From an uncultured Alphaproteobacteria bacterium (GTDB lineage: Bacteria > Pseudomonadota > Alphaproteobacteria > Sphingomonadales > Sphingomonadaceae): a stretch of DNA of 64,000 nucleotides. This document shows positions 1-64,000 of this stretch, in pieces. The number at the start of each line of letters is the position of its first letter. Positions within the stretch are counted from its first letter, which is position 1. The stretch spans positions 446,777-510,776 of the forward strand of contig CAWHNF010000002.1 of assembly GCA_963830685.1 (NCBI GenBank), written 5' to 3'. A model generated the notes under the pieces. That model made no database searches and was not told the DNA's origin. It saw only the letters and a list, made by a program, of their open reading frames with translations. The translations under genes and the position numbers were made by a program.

Positions 1-227
1 CCTTTGCAGGCCTTGGAAATTTTCTCAAATTCAGACTTGGCCCATGCCCGCGCTGCACCGATGCCACGTTTGGGGTCGGTCGCTGAACTCAGCGTATGGC
101 GTGTACCGAAGCTGACCAGTTTTTCGACATCGGCCTTCAGCCGAGTCGGACTTGCTTCATTCTGGGCGATTGACGGTGTAGCTACGGCTAGAGCAAGCAG
201 GCTTGCGATTAGGGGAAGTTTTTGCAT
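1..227 (-). CDS. M28/M20-family secreted peptidase, N-terminal part (runs off window start)
   Basis: Manual translation from ATG at 227: MQKLPLIASLLALAVATPSIAQNEASPTRLKADVEKLVSFGTRHTLSSATDPKRGIGAARAW. Signal peptide plus FGTRHT..RGIGAAR motif; not in the ORF track. Confidence 0.75.
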   Translation of the reverse strand, partial: MQKLPLIASLLALAVATPSIAQNEASPTRLKADVEKLVSFGTRHTLSSATDPKRGIGAARAWAKSEFEKISKACK

Positions 228-245
228 AATCCCTTGGCTAACGCA

Positions 246-1022
246 TCAGGTTTGCAAATACCAGCGCTCGCCGCCTTCTAATGCAAGCGCGGTCAATTTG
301 TCCGAAGCATAAGCGCCGGTATCGATACCAATCCGCGACCCGCGTTCTTCGACTTCGTCGTAGATTGTATGGCCGTACACGATGACCTTTTCGAGGTCTC
401 CGCGCTGATCGACGAAATCCTCCCGGATCCACCGCAGGTCACTTGGCTTTTGCTCGGAAAGCGGCACACCGGGACGAATGCCAGCATGGACAAAGGCATA
501 GTCGCCGATGACGATCTGGTCTTCGAAGTTCTCGATAAATTCAAGATGCTCCTGCGGCACGACACTGGCCAGCCGCTCCGACAGCTGCTCCATATCCAGC
601 GAGATATATTCAGCGCGCGTGATCGGATAAGATAACACAGTGGCTTCGCCGCCAATCCGCAGGAAGAAACGCGTAATCTTCGGGTCATTCTTGCGACAGG
701 CACGGACAAATACTTCTTCGTGATTGCCCATCAGGAAACGCACATTTTTACCCGCTGCCTTCAGTGCGATTGCGGTTTCGATTACGCCTGCACTGTCTTC
801 GCCGCGGTCCATCAGGTCGCCCAGAAAGATGATTTGCGTGTTCGCAGGCCCGCGCTGCGCATCGTCAGCCTCAATCTTCGCGAGCAATGATTGCAGCAAA
901 TCATTCCGCCCGTGGACGTCGCCAATGGCATATACGCGCATGCCATCTGGCACCCGCGCGGTATCGAGCGGACGCAGGATAGCGGCTTTTTTGAAGAGGC
1001 GACCTAACATGGCTTGCGCCAT
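246..1022 (-). CDS. Metallophosphoesterase (Ser/Thr protein phosphatase PphA-like)
   Basis: GDVHG, GDLMDRG, GNHE, HAGIRP and GIDTG motifs. Confidence 0.9.
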   Translation of the reverse strand: MAQAMLGRLFKKAAILRPLDTARVPDGMRVYAIGDVHGRNDLLQSLLAKIEADDAQRGPANTQIIFLGDLMDRGEDSAGVIETAIALKAAGKNVRFLMGNHEEVFVRACRKNDPKITRFFLRIGGEATVLSYPITRAEYISLDMEQLSERLASVVPQEHLEFIENFEDQIVIGDYAFVHAGIRPGVPLSEQKPSDLRWIREDFVDQRGDLEKVIVYGHTIYDEVEERGSRIGIDTGAYASDKLTALALEGGERWYLQT

Positions 1023-1051
1023 ATAGGCCTGGCTTGCCTGCTTTGAAAGGG

Positions 1052-2212
1052 CTAGCTTTCGACGGTAAAGGTCAGCCCGGCATTTGCCTGCAACCTTTTG
1101 ACTAATGCCTCCCCCAATGCCGCACCCGGCGTAGTTACGCCGCCCGGCCCGTCAATCTCGCACAACGCGATCGCGGTTTCGGCGATCATCTTCGATGTCG
1201 AGCCGTATCCGGGGTCCTTGTCGCCCTTCACTGAAAGCCGTGCGGTCCGCCCGTCCTGAAATTCGCCAACAAACAGTACGTCATAAAAGCCGGTTTCGCG
1301 TTCTTCCTTCGTCGGACCTTCGCCAGGCTTGGGGTCATCTGCCCCACCCATCATCGGCGTCGAGGCAACATGCTTCGCGATCGCTTCCCCCTGTTCGCCC
1401 GGGCCGGTGAGCATCATTTCGTCGTAAACAAAATCCGCACCATATTTCTGACCAAGCAGCGCATTGGTGCGATGCACATTCTTGGTATTGATAGGCGCCA
1501 TCACAAAATTGGTGGCCCAACTTCCGAGGCTTTCGTCATATTCGGGCTTGTTGCCGGGCGGTTGTGGCGGCCCTTCAAAGCCGCCTGCAAGACTGAATGG
1601 ATTGACCAGATAGCCGATAACCGCAGGGTCTTTTGCCGCAGCGGCCATTGTGGCCTTCAAACTGGCCGCGGTGCCGCCGGAGAAGGTGCCCTTCATCGCG
1701 CGAACACGGCCTTTGACACGCGGTGCCGGTGCGCCGAAATTCTCTAGGCAATGCTTTTGCAGCATCAACACCCCGAGGTCGAAGGGAATCGAGTCAAATC
1801 CAGCCGAAAATACAATTCGCGCGCCCGATGCCTTTGCCGCTGCGTCATGCTCGTCGATTTTCTGTCGCATCCAAGCCGGTTCGCCGCAGAGATCGGTATA
1901 ATCAGTGCCATTGGCAACACAGGCCGAGACAAGCTCGTTTCCATAAAGCTGATACGGTCCAACAGTTGTGAGAACGACCTTTGCACGCTTCGTCATCGCA
2001 TCCAGAGACGCCGGGTCAGACGCATCCGCAATTACCAAAGGGGTATCCGCTGACGCGCCAATCAAATCCCGAACTTCTTCGAGCTTGGCCAATGACCGCC
2101 CGGCCATTGCCCACTTCAAGCCGGATTTGTCCTTGAGATATTCGGCTACCAGTCGGCCCGTATATCCCGTTGCACCGTAGACGATGATATCAAATTCGCG
2201 TTCGCTCGACAT
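1052..2212 (-). CDS. Saccharopine dehydrogenase-like oxidoreductase
   Basis: YGATGYTG Rossmann motif, VGPY, DLCGE, GFDSIPFD, GYGSTSKM. Confidence 0.9.
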   Translation of the reverse strand: MSSEREFDIIVYGATGYTGRLVAEYLKDKSGLKWAMAGRSLAKLEEVRDLIGASADTPLVIADASDPASLDAMTKRAKVVLTTVGPYQLYGNELVSACVANGTDYTDLCGEPAWMRQKIDEHDAAAKASGARIVFSAGFDSIPFDLGVLMLQKHCLENFGAPAPRVKGRVRAMKGTFSGGTAASLKATMAAAAKDPAVIGYLVNPFSLAGGFEGPPQPPGNKPEYDESLGSWATNFVMAPINTKNVHRTNALLGQKYGADFVYDEMMLTGPGEQGEAIAKHVASTPMMGGADDPKPGEGPTKEERETGFYDVLFVGEFQDGRTARLSVKGDKDPGYGSTSKMIAETAIALCEIDGPGGVTTPGAALGEALVKRLQANAGLTFTVES

Positions 2213-2290
2213 AATGCTCTCCTGATTCTGTTTGAGTCAGGTGATGCGCGGCCTATGCTGGAAAGTCAAAACGCTAACGGTGACCGACGT

Positions 2291-3046
2291 CTACTCTATG
2301 GGCGGTGACGTTTTGACCGGCGGTTGCCCGCCACCTTTCCGCGTTGAACTCTTGGCGCGAGGGGCCGGACCGTCGATCGTTGCCGGGTCACCATTATAGA
2401 GGATCGTCACCGGAAACTTGCGCGATGCAAAACCCGCATAGGTCTTTCCGGCCAATACCGAATTGGCATTGGGGTCCATCTTGCACCAAGCGACAAGATT
2501 AACGGTTAGGTCCATGTCAAACGCCTGCGTTTCGCGCAGATATTCGGCAGCGCTATTTCCCTTCGCGACAAATGCTTTGAGCTTTTTTTCATATTCGCGC
2601 GCGGGGTTGAATGTAAGGTCGATGGCCGCACCTGTGTCTCGCCTGGACATCCTAAGCTCAACATCCAGTGAAACATCGGCGTCGCTGCGCCCAGCAACAT
2701 TGGTTTGCTTTGGGGTTTTACCCCAATTGTTTAAAACTATCATGTCGTCATTGTGCAGCATTCCGTTACCGATAATCGCCTGCACTGCAGTCAGCCTAGC
2801 GCCTGGCTTGCAAAACACCTGACCGGTTACATTAAAGCTGGGGTTGTTGCTAGTTACGGCCAGATCACGCTTGGATGCGATTTTTGATGACGACATGTTT
2901 TTGAGGCTTAGCGTGCCCGAAGATATCGGTTTTGTTATGCTTACAGCTCCGACGGTAAAGCCATATTCTTGCTCGTCATATGCTGTGGCGGCGAACGGCA
3001 CGGCGAGGCAAGCCAAGCCAGCTAGAACTTTCCAAATTCGATGCAT
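2291..3046 (-). CDS. Secreted hypothetical protein
   Basis: ATG at 3046 with GAGGGAGGA RBS; signal peptide MHRIWKVLAGLACLAVPFAATA; no family recognised. Confidence 0.7.
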   Translation of the reverse strand: MHRIWKVLAGLACLAVPFAATAYDEQEYGFTVGAVSITKPISSGTLSLKNMSSSKIASKRDLAVTSNNPSFNVTGQVFCKPGARLTAVQAIIGNGMLHNDDMIVLNNWGKTPKQTNVAGRSDADVSLDVELRMSRRDTGAAIDLTFNPAREYEKKLKAFVAKGNSAAEYLRETQAFDMDLTVNLVAWCKMDPNANSVLAGKTYAGFASRKFPVTILYNGDPATIDGPAPRAKSSTRKGGGQPPVKTSPPIE

Positions 3047-3121
3047 GATTTCCTCCCTCTCCCGAAGAGAGCAGGATATTAACTCATTCATCGATTTTTC
3101 ACGAGCAAATTTGCAAAATCG

Positions 3122-3565
3122 TCAGCCAGCCCCAGTTGCAGGATGGTCGCTAGTGTCTGCGACCCTTGCATCGGCCTCGCGACGTTTGCGGGTGCGGTAG
3201 GAATCGAAGCTCCAGCTTTTCTGGTCATAAGCAAACAGGCAGAGAAAGCCGCCAGCGATGGCGATATTCTTGAACGCCATCGCGGCTTGAATGGGGTCGG
3301 CTGTCTCGCGGTGGAAGAGCAATGCGGTCAGCAAGCAGAACGCTGCAAAAGCGAGCGCGGTCAGGCGGGTGAACACGCCAAAAACGATCATCAGTCCGCC
3401 GACAACTTCAAATAATGCTACCGGCAGAGCCATGCTGGATGGCAGACCGACACTCGCCATATAGGTGCCAGTCCCCGAAATATCAGTGAGCTTCATTGCG
3501 CCCGAGATGATGAATATCACCGCGAGCATCACCCGGCCAATAAATGCCAATAATCCTGAAAACAT
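3122..3565 (-). CDS. DoxX family membrane protein
   Basis: GRVMLAVIFIISGAMK, EVVGGLMIVFG, FKNIAIAGGFL; GAGGAG RBS before ATG 3565. Confidence 0.9.
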   Translation of the reverse strand: MFSGLLAFIGRVMLAVIFIISGAMKLTDISGTGTYMASVGLPSSMALPVALFEVVGGLMIVFGVFTRLTALAFAAFCLLTALLFHRETADPIQAAMAFKNIAIAGGFLCLFAYDQKSWSFDSYRTRKRREADARVADTSDHPATGAG

Positions 3566-3639
3566 GGTATTTCTCCTCAAACCTTGAAGCAGGAACCCGC
3601 AGGAAGGCCGCGCGTTCCATCAGGCAGGATTTGAGTTGA

Positions 3640-4194
3640 TTAAAGCTTGGGCAACGTAACGCCGCGCTGACCCATATATTTACCCGCGCGGTCGGCGTAA
3701 CTGGTCTCGCAGGGCTGCTCGCCCTTCAGGAACAGAAACTGGCACGCGCCTTCATTGGCGTAGATTTTGGCGGGTAACGGCGTGGTGTTGGAAAATTCCA
3801 GCGTAACATGGCCTTCCCAGCCTGGCTCGAGCGGGGTAACATTGACGATGATCCCGCAGCGCGCATAGGTCGATTTGCCTAGGCAAATGACCAGCACATC
3901 GCGAGGGACGCGAAAATATTCGACGGTGCGCGCCAAGGCAAAACTGTTCGGCGGGATGATGCACACGTCGGTTTTGCGGTCGACAAAGCTTTTCGGATCA
4001 AATTCCTTCGGGTCCACCACCGAGCTATCGACATTGGTGAAAATCTTGAACTCGTCGGCAACGCGCGCATCATAGCCGTAGGAAGACAGGCCGTAGCTAA
4101 TACAACCGTCGCGGCGCTGCGCCTCGACAAAAGGTTCGATCATGCCGGTTGCGTTGGCTTGCTCGCGGATCCAGATGTCGGAAAGAATGGACAT
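3640..4194 (-). CDS. dcd: dCTP deaminase
   Basis: [29 protein letters not shown] motifs. Confidence 0.97.
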
Positions 4195-4203
4195 GTTATT
4201 CCC

Positions 4204-4635
4204 TTATTTGAGGCTCGCCGGGCCAAAGCCGTGTGGCAAAAGCTGCGAGAGAGTGTAGGTTTCAAAGCCGTTCGCATGCGCGCAATGGACGGGAATATCA
4301 GTAACAGTGAGGTCCGCGACTTCCTTGATAATCTGACGGCAACGGCCACAGGGTGTGATGGGATGATCTGCCGTACCCACTTTGCCTTTTAGGCCACCGG
4401 CAACGGCAATTGCACGGATTTGCAGCAATTTCCCATCACTGTTCGCCTTCGCGATGGCGACCGTTTCAGCGCACAGCGTCATCCCGTAACTGGCGTTTTC
4501 AAAATTGCTGCCCGTGACGACCTCGCCGTCATCAAGCAACAATGCCGCGCCGACATGAAAGTTCGAATAAGGCGCATAGGCGGTTTCCGCTGCCTCGATG
4601 GCGGCCTGCACCAGATACTGCGTCACATCATTCAT
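4204..4635 (-). CDS. cdd: Cytidine deaminase
   Basis: APYSNFHVGAA, CAE, PCGRCRQ zinc motif. Confidence 0.95.
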   Translation of the reverse strand: MNDVTQYLVQAAIEAAETAYAPYSNFHVGAALLLDDGEVVTGSNFENASYGMTLCAETVAIAKANSDGKLLQIRAIAVAGGLKGKVGTADHPITPCGRCRQIIKEVADLTVTDIPVHCAHANGFETYTLSQLLPHGFGPASLK

Positions 4636-5318
4636 TTGCGCACCACAACCCAGCGTACGGGCCCTTCAACACCATCGATCTGACGCGCGGTATTCGCCGT
4701 CCACATCACCCATGGCCGCGCCGAATAATCTGGCAGGAACCAGTTTCCCTCAAGCCATACGGTCCGGTCAATTGCCTTGCTCACCTGATACTCCTTCTCG
4801 AACTCGGGTGTGAGTAGCAGGATCGCCGACGTGCCGCTATGTGCCTCTATCTGGTTCAGGAATGTTGCCAGCTCCGATAGAATCAATGCGCGATTAGGCC
4901 GGCCTTTGCAGGTTTCGGAAAAATCGAGTTGGACAGCGGGTGGCAACGCGCGTTCGCTGCGCGGCACCGTGGTGATGAAAAGCGTCGCCTGGTCGGATGC
5001 GAGGCGGCAAATGTCGAAATGGTGGAGCGCGCCGAAACGGATCCCTGCCTGCTGCACAGATTCCAGGTTCGATTGAAACTGGGAATCGCGACCACGCGCG
5101 CCTTCGACGGCGGTAATATAAGCAAAGTCGACACCGGTAGCGCCAAGCTTGGGCCATTCGGGTTTGCCATTGGCGGCGCTGATGACAATGCCCTGAACAG
5201 GATATTCATCCCGCGTCGGCGCCCAGGCGGTCACATAGCTCCAGACAACATACGCCGCGAGTAGCAATGCGAGCACAATGGCACCCCAACGGAAATATCC
5301 GCTTCTTCCCCCCGCCAT
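4632..5318 (-). CDS. Membrane-anchored GH25 (lysozyme M1-like) glycoside hydrolase
   Basis: N-terminal TM, VDFAYI..EG, LPPAVQLD, WVMWT; overlaps the cdd start. Confidence 0.8.
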   Translation of the reverse strand: MAGGRSGYFRWGAIVLALLLAAYVVWSYVTAWAPTRDEYPVQGIVISAANGKPEWPKLGATGVDFAYITAVEGARGRDSQFQSNLESVQQAGIRFGALHHFDICRLASDQATLFITTVPRSERALPPAVQLDFSETCKGRPNRALILSELATFLNQIEAHSGTSAILLLTPEFEKEYQVSKAIDRTVWLEGNWFLPDYSARPWVMWTANTARQIDGVEGPVRWVVVRK

Positions 5319-5551
5319 GCGGCTCTCACGCTCCCCGAATCAATATGTAAGACATGAACTCATAGATAACCTTGCCAAGGTTTGAACACTTTTCATTTGG
5401 TTTGGTTCAGAAGCATCCGCCGCGCGCGATACCCAGAAAGGATAAATTCTCCAAAGACACCGCCAAACCGCAACATGCCTCAATTTGGAACAAGCTGTTG
5501 TTTGACCGAGCATTTTACATGTCAGTGATTGGCCAAGCATGACAAAAAATG

Positions 5552-5567
5552 TTAAGAACTTCTTAAC
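5552..5567. promoter_or_regulatory. CtrA binding site
   Basis: TTAA-gaacttc-TTAAC exactly matches the TTAA-N7-TTAAC consensus, in a divergent intergenic region. Confidence 0.65.
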
Positions 5568-5618
5568 CACTTATTCTGGCTCTTTCCGGGTCGAGTTAGG
5601 TTGAAGGAGCGATTAACC

Positions 5619-6506
5619 ATGAAGACCGTCCTTTTTTCTGGCATTGCTGCAGCAGCCATGTTCGCAGCTGCATCGGGCGCGAGCGCCAACGACTCGAGCG
5701 GGCCGGGCCGGAACAGCAGTCCTGATCGCACCGGCGATTATCGCGAGCCCGAATATGGCCCGGCGATGCGTCCGGACACCAACGTCTACAACTGGAATGA
5801 CGATGGCAAAGTCGCCTTCGCCGCTCCCGATGGTTCGAGCTATAGCTATGACGGCGAATGGGATGGTGAATATGTCGACCCGCAAGCCCGCGTGTTCGAA
5901 GGCGAATGGGAAGGCACTGTGACTCGCCATGACGGCGTTAAGGGTCCGGGCCACGCTGCGCCTGCCCCTCCGCATCATGTGATGCCATCATCGGCACCGC
6001 ATCATTCAGGCGCGCCTTATCCAGAGCCTGATTATGACGATGGCGGCTATGACGTCCCGCGCGGCTATGAAAATTATGAGCGTTGCCTGAAAAGCAACGG
6101 CCTGAAGGGTGCTGCCATCGGTGCGTTATTGGGCGGCGTTGCCGGCAACCGGATTGCTGGTCGTGGCAATCGTACCGGCGGCACGCTGGTGGGCGCTGGC
6201 ATTGGCGGACTGCTTGGTGTTGCGGTTGAAAAGGCGGGCAGCAAGTGCAGCCATCATCGCCCCCGCGCGCCACGTCCCCATGCGGCCTATCCTTACCCCT
6301 ATCCACAGCCGGGCTATGGCGCTGGATGGCAGGGCGGCTATTATTACTATCCGCAACCCGTCGTGACTACGATCACGATGACCCCGGTTACAACGACTAC
6401 GACGACGGTGACTGAAGAAGTCTATTATGAGACCGTTAAGACCCACCGGAAGCGAGCAGTGCGCAAGTGGAAGCCGAAACCCAAACCACGCTGCGTCTGC
6501 CGATAG
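5619..6506 (+). CDS. Secreted/envelope glycine-zipper 2TM domain protein
   Basis: Signal peptide; GAAIGALLGGVAGNRIAGRGNRTGGTLVGAGIGGLLG; Pro/Tyr-rich tail. Confidence 0.8.
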   Translation: MKTVLFSGIAAAAMFAAASGASANDSSGPGRNSSPDRTGDYREPEYGPAMRPDTNVYNWNDDGKVAFAAPDGSSYSYDGEWDGEYVDPQARVFEGEWEGTVTRHDGVKGPGHAAPAPPHHVMPSSAPHHSGAPYPEPDYDDGGYDVPRGYENYERCLKSNGLKGAAIGALLGGVAGNRIAGRGNRTGGTLVGAGIGGLLGVAVEKAGSKCSHHRPRAPRPHAAYPYPYPQPGYGAGWQGGYYYYPQPVVTTITMTPVTTTTTTVTEEVYYETVKTHRKRAVRKWKPKPKPRCVCR

Positions 6507-6532
6507 TTAGGTGGCTGCAAAGCTGATACGAA

Positions 6533-6560
6533 GAACCCCGCCATTATGGCGGGGTTTTTT
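6533..6560 (+). terminator. Rho-independent terminator between convergent genes
   Basis: gaaccccgcca-tta-tggcggggttttttt hairpin plus U tract. Confidence 0.85.
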
Positions 6561-6566
6561 GTTGGG

Positions 6567-7322
6567 CTAAATCGTGAACTCTTCGAACGCAGGCTCAAAC
6601 CGTTCCCAGCCATCGGGGCCAAGTCGCTCCTGCGGCTGGTATCGTGCCTTGTACTGCATCCGCGCCGCGCCCTCGACCCAATAGCCGAGATATACATAAG
6701 GCAGGCCTGCGGCCTTGGCGCGCATGATGTGGTCCATGATAATATAATTGCCGAGACCAGTGCGGCCTTCGGCTTCGGGATCGTAAAAGCTGTAGATCAT
6801 CGACAGACCATCGGCTTGCTGATCGGTCAGGCAGGCACCAACGAGTTCGCCCAGCCGTCCGAAGCGGCCCGGTGCGCGATATTCGACGACGTGGCTGCGC
6901 ACGGGCGACTGTTCGACCATGTCGGCATAATCCATGTCATCCATATTCGCCATTCCGCCTTCGGGATGGCGCTTACCAAGGTAACGGCGAAGAAGGTCAT
7001 ATTGTTCGGAAGTTGACCATGGGCGGCATGCGCTGACAACCAGGTCGGAGTTACGCCGGATGATGCGTCGCTGAGTGGCGTTCGGCTGGAATTCCTCAGT
7101 CAGCACGCGAACCGACACGCAAGATTTGCAGTCGATGCAGCTTGGTCTGTACGCAACATTCTGGCTGCGGCGAAATCCGATGCGGCCCAGCGCGTCGTTT
7201 AGTTCATCGGCATGCGGGCCATTCAGTTCGGTAAAAACCTTGCGCTCGGTCTTGCCGGGCAAATACGGGCATGGCCCTGGATTAGTGACAAAAAAGCGTG
7301 GAAACCGAACTGGTGCGCTCAT
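6567..7322 (-). CDS. bpt: Arginyltransferase-family Asp/Glu leucyltransferase (Ate/Bpt)
   Basis: CPYLPG, GFRRSQ..AYRPSC..C..C, YLGYW..MQYK. Confidence 0.88.
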
Positions 7323-7428
7323 CGATTATCCGTCCCGAAGACCAAAGTGTTGTTGATTTATTTACCTCGTATGCACCTGTGATTTAGCCATGAAAAGAGC
7401 ATTTACCATGAAAATTGGGGACAGCGAT

Positions 7429-8649
7429 TTACTTATTGAGCTCGACGCGCTCAACCTTATATCCTGCGGTGTTCAGGCCATCGACAAGACCCTGTAATTG
7501 TTCGGCATCTCGTGCTTCGCATTCGATGTCGGTGATGAGGCCCTTGGCAGGTAGCGTCGTAAAAATCCGCTGGTGATATATTTCGATGATGTTGACGTTG
7601 TGCTCGTTGAATAGCCGCATCACCTTGTAGAGCGCACCGGGGCGGTCTTGCAGCGTCAAGCGCAAACGGGCCAGACGGCCCGACCGAGCCAAGTCGCGGA
7701 GCAGGACATTGGCGAGCAAGCGCGTGTCGATATTGCCGCCGCACAACACGACGCCGACATTTTTGCCAGCGAAGATATCTGGATTGGCCATGACCGCAGC
7801 GAGCCCCGCCGCGCCTGCACCTTCAACCACAGTCTTTTCAATCTGCAGCAACAGGCTGACCGCGCTTTCCAGCTGCGCTTCGCTGACCAGCACAATATCA
7901 TCGACCAGTCCGCGAATGACTTCGCTGGTAAAGCTGCCCGGCACTTTGACAGCAATCCCTTCAGCCAGAGTGTCGCCTTCGCAGGGCAATTGCTGGTTCT
8001 TGAGGAGAGCATACATCGAAGGGTAAAGCTCCGCCTGCACACCGATAAGGCCGATATCAGGCTTCAGCGCGCGCGCCGCAGTCCCCATGCCAGAGAGCAA
8101 ACCGCCGCCGCCGATGGGTACGACGAGCATGTCGAGCGAAGGGATGCTCTCGAGCATTTCCAGAGCGACAGTCCCCTGCCCTGCGGCGACATCGGGGTCG
8201 TCAAAGGGGTGAACAAATGTGAGACCCTGCTCGGCTTCAAGCAACCGTGCGTGTTTATAGGCATCGTCAAAACTCTCGCCAAACAGCACGACATTGCCGC
8301 CGACGCTCTCGGTTTGCATAACCTTTACCGTCGGGGTTGGGACCGGCATCACAATAGTGACAGGAATGCCAAGCCGCGTGCCGTGATAGCTGAGGCCTTG
8401 CGCATGGTTGCCTGCCGACGCGGCGATCACACCTTTGGCGCGCTGTTCTTCGGTCAGTAGCAGCAACGCATTCAAGGCACCGCGTTCCTTGTACGCTGCG
8501 GTAAATTGAAGATTCTCGAACTTCAGATAAATATTCGCGCCCGTCAGCTTGGATAGCGTCTGGCTATGCAGTGTTGGCGTAGCGACAATGAAATCGCGGA
8601 TGCGCGCATGGGCGGCGCGGACGTGGTCGAGGGTCAGTAGGTCGGACAT
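7429..8649 (-). CDS. ilvA: Threonine ammonia-lyase with C-terminal ACT domain
   Basis: KFENLQFTAAYKERGA, SAGNHAQG, GGGGL, GGNID, DRPG ACT domain. Confidence 0.9.
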   Translation of the reverse strand: MSDLLTLDHVRAAHARIRDFIVATPTLHSQTLSKLTGANIYLKFENLQFTAAYKERGALNALLLLTEEQRAKGVIAASAGNHAQGLSYHGTRLGIPVTIVMPVPTPTVKVMQTESVGGNVVLFGESFDDAYKHARLLEAEQGLTFVHPFDDPDVAAGQGTVALEMLESIPSLDMLVVPIGGGGLLSGMGTAARALKPDIGLIGVQAELYPSMYALLKNQQLPCEGDTLAEGIAVKVPGSFTSEVIRGLVDDIVLVSEAQLESAVSLLLQIEKTVVEGAGAAGLAAVMANPDIFAGKNVGVVLCGGNIDTRLLANVLLRDLARSGRLARLRLTLQDRPGALYKVMRLFNEHNVNIIEIYHQRIFTTLPAKGLITDIECEARDAEQLQGLVDGLNTAGYKVERVELNK

Positions 8650-8705
8650 GGCCGCTGCCCCTATCTTATCTGGCGCGATGTGAAAACAAACATTAAGGCA
8701 CGGCT

Positions 8706-9575
8706 ATGACTAGAATAGCTTTTATCGGATTGGGCGTCATGGGCGGCCCTATTGCAAGGCATCTTTCGACCGCCGGTTACGAGATGACAGTTTATAATCG
8801 GTCGCGCGCCAAAGCAGAGACCTGGGTGTCCGCGCATGGAGGCACGCTGGCCGGTTCTCCTGCCGAAGCGGCGAAGGATGCCCAAGTTGTCATTAGCTGT
8901 GTCGGCACTGACGACGATCTGGCGGGTGTAACGCTAGGCCGCGACGGAGCATTTGCCGCGATGGCAAAGGGCTGCCTTTACATTGACCACACGACGGTAT
9001 CGGCTCGCATCGCCCGCCAATTGGGTGTCGAAGCCAAATCGCGCGGATTACTTGTCGTCGATGCGCCACTTACCGGCGGGCAGATCGGTGCTGAAAACGG
9101 CACGCTGGCAATCATGTGCGGCGGCAGCGAGGCCTCAATGGAAGCTGCCCGCCCGATCATGGAGCCCTATTCGAAGCGCATCGTCCATGTTGGTGGCCCC
9201 GGTACCGGACAGACCACAAAAATGTGCAACCAGATCGCCTTTGCCGGCGTCATCCAGTCGCTATCCGAAGCCTTGCGCTTTGCACAATCAGCGGAACTGG
9301 ATGTGGCCAAAGTCTATGAGGCGATTTCCGGCGGCGCGGCTCAGAGCTGGCAGATGGATAATCGTTGGGCGACGATGGCGGAAGACAAGTTCGACTTCGG
9401 TTTTGCCGTGGACTGGATGCGAAAGGATCTGGGGCTGGCGTTCGAAGAGGCACGCGCATTGGGTGCGACGCTTCCCATCACCGCGCTGATCGATCAGTTC
9501 TATTCGGATATACAACAAATGGGCGGCGGACGCCTCGATACCAGCGCTATTGTGAAAAGGTTGCCAAAGGGATGA
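8706..9575 (+). CDS. 3-hydroxyisobutyrate dehydrogenase-family NAD(P) oxidoreductase
   Basis: IGLGVMG, DAPLTGG, KMCNQ, KDL motifs. Confidence 0.92.
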   Translation: MTRIAFIGLGVMGGPIARHLSTAGYEMTVYNRSRAKAETWVSAHGGTLAGSPAEAAKDAQVVISCVGTDDDLAGVTLGRDGAFAAMAKGCLYIDHTTVSARIARQLGVEAKSRGLLVVDAPLTGGQIGAENGTLAIMCGGSEASMEAARPIMEPYSKRIVHVGGPGTGQTTKMCNQIAFAGVIQSLSEALRFAQSAELDVAKVYEAISGGAAQSWQMDNRWATMAEDKFDFGFAVDWMRKDLGLAFEEARALGATLPITALIDQFYSDIQQMGGGRLDTSAIVKRLPKG

Positions 9576-11254
9576 AGACGTTTTTTGCGCTGGCACTGCT
9601 GGCGATTTCCACCCCTGCCTTTGCTGATGGCATCGTCGAGAATGTCAACGGCATCACGCTCGATAAAGACGGCAAGGTTATCCGTTTCAATGCTGTGCTG
9701 ATTGGCAAAGACGGCAAGGTCACGCAGCTACTGTCGGGCAAGGACAAGGCACCCAAGCAACCCGACTTCCGTCATGATGGGCGCGGCGCGACGATGTTGC
9801 CCGGGCTGATTGACGCGCACGGGCATGTAATGGGGCTGGGATTCCAGCAGCTGACGCTCGACCTGTCGGCCACCAACAGCCTTGCCGAAGCGCAGACCGC
9901 TATCCGTGATTATGCTGCAAAAAACCCCGACCGGCGCTGGATAATAGGGCGCGGGTGGAACCAGGAAAAATGGGGTCTGGGCCGCTTTCCGACTGCTGCC
10001 GATTTGGATGCCGCAGTGACTGACCGACCGGTTTGGCTTGAACGGGTCGATGGCCATGCAGGTTGGGCGAATAGCCGCGCGATGCAGATTGCGGGTGTTA
10101 CGGCAGCTTCAAAGTCTCAAGCCGGTGGGCGGATTGAATTGGCCGGGGGGAAGCCAAGTGGCATTTTCGTGGACGCCGCTTCGGAACTTGTCGGCAAATT
10201 CGTGCCCCCGCCCAAGCCGCTCGAACGCGACATCGCGCTCGGCGAAGCACAGAAAAAGCTGCTTTCTCAAGGCATCACCGCTATCGCCGATATGGGAACC
10301 ACTATTGACGACTGGCAAAGCTATCGTCGCGCGGGCGACGCTGGCTGGCTGTCGATGCGGATTTTCAGCTATGCCGCTGGTATCGACAACATGGTCATGA
10401 TTGCCGGACCAAAGCCCACGCCGTGGCTCTATGACGACAAATTGCGCCTTGGCGGAGTTAAGCTCTATCTCGATGGCGCGCTGGGCAGTCGCGGCGCATG
10501 GCTTAAAAAGCCATATAGTGACGCCCCCGGCCAGACCGGCCTGCAATTTCTTGCAAGCGCCGAAATCCGCAACCTGATGGTGCGCGCGTCGATGGATGGG
10601 TTCCAGACCGCAATTCACGCCATCGGCGATGCAGCAAATGCCGAAGTCATAAGCGCGGTCGAAGAATTGTCCGAAGCCTATAAGGATGATCGCCGCTGGC
10701 GGATTGAGCATGTGCAGATTGTCGATCCAATCGACCTGCAAAAGCTCGGGCAACATGGCATTATTTCATCGATGCAGCCGGTGCATCAGACATCGGACCG
10801 AACAATGGCAGAGGCACGGCTCGGACAAGAAAGGCTGAAAGGTGCTTATGCGTGGCAGTCGATCGCCAAGGCGGGCGGTAAGCTCGCTTTTGGCTCGGAC
10901 GTGCCAGTTGAGTCAGCCGATCCGTTCGCCGGTCTGGCCACCGCTATGACGCGCGAAGATGCGGCGGGCCAGCCATTCGGCGGCTGGCGCCCCGAAGAAC
11001 GGGTGACGCGCGAGCAGGCGCTCGCTGGTTTCACGACGGGTGCGGCTTATGCGGCGTTTGCCGAAACCAAAGTTGGTTCGCTGACACCCGGTCATCATGC
11101 AGACTTCATCCTGATCGACGTCGATCCGCTGCTTGCGTCGCCGTCTGAACTGCGTAAGGCAGTTGTCAAGGAAACATGGGTGGGTGGCCGCCCGGTTTAT
11201 AAAAATGCTGCAGCCATTGCTGCAGGCGAACGCAAAGATGGAGAGACACGATAA
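9572..11254 (+). CDS. Secreted YtcJ-like amidohydrolase
   Basis: ATGA overlap start; signal peptide; PGLIDAHGH, DGALGSRGAW, HAIGD, RIEH, FGSD. Confidence 0.92.
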   Translation: MKTFFALALLAISTPAFADGIVENVNGITLDKDGKVIRFNAVLIGKDGKVTQLLSGKDKAPKQPDFRHDGRGATMLPGLIDAHGHVMGLGFQQLTLDLSATNSLAEAQTAIRDYAAKNPDRRWIIGRGWNQEKWGLGRFPTAADLDAAVTDRPVWLERVDGHAGWANSRAMQIAGVTAASKSQAGGRIELAGGKPSGIFVDAASELVGKFVPPPKPLERDIALGEAQKKLLSQGITAIADMGTTIDDWQSYRRAGDAGWLSMRIFSYAAGIDNMVMIAGPKPTPWLYDDKLRLGGVKLYLDGALGSRGAWLKKPYSDAPGQTGLQFLASAEIRNLMVRASMDGFQTAIHAIGDAANAEVISAVEELSEAYKDDRRWRIEHVQIVDPIDLQKLGQHGIISSMQPVHQTSDRTMAEARLGQERLKGAYAWQSIAKAGGKLAFGSDVPVESADPFAGLATAMTREDAAGQPFGGWRPEERVTREQALAGFTTGAAYAAFAETKVGSLTPGHHADFILIDVDPLLASPSELRKAVVKETWVGGRPVYKNAAAIAAGERKDGETR

Positions 11255-12273
11255 TGGCACGCGCATGGACATTGGCTAGCCGCCCGGCAGGGCTTCCCAA
11301 CGACAGCAATTTTGCGATGATCGATACGCCTGATGCGCCGCTAGCCGACGGCGAGTTTCGCGTCGCCAACAGCTGGCTTTCAGTCGACCCCTATATGCGC
11401 GGACGGATGAACGATGCGAAAAGCTATGCTGATCCATTTGTGCTGGGCGAACCGATGACCGGTGGTGCAGTCGGTGCAGTAACCGAAAGTAATAACCCGG
11501 ATTTTCCGGTCGGCGCTAAAGTGCTCCATATGGGCGGCTGGCGTGACAGCGTTGTTTTGGGTGGTGGCAAAACGCCGCCAGCAGGGATGCCACCGGTGAA
11601 GCTACCTGAGCTCGGTGTTCCGGATCAGCATTGGCTCAGCATCATGGGCATGCCCGGCGGCACTGCATGGTTTGGCCTGCTCAAGGTAGCCGATGCCAAG
11701 CCCGGCGAAGTCGTATTCATATCTGCTGCGGCAGGTGCGGTTGGCTCTACCGTAACGCAAATCGCCAAGGCCAAGGGCATGAAAGTCATCGGCTCCGCTG
11801 GTGGCGCGGACAAATGCGCTTGGGTGAAAGAATTGGGTGCTGACGCAGTAATCGATTATAAGGCAGGCAAAGTGCTGCCGCAATTGATGGCGGCGCTGAA
11901 GGAAATGGGCGAACCCGGTATCGACGTGTATTTCGACAATGTCGGCGGCGAACATTTCGATGCGGCGCTGGCGACATCGAAAGAATGGGCGCGATTTGCG
12001 ATCTGCGGGATGATCGACGTCTATAACGACTTCAAGGCGCAGCCGATGCAATATCTGCCGATGATTATCGGCAAGCGCGTAACCATAAAGGGTTTCTTGT
12101 ACCCCGATTTTTATGCGCAAGTCCCGGAATTCAACACCGACATGGCCGGCCTGATTGCATCGGGGGCGGTCAAAGGGCGCGAGACTGTGAAGGAAGGGCT
12201 CGAAAAAACGCCTGAAGCGTTCATCGGGCTGTTCAGTGGCGAAAACACCGGAAAGATGCTCGTCAAGCTATAG
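11254..12273 (+). CDS. NADP-dependent oxidoreductase (CurA/YncB, PTGR family)
   Basis: LSVDPYMRGRM, SAAAGAVGS, FDNVGG, GENTGKMLV. Confidence 0.93.
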   Translation: MARAWTLASRPAGLPNDSNFAMIDTPDAPLADGEFRVANSWLSVDPYMRGRMNDAKSYADPFVLGEPMTGGAVGAVTESNNPDFPVGAKVLHMGGWRDSVVLGGGKTPPAGMPPVKLPELGVPDQHWLSIMGMPGGTAWFGLLKVADAKPGEVVFISAAAGAVGSTVTQIAKAKGMKVIGSAGGADKCAWVKELGADAVIDYKAGKVLPQLMAALKEMGEPGIDVYFDNVGGEHFDAALATSKEWARFAICGMIDVYNDFKAQPMQYLPMIIGKRVTIKGFLYPDFYAQVPEFNTDMAGLIASGAVKGRETVKEGLEKTPEAFIGLFSGENTGKMLVKL

Positions 12274-12483
12274 GTGCGGTAAAATTGCTGCGCAGCAATT
12301 TGCGCCCTTAAATCGCTGGATTGAAGCTTGATAGCGTCATGCATGCCGTAGCGTCAATTTGATGATTGTTGCACAATAGCATCACTGCAGCAATTTCAAG
12401 GGATTCCGCGCTTTACGCCGATGACATTCGTATGCGTCTCAGCTACATTGTTACAAAATAATGTCGAAACAGGAGAGTATGCG

Positions 12484-15267
12484 ATGTCGGGACGTGACAA
12501 AACCTTTATCCACGCACTAAAATTTTCTGCAGCATGCATCGCGTTGGCGATGCCAACGCTGTCATTTGCACAGGAAGAGCCGCAGGCAGAAGAAGCCACG
12601 ACGAACGATGACGAAATCGTTGTTACCGCGCAGGGCCGTACACAATTGCTGTCGGACGTGCCTGTTGCGATTTCCGCAGTCAACGCCGAGACGCTTCAGA
12701 ACAGCGGTGCGAACGACATTCGTCAGTTGAACCAGGTTGCGCCTTCACTGCTCGTTTCGTCGACAGGTTCAGAAGCCAATGGGTCCGCCCGTATCCGCGG
12801 CATCGGTACTGTGGGCGACAACCCCGGCCTCGAAAGCTCGGTCCCTGTATTCATTGACGGCGTTTACCGTTCGCGTTCGGGTATCGGCCTGAACGAACTC
12901 GGCGAAATCGACCGCGTCGAAGTGCAGCGCGGCCCGCAGGGTACGCTCGGTGGACGTAACTCGTCGGCCGGTCTGATTAGCATCTATTCGAAGAAGCCTT
13001 CGTTCACTTTCGGCGGCACCGGCGAGCTGACATACGGCAATTATGAATTCATGCGCGCCGCGACCAGCTTCACTGGCCCAATCACCGAACAACTCGCGTT
13101 CCGCGTCGATGGCGTTTACGTAAAGCGCGATGGTTTTTATACCGACGACCAGAATGGCCGCGATGTTAATAATCGCGACCGTTATTTCCTGCGTGGGCAG
13201 TTGTTGTTCGAACCATCAGACGCGCTGTCGATCCGCCTGATCGCGGATTACACGTCGCGTAAGGAAGAATGCTGCGCGGCAACCTATGTCGACCAAACGG
13301 TCAATCAGTATATCGGCAACCTGAATAACCCGTCGACCCCACTTTCGCCGCTATCGACAAGTGGCAATAACATTATCAACGTGTTGCGCGATTTAGGGCA
13401 AGGCTTGGGGGCCTTCAATCAGGGCTATGGCCGCAAAATCTCGGTCAGCCCCAACCGCGTATTTACCGGTGAGACAAAGGATTATGGTTTCTCAGGCCAG
13501 ATCGATTATGACTTCGGCGGCGCAACGCTGACTTCGATTACCGCTTACCGCCAGTATCGTTCGGGTCAGGCATCTGACACCGACTACGGCGAAGTTGATA
13601 TTCTCTACCGTGCACCAAGCGACGATGCTTACCGCCAGTTCCACACCTTCACACAGGAACTGCGGTTGCAGGGCGAAGCCTTTGGCGGCTCGCTCGACTG
13701 GCTGATCGGCGGCTTCTACGCTAATGAAAAGCTCACTGTTCGCGATAATCTGCGCTTTGGTAACCAATATGGCCGGTTCGCTACATGCCGTATCGTCTCA
13801 GGCGGTTTGGCCGCTGGTTACTCACCAACCGGTCAGGCTTGCCTCAATGCTCCAGTAAGAGGCGCTATTGCCGCAGGGCTGTCTGCGCTGGGTGCTGGCG
13901 GACCAGCCATTCTTGCCGGGCTCGACCGTCTGGACACGATGAATGATCGCGGGACCACCAATGACCGTTATTTCCAAAATGGCACCAACTGGGCGATATT
14001 CACCCACAATATCGTGCACATTACCGATACGCTCGATCTGACGCTTGGTGTCCGCTACACAAAGGACAAGAAAAAGTTTAATGCCGCCTTCGGTAATGAC
14101 AATACCGTTTGCACCGCCAACCAGGCAGCGCTCACGCCGTTTTTAACGACAGCTCTCGCCGGAACAGCAGGCGGTATTATCGGCCTTTCATGCCAAGGCA
14201 ACTCGACCGCTGAACTCAACGGTGTGACGATCAAAGACAGCCGTGGCGAGGACGAGGTCACCGGCACCGCGATCCTTTCGTGGAAACCCACCGATGACTT
14301 GCTGCTCTATGGCAGCTTCGCACGCGGTTACAAGGCTGGCGGGTTCAATCTCGACCGGTCGGCACTCAAATCGCCGGTGCCAACATTTGCATCTGTAGGC
14401 GGCGCGCAAGCGCTGGTCGGCAACCTGCAATTCGATCCTGAACTGGTCGACAGCTACGAAATCGGAGCAAAATATTCGACCGGGCCGTTCAGCCTGAGCG
14501 TGTCAGCGTTCCGTTCGGATTTCTCGAACTTTCAGTTGAATACCTTCAACGGCACGGTGTTTCTCGTGCAGACCATTAACGGATGCAACAATCTGATTGG
14601 CGGGCCGAACGCTGATACGGATCAGAATTTGTCGGCAGCGGGAAGCAACTTCAATTCCGCACCGAACACAACCGGAACCTGTGCTGCCGGGGACGTAACC
14701 TATGGCGTCCGGACGCAAGGCGTCGAGCTTGAAGCGTCACTGGTTCCAGCGCGCAACTTCCGCGTCGCTGCCGGTCTGACATACGCCCGTACCAAATATC
14801 AGGACGACCTGATTGGCACCAAAAATGGCACGGCACTCGATACCGCACTTCGCAAGCTGCCCGGCGACAATCTTTCAAATGCGCCGGAGCTTGTGGCGAC
14901 TTCGAGCGTAACTTGGACGCCGGAAATCGGCAGCGGCGGGTTGACTGGCTTGGTATATATCGATGGCCGTATGACCAGCGATTACAACACCGGTTCCGAC
15001 CTATTCCCGCAAAAGGAACAGGACGGCTTTGCGGTGTTTAACGCGCGCATCGGTCTTCGTGGTCCCGACGAAGCGTGGGGTCTTGAACTATGGGCTCAGA
15101 ATATCTTCAATGAAGATTATGCACAGGTCGCTTTCAATACGCCGTTCCAGGCGGGTGCTACCTCGGCACCTTTCGTTGACCCGCAATATCCCGGTGGTCG
15201 CCAGATCTTCTCGCAGTTCCTTGCCGAGCCGCGGACTTACGGCATCACGCTGCGCGGCAAGTTCTAA
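12484..15267 (+). CDS. TonB-dependent receptor
   Basis: Signal peptide, EIVVTAQ TonB box, plug motif RVEVQRGPQGTL, C-terminal EPRTYGITLRGKF. Confidence 0.96.
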   Translation: MSGRDKTFIHALKFSAACIALAMPTLSFAQEEPQAEEATTNDDEIVVTAQGRTQLLSDVPVAISAVNAETLQNSGANDIRQLNQVAPSLLVSSTGSEANGSARIRGIGTVGDNPGLESSVPVFIDGVYRSRSGIGLNELGEIDRVEVQRGPQGTLGGRNSSAGLISIYSKKPSFTFGGTGELTYGNYEFMRAATSFTGPITEQLAFRVDGVYVKRDGFYTDDQNGRDVNNRDRYFLRGQLLFEPSDALSIRLIADYTSRKEECCAATYVDQTVNQYIGNLNNPSTPLSPLSTSGNNIINVLRDLGQGLGAFNQGYGRKISVSPNRVFTGETKDYGFSGQIDYDFGGATLTSITAYRQYRSGQASDTDYGEVDILYRAPSDDAYRQFHTFTQELRLQGEAFGGSLDWLIGGFYANEKLTVRDNLRFGNQYGRFATCRIVSGGLAAGYSPTGQACLNAPVRGAIAAGLSALGAGGPAILAGLDRLDTMNDRGTTNDRYFQNGTNWAIFTHNIVHITDTLDLTLGVRYTKDKKKFNAAFGNDNTVCTANQAALTPFLTTALAGTAGGIIGLSCQGNSTAELNGVTIKDSRGEDEVTGTAILSWKPTDDLLLYGSFARGYKAGGFNLDRSALKSPVPTFASVGGAQALVGNLQFDPELVDSYEIGAKYSTGPFSLSVSAFRSDFSNFQLNTFNGTVFLVQTINGCNNLIGGPNADTDQNLSAAGSNFNSAPNTTGTCAAGDVTYGVRTQGVELEASLVPARNFRVAAGLTYARTKYQDDLIGTKNGTALDTALRKLPGDNLSNAPELVATSSVTWTPEIGSGGLTGLVYIDGRMTSDYNTGSDLFPQKEQDGFAVFNARIGLRGPDEAWGLELWAQNIFNEDYAQVAFNTPFQAGATSAPFVDPQYPGGRQIFSQFLAEPRTYGITLRGKF

Positions 15268-15288
15268 CCGGCTCATCCACACAAAAAG

Positions 15289-15320
15289 AAAAGGGCTCGC
15301 AGCGATGCGGGCCCTTTTTT
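15289..15320. terminator. Bidirectional Rho-independent terminator
   Basis: aaaagggctcgca-gcga-tgcgggccctttttt between convergent genes. Confidence 0.85.
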
Positions 15321-15340
15321 ATTAGCGCAACGATGAAGAA

Positions 15341-16714
15341 TTAGCTGCCGAAACCAACGCTCAGGAAACCGGGCATTGGGCCATTCCAGTCGGCATCCGC
15401 CACGGCGTCATCGGCCTCTTGCTTCGGTGCAGGCTTTGATCTTGCTGGTTTCTTTTCGACGGGTGGGGACGCTGGTTGCGGCTTGTCCTGTTCGGGCTTT
15501 GCAGTTTTATTCGTTGCGGAAGGCGTCCTGCGTCCGCGTTTGGCAGGGGCACGCTCTTCGGCATCCACTGCCGGTGCTTCAATCTGGCCCAACCGCTCGA
15601 TTTTCATGCCGGTCAGTTTTTCGATGCTGGCAATCGCTTCTTCGTCGGCCTTGGTGACGAAGGTGAAGGCTTTGCCCTTTGCCCCTGCCCGGCCGGTCCG
15701 GCCGATCCGATGCACATAATCATCGGGATGCCAGGGCGCGTCGAAATTGAACACATGGCTGACGCCCTTAATATCCAAGCCGCGCGCCGCTACGTCGGAC
15801 GCGACAAGCAGATCAATGTCGCCGTTCTTGAACGCTTCCAACTGCTTCTGACGCGATGCCTGATCGATATCGCCATGGATCTCGCCCGAGCGTAAACCGT
15901 GGCGCTGCAAGCTGGTGTTCAACTCGCGCACCGTCGTCTTGCGGTTGCAGAAGATGATTGCGTTGGAGACTTTTTCGCTGCGGATTAAATCACGCAAAAC
16001 GTCGCGCTTCTTCATCGGCGAGACGTTGACCAGAAACTGCTCGATATTGATATTGGCCGTCGCGGGACGCGCTACTTCGATATATTTGGGGTTCGACAAA
16101 AACTTGTCGGCCAGCTTCTTGATGGGCGGTGGCATCGTGGCCGAAAACAGCAATGTCTGGCGCGTCGCTGGTAGCTTCGTACAGATATGCTCGATGTCGG
16201 GAATGAAGCCCATATCGAGCATCCGGTCAGCCTCATCGATGACCAGCATTTCGCACCCGGTCAGCAAAATCTTGCCGCGTTCGAACAAGTCCATCAGCCG
16301 GCCCGGCGTGGCGATGAGCACATCGACGCCCTTTTCCAGCGCCTTGACCTGATCGCCCATCTGCACGCCGCCAATGAGCAGTGCCATCGAAAGCTTGTGA
16401 TATTTGCCGTATTTCTCGAAATTCTCGGCCACCTGCGCAGCGAGTTCGCGCGTGGGCTCCAATATGAGCGAACGGGGCATCCGCGCCCGCGCACGGCCAT
16501 TAGCGAGCACATCAATCATCGGCAAAACAAAGCTTGCAGTCTTGCCGGTGCCGGTCTGCGCAATTGCGATGATGTCGCGCATCATCTGTACTTGCGGGAT
16601 TGCGGCGGCCTGGATTGGGGTCGGCGTATCATAGCCAGCCTCGGTAACGGCTCTCAAAAGTTCATCAGACAAGCCGATATCGGCAAAGCGCATATTATTG
16701 TTCCGGAAAAGCAA
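15341..16714 (-). CDS. DEAD-box RNA helicase (RhlE-like)
   Basis: AQTGTGKT, PTRELA, DEAD, SAT, HRIGRTGR. Confidence 0.96.
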   Translation of the reverse strand: MLFRNNNMRFADIGLSDELLRAVTEAGYDTPTPIQAAAIPQVQMMRDIIAIAQTGTGKTASFVLPMIDVLANGRARARMPRSLILEPTRELAAQVAENFEKYGKYHKLSMALLIGGVQMGDQVKALEKGVDVLIATPGRLMDLFERGKILLTGCEMLVIDEADRMLDMGFIPDIEHICTKLPATRQTLLFSATMPPPIKKLADKFLSNPKYIEVARPATANINIEQFLVNVSPMKKRDVLRDLIRSEKVSNAIIFCNRKTTVRELNTSLQRHGLRSGEIHGDIDQASRQKQLEAFKNGDIDLLVASDVAARGLDIKGVSHVFNFDAPWHPDDYVHRIGRTGRAGAKGKAFTFVTKADEEAIASIEKLTGMKIERLGQIEAPAVDAEERAPAKRGRRTPSATNKTAKPEQDKPQPASPPVEKKPARSKPAPKQEADDAVADADWNGPMPGFLSVGFGS

Positions 16715-16801
16715 GGCACGCCATGCAAGCGATCAAGGACCGTTGTGGCTTGCGCGGCCTTTGGTCTGCTATTGGCAAAATGTCAAGGAAATTGGCCGTG
16801 A

Positions 16802-17323
16802 TTAGCGGGGAACAAGCAGCCGGAATTTGTCTACCTCACACTTCGCGCCGGTGCGTGCATGCAAAAGATCGCGGTCGACGCACAATTTGCCATCGGCCGG
16901 CCGCTCCATATAGGCACCTGCATAAAATTCACGAGCCAGGCAGCCATCGCCCAAATACGCCCTGATAATCACGCCATCGCGGGTCAATAGCTCGAGCGAC
17001 TGCTTTGTGCCAACCCGCGATCCAGCGAGCTTTTCAATCCAAAGGCATTTGCCTATTTTCTGCTCTTTATATTTGATAACCGCCGCGCTGGTTTTGCGAA
17101 GCCCATTTGCTCCCATCATTGCCTGCTGGCTGGGCAAGCGGACGATAACGCGCTGGTCGACACGAACCTGGTAGAAATTCGTGTCCAACCGGATAATCGG
17201 CGCAAACGGATTATCTGCTCTTACGATCTCTACTTGCCCCCAAGCGTTGTACGACATTGCCAGCAAGCCCGCCGCAAACAACACTGAGGTAAAGGCTGCG
17301 CGCAAGAATCGTTCCGGTATCAA
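16802..17323 (-). CDS. Conserved sphingomonad secreted hypothetical protein
   Basis: Signal/TM at N-terminus; Cys pattern KC..C..FY.G.Y...DGKLC..RD..HARTGAKC; start uncertain. Confidence 0.65.
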   Translation of the reverse strand: MIPERFLRAAFTSVLFAAGLLAMSYNAWGQVEIVRADNPFAPIIRLDTNFYQVRVDQRVIVRLPSQQAMMGANGLRKTSAAVIKYKEQKIGKCLWIEKLAGSRVGTKQSLELLTRDGVIIRAYLGDGCLAREFYAGAYMERPADGKLCVDRDLLHARTGAKCEVDKFRLLVPR

Positions 17324-17370
17324 GTTGAAGTTCGTGGAGCTTTAGTCGATAGGGTTGAACGTTATATGAA

Positions 17371-18840
17371 TTGAACATTCCGTCCATCGCTGTCAATCTA
17401 TCGGAAGACACCGTGCCAAATGTAAACGCATTATCCGAATTACGGGAATTGCTGGGACCGAAAGGGTTTACCGAGGACCTTGATGTCATGGCGCCCTGGC
17501 TTACCGACTGGCGCGGACGGTTTACCGGATCGGCAGCTGCCCTGGTGTCACCGTCCAATATCGAAGAGGTCGCCGCTGTCGTCCGCATTGCTGGCAAATA
17601 TCAATTGGCGCTGGTCCCGCAAGGCGGCAATAGCGGAATGGTCGCAGGTGCTACACCCGACGCCAGTGGCGAGCAGGTCATCATTTCTCTGCGCCGCATG
17701 AACGCCATACAGTCGGTCGACGCTGATAGCGGGCTGGTACGATGCGAAGCCGGCGCGATTTTGCAAAATCTACACGAAGCGGTTGCATCCGAAGGTCGGC
17801 GTTTTCCGTTGACCCTCGGCGGCAAGGGATCGGCAACTGTTGGCGGCCTGATATCTACTAACGCAGGCGGCACGCAGGTGCTACGCCACGGCACGATGCG
17901 TCAATTGGTTGCAGGGGTGCAGGCTGTGCTGCCTGATGGTTCCATCTACGATGGCATGGCACCGCTCAAAAAAGACAATCGTGGTTATGATCTGAAACAT
18001 CTGCTCATAGGCAGCGAAGGGACGATTGGTATTGTCACCGGCGCCGTGCTGCAAACTGTTCCTGCGCTCATTGACCGTGTGGTAATCTGGGTTGGGCTAG
18101 AAAGTCCGGAACAGGCCTATCGACTGCTCTTATTCATGCAAAGTCGCGCCCGCGACAGGCTTGAGGGGTTCGAAATATTGCCGCAACGCGCACTCGATGC
18201 GGTGGTCAAACATATCACCGGTACGCGGGCACCGCTTGATACCACACATCACTGGCATGCACTTATGGAGTTTGTGCAGGACGACCCCTCCCAGCCTGCG
18301 CCTGCCGAGCTGGCGACCAGATTGCTTGAAGAGGCAATCGGAGCTGGCCTGCTAGAGAACGCGACCATCGCCAGCAGCGAGGCACAGGCCGAGGCATTCT
18401 GGAAAATCCGGGACTCGATAGCCGAGGCTGAGCGCGCCGAAGGACCCGCACTTCAACATGATATCAGCGTCCCGGTGGAGGCGATGGCGAGGTTTATTAC
18501 GGCGGAATCCCCGGTGATTGAGGACCAATGGCCGGGAACGAAAACTGTTGCTTTCGGTCATTTGGGCGACGGCAACATTCATTTTCACGTCAAGGCTCCA
18601 ACCGATGTTGCAGTCGCAGACTGGTATGCCGGCGAAGGCAAGGCGATAACGTCACATGTTTATAACCGTGTGCGCGATTATGCGGGGTCGCTATCTGCCG
18701 AACATGGCATTGGCCAAGCAAAAATTGACGAGTTTGCCAGACTTTCGGAACCTGCGCGATTATCCGCCTTACGGGCAATCAAATCAGCGTTCGATCCGCT
18801 TGGCATCATGAACCCCGGCAAGCTTGTTCCGCTTGCCTAA
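17371..18840 (+). CDS. FAD-binding oxidoreductase (D-2-hydroxyacid dehydrogenase family)
   Basis: PQGGNSG, GGLISTNAGG, GSEGTIG, GHLGDGNIH, SAEHGIG, NPGK; start may be GTG at 17413. Confidence 0.93.
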   Translation: MNIPSIAVNLSEDTVPNVNALSELRELLGPKGFTEDLDVMAPWLTDWRGRFTGSAAALVSPSNIEEVAAVVRIAGKYQLALVPQGGNSGMVAGATPDASGEQVIISLRRMNAIQSVDADSGLVRCEAGAILQNLHEAVASEGRRFPLTLGGKGSATVGGLISTNAGGTQVLRHGTMRQLVAGVQAVLPDGSIYDGMAPLKKDNRGYDLKHLLIGSEGTIGIVTGAVLQTVPALIDRVVIWVGLESPEQAYRLLLFMQSRARDRLEGFEILPQRALDAVVKHITGTRAPLDTTHHWHALMEFVQDDPSQPAPAELATRLLEEAIGAGLLENATIASSEAQAEAFWKIRDSIAEAERAEGPALQHDISVPVEAMARFITAESPVIEDQWPGTKTVAFGHLGDGNIHFHVKAPTDVAVADWYAGEGKAITSHVYNRVRDYAGSLSAEHGIGQAKIDEFARLSEPARLSALRAIKSAFDPLGIMNPGKLVPLA

Positions 18841-18905
18841 GCGAGCCTGTCCGCCTAAAGCGCCGCAACGAATTTCTGTCACTTTCTCAATCAATGGAGT
18901 TTCCG

Positions 18906-19685
18906 ATGGCCACCGCGCCCCAAGCCGCCAATTTGCCGCTTCTTTATAAAGACCTGGTCCCGCTGAACAGCAATGAACATGGGACATGGAAATCGCGAAT
19001 GCTGGAAAATGCGAAGTTCATGGACGGCCAACATGCCATCCCGCTGACGATCGAAGAGTTCGTGCCTGCATCACGCAATTATCCAATTATTTTTTCGGCA
19101 TCGGAAACCCCTGTGCCTTTGGTGCTGATGGGAATGAATGAGGGCGTCAACACCTTCATGAATGAAGAGGGGCAGTTTGATCGCCCGGTTTATGTGCCTG
19201 CATATATCCGTCGCTATCCATTTTTGCTCGCCAAGCTTCGTCCGGATACCGACGAATTGTCACTGTGCTTTGATCCGACATCTGGCGCGGTTGGCGAATA
19301 TGACGAAGGCACCGCATTATTTGAAGATGGTCAGCCGAGCGAAAATACCAAAGCTATCCTGAAATTCTGCGAAGACTTTGAAAATGCGGGTGCACAAACG
19401 CACGCGTTCGTCGAAGAATTGCAAAAGCTTGACCTGCTAATGGACGGTGAAGTTTCGATTCAGCAAGAAGGCCAGGATACGCCTTTCATCTATCGCGGTT
19501 TCAAAATGGTTGATGAAACCAAGCTGCGCGATCTGCGCGGCGATGCCGTGCGCAAGCTCAACCAGAACGGCATTCTCGCGCTTATCCACGCGCATCTGTT
19601 CTCGTTACAGCTGATGCGCGAAATATTTGCAGTTCAAGTTGCACAGGGTAAGGTACCCCAAGTGACGGAACTGCCAGCGGCATAA
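18906..19685 (+). CDS. SapC family protein
   Basis: YPIIF, YVPAYIRRYPF, AHLFSL. Confidence 0.88.
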   Translation: MATAPQAANLPLLYKDLVPLNSNEHGTWKSRMLENAKFMDGQHAIPLTIEEFVPASRNYPIIFSASETPVPLVLMGMNEGVNTFMNEEGQFDRPVYVPAYIRRYPFLLAKLRPDTDELSLCFDPTSGAVGEYDEGTALFEDGQPSENTKAILKFCEDFENAGAQTHAFVEELQKLDLLMDGEVSIQQEGQDTPFIYRGFKMVDETKLRDLRGDAVRKLNQNGILALIHAHLFSLQLMREIFAVQVAQGKVPQVTELPAA

Positions 19686-19736
19686 TAACCGCTAAAACCA
19701 ACATGCCGTCACTTCATGCTTTAAAGGAGTGACGGC

Positions 19737-20261
19737 GTGGGAAAATATAGCAAGACAGCCATTGCACTGCACTGGATCATCGCGATTCTGATTGTTAGCA
19801 ATGTGACATTAGCCAGCATGTCGGAAGATTTACCGCGCGCTGCCAAGGCGGCCTATATGGATCCGCATAAGGCCATTGGCATTTCCATCCTGCTGTTGTC
19901 GCTTCTCCGATTGTTTTGGCGCATCGGACACAAACCACCGCCGATGCCCGACGCGATTACCGGATGGCAGGCGACGCTGGGCAAAGCAGTTCACGCGCTT
20001 TTCTATTTCCTGATTATTGCAGTGCCGGTCACCGGCTGGCTGATGGTCGCCGCTCGTCCCGGTGCCCCGCCCGTGGATTTCTTTGGCCTATTCAGCATTG
20101 ACCTGCCCGTGGGTGATAGCAAGGCGTTGTCTGGTTTCGGTCATGAAGGCCATGAAATCCTGACTAAACCGCTGGTCATCCTTATTTTCCTGCACGTCAT
20201 CGGCGCGTTGAAGCATCAATTTGCCGACCGCCTGCCCTTCATCCAGCGCATGTGGCCATAA
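19737..20261 (+). CDS. Cytochrome b561 (YceJ-like)
   Basis: LHW, HKAIG, H..Y..P.TGW, H..GALKH haem ligands. Confidence 0.92.
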   Translation: MGKYSKTAIALHWIIAILIVSNVTLASMSEDLPRAAKAAYMDPHKAIGISILLLSLLRLFWRIGHKPPPMPDAITGWQATLGKAVHALFYFLIIAVPVTGWLMVAARPGAPPVDFFGLFSIDLPVGDSKALSGFGHEGHEILTKPLVILIFLHVIGALKHQFADRLPFIQRMWP

Positions 20262-20286
20262 AGGGAACCGGCAGGCGGGGCACCGG

Positions 20287-20685
20287 CTAGTCACCGTCTA
20301 GATATAGACATCGGGCGTGGATAAAGAGGGCATTTCGGGCGTCTTCGGACAGCATTTCCCTCAACATGTCGTCAAACTGTGGACGTGCGTTCAACGTAGC
20401 GAGCTTAATCGCATGTATGAGCAAGGTTTCATCTAACCCGGCGCACGGACAGCAAGGGCGCCCAACTTCAAACCGCTCTGGCCACACATAGTCGATTGTG
20501 GCCATCAACAGTCCAAACCTCCGCGCGGTCAGCTGCGAGCCTAGGCACTCTGACATCCGTGGCAACGGGTTTTGCCCCGCAGCTGATATAATACACCATA
20601 TCCGCGCTGCCATTATGTGGCGCGCGCAGCGCGAATGAATTTCGCTCAACCTTATGGGTTTGGGCAGGAATTGATCAACCAGCAT
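20287..20685 (-). CDS. Hypothetical protein with RPCC motif, probably iron-regulated
   Basis: ATG 20685 with GGAG RBS; WP.RF...RPCC...DE motif; Fur-like box just upstream. Confidence 0.65.
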   Translation of the reverse strand: MLVDQFLPKPIRLSEIHSRCARHIMAARIWCIISAAGQNPLPRMSECLGSQLTARRFGLLMATIDYVWPERFEVGRPCCPCAGLDETLLIHAIKLATLNARPQFDDMLREMLSEDARNALFIHARCLYLDGD

Positions 20686-20708
20686 GATATCTCCAAAAAG
20701 CAAATCTT

Positions 20709-20727
20709 ATTGCGAGTTATTATCATT
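20709..20727. promoter_or_regulatory. Putative Fur box
   Basis: attgcgagttattatcatt resembles the alphaproteobacterial TGCGAnTnnnTnTCA Fur site; lies 24-42 bp upstream of ATG 20685. Confidence 0.5.
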
Positions 20728-20861
20728 AGCAATAGCTGTTTTGAATTTGAGATGCCTTGATGTGTTCGTTTGCCCTTAATGTCCTCTCAGCCCACCGCTC
20801 AGAACATAAAATATTTTGCGATGGTCTTGATTTTGAAATGTGTCGTGCCCATTCTGGTTGA

Positions 20862-20961
20862 AGGACGGAAATCTCCCCTCCCTTTTCCGTCCTACCGGTG
20901 CCGTTATGCGGCACCACTCCCTGAACCTTGGCCACCCCGAATTTATTCGGGGTGGTTTTTT
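20862..20961 (+). ncRNA. Small RNA, alpha-r8 / suhB (MmgR/GsrN-like) family
   Basis: Hairpin aggacggaaa/tttccgtcct with CU-rich loop; hairpin ggtgccg/cggcacc; ACTCCCTGAACCTTGGCC segment; terminator ccaccccgaa/ttcggggtgg-T6; convergent with the N-formylglutamate amidohydrolase gene next to cpdR. Confidence 0.75.
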
Positions 20962-20971
20962 CTTGGTCGGG

Positions 20972-21856
20972 CTACTCGGCAGCTATCAGCGTCGATGAAC
21001 CTAATGCTTCGTCGGTCAACGCGTCGACAAGATTGGTTATCAATGCGCCCGTTTGCGCCAATCCGGCCCCTGGCTCTCGCAAATCGGAACCAAGATAAAG
21101 CGAACGATCCACCTCCAGTTGAACGGCGTGAATATTTGTCCGAGGCTTTGCATGGCGGTTAAGGATATACTCACCCGAATAAGGATGATTGAGCGCAACC
21201 GGATAACCGCTGCAACGAATGCGCTCCATCAGCAGCTCGGCATATTGCGACGCCGCGCTTTTTCCAAACCTGTCGCCGATGACAAATTGTGAAGCAGGGG
21301 CAGCGACATGCTGCCGAAGTGGCGGCATACTGTGCAAATCGAGCAGTACCGCTACCCCGAACTTCTCCCGCATCTGCTGCAATATTTGTGAGATTGCCGC
21401 ATGATAAGGCCGGTGAAAACTGGCTAACCTGTCTTCGATATCGTCAAGCTCGAACAGGCGCTTCCACAGATCACCATCGCCCGACAACCGGCGCGGGATC
21501 AAGCCAAGTCCGCCACGTTGTTTTGCGCCCGGGGTGGGATAACATTCGCGCTGCGCGCCGCGCACCATCTCGACATCCAGATCATTCTCGTCACGATTAA
21601 GGTCGATCCACGCGCGGGCCCGATGGGCTATAACGACCGGATATCCGAGCGCCACCGCCTTCCGCGCCAGCAAATCGGCGTAGCGGTCTTCAAGCCTTAC
21701 TAACGCCGCTCTGGGCAAGCGAAGAGCATCGAACACCGAATCGGGATAATCACGCCCTGCGTGCGGAACCGACAGCAGCACCGGACGCGACAAGATATCG
21801 GTGCCAAACACTGAAAACCCGGTATCGCTTGCGTTTGTCATCGACTCCCTTTTCAA
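20972..21856 (-). CDS. N-formylglutamate amidohydrolase
   Basis: SVPHAGRDYP, RAWIDLNR, LLDLHSMP, N.PYSG, QLEVDRSLY. Confidence 0.92.
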   Translation of the reverse strand: MKRESMTNASDTGFSVFGTDILSRPVLLSVPHAGRDYPDSVFDALRLPRAALVRLEDRYADLLARKAVALGYPVVIAHRARAWIDLNRDENDLDVEMVRGAQRECYPTPGAKQRGGLGLIPRRLSGDGDLWKRLFELDDIEDRLASFHRPYHAAISQILQQMREKFGVAVLLDLHSMPPLRQHVAAPASQFVIGDRFGKSAASQYAELLMERIRCSGYPVALNHPYSGEYILNRHAKPRTNIHAVQLEVDRSLYLGSDLREPGAGLAQTGALITNLVDALTDEALGSSTLIAAE

Positions 21857-21975
21857 TCGAGCCGATATTTGCCACGTTTTTTGCGAATTGGTGCAAAAAA
21901 ATTAAATCTCTGCAATTATGGTGCAGGGCAACGGCGTAGTCAGGAAATCTGCGCAAAGGATATTGAGGACACATA

Positions 21976-22353
21976 ATGACCCGCATACTGCTAGCCGAAG
22001 ATGAACAGGCAATGCGCGAATATCTCGCACGCGCGCTGGAGCGTTCCGGCTATGAAGTTGTGGCCGTCGACCGAGGGACTGAAGCCGCACCGTTGCTGGA
22101 GGCTGAGCATTTCGATCTGTTGTTGACCGATATTGTCATGCCCGAAATGGACGGCATCGAACTCGCGCGCCATTGCAGCAAGGTTTCTCCAGCCACCGAA
22201 GTCATGTTCATTACGGGCTTTTCAGGTGTCGCGTTGCGCGCCGGCGAATTGATGCCAAGCGCTAAAATCCTGTCGAAGCCCTTCCATCTCAAAGACCTCG
22301 TTCTCGAAGTCGAGCGACTGTTCGCCAAGGAAAGTTTCGGCGAACTGAAATAG
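21976..22353 (+). CDS. cpdR: Single-domain response regulator CpdR
   Basis: MTRILLAEDE, LLTDIVMPEMDGIELA, MFITGF, LSKPFHLKDLV; conserved hutG-cpdR-tRNA-Val arrangement. Confidence 0.92.
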   Translation: MTRILLAEDEQAMREYLARALERSGYEVVAVDRGTEAAPLLEAEHFDLLLTDIVMPEMDGIELARHCSKVSPATEVMFITGFSGVALRAGELMPSAKILSKPFHLKDLVLEVERLFAKESFGELK

Positions 22354-22396
22354 GCTTGAATGATAAGGCAAGCCCAGCTAGAGGCTGCCGCAGCGT

Positions 22397-22471
22397 GGGC
22401 GTATAGCTCAGTGGTAGAGCACTGTGTTGACATCGCAGGGGTCGCAAGTTCAATCCTTGCTACGCCCACCA
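22397..22471 (+). tRNA. tRNA-Val(GAC)
   Basis: GGGCGTA acceptor stem pairing with TACGCCC-ACCA; anticodon arm ctgtg-ttGACat-cgcag; GTTCAAT T-loop. Confidence 0.97.
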
Positions 22472-22484
22472 TTTCCCCTTGATG

Positions 22485-23558
22485 TCAGCTCTTACTAGGC
22501 GCTTTTCCAAACCATCGCTTGTGCGCCCGGGTAAAGGCGCTGAGGTCGCTGTAGCCCAACAACAGAGCAATCTCCCCAAGCGGACGTTTGTCTTCCATTA
22601 CATACAACGCGCACAAATCCTGCCGAACAAGGTCAAGAAGTTCGCGGAAAGGAAGGCCCTCTTCCACGAGTTTCCGCCGCAAGGTCCGTTCGCTCATCCC
22701 GAACGACTTTGCCATGCGAGCGAGTGTCGGCGGCGATTTGTCGACTTCGTTGGACAGATAGAAATAGCTGTAAGCCAAATGCACCTTGCCTTTAGCCATC
22801 CAGTTCGCCGGCTGCTGGTAACGCTCCGATGCGGCATCGAATAACGCTGCGTTGGCAAATGGCGATGGCCGGAACACCTGTCTCGCAGCAATTTCCATGC
22901 GCGTCTGCGGCATGGAAAATTCCACGGGGCAGCCAAAAGCGGATTCATATTTGGCAACATCAAAACGCGGTCTGTGCCGGAAATGTACCGCACGCAGTAG
23001 CGGCGGTTCGCCCAGTATCTGTCGTGACAGCCTAGCATAAGTCGCCACCGAAAACTCGATAAATGCGGCATAGGCGTCGGTATAATCGGGGTGACACTCC
23101 CATGTCAGATAAGGTGGCTTGCCAGCGGGATCGAATGTGGTGCGAAACATATTCTGGCGCAGCTGCTGGATTCGGATATTGGCTTCGATTACCGACGCCA
23201 AATTGGCCTCCAGCCGCGTCGCGTACCCAAGGTCGGAAAAGTTCTGCATCGACGCCTTTTCCCCAATCCGCAGATGCACCGACGGGTCGTTAAAATGCTG
23301 CTCCAGCATGTGAAAAAAGCGCAAGACGATCTGCGACGACAGTCGGCTGAGGGGATTACGCAGGCGGGCTTCGTCAATACCAACGGCACTCAGCATCGCA
23401 CGCCGGTCGCCGCCTTCGGCGACCGCAGCACGGACAATACGGACCAGTAGGCTGGCCGACATGGTGTCCGGCGCAACCGCCCTGCCGTCGTCCAACAATG
23501 TGTTGATCCAGCTGTAAATCCTGTCGCTCCCCAATGACGTAAGGGAAAGCTTGAACAT
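22485..23558 (-). CDS. AraC-family regulator (arabinose-binding-like N-terminal domain)
   Basis: C-terminal MSERTLRRKL..EG..F..LLD.VR; IALLLGYSDLSAFTRAHKRWFG; start uncertain (the longer ORF-track start overlaps the neighbouring gene). Confidence 0.85.
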   Translation of the reverse strand: MFKLSLTSLGSDRIYSWINTLLDDGRAVAPDTMSASLLVRIVRAAVAEGGDRRAMLSAVGIDEARLRNPLSRLSSQIVLRFFHMLEQHFNDPSVHLRIGEKASMQNFSDLGYATRLEANLASVIEANIRIQQLRQNMFRTTFDPAGKPPYLTWECHPDYTDAYAAFIEFSVATYARLSRQILGEPPLLRAVHFRHRPRFDVAKYESAFGCPVEFSMPQTRMEIAARQVFRPSPFANAALFDAASERYQQPANWMAKGKVHLAYSYFYLSNEVDKSPPTLARMAKSFGMSERTLRRKLVEEGLPFRELLDLVRQDLCALYVMEDKRPLGEIALLLGYSDLSAFTRAHKRWFGKAPSKS

Positions 23559-23623
23559 GCCCTGCGGTTGAAGGCAAGCGTCATTTTCAGCGGGTTGCGG
23601 GGCACATTTTTGCTCGCTAAGCC

Positions 23624-24403
23624 TTGAGAATGAACCTTGCCTCCATCCTTGCCCGGTTCGAACCGGGCTCCGTATCGCACCGCATTTCAATCCCGCCCAG
23701 TTGGCATCAGGGACGGACATCCTATGGCGGGTTGAGCTCGGTACTCGCGTATCAGGCCGCCAAGCTTGCCGGCGAGGACCTGCCGCCGCTGCAATCCGCG
23801 CAGATTGCCTTTGTCGGTCCGCTCGCAGGAGATGTCGAGGTGACGGCAAAGGTCCTGCGCCGCGGCAAGAACACTGCCTTCGTCAAGTCTGAAATCAGTG
23901 GCGCAGATGGCGTCGGGCTTTCGTGCACATTCATTTTCATGAACCGGCGGCATAGCCATCTGGATTATGAAGGTTTGGAGCGTCCCGAATTTCCACCGAT
24001 CCCCACCGCCGAAAACGCGCGCAGCGGTCCGCCAGAATTCTTCACGGGGCATATGCAATATCCCGACAAAAGGTTGGAGCTCGGCCTTGCGACGAACCGT
24101 CTGGCTAGCTGGCATCGCTTTACCGAGCATGACGGACTGGATCATATCGCTGAACTCATCTGCATCGGCGACGCGCTGCCACCCTCTGCCATGGGGCTAA
24201 TGACCGAAAAGGGCATGGTCAGCTCCATGAACTGGCAGATCAACATGCTGACCGATGCGCCTGCCACAAAGGATGGCTGGTGGTATCTGACTAGCGAAAC
24301 GCACCACGCAGGTAATGGCGCAAGCAGCCAGTATATGACCGCATGGAACAGCGACGGCGAACCTATGCTGACCGGAATGCAGTCGGTCGCGATATTCGTT
24401 TAG
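23624..24403 (+). CDS. Acyl-CoA thioesterase family protein
   Basis: WHQGRTSYGG, LRRGKN, DALPP, hot-dog fold pattern. Confidence 0.88.
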   Translation: MRMNLASILARFEPGSVSHRISIPPSWHQGRTSYGGLSSVLAYQAAKLAGEDLPPLQSAQIAFVGPLAGDVEVTAKVLRRGKNTAFVKSEISGADGVGLSCTFIFMNRRHSHLDYEGLERPEFPPIPTAENARSGPPEFFTGHMQYPDKRLELGLATNRLASWHRFTEHDGLDHIAELICIGDALPPSAMGLMTEKGMVSSMNWQINMLTDAPATKDGWWYLTSETHHAGNGASSQYMTAWNSDGEPMLTGMQSVAIFV

Positions 24404-25641
24404 CGCGCCATTAGTTCCCTCTCGGCATCGCCGATATAATCCCGCGTAATCGGCAAAGCGCGGCGGTTTCGGGTGAACTGGATTTGGTAATTGCCCATCC
24501 CGCCCGATTTAAACGCTGCGGTTGCCCCCGACAGGTAGAATGTCCACATCCGGTAGAACCGCGCGTCATATTGCGCGATGATGGCCTCGCGATTGGTTTG
24601 CACCCGCTTATACCATTCGCGCAGCGTCATTGCATAATGCAGCCGCAGCGTTTCGACATCGCTGGCGATTAATTTGACCTTTTCGCTGGCGGCCAGTGTT
24701 TCGGACAGCGCCGGAATATAGCCCCCCGGAAAAATATATTTGCGGGTGAAAGCATCGGTACTGCCGGGTTTACCAAAGCGGCCGATGGTATGCAGCAGCA
24801 TCACGCCGTCATCTTTCAGCAAATTGGCGCATGCCAGGAAGAAAGTGTCGAACTGTGGTACACCGACATGTTCGAACATACCGACCGAGACGATGCGGTC
24901 GAAATAGCCCGGCGCGCGTTTTGCCAGCACGCGATAATCAAGCAGTTCGAACCTGACCTTATCGGCAACCCCGGCGGCTTCTGCCCGTTCGCGCGCCAGC
25001 TTCAGTTGCTCGGTGCTGAGCGTGATACCCAGCACTTCCACCCCGGCGACCTTGTTCAGATATAGCGCCATCCCACCCCAGCCGCAGCCGATATCGAGCA
25101 CCTTCTGTCCCGGCTGGAGTGCCAGCTTCGCAGCGATGTGGGCTTTCTTTGCAAGTTGCGCCCGCTCCAACGTATCATCCGCTTCTGACCAATAAGCACA
25201 GCTATATTGCATGTCTTCATCGAGCCATAGCCGGTAGAAATCGTTCGAAAGATCGTAATGGTGGGCAACGTTCGCTCTTGAATTGGCCAATGAGTTGAGC
25301 TGCTGAAACGGACGAGCGACCTGTCCGAATAATTTCTTCAGCGGTTTTTTGTCACCAATCTCGCCACCCTTTTCCCACGGGTTGTTGCGCCGGACCAGCT
25401 CGACAAGGCCCATGATGTCATCATCATCGACCGTGACACCGCCGTCCATATAGGCTTCACCCAGACCCAGCCGCGGATTGAGCAATATGCGACGCTCGGC
25501 ATTTGCTGATACCATCCGCAAGGTAACATCGGGCCATCCTGCCGCTGCAGTGCCGAAAACTTGCGCCTCGCCCTTTTGGTTGATGACCGTCAACGAGCCC
25601 TTATGGATACGGCCGCTTAAAATGCGTTCGAGTAATCCCAA
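24400..25641 (-). CDS. cfa: Cyclopropane-fatty-acyl-phospholipid synthase
   Basis: HHYDLSN, QYSCAYW, VLDIGCGWG, SVGMFEHVG, YIFPGG. Confidence 0.93.
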   Translation of the reverse strand: MGLLERILSGRIHKGSLTVINQKGEAQVFGTAAAGWPDVTLRMVSANAERRILLNPRLGLGEAYMDGGVTVDDDDIMGLVELVRRNNPWEKGGEIGDKKPLKKLFGQVARPFQQLNSLANSRANVAHHYDLSNDFYRLWLDEDMQYSCAYWSEADDTLERAQLAKKAHIAAKLALQPGQKVLDIGCGWGGMALYLNKVAGVEVLGITLSTEQLKLARERAEAAGVADKVRFELLDYRVLAKRAPGYFDRIVSVGMFEHVGVPQFDTFFLACANLLKDDGVMLLHTIGRFGKPGSTDAFTRKYIFPGGYIPALSETLAASEKVKLIASDVETLRLHYAMTLREWYKRVQTNREAIIAQYDARFYRMWTFYLSGATAAFKSGGMGNYQIQFTRNRRALPITRDYIGDAERELMAR

Positions 25642-25721
25642 TGCAGTGCCTTCCGTAAAAGCGATGCCCTCTGCTTCGAACCCGTCGGCGATAATGTTAC
25701 AAAATCATGGCCTTGCCAAGC

Positions 25722-26987
25722 CTATCCAAGCGCTGCCTGTTTTTCTTCGGCCAGCCGGTCGAGTTCGGCGCGGCTCTTTTTCTCGCTCGACGATTTGAGC
25801 TGACCGCACGCCGCCATGATATCGCGACCGCGGGGTGTCCGGATGGGCGCGCTGATGCCGGCTTCGAAAATGATGCTCGAAAATCGCTTGATGCGCTCGG
25901 GGTCGGAGCATTCATAAGGCGCGCCGGGCCATGGGTTGAACGGGATCAGGTTGACCTTTGCGGGCAATTTATACTGCCGGATTAAACGCACAAGCTCGCG
26001 CGCATCCTCGTCGCTGTCATTCTTGTCCTTCAGCATGACATATTCGAAGGTGATCCGCCGTGCGTTCGAGACACCGGGATATTCGGCACAAGCGCGCAAA
26101 AGTTCGTCGATGCCATATTTGCGGTTGATCGGCACGATTTCGTCGCGAATTTCCTTGGTCACCGCGTGCAACGACACCGCTAGATTGACGTTAATCTCCT
26201 CGCCTGCCCGCTCCATCATCGGTACCACGCCCGACGTCGAGAGCGTTATTCGCCGCCGCGACAGGCCAAGCCCGTCGCCGTGCATGACAATCTTCATGGC
26301 ATCCCGCACATTGTCGAAATTATACAACGGCTCGCCCATGCCCATCAAAACGATGTTGGTGAGCATCCGGCCATCGGCGGTATAGTGCCCGACATCGTCG
26401 TCCTCTTCATCGTCCTCGTTGGCGACCGCCATATTGCCCTTTGGCCATTCGCCGAGCGCATCGCGCGCCAACATGACCTGCCCGACGATTTCTCCGGGGG
26501 TCAGGTTGCGCACCAGCCGCATCGTGCCGGTATGGCAAAAACGGCAGTTCAGCGTGCAACCGACCTGCGAAGAAATGCACAAGGTCCCGCGATCCGCATC
26601 GGGGATGAACACCATTTCATAATCCTGCGCGTCGTCGGTACGCAGCAGCCATTTGCGCGTACCGTCGGTCGATACCTGCGCCTCTACAACTTCAGGCCGT
26701 CCGATAACGAAGCGGTCAGCAAGCCAAGGCCGCATGGTTTTGGAAATGTCGGTCATCGCCTCGAAATCGGTCACACCGCGATGGTAAATCCAGTGAAACA
26801 CCTGCTTCGACCGAAGCTTCGCGGCCTTTTCGTCAAGCTGCGATTCTTCGAACAGCTGCCGGATTTGCAGATGGCTCAAACCCATCAGGTCAATACGCCC
26901 ATCGGAACGCGGAGTGATGGCGCGCGGGGTTACTACGGGGTCGATATGGCCGGGAATCTGCATGATGACCGGGCCTATAGGGAACAA
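25722..26987 (-). CDS. rlmN: Dual-specificity RNA methyltransferase RlmN
   Basis: [15 protein letters not shown] radical-SAM motif, [19 protein letters not shown]. Confidence 0.97.
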
Positions 26988-27015
26988 CGCGGTTAAATGC
27001 CAGTAATGCTGCGGC

Positions 27016-28038
27016 TCAATTATGGACGATGGTTACCTTGGTCCCAGGCGCTTGATCGGTGATGGTGACTTTCGCCTCCAATTGCCTAGCCAGTGCTTCG
27101 ACAATGCCGGTACCCAATCCCGGTTTACCGCCGCCTGCATCTTTCGGCATGCCTATACCATTATCCCCGATGACAAGCGTCCACGCATCGCCGTCCGATT
27201 TATAATCAACTTTGATCGAACCTTCTTGGGTCCGACCCGGAAACGCATGTTTGAGCGAGTTGATTACCAGCTCGGTAACAATCAGGCCAAGGCTAACCGA
27301 AGTGTCCGGGTCAACAACGCTGTCATCAATGTGGGTGGTCAGCGACAGCCGATCGGGATCGCTGATCATCGATGCGCCAATGCTCTGGCACAGATCCTTG
27401 AAATAGGTCGCCAGAGCAACATTATCTACCGAAACTGTCGACAGATGCTTTTGCAGCATCGCAATCGACATCACGCGATTATGGGCATCGCGAAGCTGGT
27501 CGCGGCTTTCGTTCGACTGCACCTTACGCGCGCTTTGCAGCAGCACACTGGCGATGATTTGCAGGCTATTGGCAACGCGGTGCTGGATTTCCTGCAGCAG
27601 CAATTGCTTGTCGCGCACAAGGTCATCCTTGACCTTTTCGGCCAACCGCTTTGCCGTAACGTCGGTGACCGCAAGCACGACACGGATGCTTTCAGCCTCG
27701 AAATAATCGAGCGTATGGGCGTTGATCAGCAGACGCAGCGTGTCCTTGCCCGCGCGCACCAGATCCATTTCGTAGACATCGATAGCCGCGTTACCCGCAA
27801 CGGTCGCCTTCAGCAGCGAGTTCAGTTGGCGCACGTTCCATTCGCCGTCGCCCAGCTCGGCCAATGGCCTGCCGTTGACCGCGGCCAGATCAAGATCGAA
27901 CGCCTGGCAAAAAGAATTGCTTGCCGCGATGACGGTCAAATCTTCTTTGAGCAGCACAAGTGGCGCGAAAGACGATGAAATCAACGCAATCGACATATTG
28001 TCGGCGTGTTCGGGCAGGCGTGTCACTAATTTTTCCAT
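27016..28038 (-). CDS. Soluble PAS-HisKA_2 sensor histidine kinase
   Basis: [14 protein letters not shown]-box, [18 protein letters not shown]. Confidence 0.92.
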
Positions 28039-28189
28039 GGCACTCAGCCGTCATGAACTGGAGACTCGCGGTGCGAAAGCCATACCCAGGCGTAATGTCC
28101 CGCAACAAAAATTATTGAAACGACGGAACAAAATCGGCGTAACAGACATTTTACATCGGCGTGAGTCAATTCGGCGGAATTGCGGAACG

Positions 28190-28765
28190 TTATTTCGCCG
28201 TACTGACGCACCCCAAAGCCGCTGCATCAATCGCGCTCGGTGCCCCGCGCAGCGAATAGGCATCGACAATCGAACGGCCATTTCGTCCTATGCTCTCAAC
28301 ACTCAACGAAGTTGCGGAACGCATTGCTGCGATAACCGCCAAATCCATCCGGCGGTCGGTGGCCCAGCCCGAGCTGCCATCGACCTTCAGGCGGAAACGG
28401 CGGCCTCCGGCGCTGAGCGTGATACCGCTATTCGAAGAACGCTCTCGTGAAAGCCGGACATAAATCTGGTGCGTGACGCGTCGCTTGGGCCAGAATCCTA
28501 TCGACAGATAGCCATTACGAGTTGGTGTACCGACGGTTTCCTCTGGCGCGGATATGGCATAGCAGCGCGGGGTTGCGGGATCGCGGAAGGCCGCCCATCC
28601 CTGATAAACACCCAGACGATCCTTGGCCGCCAAGGGCGCGGCAAAGAGTATCAGCAAACACACCAAACCCGTTCGTGTCGAGCGAAGACGAGACACCCAT
28701 CCGGCGCGCGCAACCTCATGGCATCTCGACTGCGCTCGATGCGAACGGATTGGGGGATTGTTCAA
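28190..28765 (-). CDS. Invasion-associated locus B-like secreted protein
   Basis: W.AFRD...RCYAI, AMRS...L.V...YSL.G...AIDAA; typical position upstream of rlmN; true start probably later. Confidence 0.7.
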   Translation of the reverse strand: MNNPPIRSHRAQSRCHEVARAGWVSRLRSTRTGLVCLLILFAAPLAAKDRLGVYQGWAAFRDPATPRCYAISAPEETVGTPTRNGYLSIGFWPKRRVTHQIYVRLSRERSSNSGITLSAGGRRFRLKVDGSSGWATDRRMDLAVIAAMRSATSLSVESIGRNGRSIVDAYSLRGAPSAIDAAALGCVSTAK

Positions 28766-29445
28766 GCCCTTTCCCCCTGCCCTTCGCCGTCGATCACCAG
28801 CTCCTCGACGCCGTCGCGGATCATCACCATGCTGCCTTGCGCGAGGCTCGGCGCTATCGGCGCATCGAACCCTTCCATCGCTGCGTGCCCTAATAGCAAG
28901 CCACGCAAAACCCGCGCGGTCATGCCGTGGCAGATAACGAGCATATCCTGTTCGAATGCCTGCTCGCTTATCCAGTGCGATAACCGCGCCGCGACGTCAT
29001 CATACCACTCGCCGCCGTCAGGCCGGACCAAAAACAGTTTGTGTTCCATATCGACAATCGGCCCGATTTCAGCCGAAATATCGGCATAAGTCCGGCTTGA
29101 CCAGCTACCGACATCGATCTCAAGCAAACGGTCGTCGCGGCGCGTCTGGTGCCAATCGGCATCAATCTCATCGGCCACAATCGCCAGCGTTTGCAACGCT
29201 CTTCCGGCCGTGGATGACCAAAGCTGAGGCCTGTCATCACCGCCGAGATAGTTCGCCAGCGACCGGCCCATCATCTTGGCCTGAACGCAACCTTCCCAGG
29301 TCAGCGGCGTATGCACCTCGGCCTGACCCTGCATCCGCGCGATCTTGTTGAACACCGTCTCCCCATGCCGCGCGATGAAAAGCCGTTTACCATTTGTCGA
29401 AATCCCCATAATTGGCCTTATTCCACAGCTTATTACACTTGGCAA
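28762..29445 (-). CDS. Histidine phosphatase family protein
   Basis: ARHGET, E..G.W, VICHG. Confidence 0.9.
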   Translation of the reverse strand: MPSVISCGIRPIMGISTNGKRLFIARHGETVFNKIARMQGQAEVHTPLTWEGCVQAKMMGRSLANYLGGDDRPQLWSSTAGRALQTLAIVADEIDADWHQTRRDDRLLEIDVGSWSSRTYADISAEIGPIVDMEHKLFLVRPDGGEWYDDVAARLSHWISEQAFEQDMLVICHGMTARVLRGLLLGHAAMEGFDAPIAPSLAQGSMVMIRDGVEELVIDGEGQGERA

Positions 29446-29551
29446 AAGCTATCGGCTTGCCCTACCGGACAAAGCCATTAAGACAGAATCGGCATAGAAA
29501 TAGGGTTTTTCGGCGGCTGTACGAACCGCCAACCCGATTAGGGGATTTTGA

Positions 29552-30667
29552 ATGAGAGCCACCATAGAACGCGCGACCCTGCTGAAAAGCCTGAGCCACG
29601 TCCAGTCGGTGGTCGAACGGCGCAACACCATTCCCATATTGTCCAACGTCCTGATCGAAGCCAGCGATGGCGGCAAGATCAAATTGACCGCGACTGACCT
29701 CGACCTGCAAATCGTCGAAACCTTTGCCGCCGATGTTGAAACGCCCGGCGCGACCACGGTATCCGCACACACATTGTTCGAAATTGCGCGCAAATTGCCG
29801 GAAGGCAGCCAAGTCCAGCTCCACGCCGCCGATGGCCGCATGGCAGTCAACGCCGGACGCGCGCGGTTCAGCCTTTCGACATTGCCGCGCGATGATTTCC
29901 CGATGATTGCCGAAGGCGATTTGCCGACCTCGTTCGAAATCCCGGCGTCCTCGCTGGTCCAGATTATCGACAAGACGCGATTTGCGATTTCGACCGAAGA
30001 AACGCGTTATTATCTGAACGGCATCTTCCTACATGTTACCGACGATGCCGAGCCTGTTCTGAAGGCAGCAGCTACCGACGGCCACCGCCTCGCGCGCGTG
30101 ACGCTGCCACGTCCAGCGGGCGCAGAAAACATGCCCGACATCATCGTGCCGCGCAAATGCGTTGCCGAAATTCGCAAACTGCTCGACGAAAGCGGCGATA
30201 ATTCGATTCAGGTCGACCTGTCGGCGAGCAAGATCCGCTTCACTTTCGATAGCGTCATTCTGACATCGAAGCTTATCGACGGCACCTTCCCCGATTACAG
30301 CCGGGTCATTCCGACCGGTAACGACAAGCTGCTGCGTATCGACCCCAAAGCCTTCAGCCAAGGCGTCGACCGCGTCGCCACCATCGCCACTGAAAAAACC
30401 CGCGCCGTCAAAATGGCGCTCGATACCGACAAGATTACACTGTCGGTAACGTCGCCCGAAAATGGCACGGCAGCGGAAGAAGTGTCCGGCCAATATAGCA
30501 GCGACAGCTTCGAAATCGGTTTCAACGCGCGGTATCTGATGGACATATTGAGCGAGATCGAAGGCGACGTAGTCGAACTCCACCTCGCCGACGCCAGCGC
30601 ACCGACGCTCATTCGGGAAAATGACAAGAGCGCGGCTTTGTATGTCCTGATGCCAATGCGCGTTTAA
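29552..30667 (+). CDS. dnaN: DNA polymerase III beta clamp
   Basis: ERRNTIPILSNV, ATDLD, ATDGHRLA, GFNARYL, VLMPMRV. Confidence 0.98.
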   Translation: MRATIERATLLKSLSHVQSVVERRNTIPILSNVLIEASDGGKIKLTATDLDLQIVETFAADVETPGATTVSAHTLFEIARKLPEGSQVQLHAADGRMAVNAGRARFSLSTLPRDDFPMIAEGDLPTSFEIPASSLVQIIDKTRFAISTEETRYYLNGIFLHVTDDAEPVLKAAATDGHRLARVTLPRPAGAENMPDIIVPRKCVAEIRKLLDESGDNSIQVDLSASKIRFTFDSVILTSKLIDGTFPDYSRVIPTGNDKLLRIDPKAFSQGVDRVATIATEKTRAVKMALDTDKITLSVTSPENGTAAEEVSGQYSSDSFEIGFNARYLMDILSEIEGDVVELHLADASAPTLIRENDKSAALYVLMPMRV

Positions 30668-30674
30668 AAAGTTT

Positions 30675-30699
30675 CGACCAGAATATCATTCTGGTCGAG
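30675..30699. terminator. Hairpin between convergent genes
   Basis: tcgaccagaat-atc-attctggtcga perfect stem. Confidence 0.7.
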
Positions 30700-30702
30700 A
30701 TT

Positions 30703-32445
30703 TCACTCCGCTGCCTCCGCCATCGCGACACTTTGCGGACCCCGCACAACAATGCCGGGCAGCGCGCCGGTCATTACGCCATCGCGGAATGTCACCACGC
30801 CTGACTTGACCGTCGCGACATAGCCGGTCGCCTTTTGCAGCAATCTTTTGCCGCCCGCGGGCAGATCGAACGCCAACCATGGTTTCTGTAGTTTCAGGTC
30901 GTCAAAATCGATCACGTTGATGTCGGCCAGATAACCCGGCTTCAATACACCGCGATCATTCAACCCATATAGCCGCGCGGTATCATGGCATTGGCGCTTC
31001 ACCGCCAATTCGAGTGGAATCGTCCCCGCCTTTCGATCGCGCGCCCAATAGCTCAGCAGAAATGTCGGTGACGCCGCGTCGCAGATTGTCCCGCAATGCG
31101 CGCCGCCGTCGGACAATGACGCCACGATATCCTCGCGCTGGAGCAGCTCTTTGGTGAAGTCCAGATTGCCGTCCATATAATTCAATATCGGCAGGTAAAT
31201 CATGCCGTTGCCATCGTCGGCCATTAGCTGATCATAAGCGTATTCCGCGCTGTCTTTGCCCGCGGCGTGGGCAAAGCCGAAGATGCTTTCCTCGCGCGTC
31301 GGCTCGTAACTGAACCCGTCGCCGAGCGGGAATTGCATCGCCCACGCAGCGGTTACCAGCATGAAGAACGGCGCCATATCGACCGACGGCGGCGGCAAAT
31401 TGTCCTCCTCCAGCATCGCCGCCTTGAACGCCGGGTCGGACAGCTTGGCCTTCTGCTCGTCCCACGGCAGCTCGGCGATCTTCTGCCAGCTTGGCTTGCG
31501 CATGAACGGATGCACCGTGCCGCGCCAGTTCATGATCACGCCGATACCGCGCAAGCCAATCGCCGCGACCAGATTGGCGCCATTATCATTGGCGGCCTGC
31601 ATCGCCGCCATCTGCTCGGTCCATGGCATTTGCTTGATCGGCGATTGCAGCATGGTGAAGGCGACGGGCAGTCCCGTCTCACGGCTCAGCCGCCCCATCC
31701 AGCCGAATTCGTCCCATTCCTCCATAAAATCAGTGGTCAGTTCGAACACGCCATGGCCGACCTTACCCATTGCGCGGCCAATACCGACCAGCTCTGGCTC
31801 GGTCGCGGTGGTGCCGGGGACGAGCTCGCCATCGACCGATTTGTGCAAGATCGTCCGCGAGGTGGAAAAGCCCAATGCGCCTGCGCGCAAGCCTTCCTCC
31901 ACCAGCCGCGCCATTTCGGCGATATCGGCCTCGGTCGGCTCTTCATTATCCGCACCGCGTTGCCCCATCACATAGGCGCGCAATGCGCCGTGCGGAACAT
32001 GGGTGCCGATGTCGATGGTGCGCGGCAATCGTTCCAGCGCGTCGAGATAGTCGGGAAAACTCTCCCAATCCCATTTCATGCCCTCGGCGAGCGCCGTGCC
32101 GGGTATATCCTCGACACCTTCCATCAGGCCGATTAGCCATTCATGCTTGTCTGCGCGCGCAGGCGCAAAACCAACCCCGCAATTGCCCATAACGACGGTA
32201 GTGACGCCATGCCAGCTCGACGGCCCCATCTCGCTATCCCAAGTCGCCTGCCCGTCATAATGCGTGTGGATATCGACAAAGCCCGGAGCGACGATTTTGC
32301 CGGTCGCATCGATTTCTTCGCGGCCGTGGGTGCTGATATGTCCGATTGCGGTAATCACGCCGCCGTCGACTGCCACATCCGCCATAAAGCGCGGTGCGCC
32401 GGTCCCATCGACTATAGTTCCGCCGCGAATGACCAGATCATGCAT
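30703..32445 (-). CDS. N-acyl-D-amino-acid deacylase-family amidohydrolase
   Basis: [29 protein letters not shown]. Confidence 0.92.
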
Positions 32446-32501
32446 ATCGACTCTCCTCTATCCTCGCCGAAGGATAGCAGAGTTAATTGTGCGGTTAAAG
32501 C

Positions 32502-33857
32502 TTACTCGGCAGGTTGAACGTCGCTTCCTTTGCGCAAGCGGTTGCCCGCCAGTCCGCGCAAGCGCGCAAAGAAACGCGGTACGACCGCATTGCGCTGCAT
32601 CCATTCGGCATATTCGGCATAAGCAGGATCGGCCATCAGATGCTTTTCCTCGGTCCGCGCGCGCCAATAATATATGCCACTGACCAAAGCGAGGATGGCG
32701 CTGTTGCGGATCATATCGACCGTGCTGCCGGTGGTCACAAGAAACGGCATCGTCGCCAGCCACCAATAAGCGTTCTTGCTCAGATAGGCCGGGTGCTTCG
32801 AGAAGACATAAGGCCCGTGGGTCAATATGCCGCGATGCGTGAGGTTCGAGAATCGCAGCCCGAATGCCACGGTCGCCCATGCATAGATGCCGGTGAGGAG
32901 AACCAGAAGGCCGCCCCAAATCCATAAAAGCGTGCTATGCCCTTCGAACCAGTAAGCCCAGTCGCTCGTACCGATATGATAATCGAGCGGCCCACCATTG
33001 TTCATCAGGATGAAGGGTGGATAGCACATCAGCGCCGCGACCCAGCCCGCGAGATACGGGTTTGCCGTTCGGATATGCGCGTCGAGCGGCTTCATCGTCA
33101 GCATGTAACCGACGGTGGCGAACTGCACATCGACGAGGAACATCGCGGTGATGAGCGAATTCGCGAGCCAAATCGGATTGGTCGCGACTTCGGCAAAATT
33201 CATATTGACGATATCGCGGAAGCCACCGGGGACGATAGAGATCATGAAGGCGAGGAAAAAGCCCTTCACCGCCCAAGCACGCAGATGGTGGAGAATTTCG
33301 TCGCGGTCCCAATCGGCGCGTCCGGCGATCCATGCCCCCAGATGCCACGCGCCATCGCGCGGGTTCACCAGATAACGGTCGATCCAGACAACATAGGGCA
33401 CCGAGAGAATGATGAGCGGAATTGCGGCAGCCTGAAACATCTGCATCGAAAAGAGATAGGCGCCGTCCCAGTAGAAACGGCACAAAGCATAGATACTGGC
33501 GATAACGGCCCATGTTGCCCACAGCCCGGCAATCTTGACGATGCTGTCATCAAGGACGTCGGCAACCGGGCGCTTCAAACTCCAGTCGATGCCGGTGGAG
33601 GGACGCCGATGTACCTTGTCCACCAGCAATGACCACAGCACCATCGGCAAGCCGCAAAAAACCAGAGCGACTATCGCCGAATAAGGCCCATCGGCAAGCG
33701 CAGGCCATCCGGGAAAACCGAGCGCATCGCCAATGCTACCGAAATTACGCGCAATCAGGACCGCCAAGGCCAGCCCGAATAGCCCGCTCAAGCCGACAGC
33801 AGTGCTGACGGCAGACACAGGCCTAGGATCGGCGGCTTTTAAGGCGCTGGCTTTCAC
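32502..33857 (-). CDS. Isoprenylcysteine carboxyl methyltransferase-family membrane protein
   Basis: Multi-TM; C-terminal RFSNLTHRGILTHGPY..KHPAY, RARTEE.HL. Confidence 0.8.
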   Translation of the reverse strand: MKASALKAADPRPVSAVSTAVGLSGLFGLALAVLIARNFGSIGDALGFPGWPALADGPYSAIVALVFCGLPMVLWSLLVDKVHRRPSTGIDWSLKRPVADVLDDSIVKIAGLWATWAVIASIYALCRFYWDGAYLFSMQMFQAAAIPLIILSVPYVVWIDRYLVNPRDGAWHLGAWIAGRADWDRDEILHHLRAWAVKGFFLAFMISIVPGGFRDIVNMNFAEVATNPIWLANSLITAMFLVDVQFATVGYMLTMKPLDAHIRTANPYLAGWVAALMCYPPFILMNNGGPLDYHIGTSDWAYWFEGHSTLLWIWGGLLVLLTGIYAWATVAFGLRFSNLTHRGILTHGPYVFSKHPAYLSKNAYWWLATMPFLVTTGSTVDMIRNSAILALVSGIYYWRARTEEKHLMADPAYAEYAEWMQRNAVVPRFFARLRGLAGNRLRKGSDVQPAE

Positions 33858-33901
33858 GGCCCCGATTTAGCCGCAAATGGTTAAGAAAGCGGTGAAAGCA
33901 G

Positions 33902-35119
33902 TTAGGTTTTACGCTGTCCCAACAACCGCAAACGCAGAGCGTTCAGCTTGATGAAACCAGCCGCATCTTTCTGGTCGTAGGCTCCTGCATCATCCTCAAA
34001 GGTCACTACCTTTTCGCTATACAGGCTGTTCGGGGATTTACGCCCAACAACGCTCGCCAAGCCCTTGTAAAGCTTCAATCGAACTGTGCCCGAAACATGC
34101 TCCTGGCTGTGATCGATAGCTGCCTGCAACATCTCGCGTTCGGGGCTGAACCAGAAGCCGTTGTAGATGAGCTCTGCATATTTCGGCATCAGCTCGTCCT
34201 TCAAATGCGCGGCGCCTCGGTCGAGCGTGATGCTCTCAATCCCGCGATGCGCACGGGCGTAGATTTCGCCGCCCGGCGTTTCGTACATCCCGCGCGATTT
34301 CATTCCCACGAAACGGTTTTCGACGAGATCAAGGCGGCCAATGCCGTGCTTGCGGCCAAGCTCGTTCAGCGCCGCGAGCAACGTCGCCGGCGACATCGCC
34401 TCGCCGTTCAAAGCCACGCCGTCGCCTTTTTTAAAGTCGACGGTGATATATTCGGGCGTGTCAGGCGCATCTTCCGGATTAACAGTGCGCGAATAGACAT
34501 AGTCAGGGGTTTCATCCCATGGGTCTTCGAGCACTTTGCCTTCCGACGAAGTGTGCAACAGGTTCGCATCGGTCGAAAATGGGCTCTCGCCGCGCTTGTC
34601 CTTGGGCACCGGAATCTGATGCTGCTCGGCCCATTCGATCAACCGCGTGCGGCTGGTCAGGTCCCATTCGCGCCAAGGTGCGATCACCTTGATATCAGGG
34701 TTCAGCGCGTATGCGGACAACTCAAACCGCACTTGATCATTGCCCTTGCCGGTCGCGCCATGCGCAATTGCGTCAGCGCCAGTTTCGGCAGCAATCTCGA
34801 TTAGGCGCTTTGAAATCAGCGGCCGGGCAATCGACGTACCAAGCAGGTAATCGCCCTCATAGCGCGCATTGGCGCGCATCATCGGGAAAACGAAATCGCG
34901 GACAAATTCCTCGCGCAGATCGTCGATGTAGATGTGATGATCAGGCACGCCCATCAGCACTGCTTTTTCGCGCGCCGGCCCAAGCTCTTCGCCCTGCCCC
35001 AAATCGGCGGTGAAGGTTACCACCTCGCAATTATATTCGACCTGCAACCATTTCAGGATAACGCTGGTGTCGAGACCGCCCGAATAGGCAAGCACGACTT
35101 TTTTGATTGAATCTTTCAT
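33902..35119 (-). CDS. argG: Argininosuccinate synthase
   Basis: [37 protein letters not shown]. Confidence 0.98.
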
Positions 35120-35288
35120 GGAAGCAGACCTCTTTACGCGCGTACCTTGCGCGCGCCGCTAGCAGGGGGAAAGCCGGGGCGCAAGCCATGCCAAGCCTTG
35201 GCTTGGGCACGAGATTTCGATTTAGCCGGCTTATATTGTACCGGGTTATTTAAGTTCATGAATTCGGCACCGCAAACTTGCTAGAGAT

Positions 35289-35795
35289 ATGGCCATGAAA
35301 CTTCCTTTGCTAATCATGAGCCTCGCGACCCTTTCTCTAGGGAGCCAAGCCTCCGCGAACCCCAATGTCGAGATACGACCCGAGATGCCTGTACTCGGGA
35401 CTTGGGCTTTGGACGTCGAGCAGATGCCGATTCCTGCTGAACTTCGACCCAAAAATGTATCGATCACCTTTACAGATGTGGGTGCGGGAAAATGGGAAAC
35501 CCGCATCGATATCACAGGGGCAGATGACAGTGAGCGTCATATGAATTCAATTTATGAACGCGATGGATCAGCAGTAGCTATTGAAGGCGACCAGTTGGAA
35601 GCAGATGCAATTGCCGTCTCTACACCTACGCCGAAAACTCTGATTATGGCCCTTGCAAAAAGCGGGCGTCCGGCATCTACGCGCGTGTACTCCGTCGCTG
35701 ACGACGGTAGCACCATGATCGAAAAGGCGGTTAGCTACAATGATGCTGGTATGCCCGTTATACGAACGAACCGGTTTTTGCGTATAAGCAAATAG
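35289..35795 (+). CDS. Secreted lipocalin-like hypothetical protein
   Basis: Signal peptide, LGTWALD motif, beta-rich. Confidence 0.65.
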   Translation: MAMKLPLLIMSLATLSLGSQASANPNVEIRPEMPVLGTWALDVEQMPIPAELRPKNVSITFTDVGAGKWETRIDITGADDSERHMNSIYERDGSAVAIEGDQLEADAIAVSTPTPKTLIMALAKSGRPASTRVYSVADDGSTMIEKAVSYNDAGMPVIRTNRFLRISK

Positions 35796-35857
35796 AAAAC
35801 AAAGGCGCGGCGAGGTCAGTTCTCGGCTCCGGTGCCTAAGGCGAATATCCCCAGTTC

Positions 35858-36424
35858 CTAACGCACCAATTCCCAGACCTGCCAGCTGCCGAGCGCAAAA
35901 AATAGCGATGCGGCAATCATACGAATAACATTGAGCGATACGCACTTCACAAGGCCTTCACCAAGGAAGACGGCCGGAACGTTGGCGACCATCATCCCAA
36001 AGGTGGTCCCGGCAGCCACGGCAAATGCTGAATGATATTGTGCACCCAATGCCACAGTTGCCACCTGCGTTTTGTCACCCATTTCAACAATGAAAAAAGC
36101 GATAGCGGTCGTCAGAAAAATGCTTCCCTTGTGCGAGACTTCAGCTTCGTCACCATCGATTTTGTCCGGGACTAAGGTCCACCCAGCCATCGCAATAAAA
36201 CCTAGCGCTATGACCCAACGGAACCATGGCGCATTGAGGAGACCGGCTACCTGTTGTCCGACCAATGCCGCAAGCAGGTGGTTCGCAAGAGTCGCTACAA
36301 AAATTCCGGCGATAATTGGGAAAGGTGCGCGGAACCGCGTCGCCAGCAATATCGCCAACAGCATCGTCTTGTCGCCAATTTCGGCAATCGCGACGAGCAC
36401 GGCGGATGTGAAGAAAATTTCCAT
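35858..36424 (-). CDS. TMEM165/GDT1 (UPF0016) Mn/Ca exporter
   Basis: Two EIGDKT/EMGDKTQ repeats; ATG at 36424. Confidence 0.93.
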   Translation of the reverse strand: MEIFFTSAVLVAIAEIGDKTMLLAILLATRFRAPFPIIAGIFVATLANHLLAALVGQQVAGLLNAPWFRWVIALGFIAMAGWTLVPDKIDGDEAEVSHKGSIFLTTAIAFFIVEMGDKTQVATVALGAQYHSAFAVAAGTTFGMMVANVPAVFLGEGLVKCVSLNVIRMIAASLFFALGSWQVWELVR

Positions 36425-36499
36425 CTGAAACTCCGGGGCCAGGCAGAAATTCGACGCAATGCCACCGGCTACCCCTGCCCGACCGGAACAGGTGCCGAT

Positions 36500-36619
36500 G
36501 CCATTGGTCTCGCCTTGGACCGCTTCACACGACCCCACATGCACCACGACCTCTCGGCCAAATATGTTGATGCATGTCCCGTTTCCGCCGTGGAAACGAC
36601 TGGCTACTCCCCAGATGAC
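36500..36619 (-). promoter_or_regulatory. yybP-ykoY (Mn2+) riboswitch
   Basis: Minus strand reads ggggagtagcc...tcaacatattt..ggccg...ggcgagacc, upstream of the UPF0016 gene. Confidence 0.85.
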
Positions 36620-36656
36620 GCGTTATTCCCTAGGCCGCTATCGAGGGAGAAGCAAG

Positions 36657-37082
36657 ATGGCCAAGGCGGAAACGAAGACGAAACCGACTGAAATCAGCGT
36701 TGGTGCGTTCATTGATGCTGTTGCCGACAAGCAGCAGCGGGCGGATGCCCACAAGATTGCTGAGATGATGGCGCGACTATCTGGGCACCAGCCCAAAATG
36801 TGGGGTCCGAGTATCATCGGCTTTGGCGGTTATCATTACAAATATGACAGCGGCCGCGAGGGCGACATGTGTCGTATCGGGTTCAGCCCACGCAAAGGCA
36901 ATATGGTACTATATCTTATCGACGGATTTGAAGGACAGGCTGCACTTCTGGAAAAGCTGGGCAAGCACAAAACGGGCAAATCCTGTCTCTATATAAAGCG
37001 CCTGAGCGATGTCGATGAAGCTGTTTTGGAACAGCTTATTGTTGAATCGCTGAACTATATGGCGGCGAAGTACCCCGAATGA
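36657..37082 (+). CDS. DUF1801 (YdhG-like) protein
   Basis: MWGPSIIGFG.YHYKY.SGREGD, LGKHKTGKSCLYIK. Confidence 0.9.
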   Translation: MAKAETKTKPTEISVGAFIDAVADKQQRADAHKIAEMMARLSGHQPKMWGPSIIGFGGYHYKYDSGREGDMCRIGFSPRKGNMVLYLIDGFEGQAALLEKLGKHKTGKSCLYIKRLSDVDEAVLEQLIVESLNYMAAKYPE

Positions 37083-37177
37083 AGGCGTAACTTTTCGTCA
37101 TTTTACCGCGAACACCATGTCGCGGACAGGGTTTAACTCCCTTTCTCCCTGTCCGTACCAGACGATAGGAATGTTCC

Positions 37178-37924
37178 ATGAAAAGTGCCGTTACTGTGGT
37201 GATGTCCTTGATCCCGCTGACGCTAGGTGGGTGCCAGAAAGCGGCGCCGGTCGTCGAAGACGCCAAGGCAGCGACATCCATCATTGCTGCAAAAAGCCGC
37301 GCAACGGCAGAAAATCCAATCGTCGTTGAGCTCTATCAGAGCCAAGGCTGCTCCTCCTGCCCCCCCGCCAATGCCGCAGTCAATGCAGTGGCCGATCAGC
37401 CCGGCGTCATCGCACTCAGCTTTGCCGTGACCTATTGGGACAGGCTCGGATGGAAAGATGTGTTTGCTGACAAAGCTTACACCCAGCGACAATATGATTA
37501 TGCCCACGCGCTCGGCAACGCCAATGTGGCGACGCCGCAGATCATCATCAACGGCAAGACCGCGATCACCGGCATTAAGCAAGGCGAACTGGCAAGAGGC
37601 ATCGAAGCGAGTTCGCCGCTAGCCAAAGGTCCGAGCATCAAAATCGCCAACAATGAGATAACCATCGGCAAAGGCGCTGGCCAGGCAAATGTCTGGCTTG
37701 TTCGTTACGATCCGCGGACCCAGCAAATTGCCATCCGTTCAGGCGAAAATACCGGACGTACTTTGCCGCACAAAAACATTGTGCGATCCTTGGAAAAGCT
37801 TGGCGAATGGAAGGGCGTCGCTGAGAATTTCAAATTGCCAGCAGCGCCAACAGGTCAGTTGAAGAGCGTGATACTGTTGCAACGCCGCAGTGCAGGCGAA
37901 ATCATTGCGGCCAAACTGCTCTGA
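37178..37924 (+). CDS. DUF1223 thioredoxin-like lipoprotein
   Basis: VELYQSQGCSSCPPA, VTYWDRLGWKD, TPQIIING, SGEN.GR.L.H.N.VR. Confidence 0.9.
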   Translation: MKSAVTVVMSLIPLTLGGCQKAAPVVEDAKAATSIIAAKSRATAENPIVVELYQSQGCSSCPPANAAVNAVADQPGVIALSFAVTYWDRLGWKDVFADKAYTQRQYDYAHALGNANVATPQIIINGKTAITGIKQGELARGIEASSPLAKGPSIKIANNEITIGKGAGQANVWLVRYDPRTQQIAIRSGENTGRTLPHKNIVRSLEKLGEWKGVAENFKLPAAPTGQLKSVILLQRRSAGEIIAAKLL

Positions 37925-38068
37925 TTAATCGACCGGCACATTATCGACATTTTTGCCGCGACCTGATTGACGGATTTTGAACTGACGCCGGTTATTAAAA
38001 TAACGCACCACAACACCAACCAAAATCAACGCCATCACTGCGCAAAGCACATAGGCAACAATCAGCCT
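37925..38068 (-). CDS. Small single-TM protein
   Basis: METRLIVAYVLCAVMALILVGVVVRYF...; start inferred. Confidence 0.5.
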   Translation of the reverse strand, partial: RLIVAYVLCAVMALILVGVVVRYFNNRRQFKIRQSGRGKNVDNVPVD

Positions 38069-38215
38069 CGTTTCCATTATTTCAAAACTCCCGCGACCCG
38101 GTTTGCCGGGTAAATTTGGTATAACAAAGGTTGTAAAATGATGTTGGGTATGTGGCAATGATATTTCAGGCTACGATAACATTTATTCGGCACCGGTGCA
38201 TCGGTGCCACAATGC

Positions 38216-39001
38216 CTAGCCGGCAATCAACAATTGCGCGTCTTTTGACATCATCATTTCATCCTGACTGTCAGCAATCATGCAATCGCCGATAGCGGCC
38301 TTTTCTCCTCCGATATCGGCCGAACCGGCGAGCGGGATCACCCAGCGCGAACCGGTTTTAGGCAATGCCGCGATGTCCGAATCGCTGTTAACCAGCCACA
38401 GATTAAAATGCGGCCCGCCTACAAGCTGCTGCCCCGCCGCCGCATAGCCTGACCGCGCATCGGCATAGGGTACAGCGATTGAGACTGCGACACCATCATC
38501 CAGATGCAGTTCGCGCGGCCTGCCATAATCATATAGCCTATACGTGATATCGGCATATTGCTGCACCTCTACCAGTGTAATGCCAGCCCCGATGGCATGC
38601 ACCGTGCCCGCCGGAATGTAGAAATAGTCCCCGGCCTTAACCGGCTTCCAATCCATCAACTTTTCGATCTCGCCAGACAAAGACGCTTCGCGCAATTCGT
38701 CGGCGCTTAACGGGCGCGTGGTTCCGATCCCGAGTACCGCGCCCGGTGCTGCATCTACGATGAACCAGCATTCCTCTTTACCCGACGGCATACCGCGTGC
38801 TTCTGCCTGAGCATCGTTGGGATGGACCTGAATCGACAGCTTTTCCGAGGTAAAAAGCCATTTGACGAGGATCGGCAATTCGGCCTTCCCATCGCTTTCA
38901 TACCAGATTTCTCCGATACGCCGACCACCCATGTCACCAAAGGCAGCTGGAATGTCGGTGCGCCCCCAAGGCTTTTCGACCAAATGCTTTTGCAGTTTCA
39001 T
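38216..39001 (-). CDS. manA: Class I mannose-6-phosphate isomerase
   Basis: KPWG, GEIW, LSIQVHP, KEECW, AGTVHA, EVQQ..DITYRLYD. Confidence 0.92.
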   Translation of the reverse strand: MKLQKHLVEKPWGRTDIPAAFGDMGGRRIGEIWYESDGKAELPILVKWLFTSEKLSIQVHPNDAQAEARGMPSGKEECWFIVDAAPGAVLGIGTTRPLSADELREASLSGEIEKLMDWKPVKAGDYFYIPAGTVHAIGAGITLVEVQQYADITYRLYDYGRPRELHLDDGVAVSIAVPYADARSGYAAAGQQLVGGPHFNLWLVNSDSDIAALPKTGSRWVIPLAGSADIGGEKAAIGDCMIADSQDEMMMSKDAQLLIAG

Positions 39002-39131
39002 GGCGGGAGTAATGACCGCTTGCCCAAAAAAGTTCCAGCGGAGTTTTTTGCTTTTGCGCATTTGAAACAGGCGCTAGGGGAAGCGCAACGATAAAAAACC
39101 TCCCCAGGCACCATAAAAACTGGAGCCAATA

Positions 39132-41225
39132 ATGACAAATTATGTTTCGCGTGCCGGACTGCACATCGCAGAAGAACTGGCGTTATTCATCGAAACGCGC
39201 GCGCTGCCTGATACCGGCATATCGGTCGAGCATCTGTGGCAAGGGCTAGCTGACATTTTGACGCGCTTCGTGCCGCAAAACCGGGCGTTGCTGGCAAAAC
39301 GCGATGCGATTCAGGCAAAGCTCGACGACTGGCACAAAGCCAATCCCGGCCCGATTGCAGACATGGCAGCCTATCAGGCGTTCCTGCGTGAAATCGGTTA
39401 TCTCGTTCCAGAGCCTGCTCCCTTTGCCATTGGCACGCAAAATGTCGATGCCGAGATTGCGACAATGGCGGGGCCGCAGCTTGTCGTACCCAGCCTCAAC
39501 GACCGCTTTGTGCTGAACGCGGCGAATGCGCGCTGGGGCAGCTTGTACGATGCGCTATATGGGACTGACGTCCTCGACGCGCCCGCCGCCCGCCCAGGTG
39601 GTTATGATGCGCAGCGGGGCGCAGCGGTGGTCGCTTATGCGAAGGCCTTCCTCGACAGCGCCGTTCCGCTCGAAAATGGGTCATGGGCGGATCTGGGCAA
39701 TCCATCGGGCGGTATCGCGCTCAAAGACTCAGCTCAATATGTCGGCAAGAGCGAGCATGGGCGGCTATTCCGCCACAATGGCCTGCACATCGAAGTGATG
39801 TTCGAACCCGATCATCCGGTAGGCAAGACCGATCCATCGGGTATCTCTGACGTCATTCTGGAAGCAGCCCTTACCACGATCATCGATCTCGAAGATTCGG
39901 TGGCTGCGGTGGACGCTCAAGATAAGGTTGCAGCTTATACCAACTGGCTCGGCCTGATGCGCGGCGATCTGGTCGCATCCTTTGCGAAGGGCGGGCAGAC
40001 AATGACCCGCGCGCTTGACGCCGACCGGATATATGACAGAATTACCCTGCCCGGTCGCAGCCTGATGTTCGTGCGCAACGTCGGACATCTGATGACCAAT
40101 CCGGCTGTACTGCTCGCCGATGGCAGCGAAGCACCCGAGGGCATCCTCGACGCGCTTTTCACCTCACTCTGCGCCTTGCACGACTTGATGGGCCTCGGCA
40201 CCCACCGCAACAGCCGCGCCGGTTCAATTTATATCGTTAAGCCAAAAATGCATGGCCCCGAAGAAGCCGCACTGACCAACGCATTGTTCGACGCGGTCGA
40301 AGACGTCCTTGGCCTTCCGCGCCATACGGTCAAAGTTGGCGTAATGGATGAAGAGCGTCGCACCAGCGCCAACCTTGCCGCCTGCATCCACGCGGTGAAG
40401 GACCGGATCGTCTTCATCAACACCGGCTTCCTCGACCGCACCGGTGACGAGATGCACACCGCGATGCACGCTGGCCCGATGATCCGCAAAGCCGAGATGA
40501 AAACATCGTCTTGGATTGCGGCGTACGAAGCGCGCAACGTGCAAATTGGCTTGGCTTGCGGCCTGTCTGGCAAAGCGCAAATCGGCAAGGGGATGTGGGC
40601 CGCACCCGATATGATGCGCGACATGATGGTGCAGAAAATCGGCCATCCCAAGGCAGGTGCGAACACCGCATGGGTGCCCTCGCCCACCGCCGCCACTTTG
40701 CACGCAATGCATTATCATGCATTTGACGTGTTCGCGCGACAGGCGGAGTTGGCCAAGGAGCCAACGCCTGGCCTAGATCCATTGCTGACCATTCCGGTCG
40801 CTCCCACCGGCCACAATTGGTCTGATGAAGATGTCGCACAGGAACTGGAAAACAACGCGCAAGGCATTCTTGGCTATGTCGTCCGCTGGATCGACCAGGG
40901 GGTGGGTTGCTCGAAAGTGCCTGACATTCATGACGTCGGCCTGATGGAAGATCGGGCGACATTGCGGATTTCTTCGCAGCACATCGCCAACTGGCTACTC
41001 CACGGCATCGCGACCGAAGCACAGGTCGATGCCGCGCTTACCAAAATGGCGGCTAAGGTTGATGCGCAAAATGCAGCTGATCCGCTATATGAAAAGCTCA
41101 CGCCCGATAGCGTCGCCTTCAAAGCCGCGCGCGCGCTGATCTTTGAGGGCGTGTCGCAGCCCAACGGCTACACTGAGCCTTTACTGCACAAATTCCGGAT
41201 GGAGAAGAAAGCGGCGTCGGCTTAA
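39132..41225 (+). CDS. glcB: Malate synthase G
   Basis: [54 protein letters not shown]. Confidence 0.98.
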
Positions 41226-42391
41226 CGCCCCGCCGCTTTCTTCATCTGTGCCGCTTTCCAGTCCATCGCGCGGCGGACCCGGCGTTCGACTGACGGATGC
41301 GAATAGAAAATCGCTTCCTCAAGCGCCGAGGGGCGCGGGTAGCGATATTCGGCGGTTTTGATCAAGGCACCTGCAAGCGCGTCTGGCAAATTGACGGTGC
41401 GCAGCGAATAGGCATCGGCTTCGCTTTCGCCTATTCGGATGACACCGTTCAATGGCTGCGCAAGAACGAAAAGCGCCGACATGATAAACAGCAATATCGG
41501 CAACCCTTCGGGATCGCCGATCTGCGCTTTGCTGCCGAACAGAGCGGCGACCCGGCGAAACATCAGGTTGCTGAGGAAGAAGCCAACAATCGCCATCCCG
41601 GAAAACAGGAAAACGAAACGCCAGACATGGCCAAGGACATAATGGCCGATTTCATGCCCGGTCACCGCTTTGACCTCATCAAGCGAAGCCTCCGTCAGCG
41701 CCACATCCGAAATCGCAATTCGGCCAGTGCCAAACACACCCGAAACATTGGCGGTAAAGTTGTTCGACTGGCGCGAACCGTCGAACATCAAAAGCCGGTC
41801 CGCCGGAATCCCCGCTTCGGCAGCCATCTCTACGAGCGCGGTCCTGACCGGGCCTTCGGGAACAGGCTTATAGTCGTTGAATAAAGGCTCGATGAGCACT
41901 GGCGAAAGCAAGATCGTCATGGCGATAGCAGATGCTGCCAGCCCGCCCGACCACAGCCACCATTTCTTGCCAGTGCGCCGGATGAGCGCGTAGACGCCGA
42001 GGAAGAACAAGCCGCCCAACACCGCTGAAATGACCATGCTGATGCTGCCTTGTGCCAGAAAGTCGGACAAAGGCTGGCTCGTCCGGCCATAGCTTTTCTC
42101 GCGGAAATATTCTTCGTACAAAGTCCACGGTAGGGTGAGCAACGCAGAGACTATGAAATAGGTCGTCGCGATCAGCCATGTCCGCAAAGCCCAAGCGCGC
42201 TTTTCAAATCGCGCTGCGACGCGGTCGAGAATTCCCAGACGCACGATGAACATCGTTACAACCCCAGAAACTACCAGTCCCCAAAGCAACATCCAGTGCC
42301 CGCCTGAAGTGTAAGCGGCGGCTTGCTCCAACGCTGCTTCGCCAAGCCCGTCGATATAGCGCGCGGTTTCAATCGCTGGATCAAATGTCAT
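41222..42391 (-). CDS. M48 (Ste24-like) membrane metalloprotease
   Basis: HEIGH, E.EAD.Y, YSHP. Confidence 0.92.
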
Positions 42392-42491
42392 CAATTCTTC
42401 TCCCTGTATTGCCGTATTAGGTAGATGATACAGTAAGAACACGCAACACTAATTCTTGCCTGCCCTCAGGCGGCATGGTTTACTCGACATT

Positions 42492-42902
42492 ATGTGGAGG
42501 CTAATCATTGTCTACGGCGCAGCGCTCGCCGCACTGGCATTTCTGCTCGAATGGCTGGACTACAAACATGCGGTCCATGCGTGGTCGACCGAATTTTATG
42601 TGGCCTGCATTGCGGTGATGTTCGTTGCCCTAGGCATATGGGTCGGCAATCGGCTGACCGCCCGGCCGCGCTTGCAATATGCGCGGAACGACGCCGCAAT
42701 CGCATCGCTCGGCATCAGCGCACGCGAATGCGAGGTTCTCGAAATGCTGGCCGCTGGTCATGCCAACAAGGTAATTGCCCGCCGCCTCGATATCTCGCCC
42801 AACACGGTGAAAACACATATCGCACGGCTTTACGAAAAGCTTGAGGTCGCGAGCCGGACGCAAGCCATCGGCAAGGCGCGCGAGCTTGATATCCTGCCAT
42901 AA
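42492..42902 (+). CDS. Membrane-anchored LuxR-family regulator
   Basis: Two TMs plus ISARECEVL..LAAG..NKVIAR.L.ISPNTVKTH. Confidence 0.9.
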   Translation: MWRLIIVYGAALAALAFLLEWLDYKHAVHAWSTEFYVACIAVMFVALGIWVGNRLTARPRLQYARNDAAIASLGISARECEVLEMLAAGHANKVIARRLDISPNTVKTHIARLYEKLEVASRTQAIGKARELDILP

Positions 42903-43001
42903 ATTCTGGCGGTTTTAGGCAAATCACCCATCTGGGCGATAGCTTATCCTGATTGCTCCGCCTTATTCCTCATGGCATTCACCATATCAGGGAGAAAGTT
43001 C

Positions 43002-43538
43002 ATGGGCAGAATTATAGTCGTTTACGGCGTCATCGCTGGCGTCACCGTCGCGTTACTCATGCGGGTCGCGATGATGCTGTTTCCAGAAGGCGGCTCCGCA
43101 GGGATGGTCGCGGGCTTTTTGTCGATGATCATCGCGCTGACATTCGTGTTCATCGGCGTAAAGCGCTATCGCGATGTCGAACTCGGCGGCGTCATCCGTT
43201 TCGGAAAGGCGCTGGCCGTCGGCTTCGGTATCGCGGCAATTGCGACAATTTTCTATGTCGCAGCGTGGGAGCTATATCTTTATTTCACCAACTACACCTT
43301 CATGGACGAATATACGCGGATAGCGCTCGAGCAGGCGCAGAAAGCAGGAAAGTCGGCAGCCGAGGTCGCAGCGCTTGCCAAGGAAATGGAAGGGTTCAGA
43401 GAATTATACGCGAACCCAATCAGCCGCTGGGCAGTGACTGCGATGGAGATTTCGCCGATTGCGATACTGATGCCGGTCATCTCCGCAGCATTGCTCCGCA
43501 ATAGCCGTTTCATGCCAGCTAAAGTCGCACTTGCTTGA
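43002..43538 (+). CDS. DUF4199 membrane protein
   Basis: GVKRYRD..GG.I.F..A..G pattern, paired with the LuxR gene. Confidence 0.85.
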   Translation: MGRIIVVYGVIAGVTVALLMRVAMMLFPEGGSAGMVAGFLSMIIALTFVFIGVKRYRDVELGGVIRFGKALAVGFGIAAIATIFYVAAWELYLYFTNYTFMDEYTRIALEQAQKAGKSAAEVAALAKEMEGFRELYANPISRWAVTAMEISPIAILMPVISAALLRNSRFMPAKVALA

Positions 43539-43584
43539 ACATCTCAACTTTCCGGTGCAGTGAACCAGCATCGGGGAGATTATT

Positions 43585-45510
43585 ATGCGCGAGTTGACTA
43601 TCCGTTCGGTGATTTTGGGCGGGCTGATTACGCTGCTGTTTACTGCAGCCAATGTGTATCTTGGGCTGAAGGCAGGGCTGACCTTCGCTACATCGATTCC
43701 GGCTGCGGTGATTTCGATGGCGATATTGCGGATGCTGCCGGGCGGGACGATCCTTGAAAACAATATCGTCCAGACCATCGCCAGCGCGGCGGGGACTTTG
43801 TCGGCGATTATCTTTGTGCTGCCGGGGCTCGTTATCCTGGGTTACTGGCAGGGTTTTCCGTTCCTGACGACCGCGGCGGTCTGCGCAACCGGCGGGATAT
43901 TGGGGGTAATGTTTTCAGTGCCGTTGCGACGGGCCTTGGTGACGGGTTCTGACCTGCCCTATCCCGAGGGCAAGGCGGCCGCCGAAGTGTTGATCGTTGG
44001 GTCCGCTGAAGGGTCGGGGTCAGAAGAAAACAAGCGTGGACTGACCACGATTGTCGTCAATTCGCTGCTGGCGGCGGGTCTATCGCTCCTCATCGCGATG
44101 AAACTGGTCGCTGGCGAAATCGCGCATTTCTTCAAGGTCGGCGCGGGCGCGACCGGCGCTTCGACCTCGCTCAGCCTGGCGCTCATCGGCGTTGGCCATC
44201 TGGTCGGGCTATCGGTCGGCCTTGCGATGTTGCTCGGCATGGCGATCAGCTGGATCGGGCTGGTCCCCTATTTCAGCCAGGGCGTACCCGGGGCCGACGC
44301 CGCCGAAATTGCCGGAACTGTCTTCCGCGAAAAGGCGCGTTTCATTGGCGCAGGCACGATTGGTATTGCCGCCATCTGGACCTTGCTCAAAATTATCGGG
44401 CCGATCATCCAAGGCCTGAAAGGCGCATTCGCCGCATCGGCAGCGCGCGCGGGTGGCGGCGAACTCGCGCTGACCGAACGCGACATTCCAATCAAGATCG
44501 TCGGCGCAATCATCGTCCTTACCCTTATCCCCATTGCCTTCCTGCTGTGGCAGTTTCTGGGCGCAACGCCGCTTGCCGGAATGGCGGGGCCGATTATCGG
44601 TCTCACGATCGTCTATATCCTGCTCGCAGGCGTCGTGATTGCATCGGTGTGCGGCTATATGGCGGGTTTGATCGGCGCATCCAATTCGCCAATCTCTGGC
44701 GTCGGCATCCTCGCCGTGGTCGGTGCATCGCTAATGCTGCTCGGCTTTTTCGGGCGCGGAGATACGCCCGATCAGACCGAAGCGATGATCGCTTATGCCT
44801 TGTTCGCAACTGCCATTGTCTTCGGGATCGCGACGATTTCGAATGACAATTTGCAGGATTTGAAGACTGGCCAGATCGTCGGCGCGACACCGTGGCGGCA
44901 GCAGGTCGCTTTGATCATCGGCGTGATGTTCGGCAGCCTTGCAATTCCGCCCGTGCTCGACCTACTCAACAACGCATTTGGCTTTGCCGGAAGCGTCGGC
45001 GCAGGCGAAAATGCGCTGGCCGCCCCGCAGGCATTATTGATTTCTGCGCTTGCGAAAGGCGTTTTGGGCGGTGACCTCGACTGGGGTTTGCTGGGCCTGG
45101 GCGCGATGATAGGCGTCGCGGTGGTAGTCGCTGATGAAATGCTAGGCAAGGCAGGCAAAAGACGCCTGCCACCCCTTGGCGTTGGCATGGGTGTTTATCT
45201 GCCGATGGCGCTAACGTTCCTGATCGTGGTCGGCACCGTGCTAGGGCATTATTACGAAAAATGGGCGGACGCGCAAAAAGACCCCGAAGCCGCTAAACGC
45301 ATGGGCGTTCTTGCTGCAACCGGGCTAATCGTCGGTGAAAGCCTGTTTGGCGTGGCCTTCGCCGGTATAGTCGCAGGCAGCGGCAGCGATGCGCCATTGG
45401 CGGTGGTGGGCGAAAGCTTTGAACCCATCGCGATGTGGGGCGGCGCGGCGCTGTTTATCGCGATATTGTGGTGGATTTACAGCCGGACGCGGCGCGAGGC
45501 GTCTGCATGA
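43585..45510 (+). CDS. OPT family oligopeptide transporter
   Basis: YLGLKAG, ENNIVQTIASA, LPYPEG.A.AE, DNLQDLKTG, PQA. Confidence 0.95.
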   Translation: MRELTIRSVILGGLITLLFTAANVYLGLKAGLTFATSIPAAVISMAILRMLPGGTILENNIVQTIASAAGTLSAIIFVLPGLVILGYWQGFPFLTTAAVCATGGILGVMFSVPLRRALVTGSDLPYPEGKAAAEVLIVGSAEGSGSEENKRGLTTIVVNSLLAAGLSLLIAMKLVAGEIAHFFKVGAGATGASTSLSLALIGVGHLVGLSVGLAMLLGMAISWIGLVPYFSQGVPGADAAEIAGTVFREKARFIGAGTIGIAAIWTLLKIIGPIIQGLKGAFAASAARAGGGELALTERDIPIKIVGAIIVLTLIPIAFLLWQFLGATPLAGMAGPIIGLTIVYILLAGVVIASVCGYMAGLIGASNSPISGVGILAVVGASLMLLGFFGRGDTPDQTEAMIAYALFATAIVFGIATISNDNLQDLKTGQIVGATPWRQQVALIIGVMFGSLAIPPVLDLLNNAFGFAGSVGAGENALAAPQALLISALAKGVLGGDLDWGLLGLGAMIGVAVVVADEMLGKAGKRRLPPLGVGMGVYLPMALTFLIVVGTVLGHYYEKWADAQKDPEAAKRMGVLAATGLIVGESLFGVAFAGIVAGSGSDAPLAVVGESFEPIAMWGGAALFIAILWWIYSRTRREASA

Positions 45511-45860
45511 TTGAGAGGCTGGCCTGGGGTTTATTGGCGCTGGTGCATATTACACCCGCGCTGGCGCTGTTTGCGCCGTCTTTGTTGACCAAGCTTTACG
45601 GGGTAAAGTCAGGCGATCCGCTGTTCCTGCTTATGCACCACCGGGCAGCGCTGTTTCTGGCTGTCGTAGTCGCTTGCATTTGGTGCGCACTCGACCCGAC
45701 ACCCCGACGCCTCAGTGTCCTACTGGCCGCGATCAGCATGCTGAGCTTCCTCGCTCTCTACTTTGCCAATGGCAGCCCGCCCGCGCTAAAGCAGATTGCG
45801 AACGCGGACCTGATTGGACTGCCCGCTTTGGTCTATGTCGCTTGGAGGGCATTCGCCTAA
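45507..45860 (+). CDS. Small 4-TM hypothetical protein
   Basis: ATGA-coupled to the OPT stop; hydrophobic; LYG..HRAALF motif. Confidence 0.75.
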   Translation: MIERLAWGLLALVHITPALALFAPSLLTKLYGVKSGDPLFLLMHHRAALFLAVVVACIWCALDPTPRRLSVLLAAISMLSFLALYFANGSPPALKQIANADLIGLPALVYVAWRAFA

Positions 45861-45891
45861 AAACTGCCGTTTGAAAACTTTACCCCCACCG

Positions 45892-45919
45892 TCGTCATCC
45901 CTGCGAAAGCAGGGATCTC
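45892..45919 (+). repeat. CGTC-type REP-like repeat, left copy
   Basis: tcgtcatccctgcgaaagcagggatctc with internal hairpin tccctgc-gaaa-gcaggga; perfect inverted copy at 46258-46285. Confidence 0.9.
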
Positions 45920-45969
45920 GGGCGGCAATGTGCCGACGTTTAAGCGTTTAGCTGATCCCACAAGTTCCG

Positions 45970-46233
45970 TCATCCGGGATTCATCGTTTCGATCAATTCG
46001 ATCCGCCACATTCGCGGCCATGCTTTTACGCGCTTCTCGCGAATGATCGCTTCTTCAATAGACGGAACCCATTCGTAGTATACAAGCATTTTTATATTGT
46101 AGCGACGGGTGAATTGCCCGCCACGCCCTTCCCTATGCTGGAATATTCTGGCGGGTAAATTTGCAGTAACGCCTGTGTATAGAACACCGTAGCGCTTGTT
46201 CGCCATGATATAGACCCAGCCGCCTTTCTCCAT
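45970..46233 (-). CDS. GIY-YIG nuclease (stand-alone small family), with apparent premature TGA
   Basis: WVYIMAN..GVLYTGVT.NL..R..QH, LVYYE, AI.REKRVK.W.R.W; reading past TGA gives RNLWDQLNA-stop. Confidence 0.9.
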   Translation of the reverse strand: MEKGGWVYIMANKRYGVLYTGVTANLPARIFQHREGRGGQFTRRYNIKMLVYYEWVPSIEEAIIREKRVKAWPRMWRIELIETMNPG

Positions 46234-46257
46234 CTTGGCGTTGGCGCTAGGCTGCCT

Positions 46258-46285
46258 GAGATCCCTGCTTTCGCAGGGATGACGA
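46258..46285 (-). repeat. CGTC-type REP-like repeat, right copy
   Basis: Exact reverse complement of 45892-45919. Confidence 0.9.
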
Positions 46286-46310
46286 TGTTTGGTGTAGAGC
46301 GATTTGGTTC

Positions 46311-47348
<1,038 letters not shown>

Positions 47349-47416
47349 TTAAGGCTTCACATTGCGTCTGCTGCCACTTATCAGGCGCTTGAACCAAAGG
47401 CTTCAGGGATCTTTTC

Positions 47417-47734
47417 ATGACAAAAATCACGGTTATTTCACGCGACGGCGAAGGCCGCGAAGTCGAAGCGGAAGCAGGCCTTTCGCTGATGGAAGTGATC
47501 CGCGACAACGGTTTTGACGAATTGCTCGCTCTGTGCGGCGGCTGCTGCTCATGCGCGACCTGCCATGTGCATATCGACCCGGCCTTTGCCGACCGCTTGC
47601 CAAAAATGGGCGAGGACGAAAACGACTTGCTGGACAGCACCGACCACCGAAACGAAACCTCGCGCCTGTCGTGCCAGATTCCGGTTAGTGACGCACTCGA
47701 CGGCCTGATCGTGACCATCGCACCCGAAGATTGA
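47417..47734 (+). CDS. 2Fe-2S ferredoxin (adrenodoxin type)
   Basis: [16 protein letters not shown]. Confidence 0.95.
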
Positions 47735-48532
47735 TTATCCGCGCATAGCCTTTTCAAACAACTCTTCGAGCACTGGGTAGCCGTGGCCATCCGGGATACA
47801 CAGCCAGTTGCCGTCTTCGCGTTTATCAACGTAAGTCAGCACCGTTGAAACCGGATGCTCGGCTGCATGCGCTGCGGCTGCGTCAAAGCTGCCGAACATC
47901 GCCAGCCGCTCCAGATTGCGGCGCGTGGGGAATATAATCTTGATTTTACCCTCGTCGGCACACGCCAATGTCTCGGCGGCAGTTGCCCAAAACAGCGCAC
48001 GATTTTCGGTATGGTCAACGGTCGCCAACGGCGCCGTATTTCCCGCATCGACCAGATAGAAGCGCGTGTCAAAAACGCGGCTTGCGCCTTCAAATGCTGG
48101 CGGTCGCCAACGCGACCAAGGTACGAGCTGATCGAAATCGGGGACCCAATTGTGGCGGTTGCAGATGGCTTGCAGGCTCTCGCCGTCATGCAATGCAGCC
48201 CGCGCGTCGTCGCAATCAGCCGGGTCGGAAACGCCGGTCAACCCAAGCGCCAGCCCTGCTTCCTCAATCGTCTCGCGGATCGCCGCCAGCCGCGCCGCCG
48301 CTTCATCAAGTGGTAAAGGCCCGCCGAGCATCTCGGCATAGTCGAAATCGGCCGGATCAACCTTCCCGCCCGGAAAAACCGCTGCCCCGCCCGCAAACGC
48401 CATCGCCTTGATCCGCTCGACCATCAGCAGCAGCGGCGCACCCCCATCGGGATTTTCGCGAAATATCACCATCGTGGCGGCGGGGGTGGCGACGGGTTGG
48501 GGAGAGGTTTCTGAAGGCATACGTCCTAACAA
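47735..48532 (-). CDS. NUDIX hydrolase (NUDT19-like)
   Basis: VFPGGKVD, AIRETIEEAG, FDTRFY, IFPTRRNL. Confidence 0.9.
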   Translation of the reverse strand: MLGRMPSETSPQPVATPAATMVIFRENPDGGAPLLLMVERIKAMAFAGGAAVFPGGKVDPADFDYAEMLGGPLPLDEAAARLAAIRETIEEAGLALGLTGVSDPADCDDARAALHDGESLQAICNRHNWVPDFDQLVPWSRWRPPAFEGASRVFDTRFYLVDAGNTAPLATVDHTENRALFWATAAETLACADEGKIKIIFPTRRNLERLAMFGSFDAAAAHAAEHPVSTVLTYVDKREDGNWLCIPDGHGYPVLEELFEKAMRG

Positions 48533-48549
48533 GCATGATTAGGCGCAGC

Positions 48550-49389
48550 TTAGAAGCGGAAACTTAATCCAGCGGTTAAACTTGTTGCCTCGGGTCCGGC
48601 AAAACCCAAAGTCCGGTTGGCGTTCAGGTTGAGCCGCCATTTTTCAGCAATCGCAAACGACGCCGATGCCCCGACTTCGGCCCATTCATCGCTTTGCCCC
48701 GGTACGTTGCGTGCGGCAACGATGCGGCTGATGGTGTCACCAGCGGTGCCCGAGCGCGACGCGCTGCTATTCGAGGTGGCGACAAACGCGGAGTTAATGC
48801 CGATGCTGTGGTCACCAAAAAGCTTTTGCAACGACGCGCCAATCGAACCCGTTACGCCATCTTCCTGTGATTTCACGGTCCGCACATCGCCACCCGGAAG
48901 GATGACCGCACGGGCGATATCGACCTTGTCATAATCGACTGCCGCGTAAGGGGAGAGGATAATGCTTTCCGACACCGCCGCTTCATATGTGACAGCCCCG
49001 CCAATCGCAAAACTGCCGCCGTCGCTGTTGATCGTCACCCGGCCGCCTGGCAAAGTTTCCGGGTCGAACCGGCGCTGTCCAGCGGAGACATATCCATCAA
49101 GGCTGACTTCGCCAAAACTGCGACCTGCCGAAATGGTAACCGCCTCGCTATCGACTGGTACTGCGTTGAGAAGTCCTTGCGTGACCCCGCCGCGCACCAT
49201 CGACGCGCCGATTTCCACATATCCCTGCTCGAAATCGCGAGCGAGCGCGATGCTCGCAAATTGCGGATCCTCGTCGCCCGAATAAAGCGTGGCTCCGCCG
49301 CTGATGCCCAGCCGCCAGCCGTCCTCCGCATATGCGCTTGCTGGTGCCATAATCGCTGCCGATGCCAGCATGACTGTCAAAATCTTCAT
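48550..49389 (-). CDS. Outer-membrane beta-barrel protein (autotransporter-barrel-like)
   Basis: Signal peptide, alternating amphipathic strands, terminal LSFRF. Confidence 0.8.
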   Translation of the reverse strand: MKILTVMLASAAIMAPASAYAEDGWRLGISGGATLYSGDEDPQFASIALARDFEQGYVEIGASMVRGGVTQGLLNAVPVDSEAVTISAGRSFGEVSLDGYVSAGQRRFDPETLPGGRVTINSDGGSFAIGGAVTYEAAVSESIILSPYAAVDYDKVDIARAVILPGGDVRTVKSQEDGVTGSIGASLQKLFGDHSIGINSAFVATSNSSASRSGTAGDTISRIVAARNVPGQSDEWAEVGASASFAIAEKWRLNLNANRTLGFAGPEATSLTAGLSFRF

Positions 49390-49434
49390 GAATTGCCTCC
49401 TGTTTCATCCGCCTTTCGGGCCGGATAGAGGCTC

Positions 49435-49460
49435 AACGGACAAGTCCGCAAAATCCTTCG
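49435..49460 (-). promoter_or_regulatory. ECF sigma promoter for the beta-barrel gene
   Basis: Minus strand cGAAGG-attttgcggacttgtc(16)-CGTT. Confidence 0.7.
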
Positions 49461-49470
49461 GAAATTTTTT

Positions 49471-49496
49471 CGAAGGGTTTTTGCGCTACGTGCGTA
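49471..49496 (+). promoter_or_regulatory. ECF sigma promoter (autoregulatory)
   Basis: cGAAGG-gtttttgcgctacgtg(16)-CGTA. Confidence 0.7.
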
Positions 49497-49529
49497 TTGC
49501 TATTGAACTGCAGTTTGGTGGGTGCGTTT

Positions 49530-50108
49530 ATGATGCAGCAGGCGGTCAAACAGGCCGAACAGAATGACGACGAATTGGTTGCGCGCATCGCGGCGCGCGA
49601 TCATGCCGCGATGCGTTTGGTGGCCGACCGTCATGCCCAGCTGGTTTGGCGGGTTGCTTACCGGATGCTGGGTGAAGCAACCGAAGCGGAGGACGTGTCG
49701 CAGGAATCGCTGCTAAAGCTCTGGAATCACGCCGACCGTTGGCAACCCGGCGGTGCTGGAATCGCGCCGTGGCTTAAGAAAGTCACGGTCAACCAGTGTC
49801 TGGACCGGTTACGCCGGAAACGCTTTGCCAGTGATGAGGATGTGCCCGAGCGCGAAGACGAAGCCCCGTTAGCCGACCGCCAGATCGAGGCGGTCGAAAC
49901 CGGACAAGCGGTGAAGGATTGCATCGAGGCGCTCCCCGACCGGCAGCGCGCGGCAGTCATTCTGACCTATTATGAAGAGCAGCCCAACCAAGGCGCTGCG
50001 GAAAGTTTGGAAATGCAATTGAAGGCCTTTGAATCTTTGCTGTTCCGTGCGCGCGCATCCTTGAAAGGCTGCGTTGAGCGCAAGGGCGTGGTCGGAAGGG
50101 CCGGATAA
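49530..50108 (+). CDS. ECF RNA polymerase sigma factor
   Basis: AYRMLG...AEDVSQE..LKLW, WL..V..N.C.D..RR, LPDRQR.AV.L.Y.E. Confidence 0.95.
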   Translation: MMQQAVKQAEQNDDELVARIAARDHAAMRLVADRHAQLVWRVAYRMLGEATEAEDVSQESLLKLWNHADRWQPGGAGIAPWLKKVTVNQCLDRLRRKRFASDEDVPEREDEAPLADRQIEAVETGQAVKDCIEALPDRQRAAVILTYYEEQPNQGAAESLEMQLKAFESLLFRARASLKGCVERKGVVGRAG

Positions 50109-50992
50109 TGGCAGAGCCTGCATTTTCTCCAGAAATCGAAAAGGCGCTCGATGCCTATGCGGTGCCACCCATGCCGAAAGGATTTTCGGAACGGCTGATG
50201 GCGCGCATTGCCAGCGGTGATACCGGCTTGGCCGATACCGCCGCCCATTTGCCGCTGCCCCGCGCGCGTAAATCCAGCCCGTGGCGGCGGACGAGCCGCA
50301 TCGTGGGTTCAGTCGCAATCTTCACGCTCGCCACCGCCACGGCGGCGGCGGCGGGTTTCTTCGGCGATCCGGTCTATGTACCCGGGGTAAGCGAGGCTTT
50401 GGTCGAGGCAAAAATCGTCGAGGCACCCAAGTCCGTTGCCCAACCGAAGATGCGCATGGTCGCAGAAGCCAAGCCAATTGAATCCACAACGGTCCAACCA
50501 CCTGCAACCGGCAGCGCCGCCATCGTCAACCGAGTGGTAGACCTGCGCAACGACCCCGAATTTGCCAAACTGACTCCGCGCCAGCGCCTAGCCGTCACCG
50601 GCAAGGAAGTCAGGCAGATGGTCCGCTCGGGCGAAGTGACGCGTCAGGATGTGCGCACCGCCGTTCGTCAGCTCGCTCAAGACGCCGACCCCGCGACCAA
50701 GGAAGCATGGCGCAAGGCCGCGATCGAACGTCGCGAGAAGCGACTGGAACGGCGCGATCGGATCGGCGCGATTGCGGAACCGCAAAGCGTGACCGAGCCG
50801 CAGGTGAGCACCAGCGAACACGCAATCGCGACCACCGATGCGCCGCCAACGGCCGAAGCCACGAAACTAACGCCCGAAACGGCAGAAGCCATTCGTGAGA
50901 ATATTCGCAATGCGACCCCCGAACAGCGCGCGGCCCTGCGCAACGCCTTGCGCGAACGTCGGCAACTGCGTCAGCAGCGGCGGACTCAGTAG
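50108..50992 (+). CDS. Putative membrane-anchored anti-sigma factor with helical Arg-rich periplasmic domain
   Basis: Coupled to the sigma gene; N-terminal LDAY.VP..P.GF..R.MA; one TM; helical C-terminus. Confidence 0.75.
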   Translation: MAEPAFSPEIEKALDAYAVPPMPKGFSERLMARIASGDTGLADTAAHLPLPRARKSSPWRRTSRIVGSVAIFTLATATAAAAGFFGDPVYVPGVSEALVEAKIVEAPKSVAQPKMRMVAEAKPIESTTVQPPATGSAAIVNRVVDLRNDPEFAKLTPRQRLAVTGKEVRQMVRSGEVTRQDVRTAVRQLAQDADPATKEAWRKAAIERREKRLERRDRIGAIAEPQSVTEPQVSTSEHAIATTDAPPTAEATKLTPETAEAIRENIRNATPEQRAALRNALRERRQLRQQRRTQ

Positions 50993-51006
50993 AAGCAAAA
51001 AATAAT

Positions 51007-51032
51007 CGAAGGGTTTCGCTTCGCCATTCGTT
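51007..51032 (+). promoter_or_regulatory. ECF sigma promoter for the secreted beta-repeat protein
   Basis: cGAAGG-gtttcgcttcgccatt(16)-CGTT. Confidence 0.7.
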
Positions 51033-51077
51033 TGATTTTCAGGAGCGGGGAAATTCTCCCTCCCCAAAATCAGGAGA

Positions 51078-51614
51078 ATGGACGTGAAATATCTTATCAC
51101 TTTACCACTGGCAGCGCTGGCACTGGTTACCTCAGCTAACGCCCAGACCACCAAGACCACAACCATTGAGAATCCAAAAGGTACAGCCACAAGAACGGCC
51201 ACCCGCGACCAGGGCAATCTGACCGTCGACGCCACCGCAACGCGCGCCAGCGACGGTGCCACCGCAACCCGCACGCGGGAACGCACAAAAACCGAAGACG
51301 GTGTCAGCGGCAGCGGTTCGCAAACTGGTTTCAACGGCAAGACGCGCTCGTATGAATATGACCGCACCCGCACCGACGATGGTTGGACCACCACCGGCAG
51401 CGCCACCGACAAGCAAGGCCGCGCCTACGAATATGACGCTTATGGCCGCAAAACCGAAGCCGGCCGCGAGAATAGCCGCACGGTAACGCGTGACGGTGCG
51501 CAAGTTTACAACCGCACCGGCAGCGTCAACAGGGTCGATGGCCAAATCCAGCGTAACGTCAACACAACACGCGACCCCAGCTTCAAACCGCGCAAGGCTG
51601 CGCGCCGCCGCTGA
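51078..51614 (+). CDS. Secreted Thr/Arg/Gly-rich beta-hairpin repeat protein
   Basis: Signal peptide; successive alternating-residue strands separated by DG/NG/KG/QG turns; basic tail. Confidence 0.8.
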   Translation: MDVKYLITLPLAALALVTSANAQTTKTTTIENPKGTATRTATRDQGNLTVDATATRASDGATATRTRERTKTEDGVSGSGSQTGFNGKTRSYEYDRTRTDDGWTTTGSATDKQGRAYEYDAYGRKTEAGRENSRTVTRDGAQVYNRTGSVNRVDGQIQRNVNTTRDPSFKPRKAARRR

Positions 51615-51815
51615 ACCGACTTGCTGCGCGCCATCCCGCACTCACGGCGCGCAGCAACACCCCAGCCCGCCGCGTGTCACAATGCGCCGGGCATCCTATG
51701 GGGAGCGGCGGCATGGGCCTCCAATTCGCCGTTCCCCGCCCTTTCATGTAAAGTCTGATGCGCTCGTATTGCGCGCAGCAAGATAACGTGGCAGCTTCAT
51801 GGACCGGAGGCATAT

Positions 51816-52421
51816 ATGGGCATTGTCGAAATATTGGGTTTGGCTGGCAGCCTGAGCCTGCTTTCAGGCTGGCGCTTTTATCTGACGATATTTGCTACTG
51901 GCGTTGCGATGCACTTCAATATTGTGCCACTTCCTGAAAACCTCCAGATGCTCGATGTACTGGCTAACCCTTGGGTATTGGGTCTTAGCGCGCTTGGCGC
52001 AGTCGCCGAATTTTTCGCTGACAAGATTGCTTGGCTCGATTCAATCTGGGATGGTCTCCACACCCTGATCCGCCCAGTCGGCGGCGCGTTGCTTGCGCTG
52101 GCGGTTGTCGATAGTTCCGACCCCACTTGGCAGGTCATCGCCTTCCTGCTCGGCGGCGGCGCAGCGCTTGCCAGCCATGCGACGAAGTCCACGGCGCGCG
52201 CGGCGGTCAATACCAGTCCCGAACCGTTCAGCAACGTGGTGGTCTCGACCGTCGAGGATGTCGCAACCGGAGGCTTGCTTGTGCTCGCCTTTGCCAACCC
52301 CGTCGCGGCGTTGGTTATTGCGGTGAGCCTGCTGGCGCTGGCGATATGGGGGCTGTGGGCGGGCTACCGGGCATTCCGGCGGGTGTTTCCAAAGCCTGTT
52401 GCGGATAAGTTTGAGAATTAG
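51816..52421 (+). CDS. DUF4126 membrane protein
   Basis: SGWRFYL, EFFADKI.WLDS.WD..HT.IRP, NTSPEPFSN..S..ED. Confidence 0.92.
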   Translation: MGIVEILGLAGSLSLLSGWRFYLTIFATGVAMHFNIVPLPENLQMLDVLANPWVLGLSALGAVAEFFADKIAWLDSIWDGLHTLIRPVGGALLALAVVDSSDPTWQVIAFLLGGGAALASHATKSTARAAVNTSPEPFSNVVVSTVEDVATGGLLVLAFANPVAALVIAVSLLALAIWGLWAGYRAFRRVFPKPVADKFEN

Positions 52422-53265
52422 TGCCTGTCCCACGTGCGAAGGTCACATTCGCATTCGGCACCGGGATAATCGGCTTGGCCAATTCACCGCTATATCCCGA
52501 ATAAATAAACCCGCCATTTTCCAACGTGTCCAAGATCCATTCGCGCTTGTCGGGCTCGACCACAAAACAGCCTTCGCTCGAACCCGGACGTCCCTTGTTC
52601 GAAATAAATTCCGCATTGAAATAGCGCCGCCGTTCGGGCTGATAGCTATGAACGACAATATCGCGATACCGCATCTGGTTGTTCGATGGCTCTAGCCCGT
52701 CAAGCCGCAGCGATAACCCGTTGATACCAACATAGCGCTCCGCCCCGATTGCGGCGCCGAGCGACGACGACAGGCTGTTGTAGACATTGCTGAACACCGT
52801 CGCATAGCCGTCGTCATCGGGGTCAGAGCCAATGCCATGCGCGACGCGGATGGGGCTGTCGAGGCCATCGCCGGTCCTCAGATCCACGCGGTATAAACGC
52901 GGCTCGCTGCTGTGTTTGGCAAAATCGACGACGACGATAACCGCTGGGCCAACGCTGCGACCGAATGCGCAATAATAGCCGCGATATTTTTCCATCGCGG
53001 TCGCGAATAGTTTCCCGTCTAGCCGCTGTTTCGGGGTCAGCAGCGCATCATAAAAGCCATAGCTGATGGCCCTGCTCGACAAAGCCAGCGCGTCGCAGCC
53101 GATCTCGGGCCGCGGGGGTTTGATGTACACGGGCTGCGCGCTTGCGGCATCGCCAGTGCCCGATTGGAATACAACTGGCGTCGGCGCATCTTGCGCAACC
53201 ACGGGCGCATACAACAGGGCCAGCGGCGCGATTAAGGCGAAATTTGCTTTCAAAATATATCTCAT
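52315..53265 (-). CDS. Murein L,D-transpeptidase catalytic-domain (YkuD_2) protein
   Basis: VDFAKHSSEPRL, VAHG.GSD, FSN..S..SSLG, LRLDGLE..N, IVVH, GSSEGC; 3' end overlaps the DUF4126 gene. Confidence 0.85.
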   Translation of the reverse strand: MRYILKANFALIAPLALLYAPVVAQDAPTPVVFQSGTGDAASAQPVYIKPPRPEIGCDALALSSRAISYGFYDALLTPKQRLDGKLFATAMEKYRGYYCAFGRSVGPAVIVVVDFAKHSSEPRLYRVDLRTGDGLDSPIRVAHGIGSDPDDDGYATVFSNVYNSLSSSLGAAIGAERYVGINGLSLRLDGLEPSNNQMRYRDIVVHSYQPERRRYFNAEFISNKGRPGSSEGCFVVEPDKREWILDTLENGGFIYSGYSGELAKPIIPVPNANVTFARGTGTNSQTYPQQALETPAGMPGSPPTAPISPAPAGSPQ

Positions 53266-53428
53266 CTGTTGTTCAAACGTGCCGAAGCTATCAGTTCAAC
53301 GATGCGACCCTTGTTATCGTTCCATTATGCTGCATATGCGAGATAAGGCAAGTGCGGGAAAAAACCTGCCTTGAAATTCGGCCCAAAGCGAGCCACTTTC
53401 ATCCCGAACGCGACCTCTTGCGCTTTTA

Positions 53429-53443
53429 GAACAAATCTGGAAC
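53429..53443 (+). promoter_or_regulatory. Alphaproteobacterial LexA (SOS) box
   Basis: GAAC-aaatctg-GAAC (GAAC-N7-GAAC), 11 bp upstream of the uvrA ATG. Confidence 0.85.
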
Positions 53444-53454
53444 AAGCCGAATCT

Positions 53455-56400
53455 ATGTCACTCACCCACATAAAGGTGCGCGGTGCGCGCGAGCATAATC
53501 TCAAGGGCGTCGATATCGACCTGCCGCGCGACAAATTGATCGTGATTACCGGGCTGTCGGGGTCGGGAAAATCGAGTCTCGCGTTCGATACCATCTACGC
53601 AGAAGGCCAGCGGCGATATGTCGAGTCGCTGTCGGCCTATGCGCGGCAGTTCCTTGAGATGATGCAGAAGCCCGATGTCGAGCATATCGAGGGGCTCAGC
53701 CCTGCAATCTCCATCGAGCAGAAGACCACGTCTCGCAACCCGCGCTCGACCGTGGCGACCGTTACCGAGATTTACGACTATATGCGCCTGCTCTGGGCGC
53801 GCGTTGGCATCCCGTATTCGCCCGCGACCGGCCTGCCGATCACCGCGCAGACTGTCAGCCAGATGGTCGACCGCGTCATGGCGTTGCCCGAAGGCACCCG
53901 CGCCTTCCTGCTTGCACCGGTGGTGCAGGGCCGCAAGGGCGAATATCGCAAGGAACTCGCCGAATGGCAGCGCTCGGGCTACACCCGCGTGCGCATCGAC
54001 GGCGAATTCTACCCCATCGAAGAAGCGCCTGCGCTCGACAAGAAATATAAGCATGACATCGAGGTTGTGGTCGATCGAATCGTCGTGAAGGACGGCATCC
54101 AGCAGCGACTGGCCGAAAGTTTCGAGGCGGCGTTGAAGCTGGCCGATGGCCTGGCCTTCGTCGACCTCGCCGACACCACTGTGGCCGAACTGGTGCCCAG
54201 TGCATTTGGCGAGGCCCGCGCGGCGTTTGTTGCACAAAACACCGTTCGTCCTGAGCCTGTCGAAGGACAGGAGGCGCAGCGCGACGGTGCTTCGACAAGC
54301 TCAGCACGAACGGGAGGTATGAAGAAGACGGGGCCTACCGGCTAACCGCATCGTCTTCTCCGAAAAATTCGCCTGCCCGGTCAGCGGCTTCACCATCGCC
54401 GAAATCGCGCCGCGTCTGTTCTCGTTCAACGCCCCGCAAGGCGCGTGCCCCGATTGCGACGGACTTGGCGAGCGGCAGGAGTTCGACCCGCAGCTTGTCG
54501 TCCCCAACGAACATCTGTCCCTCAAAAAAGGCGCGGTCGTGCCGTGGGCGAAATCGAACCCGCCCAGCCCATATTATATGCAAGTGCTGTCCAGCCTCGC
54601 CAAGGCATACGACTTCAACCTCGACACCCCGTGGGAGGACCTGCTCCCCGACCAGAAGCTCATCATCCTCCACGGCACCGGCGGGCTTCCGGTCGAGCTG
54701 ACCTTCAAGGACGGGCGCAAGGAATATACGGTGCGCAAGGCGTTCGAGGGCGTCATCGGCAACCTCAACCGCCGCCTGCTGCAAACCGACAGCGCGTGGA
54801 TGCGCGAGGAGCTGTCGAAATACCAGACCTCGCAACCGTGCGAAACCTGCCACGGCGCGCGCCTCAAACCCGAAGCGCTTAGCGTCAAGATCGCTGGCGT
54901 CGACATCGCCACCCCCACCAAAATGAGCGTCGGCGATGCGCTTGTCTGGTTCGGCAATGTCGACCAGACACTGACCAACCAGCAACAGCAGATTGCCAAG
55001 GCCATCCTCAAGGAAATCAACGAACGGCTTGGGCTTCCTCAACAATGTCGGGCTCGATTATCTCAACCTTGACCGGACGTCAGGGACATTGTCCGGCGGC
55101 GAAAGCCAGCGGATCCGCCTCGCCAGCCAAATCGGCTCCGGCCTGTCGGGCGTGCTGTATGTCCTCGACGAACCCAGCATCGGCTTGCACCAGAAGGACA
55201 ATGACCGCCTGCTCGCGACGCTGCGCCGCCTGCGCGACCTCGGCAACACCGTCATCGTCGTCGAGCATGACGAGGACGCGATCCGCACCGCCGACTGGGT
55301 GGTCGACCTCGGCCCCGGCGCGGGCGTCCACGGCGGTACCGTCATGGCCGAAGGCACGCTCAAGCAGATCCTGAAAGCCAAGGGCAGCCTGACCGCCGAT
55401 TATCTCGAACGGCACCCGCGAAATCGCGGTCCCCAAGACTCGGCGCAAGGGCAACAAGAAGAAGCTCACCGTCCACAACGCGCGCGCCAACAACCTGAAA
55501 AACGTCACCGCGAGCATCCCGCTCGGCACCTTCTGCTGCATCACCGGCGTGTCGGGTTCGGGCAAGTCGAGCTTCACCATCGACACGCTCTACGCCTCGG
55601 CGGCGCGGCAACTGAACGGCGCGCGAGTCATCGCGGGCGCGCATGACAAGATCACCGGCCTCGAACATTGCGACAAGGTGATCGACATCGACCAGTCGCC
55701 CATCGGCCGCACGCCGCGGTCGAACCCGGCGACCTATACCGGCGCGTTCACCAACATCCGCGACTGGTTCGCGCAGCTACCCGAAAGCGCGGCGCGCGGG
55801 TACAAGCCGGGGCGTTTCTCGTTCAACGTCAAGGGCGGCCGGTGCGAAACATGCAGCGGCGACGGCCTGATCAAGATCGAAATGCACTTCCTGCCCGACG
55901 TCTATGTGACGTGCGAGGAATGCAACGGCAAACGCTACAACCGCGAAACTTTGGAGGTCAAATGGAAGGGCCTCTCAATCGCCGACGTGCTCGACATGAC
56001 GGTCGAGGACGCGGTCGAGGTGTTCAAGGCCGTCCCCCCGATCCGCGACAAGATGGCGATGCTGGCCGAGGTCGGGCTTGGCTATGTCAAGGTCGGGCAG
56101 CAGGCAACGACATTGTCAGGCGGCGAAGCGCAACGAGTCAAACTCGCCAAGGAACTCAGCCGCCGCAGCACCGGCCAGACGCTCTACATATTGGACGAGC
56201 CCACCACCGGGCTGCATTTCGAGGATGTCCGCAAACTCCTCGAAGTCCTCCACCGCCTGGTCGAACAGGGCAACAGCGTGGTGGTGATCGAGCATAATCT
56301 CGACGTCATCAAGACCGCGGACTGGGTGATCGACCTCGGGCCGGAAGGCGGCGTGAAGGGCGGGGAGATTGTCGCGGAGGGGACTCCGGAGCAGGTGGCG

Positions 56401-56460
56401 AAGGAGCCGAAGTCATATACCGGGCATTATTTGGCACCGATGCTGGCGAAGGCGAAGTAA
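53455..56460 (+). pseudogene. uvrA: Excinuclease ABC subunit A, broken by three +1 frameshifts (possibly sequencing errors)
   Basis: [20 protein letters not shown] zinc fingers, [31 protein letters not shown]-type motifs; extra base at about 54331, 55031 and 55407. Confidence 0.95.
54242..54313. repeat. Palindromic repeat element inserted in frame in uvrA
   Basis: ccgttcgtcctgagcctgtcgaag ... cttcgacaagctcagcacgaacgg, a 24-bp inverted repeat with 2 mismatches. Confidence 0.85.
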
Positions 56461-56466
56461 CACCAA

Positions 56467-56627
56467 CCCTCTCTCCTTCAGGGGAGAGGATACGAAGCCT
56501 TAGCGCTTGCGCTTAGGCGAAGTTGGAGAGGGGCTTGGACAGTTAGGTTGCGCGCCACCTCCCCCTCTCCGCTGCGACTAAGCAGCAAGCTGCTAAGTCT
56601 CGCACCTCTCCCCTAAAGGAGAGAGGG
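56467..56627. repeat. MITE/REP-like element with 23-bp terminal inverted repeats
   Basis: ccctctctccttcaggggagagg ... cctctcccctaaaggagagaggg (1 mismatch); each end is itself a hairpin; internal hairpins present. Confidence 0.85.
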
Positions 56628-56677
56628 AAAAGCAAAGAAGGAAGGAACCAGAAATGCCAACCTTGACTTTCCTGACT

Positions 56678-56691
56678 TATGTAGTTACATA
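56678..56691. promoter_or_regulatory. Putative brnTA operator overlapping the -10 region
   Basis: tatgta-gt-tacata palindrome downstream of TTGACT (-35 at 56663); brnT ATG follows at 56697. Confidence 0.55.
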
Positions 56692-56696
56692 TTGAA

Positions 56697-56963
56697 ATGA
56701 AGATCGAGTTCGACCCCGCCAAACGTGAAGCAACGTTACTGGATCGTGGCCTCGATTTTCTGGATGCCCCGCGTGTCTTTGACAATGTGACGCAAAGTGC
56801 GGTTGATAGCCGGATTGCATATGGTGAAACGAGATGGATCACCTACGGCAAGCTAGATGACCGCTTTGTTGTTCTGGTTCACACGATGCGCGGCGATACT
56901 ATGCGGATTATTTCGATGCGCCATGCGCACCAAGAGGAAATCGACGATGCCGGATTCGGATGA
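56697..56963 (+). CDS. brnT: BrnT family toxin
   Basis: IEFDPAK...RGLDF, YGETRW, RIIS.R.A..EE. Confidence 0.93.
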   Translation: MKIEFDPAKREATLLDRGLDFLDAPRVFDNVTQSAVDSRIAYGETRWITYGKLDDRFVVLVHTMRGDTMRIISMRHAHQEEIDDAGFG

Positions 56964-57222
56964 ATATGACGAAGCCCCAATGCTCACCAAGGAATGGTTC
57001 GACCACGCCGAAATCCGTATCGGCAACAAGGTCATCCGTCCCGCAACCGGAGTCCTGACCAAAGACGGCATCCGCCCCATCGGCCGCCCGCCCATCGGCG
57101 ACGCGCCAAAGAAGCAGGTGACATTGCGCCTCGACGCCGACCTAATCGACCGCTTCCGCGCGACCGGCAAAGGCTGGCAGTCGCGGATTAATGAAGCGCT
57201 GCGCAAGGCGGCGGGGATTTAG
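56947..57222 (+). CDS. brnA: BrnA family antitoxin
   Basis: GRPP...PKKQVTLRLDADLIDRFRATGKGWQSRINEALR; overlaps the brnT stop. Confidence 0.93.
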   Translation: MPDSDEYDEAPMLTKEWFDHAEIRIGNKVIRPATGVLTKDGIRPIGRPPIGDAPKKQVTLRLDADLIDRFRATGKGWQSRINEALRKAAGI

Positions 57223-57379
57223 GGGTTCTCTGACCTGTCACCGTAGCTCCAGAAATTATCTTTTGACCATGCTCAAATAGGCGATTAAGTTTCGCGGAAC
57301 ATATTAAAGCTCTATGCACTTTCGCTCAATTTTTATTAACTTAATATTTTCAGAGTGAATTGGAAATGGAATTCAAATC

Positions 57380-58201
57380 TTGTCTATTTCAGTAGAAAAA
57401 TTGATGGAAGAAATCAATAAGGCAGGATTTGATTCAGAGCTCAAAGTCGAACACGCTTTGGCTAGCCAAAAATGGAGCATCGACCAAAATGTTTATTACT
57501 ATGATAAAGATGAGGGAAAAGGAAGAGAAATAGATATCGTTGCGACCCTTGTGAGTTACGATAAGCACGAGTCACAACCTTATGTATCTTGTCGAATTTA
57601 TTTATGCATAGAAATTAAAAAAACCGCTGATCCATTTATATTTTTTTCGAGCAAGCACAGGAAGTTTGAAAGAGGAGCCGGATTTTCCACTTTGAATTGG
57701 TTAAATAATATTGATAATAGAATACTGAAGTATGACCAGATTGAAAACAAGAGACCGATGAGCGCGCCAAGCTATCTAGCGCGCTCCTATATGGCTTTGA
57801 AAGATGGGAAAACTCAGCAAATACGTGCTGGTGTTTTGTCGGCCGTGAAGGGTGCCATTCACTTTCGTGAAGAATGTAACGAGGGCTACGACGATCATTC
57901 AAAGGACATCTGCTTTTTTATGCCTATTTTGGTTGTTGATGGCGAAATATACCAATGCAACCATGAGGAAGCCGGAAACAAGCTACAAGTACAGGCCACA
58001 AACGAGCTGGTGTATGTTCAAAATTATTTATCAGAACAATACGGAAAAATCAGCTCTCGGGTTTATGTATACACACTTGATAGGTTTATTGATGCCGTAT
58101 CTCAGTTTGATGAGTGGGCGACCGATATTCGAATAGCGCTGATGGCAAATCGCGAAAAAATACCAAAAGAAAAACTGAAGAATTTATTTCCGAAATTATG
58201 A
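57380..58201 (+). CDS. AT-rich hypothetical protein, putative PD-(D/E)xK nuclease
   Basis: E (GFDSE) ... REIDIVA ... IEIKK catalytic-like spacing. Confidence 0.65.
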   Translation: MSISVEKLMEEINKAGFDSELKVEHALASQKWSIDQNVYYYDKDEGKGREIDIVATLVSYDKHESQPYVSCRIYLCIEIKKTADPFIFFSSKHRKFERGAGFSTLNWLNNIDNRILKYDQIENKRPMSAPSYLARSYMALKDGKTQQIRAGVLSAVKGAIHFREECNEGYDDHSKDICFFMPILVVDGEIYQCNHEEAGNKLQVQATNELVYVQNYLSEQYGKISSRVYVYTLDRFIDAVSQFDEWATDIRIALMANREKIPKEKLKNLFPKL

Positions 58202-58250
58202 TCTGGCACCAAAGTGAATTTGATCAAAATGACCTAACTGGAAAATGCCT

Positions 58251-58877
58251 TTAATTAACGGAGTCGACTGAATGTCCTACTCCAAAATTTATTCCAGTTG
58301 TATCCACATCGATTCCAGGCGAGTTATTTCGGAAGCTCGCATATGCGTTATCTCGATTTTTGCTCAGACGGGTACAAAAAATAAACACGGCAAATGCCGA
58401 AATATAAGGCAACGTGCGAACGGGATCAAAAGTTGAATCCTGAGCGCAGAAACCTTGCCAAACGCGCGTCGAAAAGTGAAATGCTAGTACTAGAATTGCT
58501 AGCGATACTCCAAGCGCCGCTTGAATCCGGATGTGTGTTATCATCTTGTTTTTTACCGAACGATGGTCGCCCCAATAAAAATGGATTTCTTTTAAATCTG
58601 AATTTTTTAGGAACTGCCGTTCTATATTGGCGATAATAACAAGGTTACGATTGTACCAATAACCAGCATCCAGCATGTGTGCGTATAACCACCCACACAA
58701 AAGAACAATCAGAGCAATCGCCACGTCTGCTGGCACTACACCTTTTTCGCTAAGAGCCAGCAATGCGAACGCTCCGACTACTACGCTGACCGACTGCCAA
58801 ATGACAGTCAGATGACGATTTATGTCGCCAAACATTTGCTTGTAAATTTCTATCAGAAAAGTCCGGCGATCATCCAT
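58251..58877 (-). CDS. AT-rich 4-TM membrane protein, possible pore-forming effector
   Basis: ATG at 58877, 11 bp after the upstream stop; four hydrophobic segments; IEIYKQM...W...WY.R....IE pattern. Confidence 0.7.
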   Translation of the reverse strand: MDDRRTFLIEIYKQMFGDINRHLTVIWQSVSVVVGAFALLALSEKGVVPADVAIALIVLLCGWLYAHMLDAGYWYNRNLVIIANIERQFLKNSDLKEIHFYWGDHRSVKNKMITHIRIQAALGVSLAILVLAFHFSTRVWQGFCAQDSTFDPVRTLPYISAFAVFIFCTRLSKNRDNAYASFRNNSPGIDVDTTGINFGVGHSVDSVN

Positions 58878-58888
58878 ACCACGATGTC

Positions 58889-59524
58889 CTATTGATCCAT
58901 CCACAACTCATTAACTCGCCTGAACGACTCTCGAAGACATGTTTCATATCCTCCGACAGGGTGAGGTCGGAAGCGATCTCCAATAAATACATCTCCAAAT
59001 TTTGCATCAAGCGTTATTCGATTTCCGTCTAAGCTAACAACGTTCATTTTCTCCGCTAATTGCCTTTGAACATCGGGCCTGCCGCCAAGCAGATGTACGG
59101 GACCAGTAAACTTCTCAACGGGAATTTCGGTACCTCCGTATTTGGTCGGAATGCTATACCCTAATCTGAACATAATAGGAACACCTAAACGTGCTTCTGA
59201 TTCTAACGCACGATCTTTCGGAACGATTATTATTTTATTGGCGTGTTGATTAAGAAGTTCAGCTTCACGAACGATTGAATCAAGATCGTTCGAGCAGATA
59301 ACATCGCGAGCTACGGTTAAAGCTGGCCGGTGAATCCGCACTGCATGGAGATGGCGTTCGAAATCGTAATTCTTCCAATCAATATCGATGAAATACACTT
59401 CATTCAGGTGTTTGATGTCGCGTAAATTTGTGTAGCGAGCGCCAGCCATCCAACCGAACTGCCGAGCAATATCCTGAACAAACCTGCTATGAGAAACGAT
59501 ACGAATAGGAACGTGATTTGCCAT
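58889..59524 (-). CDS. TGT-like TIM-barrel protein (DUF6610-like)
   Basis: GARY, FIDIDWKNYDF, TVARD, IIVPK, LGYSIPTKYG, VHLLGG, SLDGN; ATG at 59524. Confidence 0.65.
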   Translation of the reverse strand: MANHVPIRIVSHSRFVQDIARQFGWMAGARYTNLRDIKHLNEVYFIDIDWKNYDFERHLHAVRIHRPALTVARDVICSNDLDSIVREAELLNQHANKIIIVPKDRALESEARLGVPIMFRLGYSIPTKYGGTEIPVEKFTGPVHLLGGRPDVQRQLAEKMNVVSLDGNRITLDAKFGDVFIGDRFRPHPVGGYETCLRESFRRVNELWMDQ

Positions 59525-59694
59525 GCTCAGCGTGTCTGCATTGAAATACTGACACGTGCAACAACGGTGGGTCACAAATGCGAAATATGCCATATTCAGA
59601 ATGAACCGACTCCTCCCTACTCCCCCATCCATCCCCCGTTCATCCGGACTATGCTCTCCTCACCCCGGTCGCAGGAAAAGGGAGGAGTTTCCTT

Positions 59695-60258
59695 ATGACT
59701 ATCCACGCATATAAAAATGCCGCTGTGTCGGCGCTTGCCCTACTCGCCGGCGCCGCTCCGGCGTTCGCGGCGGGTGACTATCATATCAAATTCGGCGGGG
59801 TCGATGGCGACACCGAGGGGAAGGACGACGGCAAGCATAAAGACTGGATCCTCATCGAGTTGGTCCAGCTCGGCGCCGAGCGCAGCGCTGGCGGCGTTCA
59901 TGTCGCGGCGGGCGATATCAACGGCGACGGCGCGACCGATGCCCGGCCGCACACCTACAAGCCGATCACTATCCGCAAAGAGGTCGACAAGTCGAAACCT
60001 GCGCCTGCCGCCGACAAAAAGATCGCCGCGCCCGACGACGAGCAGACCGCCGCCCTCCTGCTCCCCGCCGTGCAAAAAGTCCGCGAGGCCGCGATGCGGA
60101 TGCCTGCCTGGACCGGCTGCGCCGCCGGACAGAAGATCGAGGGCATGACGATCAAGCAGGTCTCCACTGGCCGCACGGGCCGCATCCTCGACCCCGTGGT
60201 GGCCACCTGCGCCGCGGAATCGGTGAGCTTCAACTTCACCAAGATCGAGTGGAAATAG
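59695..60258 (+). CDS. Secreted orphan Hcp-like (T6SS tube fold) protein
   Basis: Signal peptide to AFA; IKFGGVDGD...KHKDWI, KPITIRKEVDKS and ESVSFNFTKIEW match the Hcp pattern. Confidence 0.7.
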   Translation: MTIHAYKNAAVSALALLAGAAPAFAAGDYHIKFGGVDGDTEGKDDGKHKDWILIELVQLGAERSAGGVHVAAGDINGDGATDARPHTYKPITIRKEVDKSKPAPAADKKIAAPDDEQTAALLLPAVQKVREAAMRMPAWTGCAAGQKIEGMTIKQVSTGRTGRILDPVVATCAAESVSFNFTKIEWK

Positions 60259-60305
60259 GAAGCTGTCGGCGCCAAGTCGCTGCGCGGCCTGATTATACTC
60301 TACGT

Positions 60306-60476
60306 TTGTCACCCCCGGCTTGATCGGGGGTCCATGGTCTGCGGTCGCTTCTCTGGCACGAGGTTGCTTGGGGCGGAGAGCTCAGACCATGGATCAGCAG
60401 CGTAGGGTCGTCCCCCCCGGACGACCCTTGGACACGTGGGGTGCGTCCAACCGCTGCTTTTTCACGGGGATGACAA
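60306..60476. repeat. REP/REPIN-like composite palindromic element
   Basis: Ends ttgtcacccccgg ... cggggatgacaa; REP-like gtcacccccggcttgatcgggggtccat; inner IR tccatggtctg/cagaccatgga; three-way hairpin at 60396-60458. Confidence 0.75.
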
Positions 60477-60576
60477 GGTAAAAAGAGCTTTGCAAATCGT
60501 AACCCGACAAACCAAAAACCAAATTGCAAAATAACCATATAGGTGATATATAATCCGTTTTCGAAAGGACCGAAAA

Positions 60577-61656
60577 ATGGACAGTTCATCTCAACACCCT
60601 CACTCACCCACCTCCCCGCTGCGCGACGACACCGGCGCGAGGCTGCCTGCTGCCGCCTATTTGCGCTACGAACAGCGCGCCGATGGCTGGAGCGCGGGGC
60701 GGCAGGCGGCGTTCCTTGCGCATCTCGCCGACAATGGTGTGGTCGAGGATGCCGCGCGCGCCGTTGGCATGTCGGTGGGCGGAGGCTATGCCCTGCGGCG
60801 CACCGCGCGCGGCTATGCGTTCAATCTCGGCTGGGAAGCGGCGCTGATCATCGCGCGGCGGATCGTGGCCGACAATCTGATGACTGCGGCGATCCGGGGC
60901 GAACAATCGCGCTGGGTGCGCGAAGAGGGCGTGACCACCTACACGCGGCAGAATACGAAGCTGTCGCTCAGCCTGCTCGACCGCGTCAATCCGGCGACCG
61001 CGTTGCCCGAAATCCTCGCGGTCGCTACGCGGTTCGACTGTTTCCTGGAAATGATCGACGATGGCCTAAGCGCAGCCGAGATGTGGGAGTATTTCTTTGA
61101 GGATGCGCTGCCCTACAGCGAAATCACGGCCCGCGAGAGGGTGAGGGGTGCGCTTCTACTTACTGAGGATTCCGCCATTTTTGAGGGCGATTGCGATGAA
61201 GGCGACACCCGCGACGATGACGAGCCCGCGGAACCGCCCATCGAGTATAAGTCGATGGATGGCGCGCCCGCTTCCTATCCGTCCTTTGCTCCCTATATAG
61301 ATGCGAAACTTATTCAGGAGCCCTCGACTATGCGTACAGCCGTTCTTGCCCTTGCCCCGCTCTCGCTCTTCGCGCTGGCCGCCTGCGGCGAAGGCGGGGC
61401 TATCGACGCCAACCTCAAATCCACCATCCGCCAGTCGATCGTCGCCAGCTGCACCGCGACCGCGGTAGCGCAGATCCCCGAGGGCGTTTCGGTCGATGTC
61501 AGCAAGGTCTGCGATTGTGCCGCCGACAAGGTCATGGCCGACCACAGCGTTCAGGACCTCGTCGCCAACCCGCCCTCGCCCGCCGAGGCGCTCGACAAGG
61601 TAAAGGCCTGCGTCAGCGAAATCGGCCCAGTGACCATCGCGCCACCTGCGGAATAA
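60577..61656 (+). CDS. Sphingomonad HTH-like hypothetical protein reading in frame into a lipoprotein gene
   Basis: DGWSAGRQAAFL.HLA..G.V..AA.AVGMS...YALRR motif; no stop before the internal ATG at 61330. Confidence 0.7.
   Translation: MDSSSQHPHSPTSPLRDDTGARLPAAAYLRYEQRADGWSAGRQAAFLAHLADNGVVEDAARAVGMSVGGGYALRRTARGYAFNLGWEAALIIARRIVADNLMTAAIRGEQSRWVREEGVTTYTRQNTKLSLSLLDRVNPATALPEILAVATRFDCFLEMIDDGLSAAEMWEYFFEDALPYSEITARERVRGALLLTEDSAIFEGDCDEGDTRDDDEPAEPPIEYKSMDGAPASYPSFAPYIDAKLIQEPSTMRTAVLALAPLSLFALAACGEGGAIDANLKSTIRQSIVASCTATAVAQIPEGVSVDVSKVCDCAADKVMADHSVQDLVANPPSPAEALDKVKACVSEIGPVTIAPPAE
61330..61656 (+). CDS. Small Cys-containing lipoprotein (internal start)
   Basis: CAGGAG RBS, ATG, lipobox LAAC; SC...CDC...C pattern. 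Confidence 0.75.
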   Translation: MRTAVLALAPLSLFALAACGEGGAIDANLKSTIRQSIVASCTATAVAQIPEGVSVDVSKVCDCAADKVMADHSVQDLVANPPSPAEALDKVKACVSEIGPVTIAPPAE

Positions 61657-61758
61657 AACACGGCGACTGACAATGTGACATGCGGTGTGTAGATGGGCTT
61701 TGTCATGTGGGCGTCATGTTGATCTGCAACGCGCTCGGCACCGAATTTGGAGAGTGAA

Positions 61759-64000: not shown

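Follow-up and report, generated by a model that had tools for sequence, protein, structure and literature searches.

The stretch of DNA analysed here (the window, 64,000 nucleotides) carries a minus-strand gene for an outer-membrane barrel followed by plus-strand genes for an extracytoplasmic function (ECF) sigma factor, its putative anti-sigma factor and an exported repeat protein. The host is a Sphingorhabdus-like bacterium. The question raised by this arrangement is whether a single promoter, used three times and read by the adjacent sigma factor, ties the four genes into one regulon, and how far such a regulon would extend into the rest of the genome.

The predicted promoter element and its distribution in the genome

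A preliminary description had placed the motif cGAAGG-N16-CGT(T/A) at three positions with equal spacing and a T-run after the -35. All three were found exactly there, the spacer being 16 nt in 3/3 and the stretch after the -35 T-rich in 3/3 (ATTTT, GTTTTT and GTTTC). The predicted ECF-type promoter P_barrel (49435..49460, minus strand) consists of the -35 cGAAGG at 49460-49455, N16 and the -10 CGTT at 49438-49435, and it lies 46 nt from the ATG of the barrel gene. P_sigma, the predicted autoregulatory ECF promoter (49471..49496, plus strand), has its -35 cGAAGG at 49471-49476 and, after N16, its -10 CGTA at 49493-49496, with 34 nt to the sigma ATG at 49530. The predicted ECF-type P_rep (51007..51032, plus strand) begins 14 nt after the stop codon of the anti-sigma gene, with cGAAGG at 51007-51012, N16 and CGTT at 51029-51032. 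All three sites are intergenic and face the downstream gene at 34-52 nt from its start codon. The three-fold motif is confirmed as real and lies far beyond chance. In the 64-kb window GAAGG-N16-CGT was observed 6 times against 2.1 expected; in the 3.04-Mb genome CGAAGG-N16-CGT occurs 46 times and CGAAGGNTTT-N12-CGT only 4 times, 3 of them at this locus. For three sites in 1.6 kb the genome-wide Poisson estimate is ~7e-3 with the loose pattern and ~1e-7 with the strict one.

The genome scan suggested in the preliminary description used weight matrices from which the sites of the window itself had been left out. With a matrix of 118 sites from other species P_sigma scored 44.7, P_barrel 40.0 and P_rep 36.5 bits, and another matrix from other species gave 45.8, 39.5 and 31.8 bits, respectively; by both matrices these are the top three sites of the genome. 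With the 118-site matrix the local range of 36.5-44.7 bits is followed by 23.4 and then 13.9 bits, and the reversed genome, used as the null, reached a maximum of 16.3 bits. Matches at C1:126418 (inside a gene on the opposite strand), C2:344304 (intragenic and lacking CGT) and C2:438043 (the 13.9-bit site, below the null maximum) were set aside as chance. Window sites 38865, 39641 and 55965 hold the bare pattern only, with no T-run and none above 9 bits. No sigma70-like promoter was seen in the intergenic regions of the three sites, and an Rfam search of 47000-53500 returned no known RNA family. Promoter activity and sigma dependence of the three sites are inferred from the sequence.

The sigma factor, its partner and their conservation

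The sigma gene (49530..50108, plus strand) encodes a group 4 (ECF) protein of 192 aa. Sigma70_r2 (Pfam, 1e-17) covers residues 33-98 and Sigma70_r4_2 (3.5e-11) residues 126-178. It thus has sigma2 and sigma4 domains only, without region 1.1 or region 3, and falls within the ~170-220 aa of ECF sigma factors. The sigma70-ECF model TIGR02937 scored 96 bits against a cut-off of 43, while the nearest NCBIfam model, NF004113 (PRK05602), gave 196.1 bits, below its equivalog cut-off of 208. The closest solved structures are Mycobacterium tuberculosis SigE and SigL (E 4e-15). ATG 49530 is the likely start codon, because transcription is predicted to start at the upstream TTG 49497 or 3' of it. In silico, the features of an autoregulatory promoter (conserved -35, fixed spacer and CGT-type -10) are present before the sigma factor's own operon. 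The Casas-Pastor 2021 paper on ECF classification does not mention an autotransporter or Sphingomonadales context, and a search for literature joining ECF sigma factors, Sphingomonadales and autotransporters found nothing relevant.

The start of the next gene (50108..50992, plus strand, 294 aa) overlaps the sigma stop codon in TAATG, and the two are translationally coupled. In its product ~35 conserved N-terminal residues are accompanied by an Arg-rich stop-transfer segment, a single TM helix at about residues 64-86 and a poorly conserved, Arg/Glu-rich periplasmic tail of pI 10.2 with PEQRA-like motifs. The gene lies directly 3' of the sigma gene in nearly all of the 80 loci surveyed (see below). 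No anti-sigma domain or relative was detected in Pfam, NCBIfam or the PDB, and no solved anti-sigma structure was matched by either the single partner sequence or a profile. Position, topology and conservation suggest that the partner is a putative anti-sigma factor.

The survey comprised 80 species-level Sphingomonadales loci, with motifs called at a threshold of 12 bits. Upstream of the sigma gene the motif was found in 70/80 loci, upstream of the barrel gene in 26/30 (4/30 being below 12 bits) and upstream of the repeat-protein gene in 35/45 (10/45 below 12 bits), and the N16 spacing is found in 74/80. About 600 kb of flanks contained only two further matches of at least 12 bits, both in the position of the repeat gene; matches in other genomes (L107, L108 and L109) were intragenic and were rejected. 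Among 19 sites, and again among 69, 26 and 33 distinct sites for P_sigma, P_barrel and P_rep, the -35 and -10 are invariant and the spacer is uninformative, giving the consensus aaattttttCGAAGGGTTT-N13-CGT(t/a). Conservation of the cluster, which the preliminary description had proposed to check, takes the form of a motif kept before the same three genes within the genus and across many species and genera while the spacers have diverged. The module itself was found in differing genomic neighbourhoods.

The accessory genes follow the sigma factor. Of 41 relatives, 3 carry the barrel gene and 6 the repeat gene, in every case at the sigma locus, and both genes are absent from the sigma-less genomes. 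Pattern matches average ~3.5 per genome with sigma versus ~1.3 in same-genus genomes without it, the latter being mostly an element near purA. The 67 loci with complete flanks divide into 22 with barrel and repeat genes, 19 with the repeat gene only, 2 with the barrel only and 24 with neither; elsewhere the cargo consists of other small exported proteins that are very basic (pI 11.7-12.0). On this comparison, the pair of sigma and putative anti-sigma factor is the conserved core, and the barrel and repeat protein are swappable accessory cargo. The earlier proposal of one ECF promoter used thrice, with sigma, anti-sigma, barrel and secreted protein as one module, is supported by the conserved motif and the sigma-linked cargo genes. 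Taken together, the genome scan, the conservation and the mobility of the module argue for an autoregulated ECF sigma/anti-sigma switch whose regulon is very small and mostly local, a reading to which we assign a probability of about 85%.

Products of the proposed target genes

The barrel gene (48550..49389, minus strand) encodes an acidic protein of 279 aa (pI 4.6) that carries a signal peptide and ends in a Phe residue. It matches the Pfam autotransporter beta-domain PF03797 (2e-7; 31.4 bits against a cut-off of 26), OMP_b-brl (1e-5) and TIGR01414. The PF03797 match begins at profile position 60/255, positions 1-59 being unmatched. The AF2 model (pLDDT 75) contains ~12 strands, as in the PF03797 type, with strand 1 from residue 24, and its top Foldseek matches are the beta-domains of EstA, EspP, NalP and BrkA (E 1e-10 to 1e-7). 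There is no passenger domain, strand 1 following directly on the signal peptide, and in the model no pore linker helix precedes the barrel; the sole helix, 219-227, lies in a low-confidence loop. As modelled, the protein is an autotransporter-like, passenger-less 12-strand barrel.

The exported repeat protein (51078..51614, plus strand, 178 aa) starts at ATG 51078 and has a signal peptide with cleavage after ANA; an alternative start, GTG 51084, agrees with the MK... start of its homologues. The mature protein is Thr/Arg-rich, with a pI of 10.3 and a GRAVY of -1.44. It belongs to no Pfam or NCBIfam family, and its distant relatives likewise have no Pfam family. Its AF2 model (pLDDT 87.6) is a hydrophilic meander of 11 antiparallel strands. 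A structural search of the PDB gave a best E of 0.12, and a segment of the wall of a 16-strand porin showed the best geometric overlap (TM 0.58). The family is small, with 49 clusters and 174 representatives at 50% identity among 1.84 billion. The MFE structure of the repeat-protein mRNA contains a stem-loop close to its 5' end, GGAGCGGGGAAATTCTCCCTCC (51042..51063, plus strand). In the window sequence alone it scores no better than dinucleotide shuffles (z -0.4), and among 32 distinct orthologous repeat-gene leaders of differing sequence 94% have z < -1 (mean -2.0), compared with sigma leaders, whose z averages 0.0 (Mann-Whitney p 4e-13). Directly 3' of the stop codon of the repeat-protein gene lies a 12-bp inverted repeat, TTGCTGCGCGCC ... 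GGCGCGCAGCAA (51621..51657, plus strand; RNA fold -23.8 kcal/mol, z -6.3), which is likely the transcript end; no T-run follows it.

Alternative readings and the extent of the regulon

It could be argued that the repeated element does not act as a promoter for the adjacent sigma factor but serves a DNA-binding regulator as its operator. Between the divergent genes CCTTCG-N10-CGAAGG forms a perfect inverted repeat of the two -35 elements, enclosing a 10-bp A/T tract, GAAATTTTTT (49461..49470), which is kept in the consensus as aaattttt; the back-to-back arrangement also occurs in L020, L027, L098 and L102. However, the element has two parts separated by a fixed 16 nt of free sequence, with the CGT -10 typical of ECF promoters, it always faces the downstream gene at promoter distance, and P_rep stands alone, without a palindromic partner. 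Across 80 species it is tied to the presence of sigma, and the module contains no conserved regulator gene, which makes an operator very improbable. Whether the ECF regulon is confined to the locus is a more evenly balanced matter. The 23.4-bit site (C2:280175-280200; 21.2-23.4 bits) lies 48 nt before the ATG of a BD-FAE/Abhydrolase_3 esterase of 340 aa (C2:280251-281273), 216 kb from the locus, and the sigma factor might also drive this secreted alpha/beta-hydrolase through a look-alike co-opted within the divergent purA promoter/leader. Outside the locus no site in the genome scores higher; this one exceeds the reversed-genome maximum and is intergenic and correctly oriented before an exported hydrolase. 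Five other genomes (G022, G010, G018, G005 and G017) retain the motif upstream of the esterase orthologue, and in G005 and G017, which have neither barrel nor repeat gene, it is the only other intergenic match. Orthologues of at least 66% identity occur in 7 genomes, all sigma-bearing (hypergeometric p 2.5e-4, uncorrected for phylogeny), but shared ancestry may suffice to explain this confinement. The same sequence and spacer are also kept in at least 9 same-genus genomes without sigma and without esterase, where the element sits between hisZ and purA, facing the 3' end of hisZ, so that its conservation is explained by the purA promoter/leader; an Rfam search of this element gave no known RNA family. 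In addition, the three local sites score 36-45 bits, far more than the 23 bits of this one. We consider control of the esterase by sigma to be an even bet. The earlier term "self-contained" is thus nearly right, and possibly slightly too strong on account of this one ambiguous 23.4-bit site.

It had also been proposed that the barrel could export or anchor the repeat protein. Working as a pair, the barrel would either export the basic beta-repeat protein or hold it on the cell surface. Both genes would be under the control of the same predicted promoter, and the repeat gene is present in 22/24 barrel loci versus 19/43 barrel-less loci (Fisher p 1.7e-4, uncorrected for phylogeny). Of the two loci with the barrel only, L142 has a different basic hairpin-repeat protein encoded where the repeat gene would be. 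The charges are opposite (pI 4.6 and 10.3), the barrel is without the pore-filling linker helix of true autotransporters, and FapF is among its structural matches (E 6.5e-6). Such a pair would resemble an autotransporter with a separately encoded passenger or a FapF-type substrate channel. Yet 19 species among the 67 complete loci have the repeat gene alone, and in three same-genus genomes (G022, G018 and G006) it is present with no barrel homologue anywhere in the genome; an obligate link is therefore not supported. No classical 12-strand autotransporter barrel is known to secrete a protein from a separate gene, which also counts against a pair, and the modelled 11-strand sheet, when folded, is too large for such a pore. 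Export or anchoring by the barrel is accordingly unlikely. The outer membrane of Sphingomonadales, home of both families, contains glycosphingolipids in place of LPS. A more elaborate proposal, that barrel and beta-meander form a two-gene export/display pair of the outer membrane switched on by the dedicated ECF sigma, the Arg-rich tail of the anti-sigma sensing the anionic glycosphingolipid surface that the cargo coats, is slightly less likely still. Variants of the pairing include a separate-gene passenger and a FapF-like channel for a new Arg/Thr-rich beta-repeat class.

Relation to known systems and proposed mechanism

The proposed autoregulated ECF switch is a clean instance of a familiar class of bacterial stress switches; its mechanism is ordinary and its target proteins are uncharacterised. 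Escherichia coli RpoE-RseA and Bacillus subtilis SigW-RsiW share with it a sigma factor of sigma2 and sigma4 domains only, a co-transcribed single-pass membrane partner, an own promoter with a fixed spacer and a CGT-containing -10, and envelope-protein targets. They differ in that their -35 is usually of the (G)GAAC type, whereas here it is CGAAGG(G)TTT; moreover, the partner here has no recognisable anti-sigma domain and the regulon, at 3 or perhaps 4 promoters, is tiny, with cargo varying between species. Another point of comparison is CnrH-CnrY (ECF20/ECF291), in which CnrY is a class II short anti-sigma factor. In Cupriavidus metallidurans the experimentally mapped cnrYp has the -35 CCGAGG and the -10 CCGTATA (PMC13492112), resembling CGAAGG ... 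CGTAT / CGTTATA here. CnrY acts through a short cytoplasmic peptide (PMC6851896), and similarly only ~35 N-terminal residues are conserved in the present partner. Sequence similarity of the sigma factor to CnrH is weak (E 1e-5) and below that to M. tuberculosis SigE and SigL; unlike CnrH-CnrY, the locus has no CnrX-like sensor and no metal-efflux genes, and its gene order is different. A more distant sigma relative (L032, 36% identity) shares the motif, and the gene at +2 encodes a Spy/CpxP-like periplasmic protein, an arrangement reported for the ECF281/ECF290 groups (PMC7826278).

Among the target proteins, the barrel shares with type Va autotransporters (EstA, EspP, NalP, BrkA, Hbp) the 12-strand barrel, PF03797 and TIGR01414 matches and the C-terminal Phe, and their beta-domains are its best structural matches (TM ~0.6-0.67). 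It differs in having neither passenger domain nor linker helix, the mature protein beginning at strand 1. FapF/CsgG-type channels likewise combine a small outer-membrane barrel with a co-expressed, secreted, repeat-rich beta protein. This is an analogy only, as the present locus is without plug helix, accessory genes and amyloid-type Q/N repeats, and the repeat protein is often barrel-less.

By inference from established ECF systems, the partner would hold the sigma factor via its short conserved cytoplasmic N-terminus, and an envelope signal, sensed or transmitted via the basic periplasmic tail, would free it, with regulated proteolysis as the probable route. Joined with RNA polymerase in the holoenzyme, the sigma factor could then fire P_sigma, in positive feedback, together with P_barrel and P_rep. 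The expected output would be the acidic passenger-less barrel and the Sec-exported, strongly basic 11-strand beta-meander protein, whose mRNA may open with a stabilising-type hairpin, and possibly also the secreted alpha/beta-hydrolase 216 kb away. Species carry one, both, neither or other basic exported cargo, and the switch is therefore read as an envelope (outer-membrane/periplasm) remodelling response.

With more than 100 natural promoter variants, 3-4 promoters in the predicted regulon and an unusually short conserved, putative sigma-binding region in the partner, the locus could provide a nearly orthogonal, ready-made ECF switch, useful for ECF classification and for synthetic circuits. 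The locus also offers a regulatory handle and an expression condition for two families without known function, the passenger-less barrel and the basic beta-meander protein. A P_rep reporter would permit a direct screen for the inducing envelope signal.

Position and specificity of the promoter motif

Three predicted ECF-type promoters lie at the sigma locus. P_sigma, upstream of the sigma gene, has cGAAGG at 49471-49476 and CGTA at 49493-49496 on the plus strand. P_rep, upstream of the gene for an exported repeat protein, has cGAAGG at 51007-51012 and CGTT at 51029-51032, again on the plus strand, and P_barrel, upstream of the gene for an outer-membrane barrel, has cGAAGG at 49460-49455 and CGTT at 49438-49435 on the minus strand. 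The spacer is 16 nt in each, and the positions are exactly those of the preliminary description. A T-rich stretch lies 3' of the -35 element at all three sites, which are intergenic, oriented to the downstream gene and 34-52 nt upstream of its start codon. The divergent -35 boxes of P_barrel and P_sigma stand back to back (CCTTCG-GAAATTTTTT-CGAAGG). No sigma70-type promoter was predicted in the intergenic regions holding the three sites.

The loose pattern CGAAGG-N16-CGT occurs 46 times in the whole 3.04-Mb genome and the strict pattern CGAAGGNTTT-N12-CGT four times, three of these within the 1.6-kb locus. A Poisson estimate puts the genome-wide probability of such clustering at ~7e-3 with the loose pattern and at ~1e-7 with the strict pattern. 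The genome, in which the window corresponds to C2:446777-510776, was scored with two matrices. The first, built without the window and solely on orthologous sites in nine genomes of the genus, gave 45.8, 39.5 and 31.8 bits for the three sites and 21.2 bits for the next site in the genome. With the second matrix (118 distinct sites from 80 other species) the three sites again rank first at 44.7, 40.0 and 36.5 bits; the next two scores are 23.4 and 13.9, and the reversed genome reaches at most 16.3.

Conservation of the motif and of the gene cluster

It was found that the sigma gene occupies the NUDIX-DUF4126 position in 9 of 24 same-genus genomes. Among those carrying each gene, the motif is upstream of the sigma gene in 9/9, the repeat gene in 5/5 and the barrel gene in 2/2, and its spacers diverge throughout. 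Of 41 relatives, 3 have the barrel and 6 the repeat gene, both only at this locus and only in sigma-bearing genomes. The cultivable Sphingorhabdus contaminans KCTC 32445 also carries the complete set of four genes (locus L113). In other genera, repeat and barrel homologues adjoin the orthologous sigma and partner genes in unrelated neighbourhoods with the motif upstream of each gene, as in Sphingomonas sp. SUN039, a Parasphingorhabdus and a metagenome-derived genome (MAG) where the cluster adjoins secE-nusG.

The survey covered 80 species-level loci with a sigma 52-96% identical, from Sphingorhabdus, Parasphingorhabdus, Sphingomonas, Chakrabartia, Stakelama and others. P_sigma was detected at 70 of the 80, P_barrel at 26 of 30 and P_rep at 35 of 45, and the ~600 kb of flanks held just two further matches of at least 12 bits, both at the repeat-gene position. 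The consensus is aaattttttCGAAGGGTTT...CGT(t/a), also written CGAAGGGTTT-N13-CGT. Information content approaches its maximum in the -35 and -10 elements and is almost nil across the spacer; the N16 spacing is kept in 74/80. Invariant elements held at a fixed distance by a freely varying spacer are characteristic of a promoter that the neighbouring sigma recognises. Conservation and specificity, both judged from sequence, therefore support the proposal that one ECF promoter is reused in a module of sigma, anti-sigma, barrel and secreted protein. Where the flanks are complete, barrel and repeat genes occur together at 22 loci, the repeat gene alone at 19 and the barrel alone at 2; 24 loci lack both.

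At L032:3907-3956, a locus of genome G027 from another family in the order, a sigma just 36% identical has two overlapping GAAGG-N16-CGT copies placed face to face. Downstream of this sigma come another kind of small anti-sigma-like protein and a periplasmic protein resembling Spy/CpxP. This sort of promoter thus reaches beyond the orthologous group.

Products of the locus and the proposed switch

The sigma (49530-50108, 192 aa) has Sigma70_r2 and Sigma70_r4_2 domains. Its top NCBIfam model is PRK05602 at 196 bits, under the cut-off of 208, and among solved structures it is closest to SigE and SigL of M. tuberculosis. The genome encodes about a dozen ECF-type sigmas, this one included, and none of the others is a close paralogue. 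The partner protein, a putative anti-sigma (50108-50992), starts in overlap with the sigma stop (TAATG). Conservation is good in an N-terminal peptide of ~35 residues and poor in the periplasmic tail, which is Arg/Glu-rich with a pI of 10.2; the protein has a single TM helix and matched no anti-sigma domain in Pfam, NCBIfam or PDB. A 490-aa metagenomic protein, P0165, joins an anti-sigma homologue to a whole repeat protein with signal peptide; most likely the gene call ran through the short promoter-bearing gap between the two genes, rather than reflecting a genuine fusion.

The system is best read as an autoregulated ECF switch, a known type. The analysis establishes how the genes are arranged and translationally coupled, the motif with its conservation and specificity, and, by prediction, how the products fold and what charge they carry. 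By established ECF biology, the partner protein would sequester the sigma through its short N-terminus, an envelope cue would free it, and the freed sigma would boost its own operon and express the cargo, i.e. barrel and repeat protein. Such sequestration would recall the class II CnrY type (PMC6851896). The closest published promoter found is the mapped CnrH promoter cnrYp, with -35 CCGAGG and -10 CCGTATA (PMC13492112). A GAAGG -35 is absent from all the ECF Hub consensus sequences which that paper tabulates. The sequence similarity of our sigma to CnrH is weak. The interest of the locus lies in its unusual, uncharacterised and swappable cargo.

The barrel gene (48550-49389, minus strand) matches autotransporter beta-domains (PF03797, TIGR01414). 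Its AF2 model (pLDDT 75) predicts ~12 strands starting right after the signal peptide, with neither passenger domain nor linker helix, and the top structural matches are the barrels of EstA, EspP, NalP and BrkA. The repeat gene (51078/51084-51614) encodes an exported Thr/Arg-rich product of pI 10.3 with no Pfam or NCBIfam family. It is modelled by AF2 (pLDDT 87.6) as an antiparallel meander of 11 strands, with Thr/Ser/Asp/Glu on one face and Arg/Tyr/Ala on the other, and no PDB structure matched better than E 0.12. It belongs to a small family, with 49 clusters in a set of 5.8 billion proteins and 174 representatives in one of 1.84 billion; remoter relatives are other secreted TGPxG/RTxDG hairpin-repeat proteins, likewise without a Pfam family. 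In the MAG G018 the repeat gene matches as two pieces in different frames (G018:C91:28985-29567, locus L021; residues 1-160 and 148-177), perhaps owing to a frameshift or to misassembly.

It had been suggested that the barrel exports or anchors the repeat protein. The two genes are associated across loci (Fisher p 1.7e-4, uncorrected for phylogeny) and their products are of opposite charge. Many loci, however, carry the repeat gene but no barrel, and in three same-genus genomes with a repeat gene a barrel homologue is absent genome-wide; an obligate role is therefore unsupported, while a facultative one is possible but of low probability.

A stem-loop at the 5' end of the repeat-protein mRNA (51042-51063) keeps its fold while its sequence varies in the orthologous leaders (L110-L188). 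It is present in 94% of 32 distinct leaders, with a mean z of -2.0 versus 0.0 for sigma leaders; the hairpin of the window's own leader is not significant taken alone. It is probably a 5' stabiliser, or perhaps a regulatory hairpin. Directly 3' of the repeat-protein stop, two perfectly matching 12-bp arms of an inverted repeat enclose a 13-nt loop (51621-51657; -23.8 kcal/mol, z -6.3). No T-run follows, and the element may represent either a terminator that lacks a U-tract or something REP-like. Further on, the DUF4126 gene (51816-52421, plus) and a YkuD_2 L,D-transpeptidase gene (52315-53265, minus) are convergent with a 107-nt 3' overlap (52315-52421), retained in relatives (~101 nt at L019, 107 nt at L104).

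Further candidate targets and the purA region

The regulon had been called self-contained, and it nearly is: the sole other strong match in the genome is at C2:280175-280200, 216 kb away and outside the window, 48 nt upstream of a gene whose 340-aa product is an exported alpha/beta-hydrolase, BD-FAE/Abhydrolase_3 in type. The chances that this site is a real promoter of the sigma are about even. Its score exceeds the reversed-genome maximum, it is retained upstream of the esterase orthologue in five other genomes, and it is the only other intergenic match in two genomes devoid of barrel and repeat genes. The esterase is confined to sigma-bearing genomes (p 2.5e-4, uncorrected for phylogeny). 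On the other hand, at least nine same-genus genomes with neither sigma nor esterase also retain the sequence, spacer included; there it lies in the hisZ-purA interval, antisense to both genes. It falls in an apparent purA sigma70 promoter and structured leader. If the promoter is real, the esterase gene arrived behind a pre-existing look-alike sequence.

The stretch preceding purA (~125 nt, C2:280126-280250, beyond the window; loci L086 and L067-L084) is conserved genus-wide, and its opposite strand mimics the ECF motif. It resembles a sigma70 promoter (TTTAGG, variable spacer, CATAAT) with a leader behind it. Of two hairpins in this putative leader, one, GCGAA-TCCC-TTCGC, is invariant, and the other shows covariation (CGCAGGA/TCCTGCG, CGCAAGA/TCTTGCG, CAGAAA/TTTCTG). 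The stretch matches nothing in Rfam and may act as a cis-regulatory leader of purA not described before.

Other exported products also follow the motif: a DUF1800 protein in G006, a 100-aa protein of pI 11.7 in G007, and a 149-aa protein of pI 12.0, with hairpins like those of the repeat protein, in a Parerythrobacter MAG. At L106:2037-2409 (G007), L142:3445-3985 and L102:1646-1984 the repeat gene is absent and in its stead the promoter stands upstream of small, exported, extremely basic proteins (pI 11.7-12.0), two of which have a common C-terminal tail, AKNAVENGA..VR.KV...KR.
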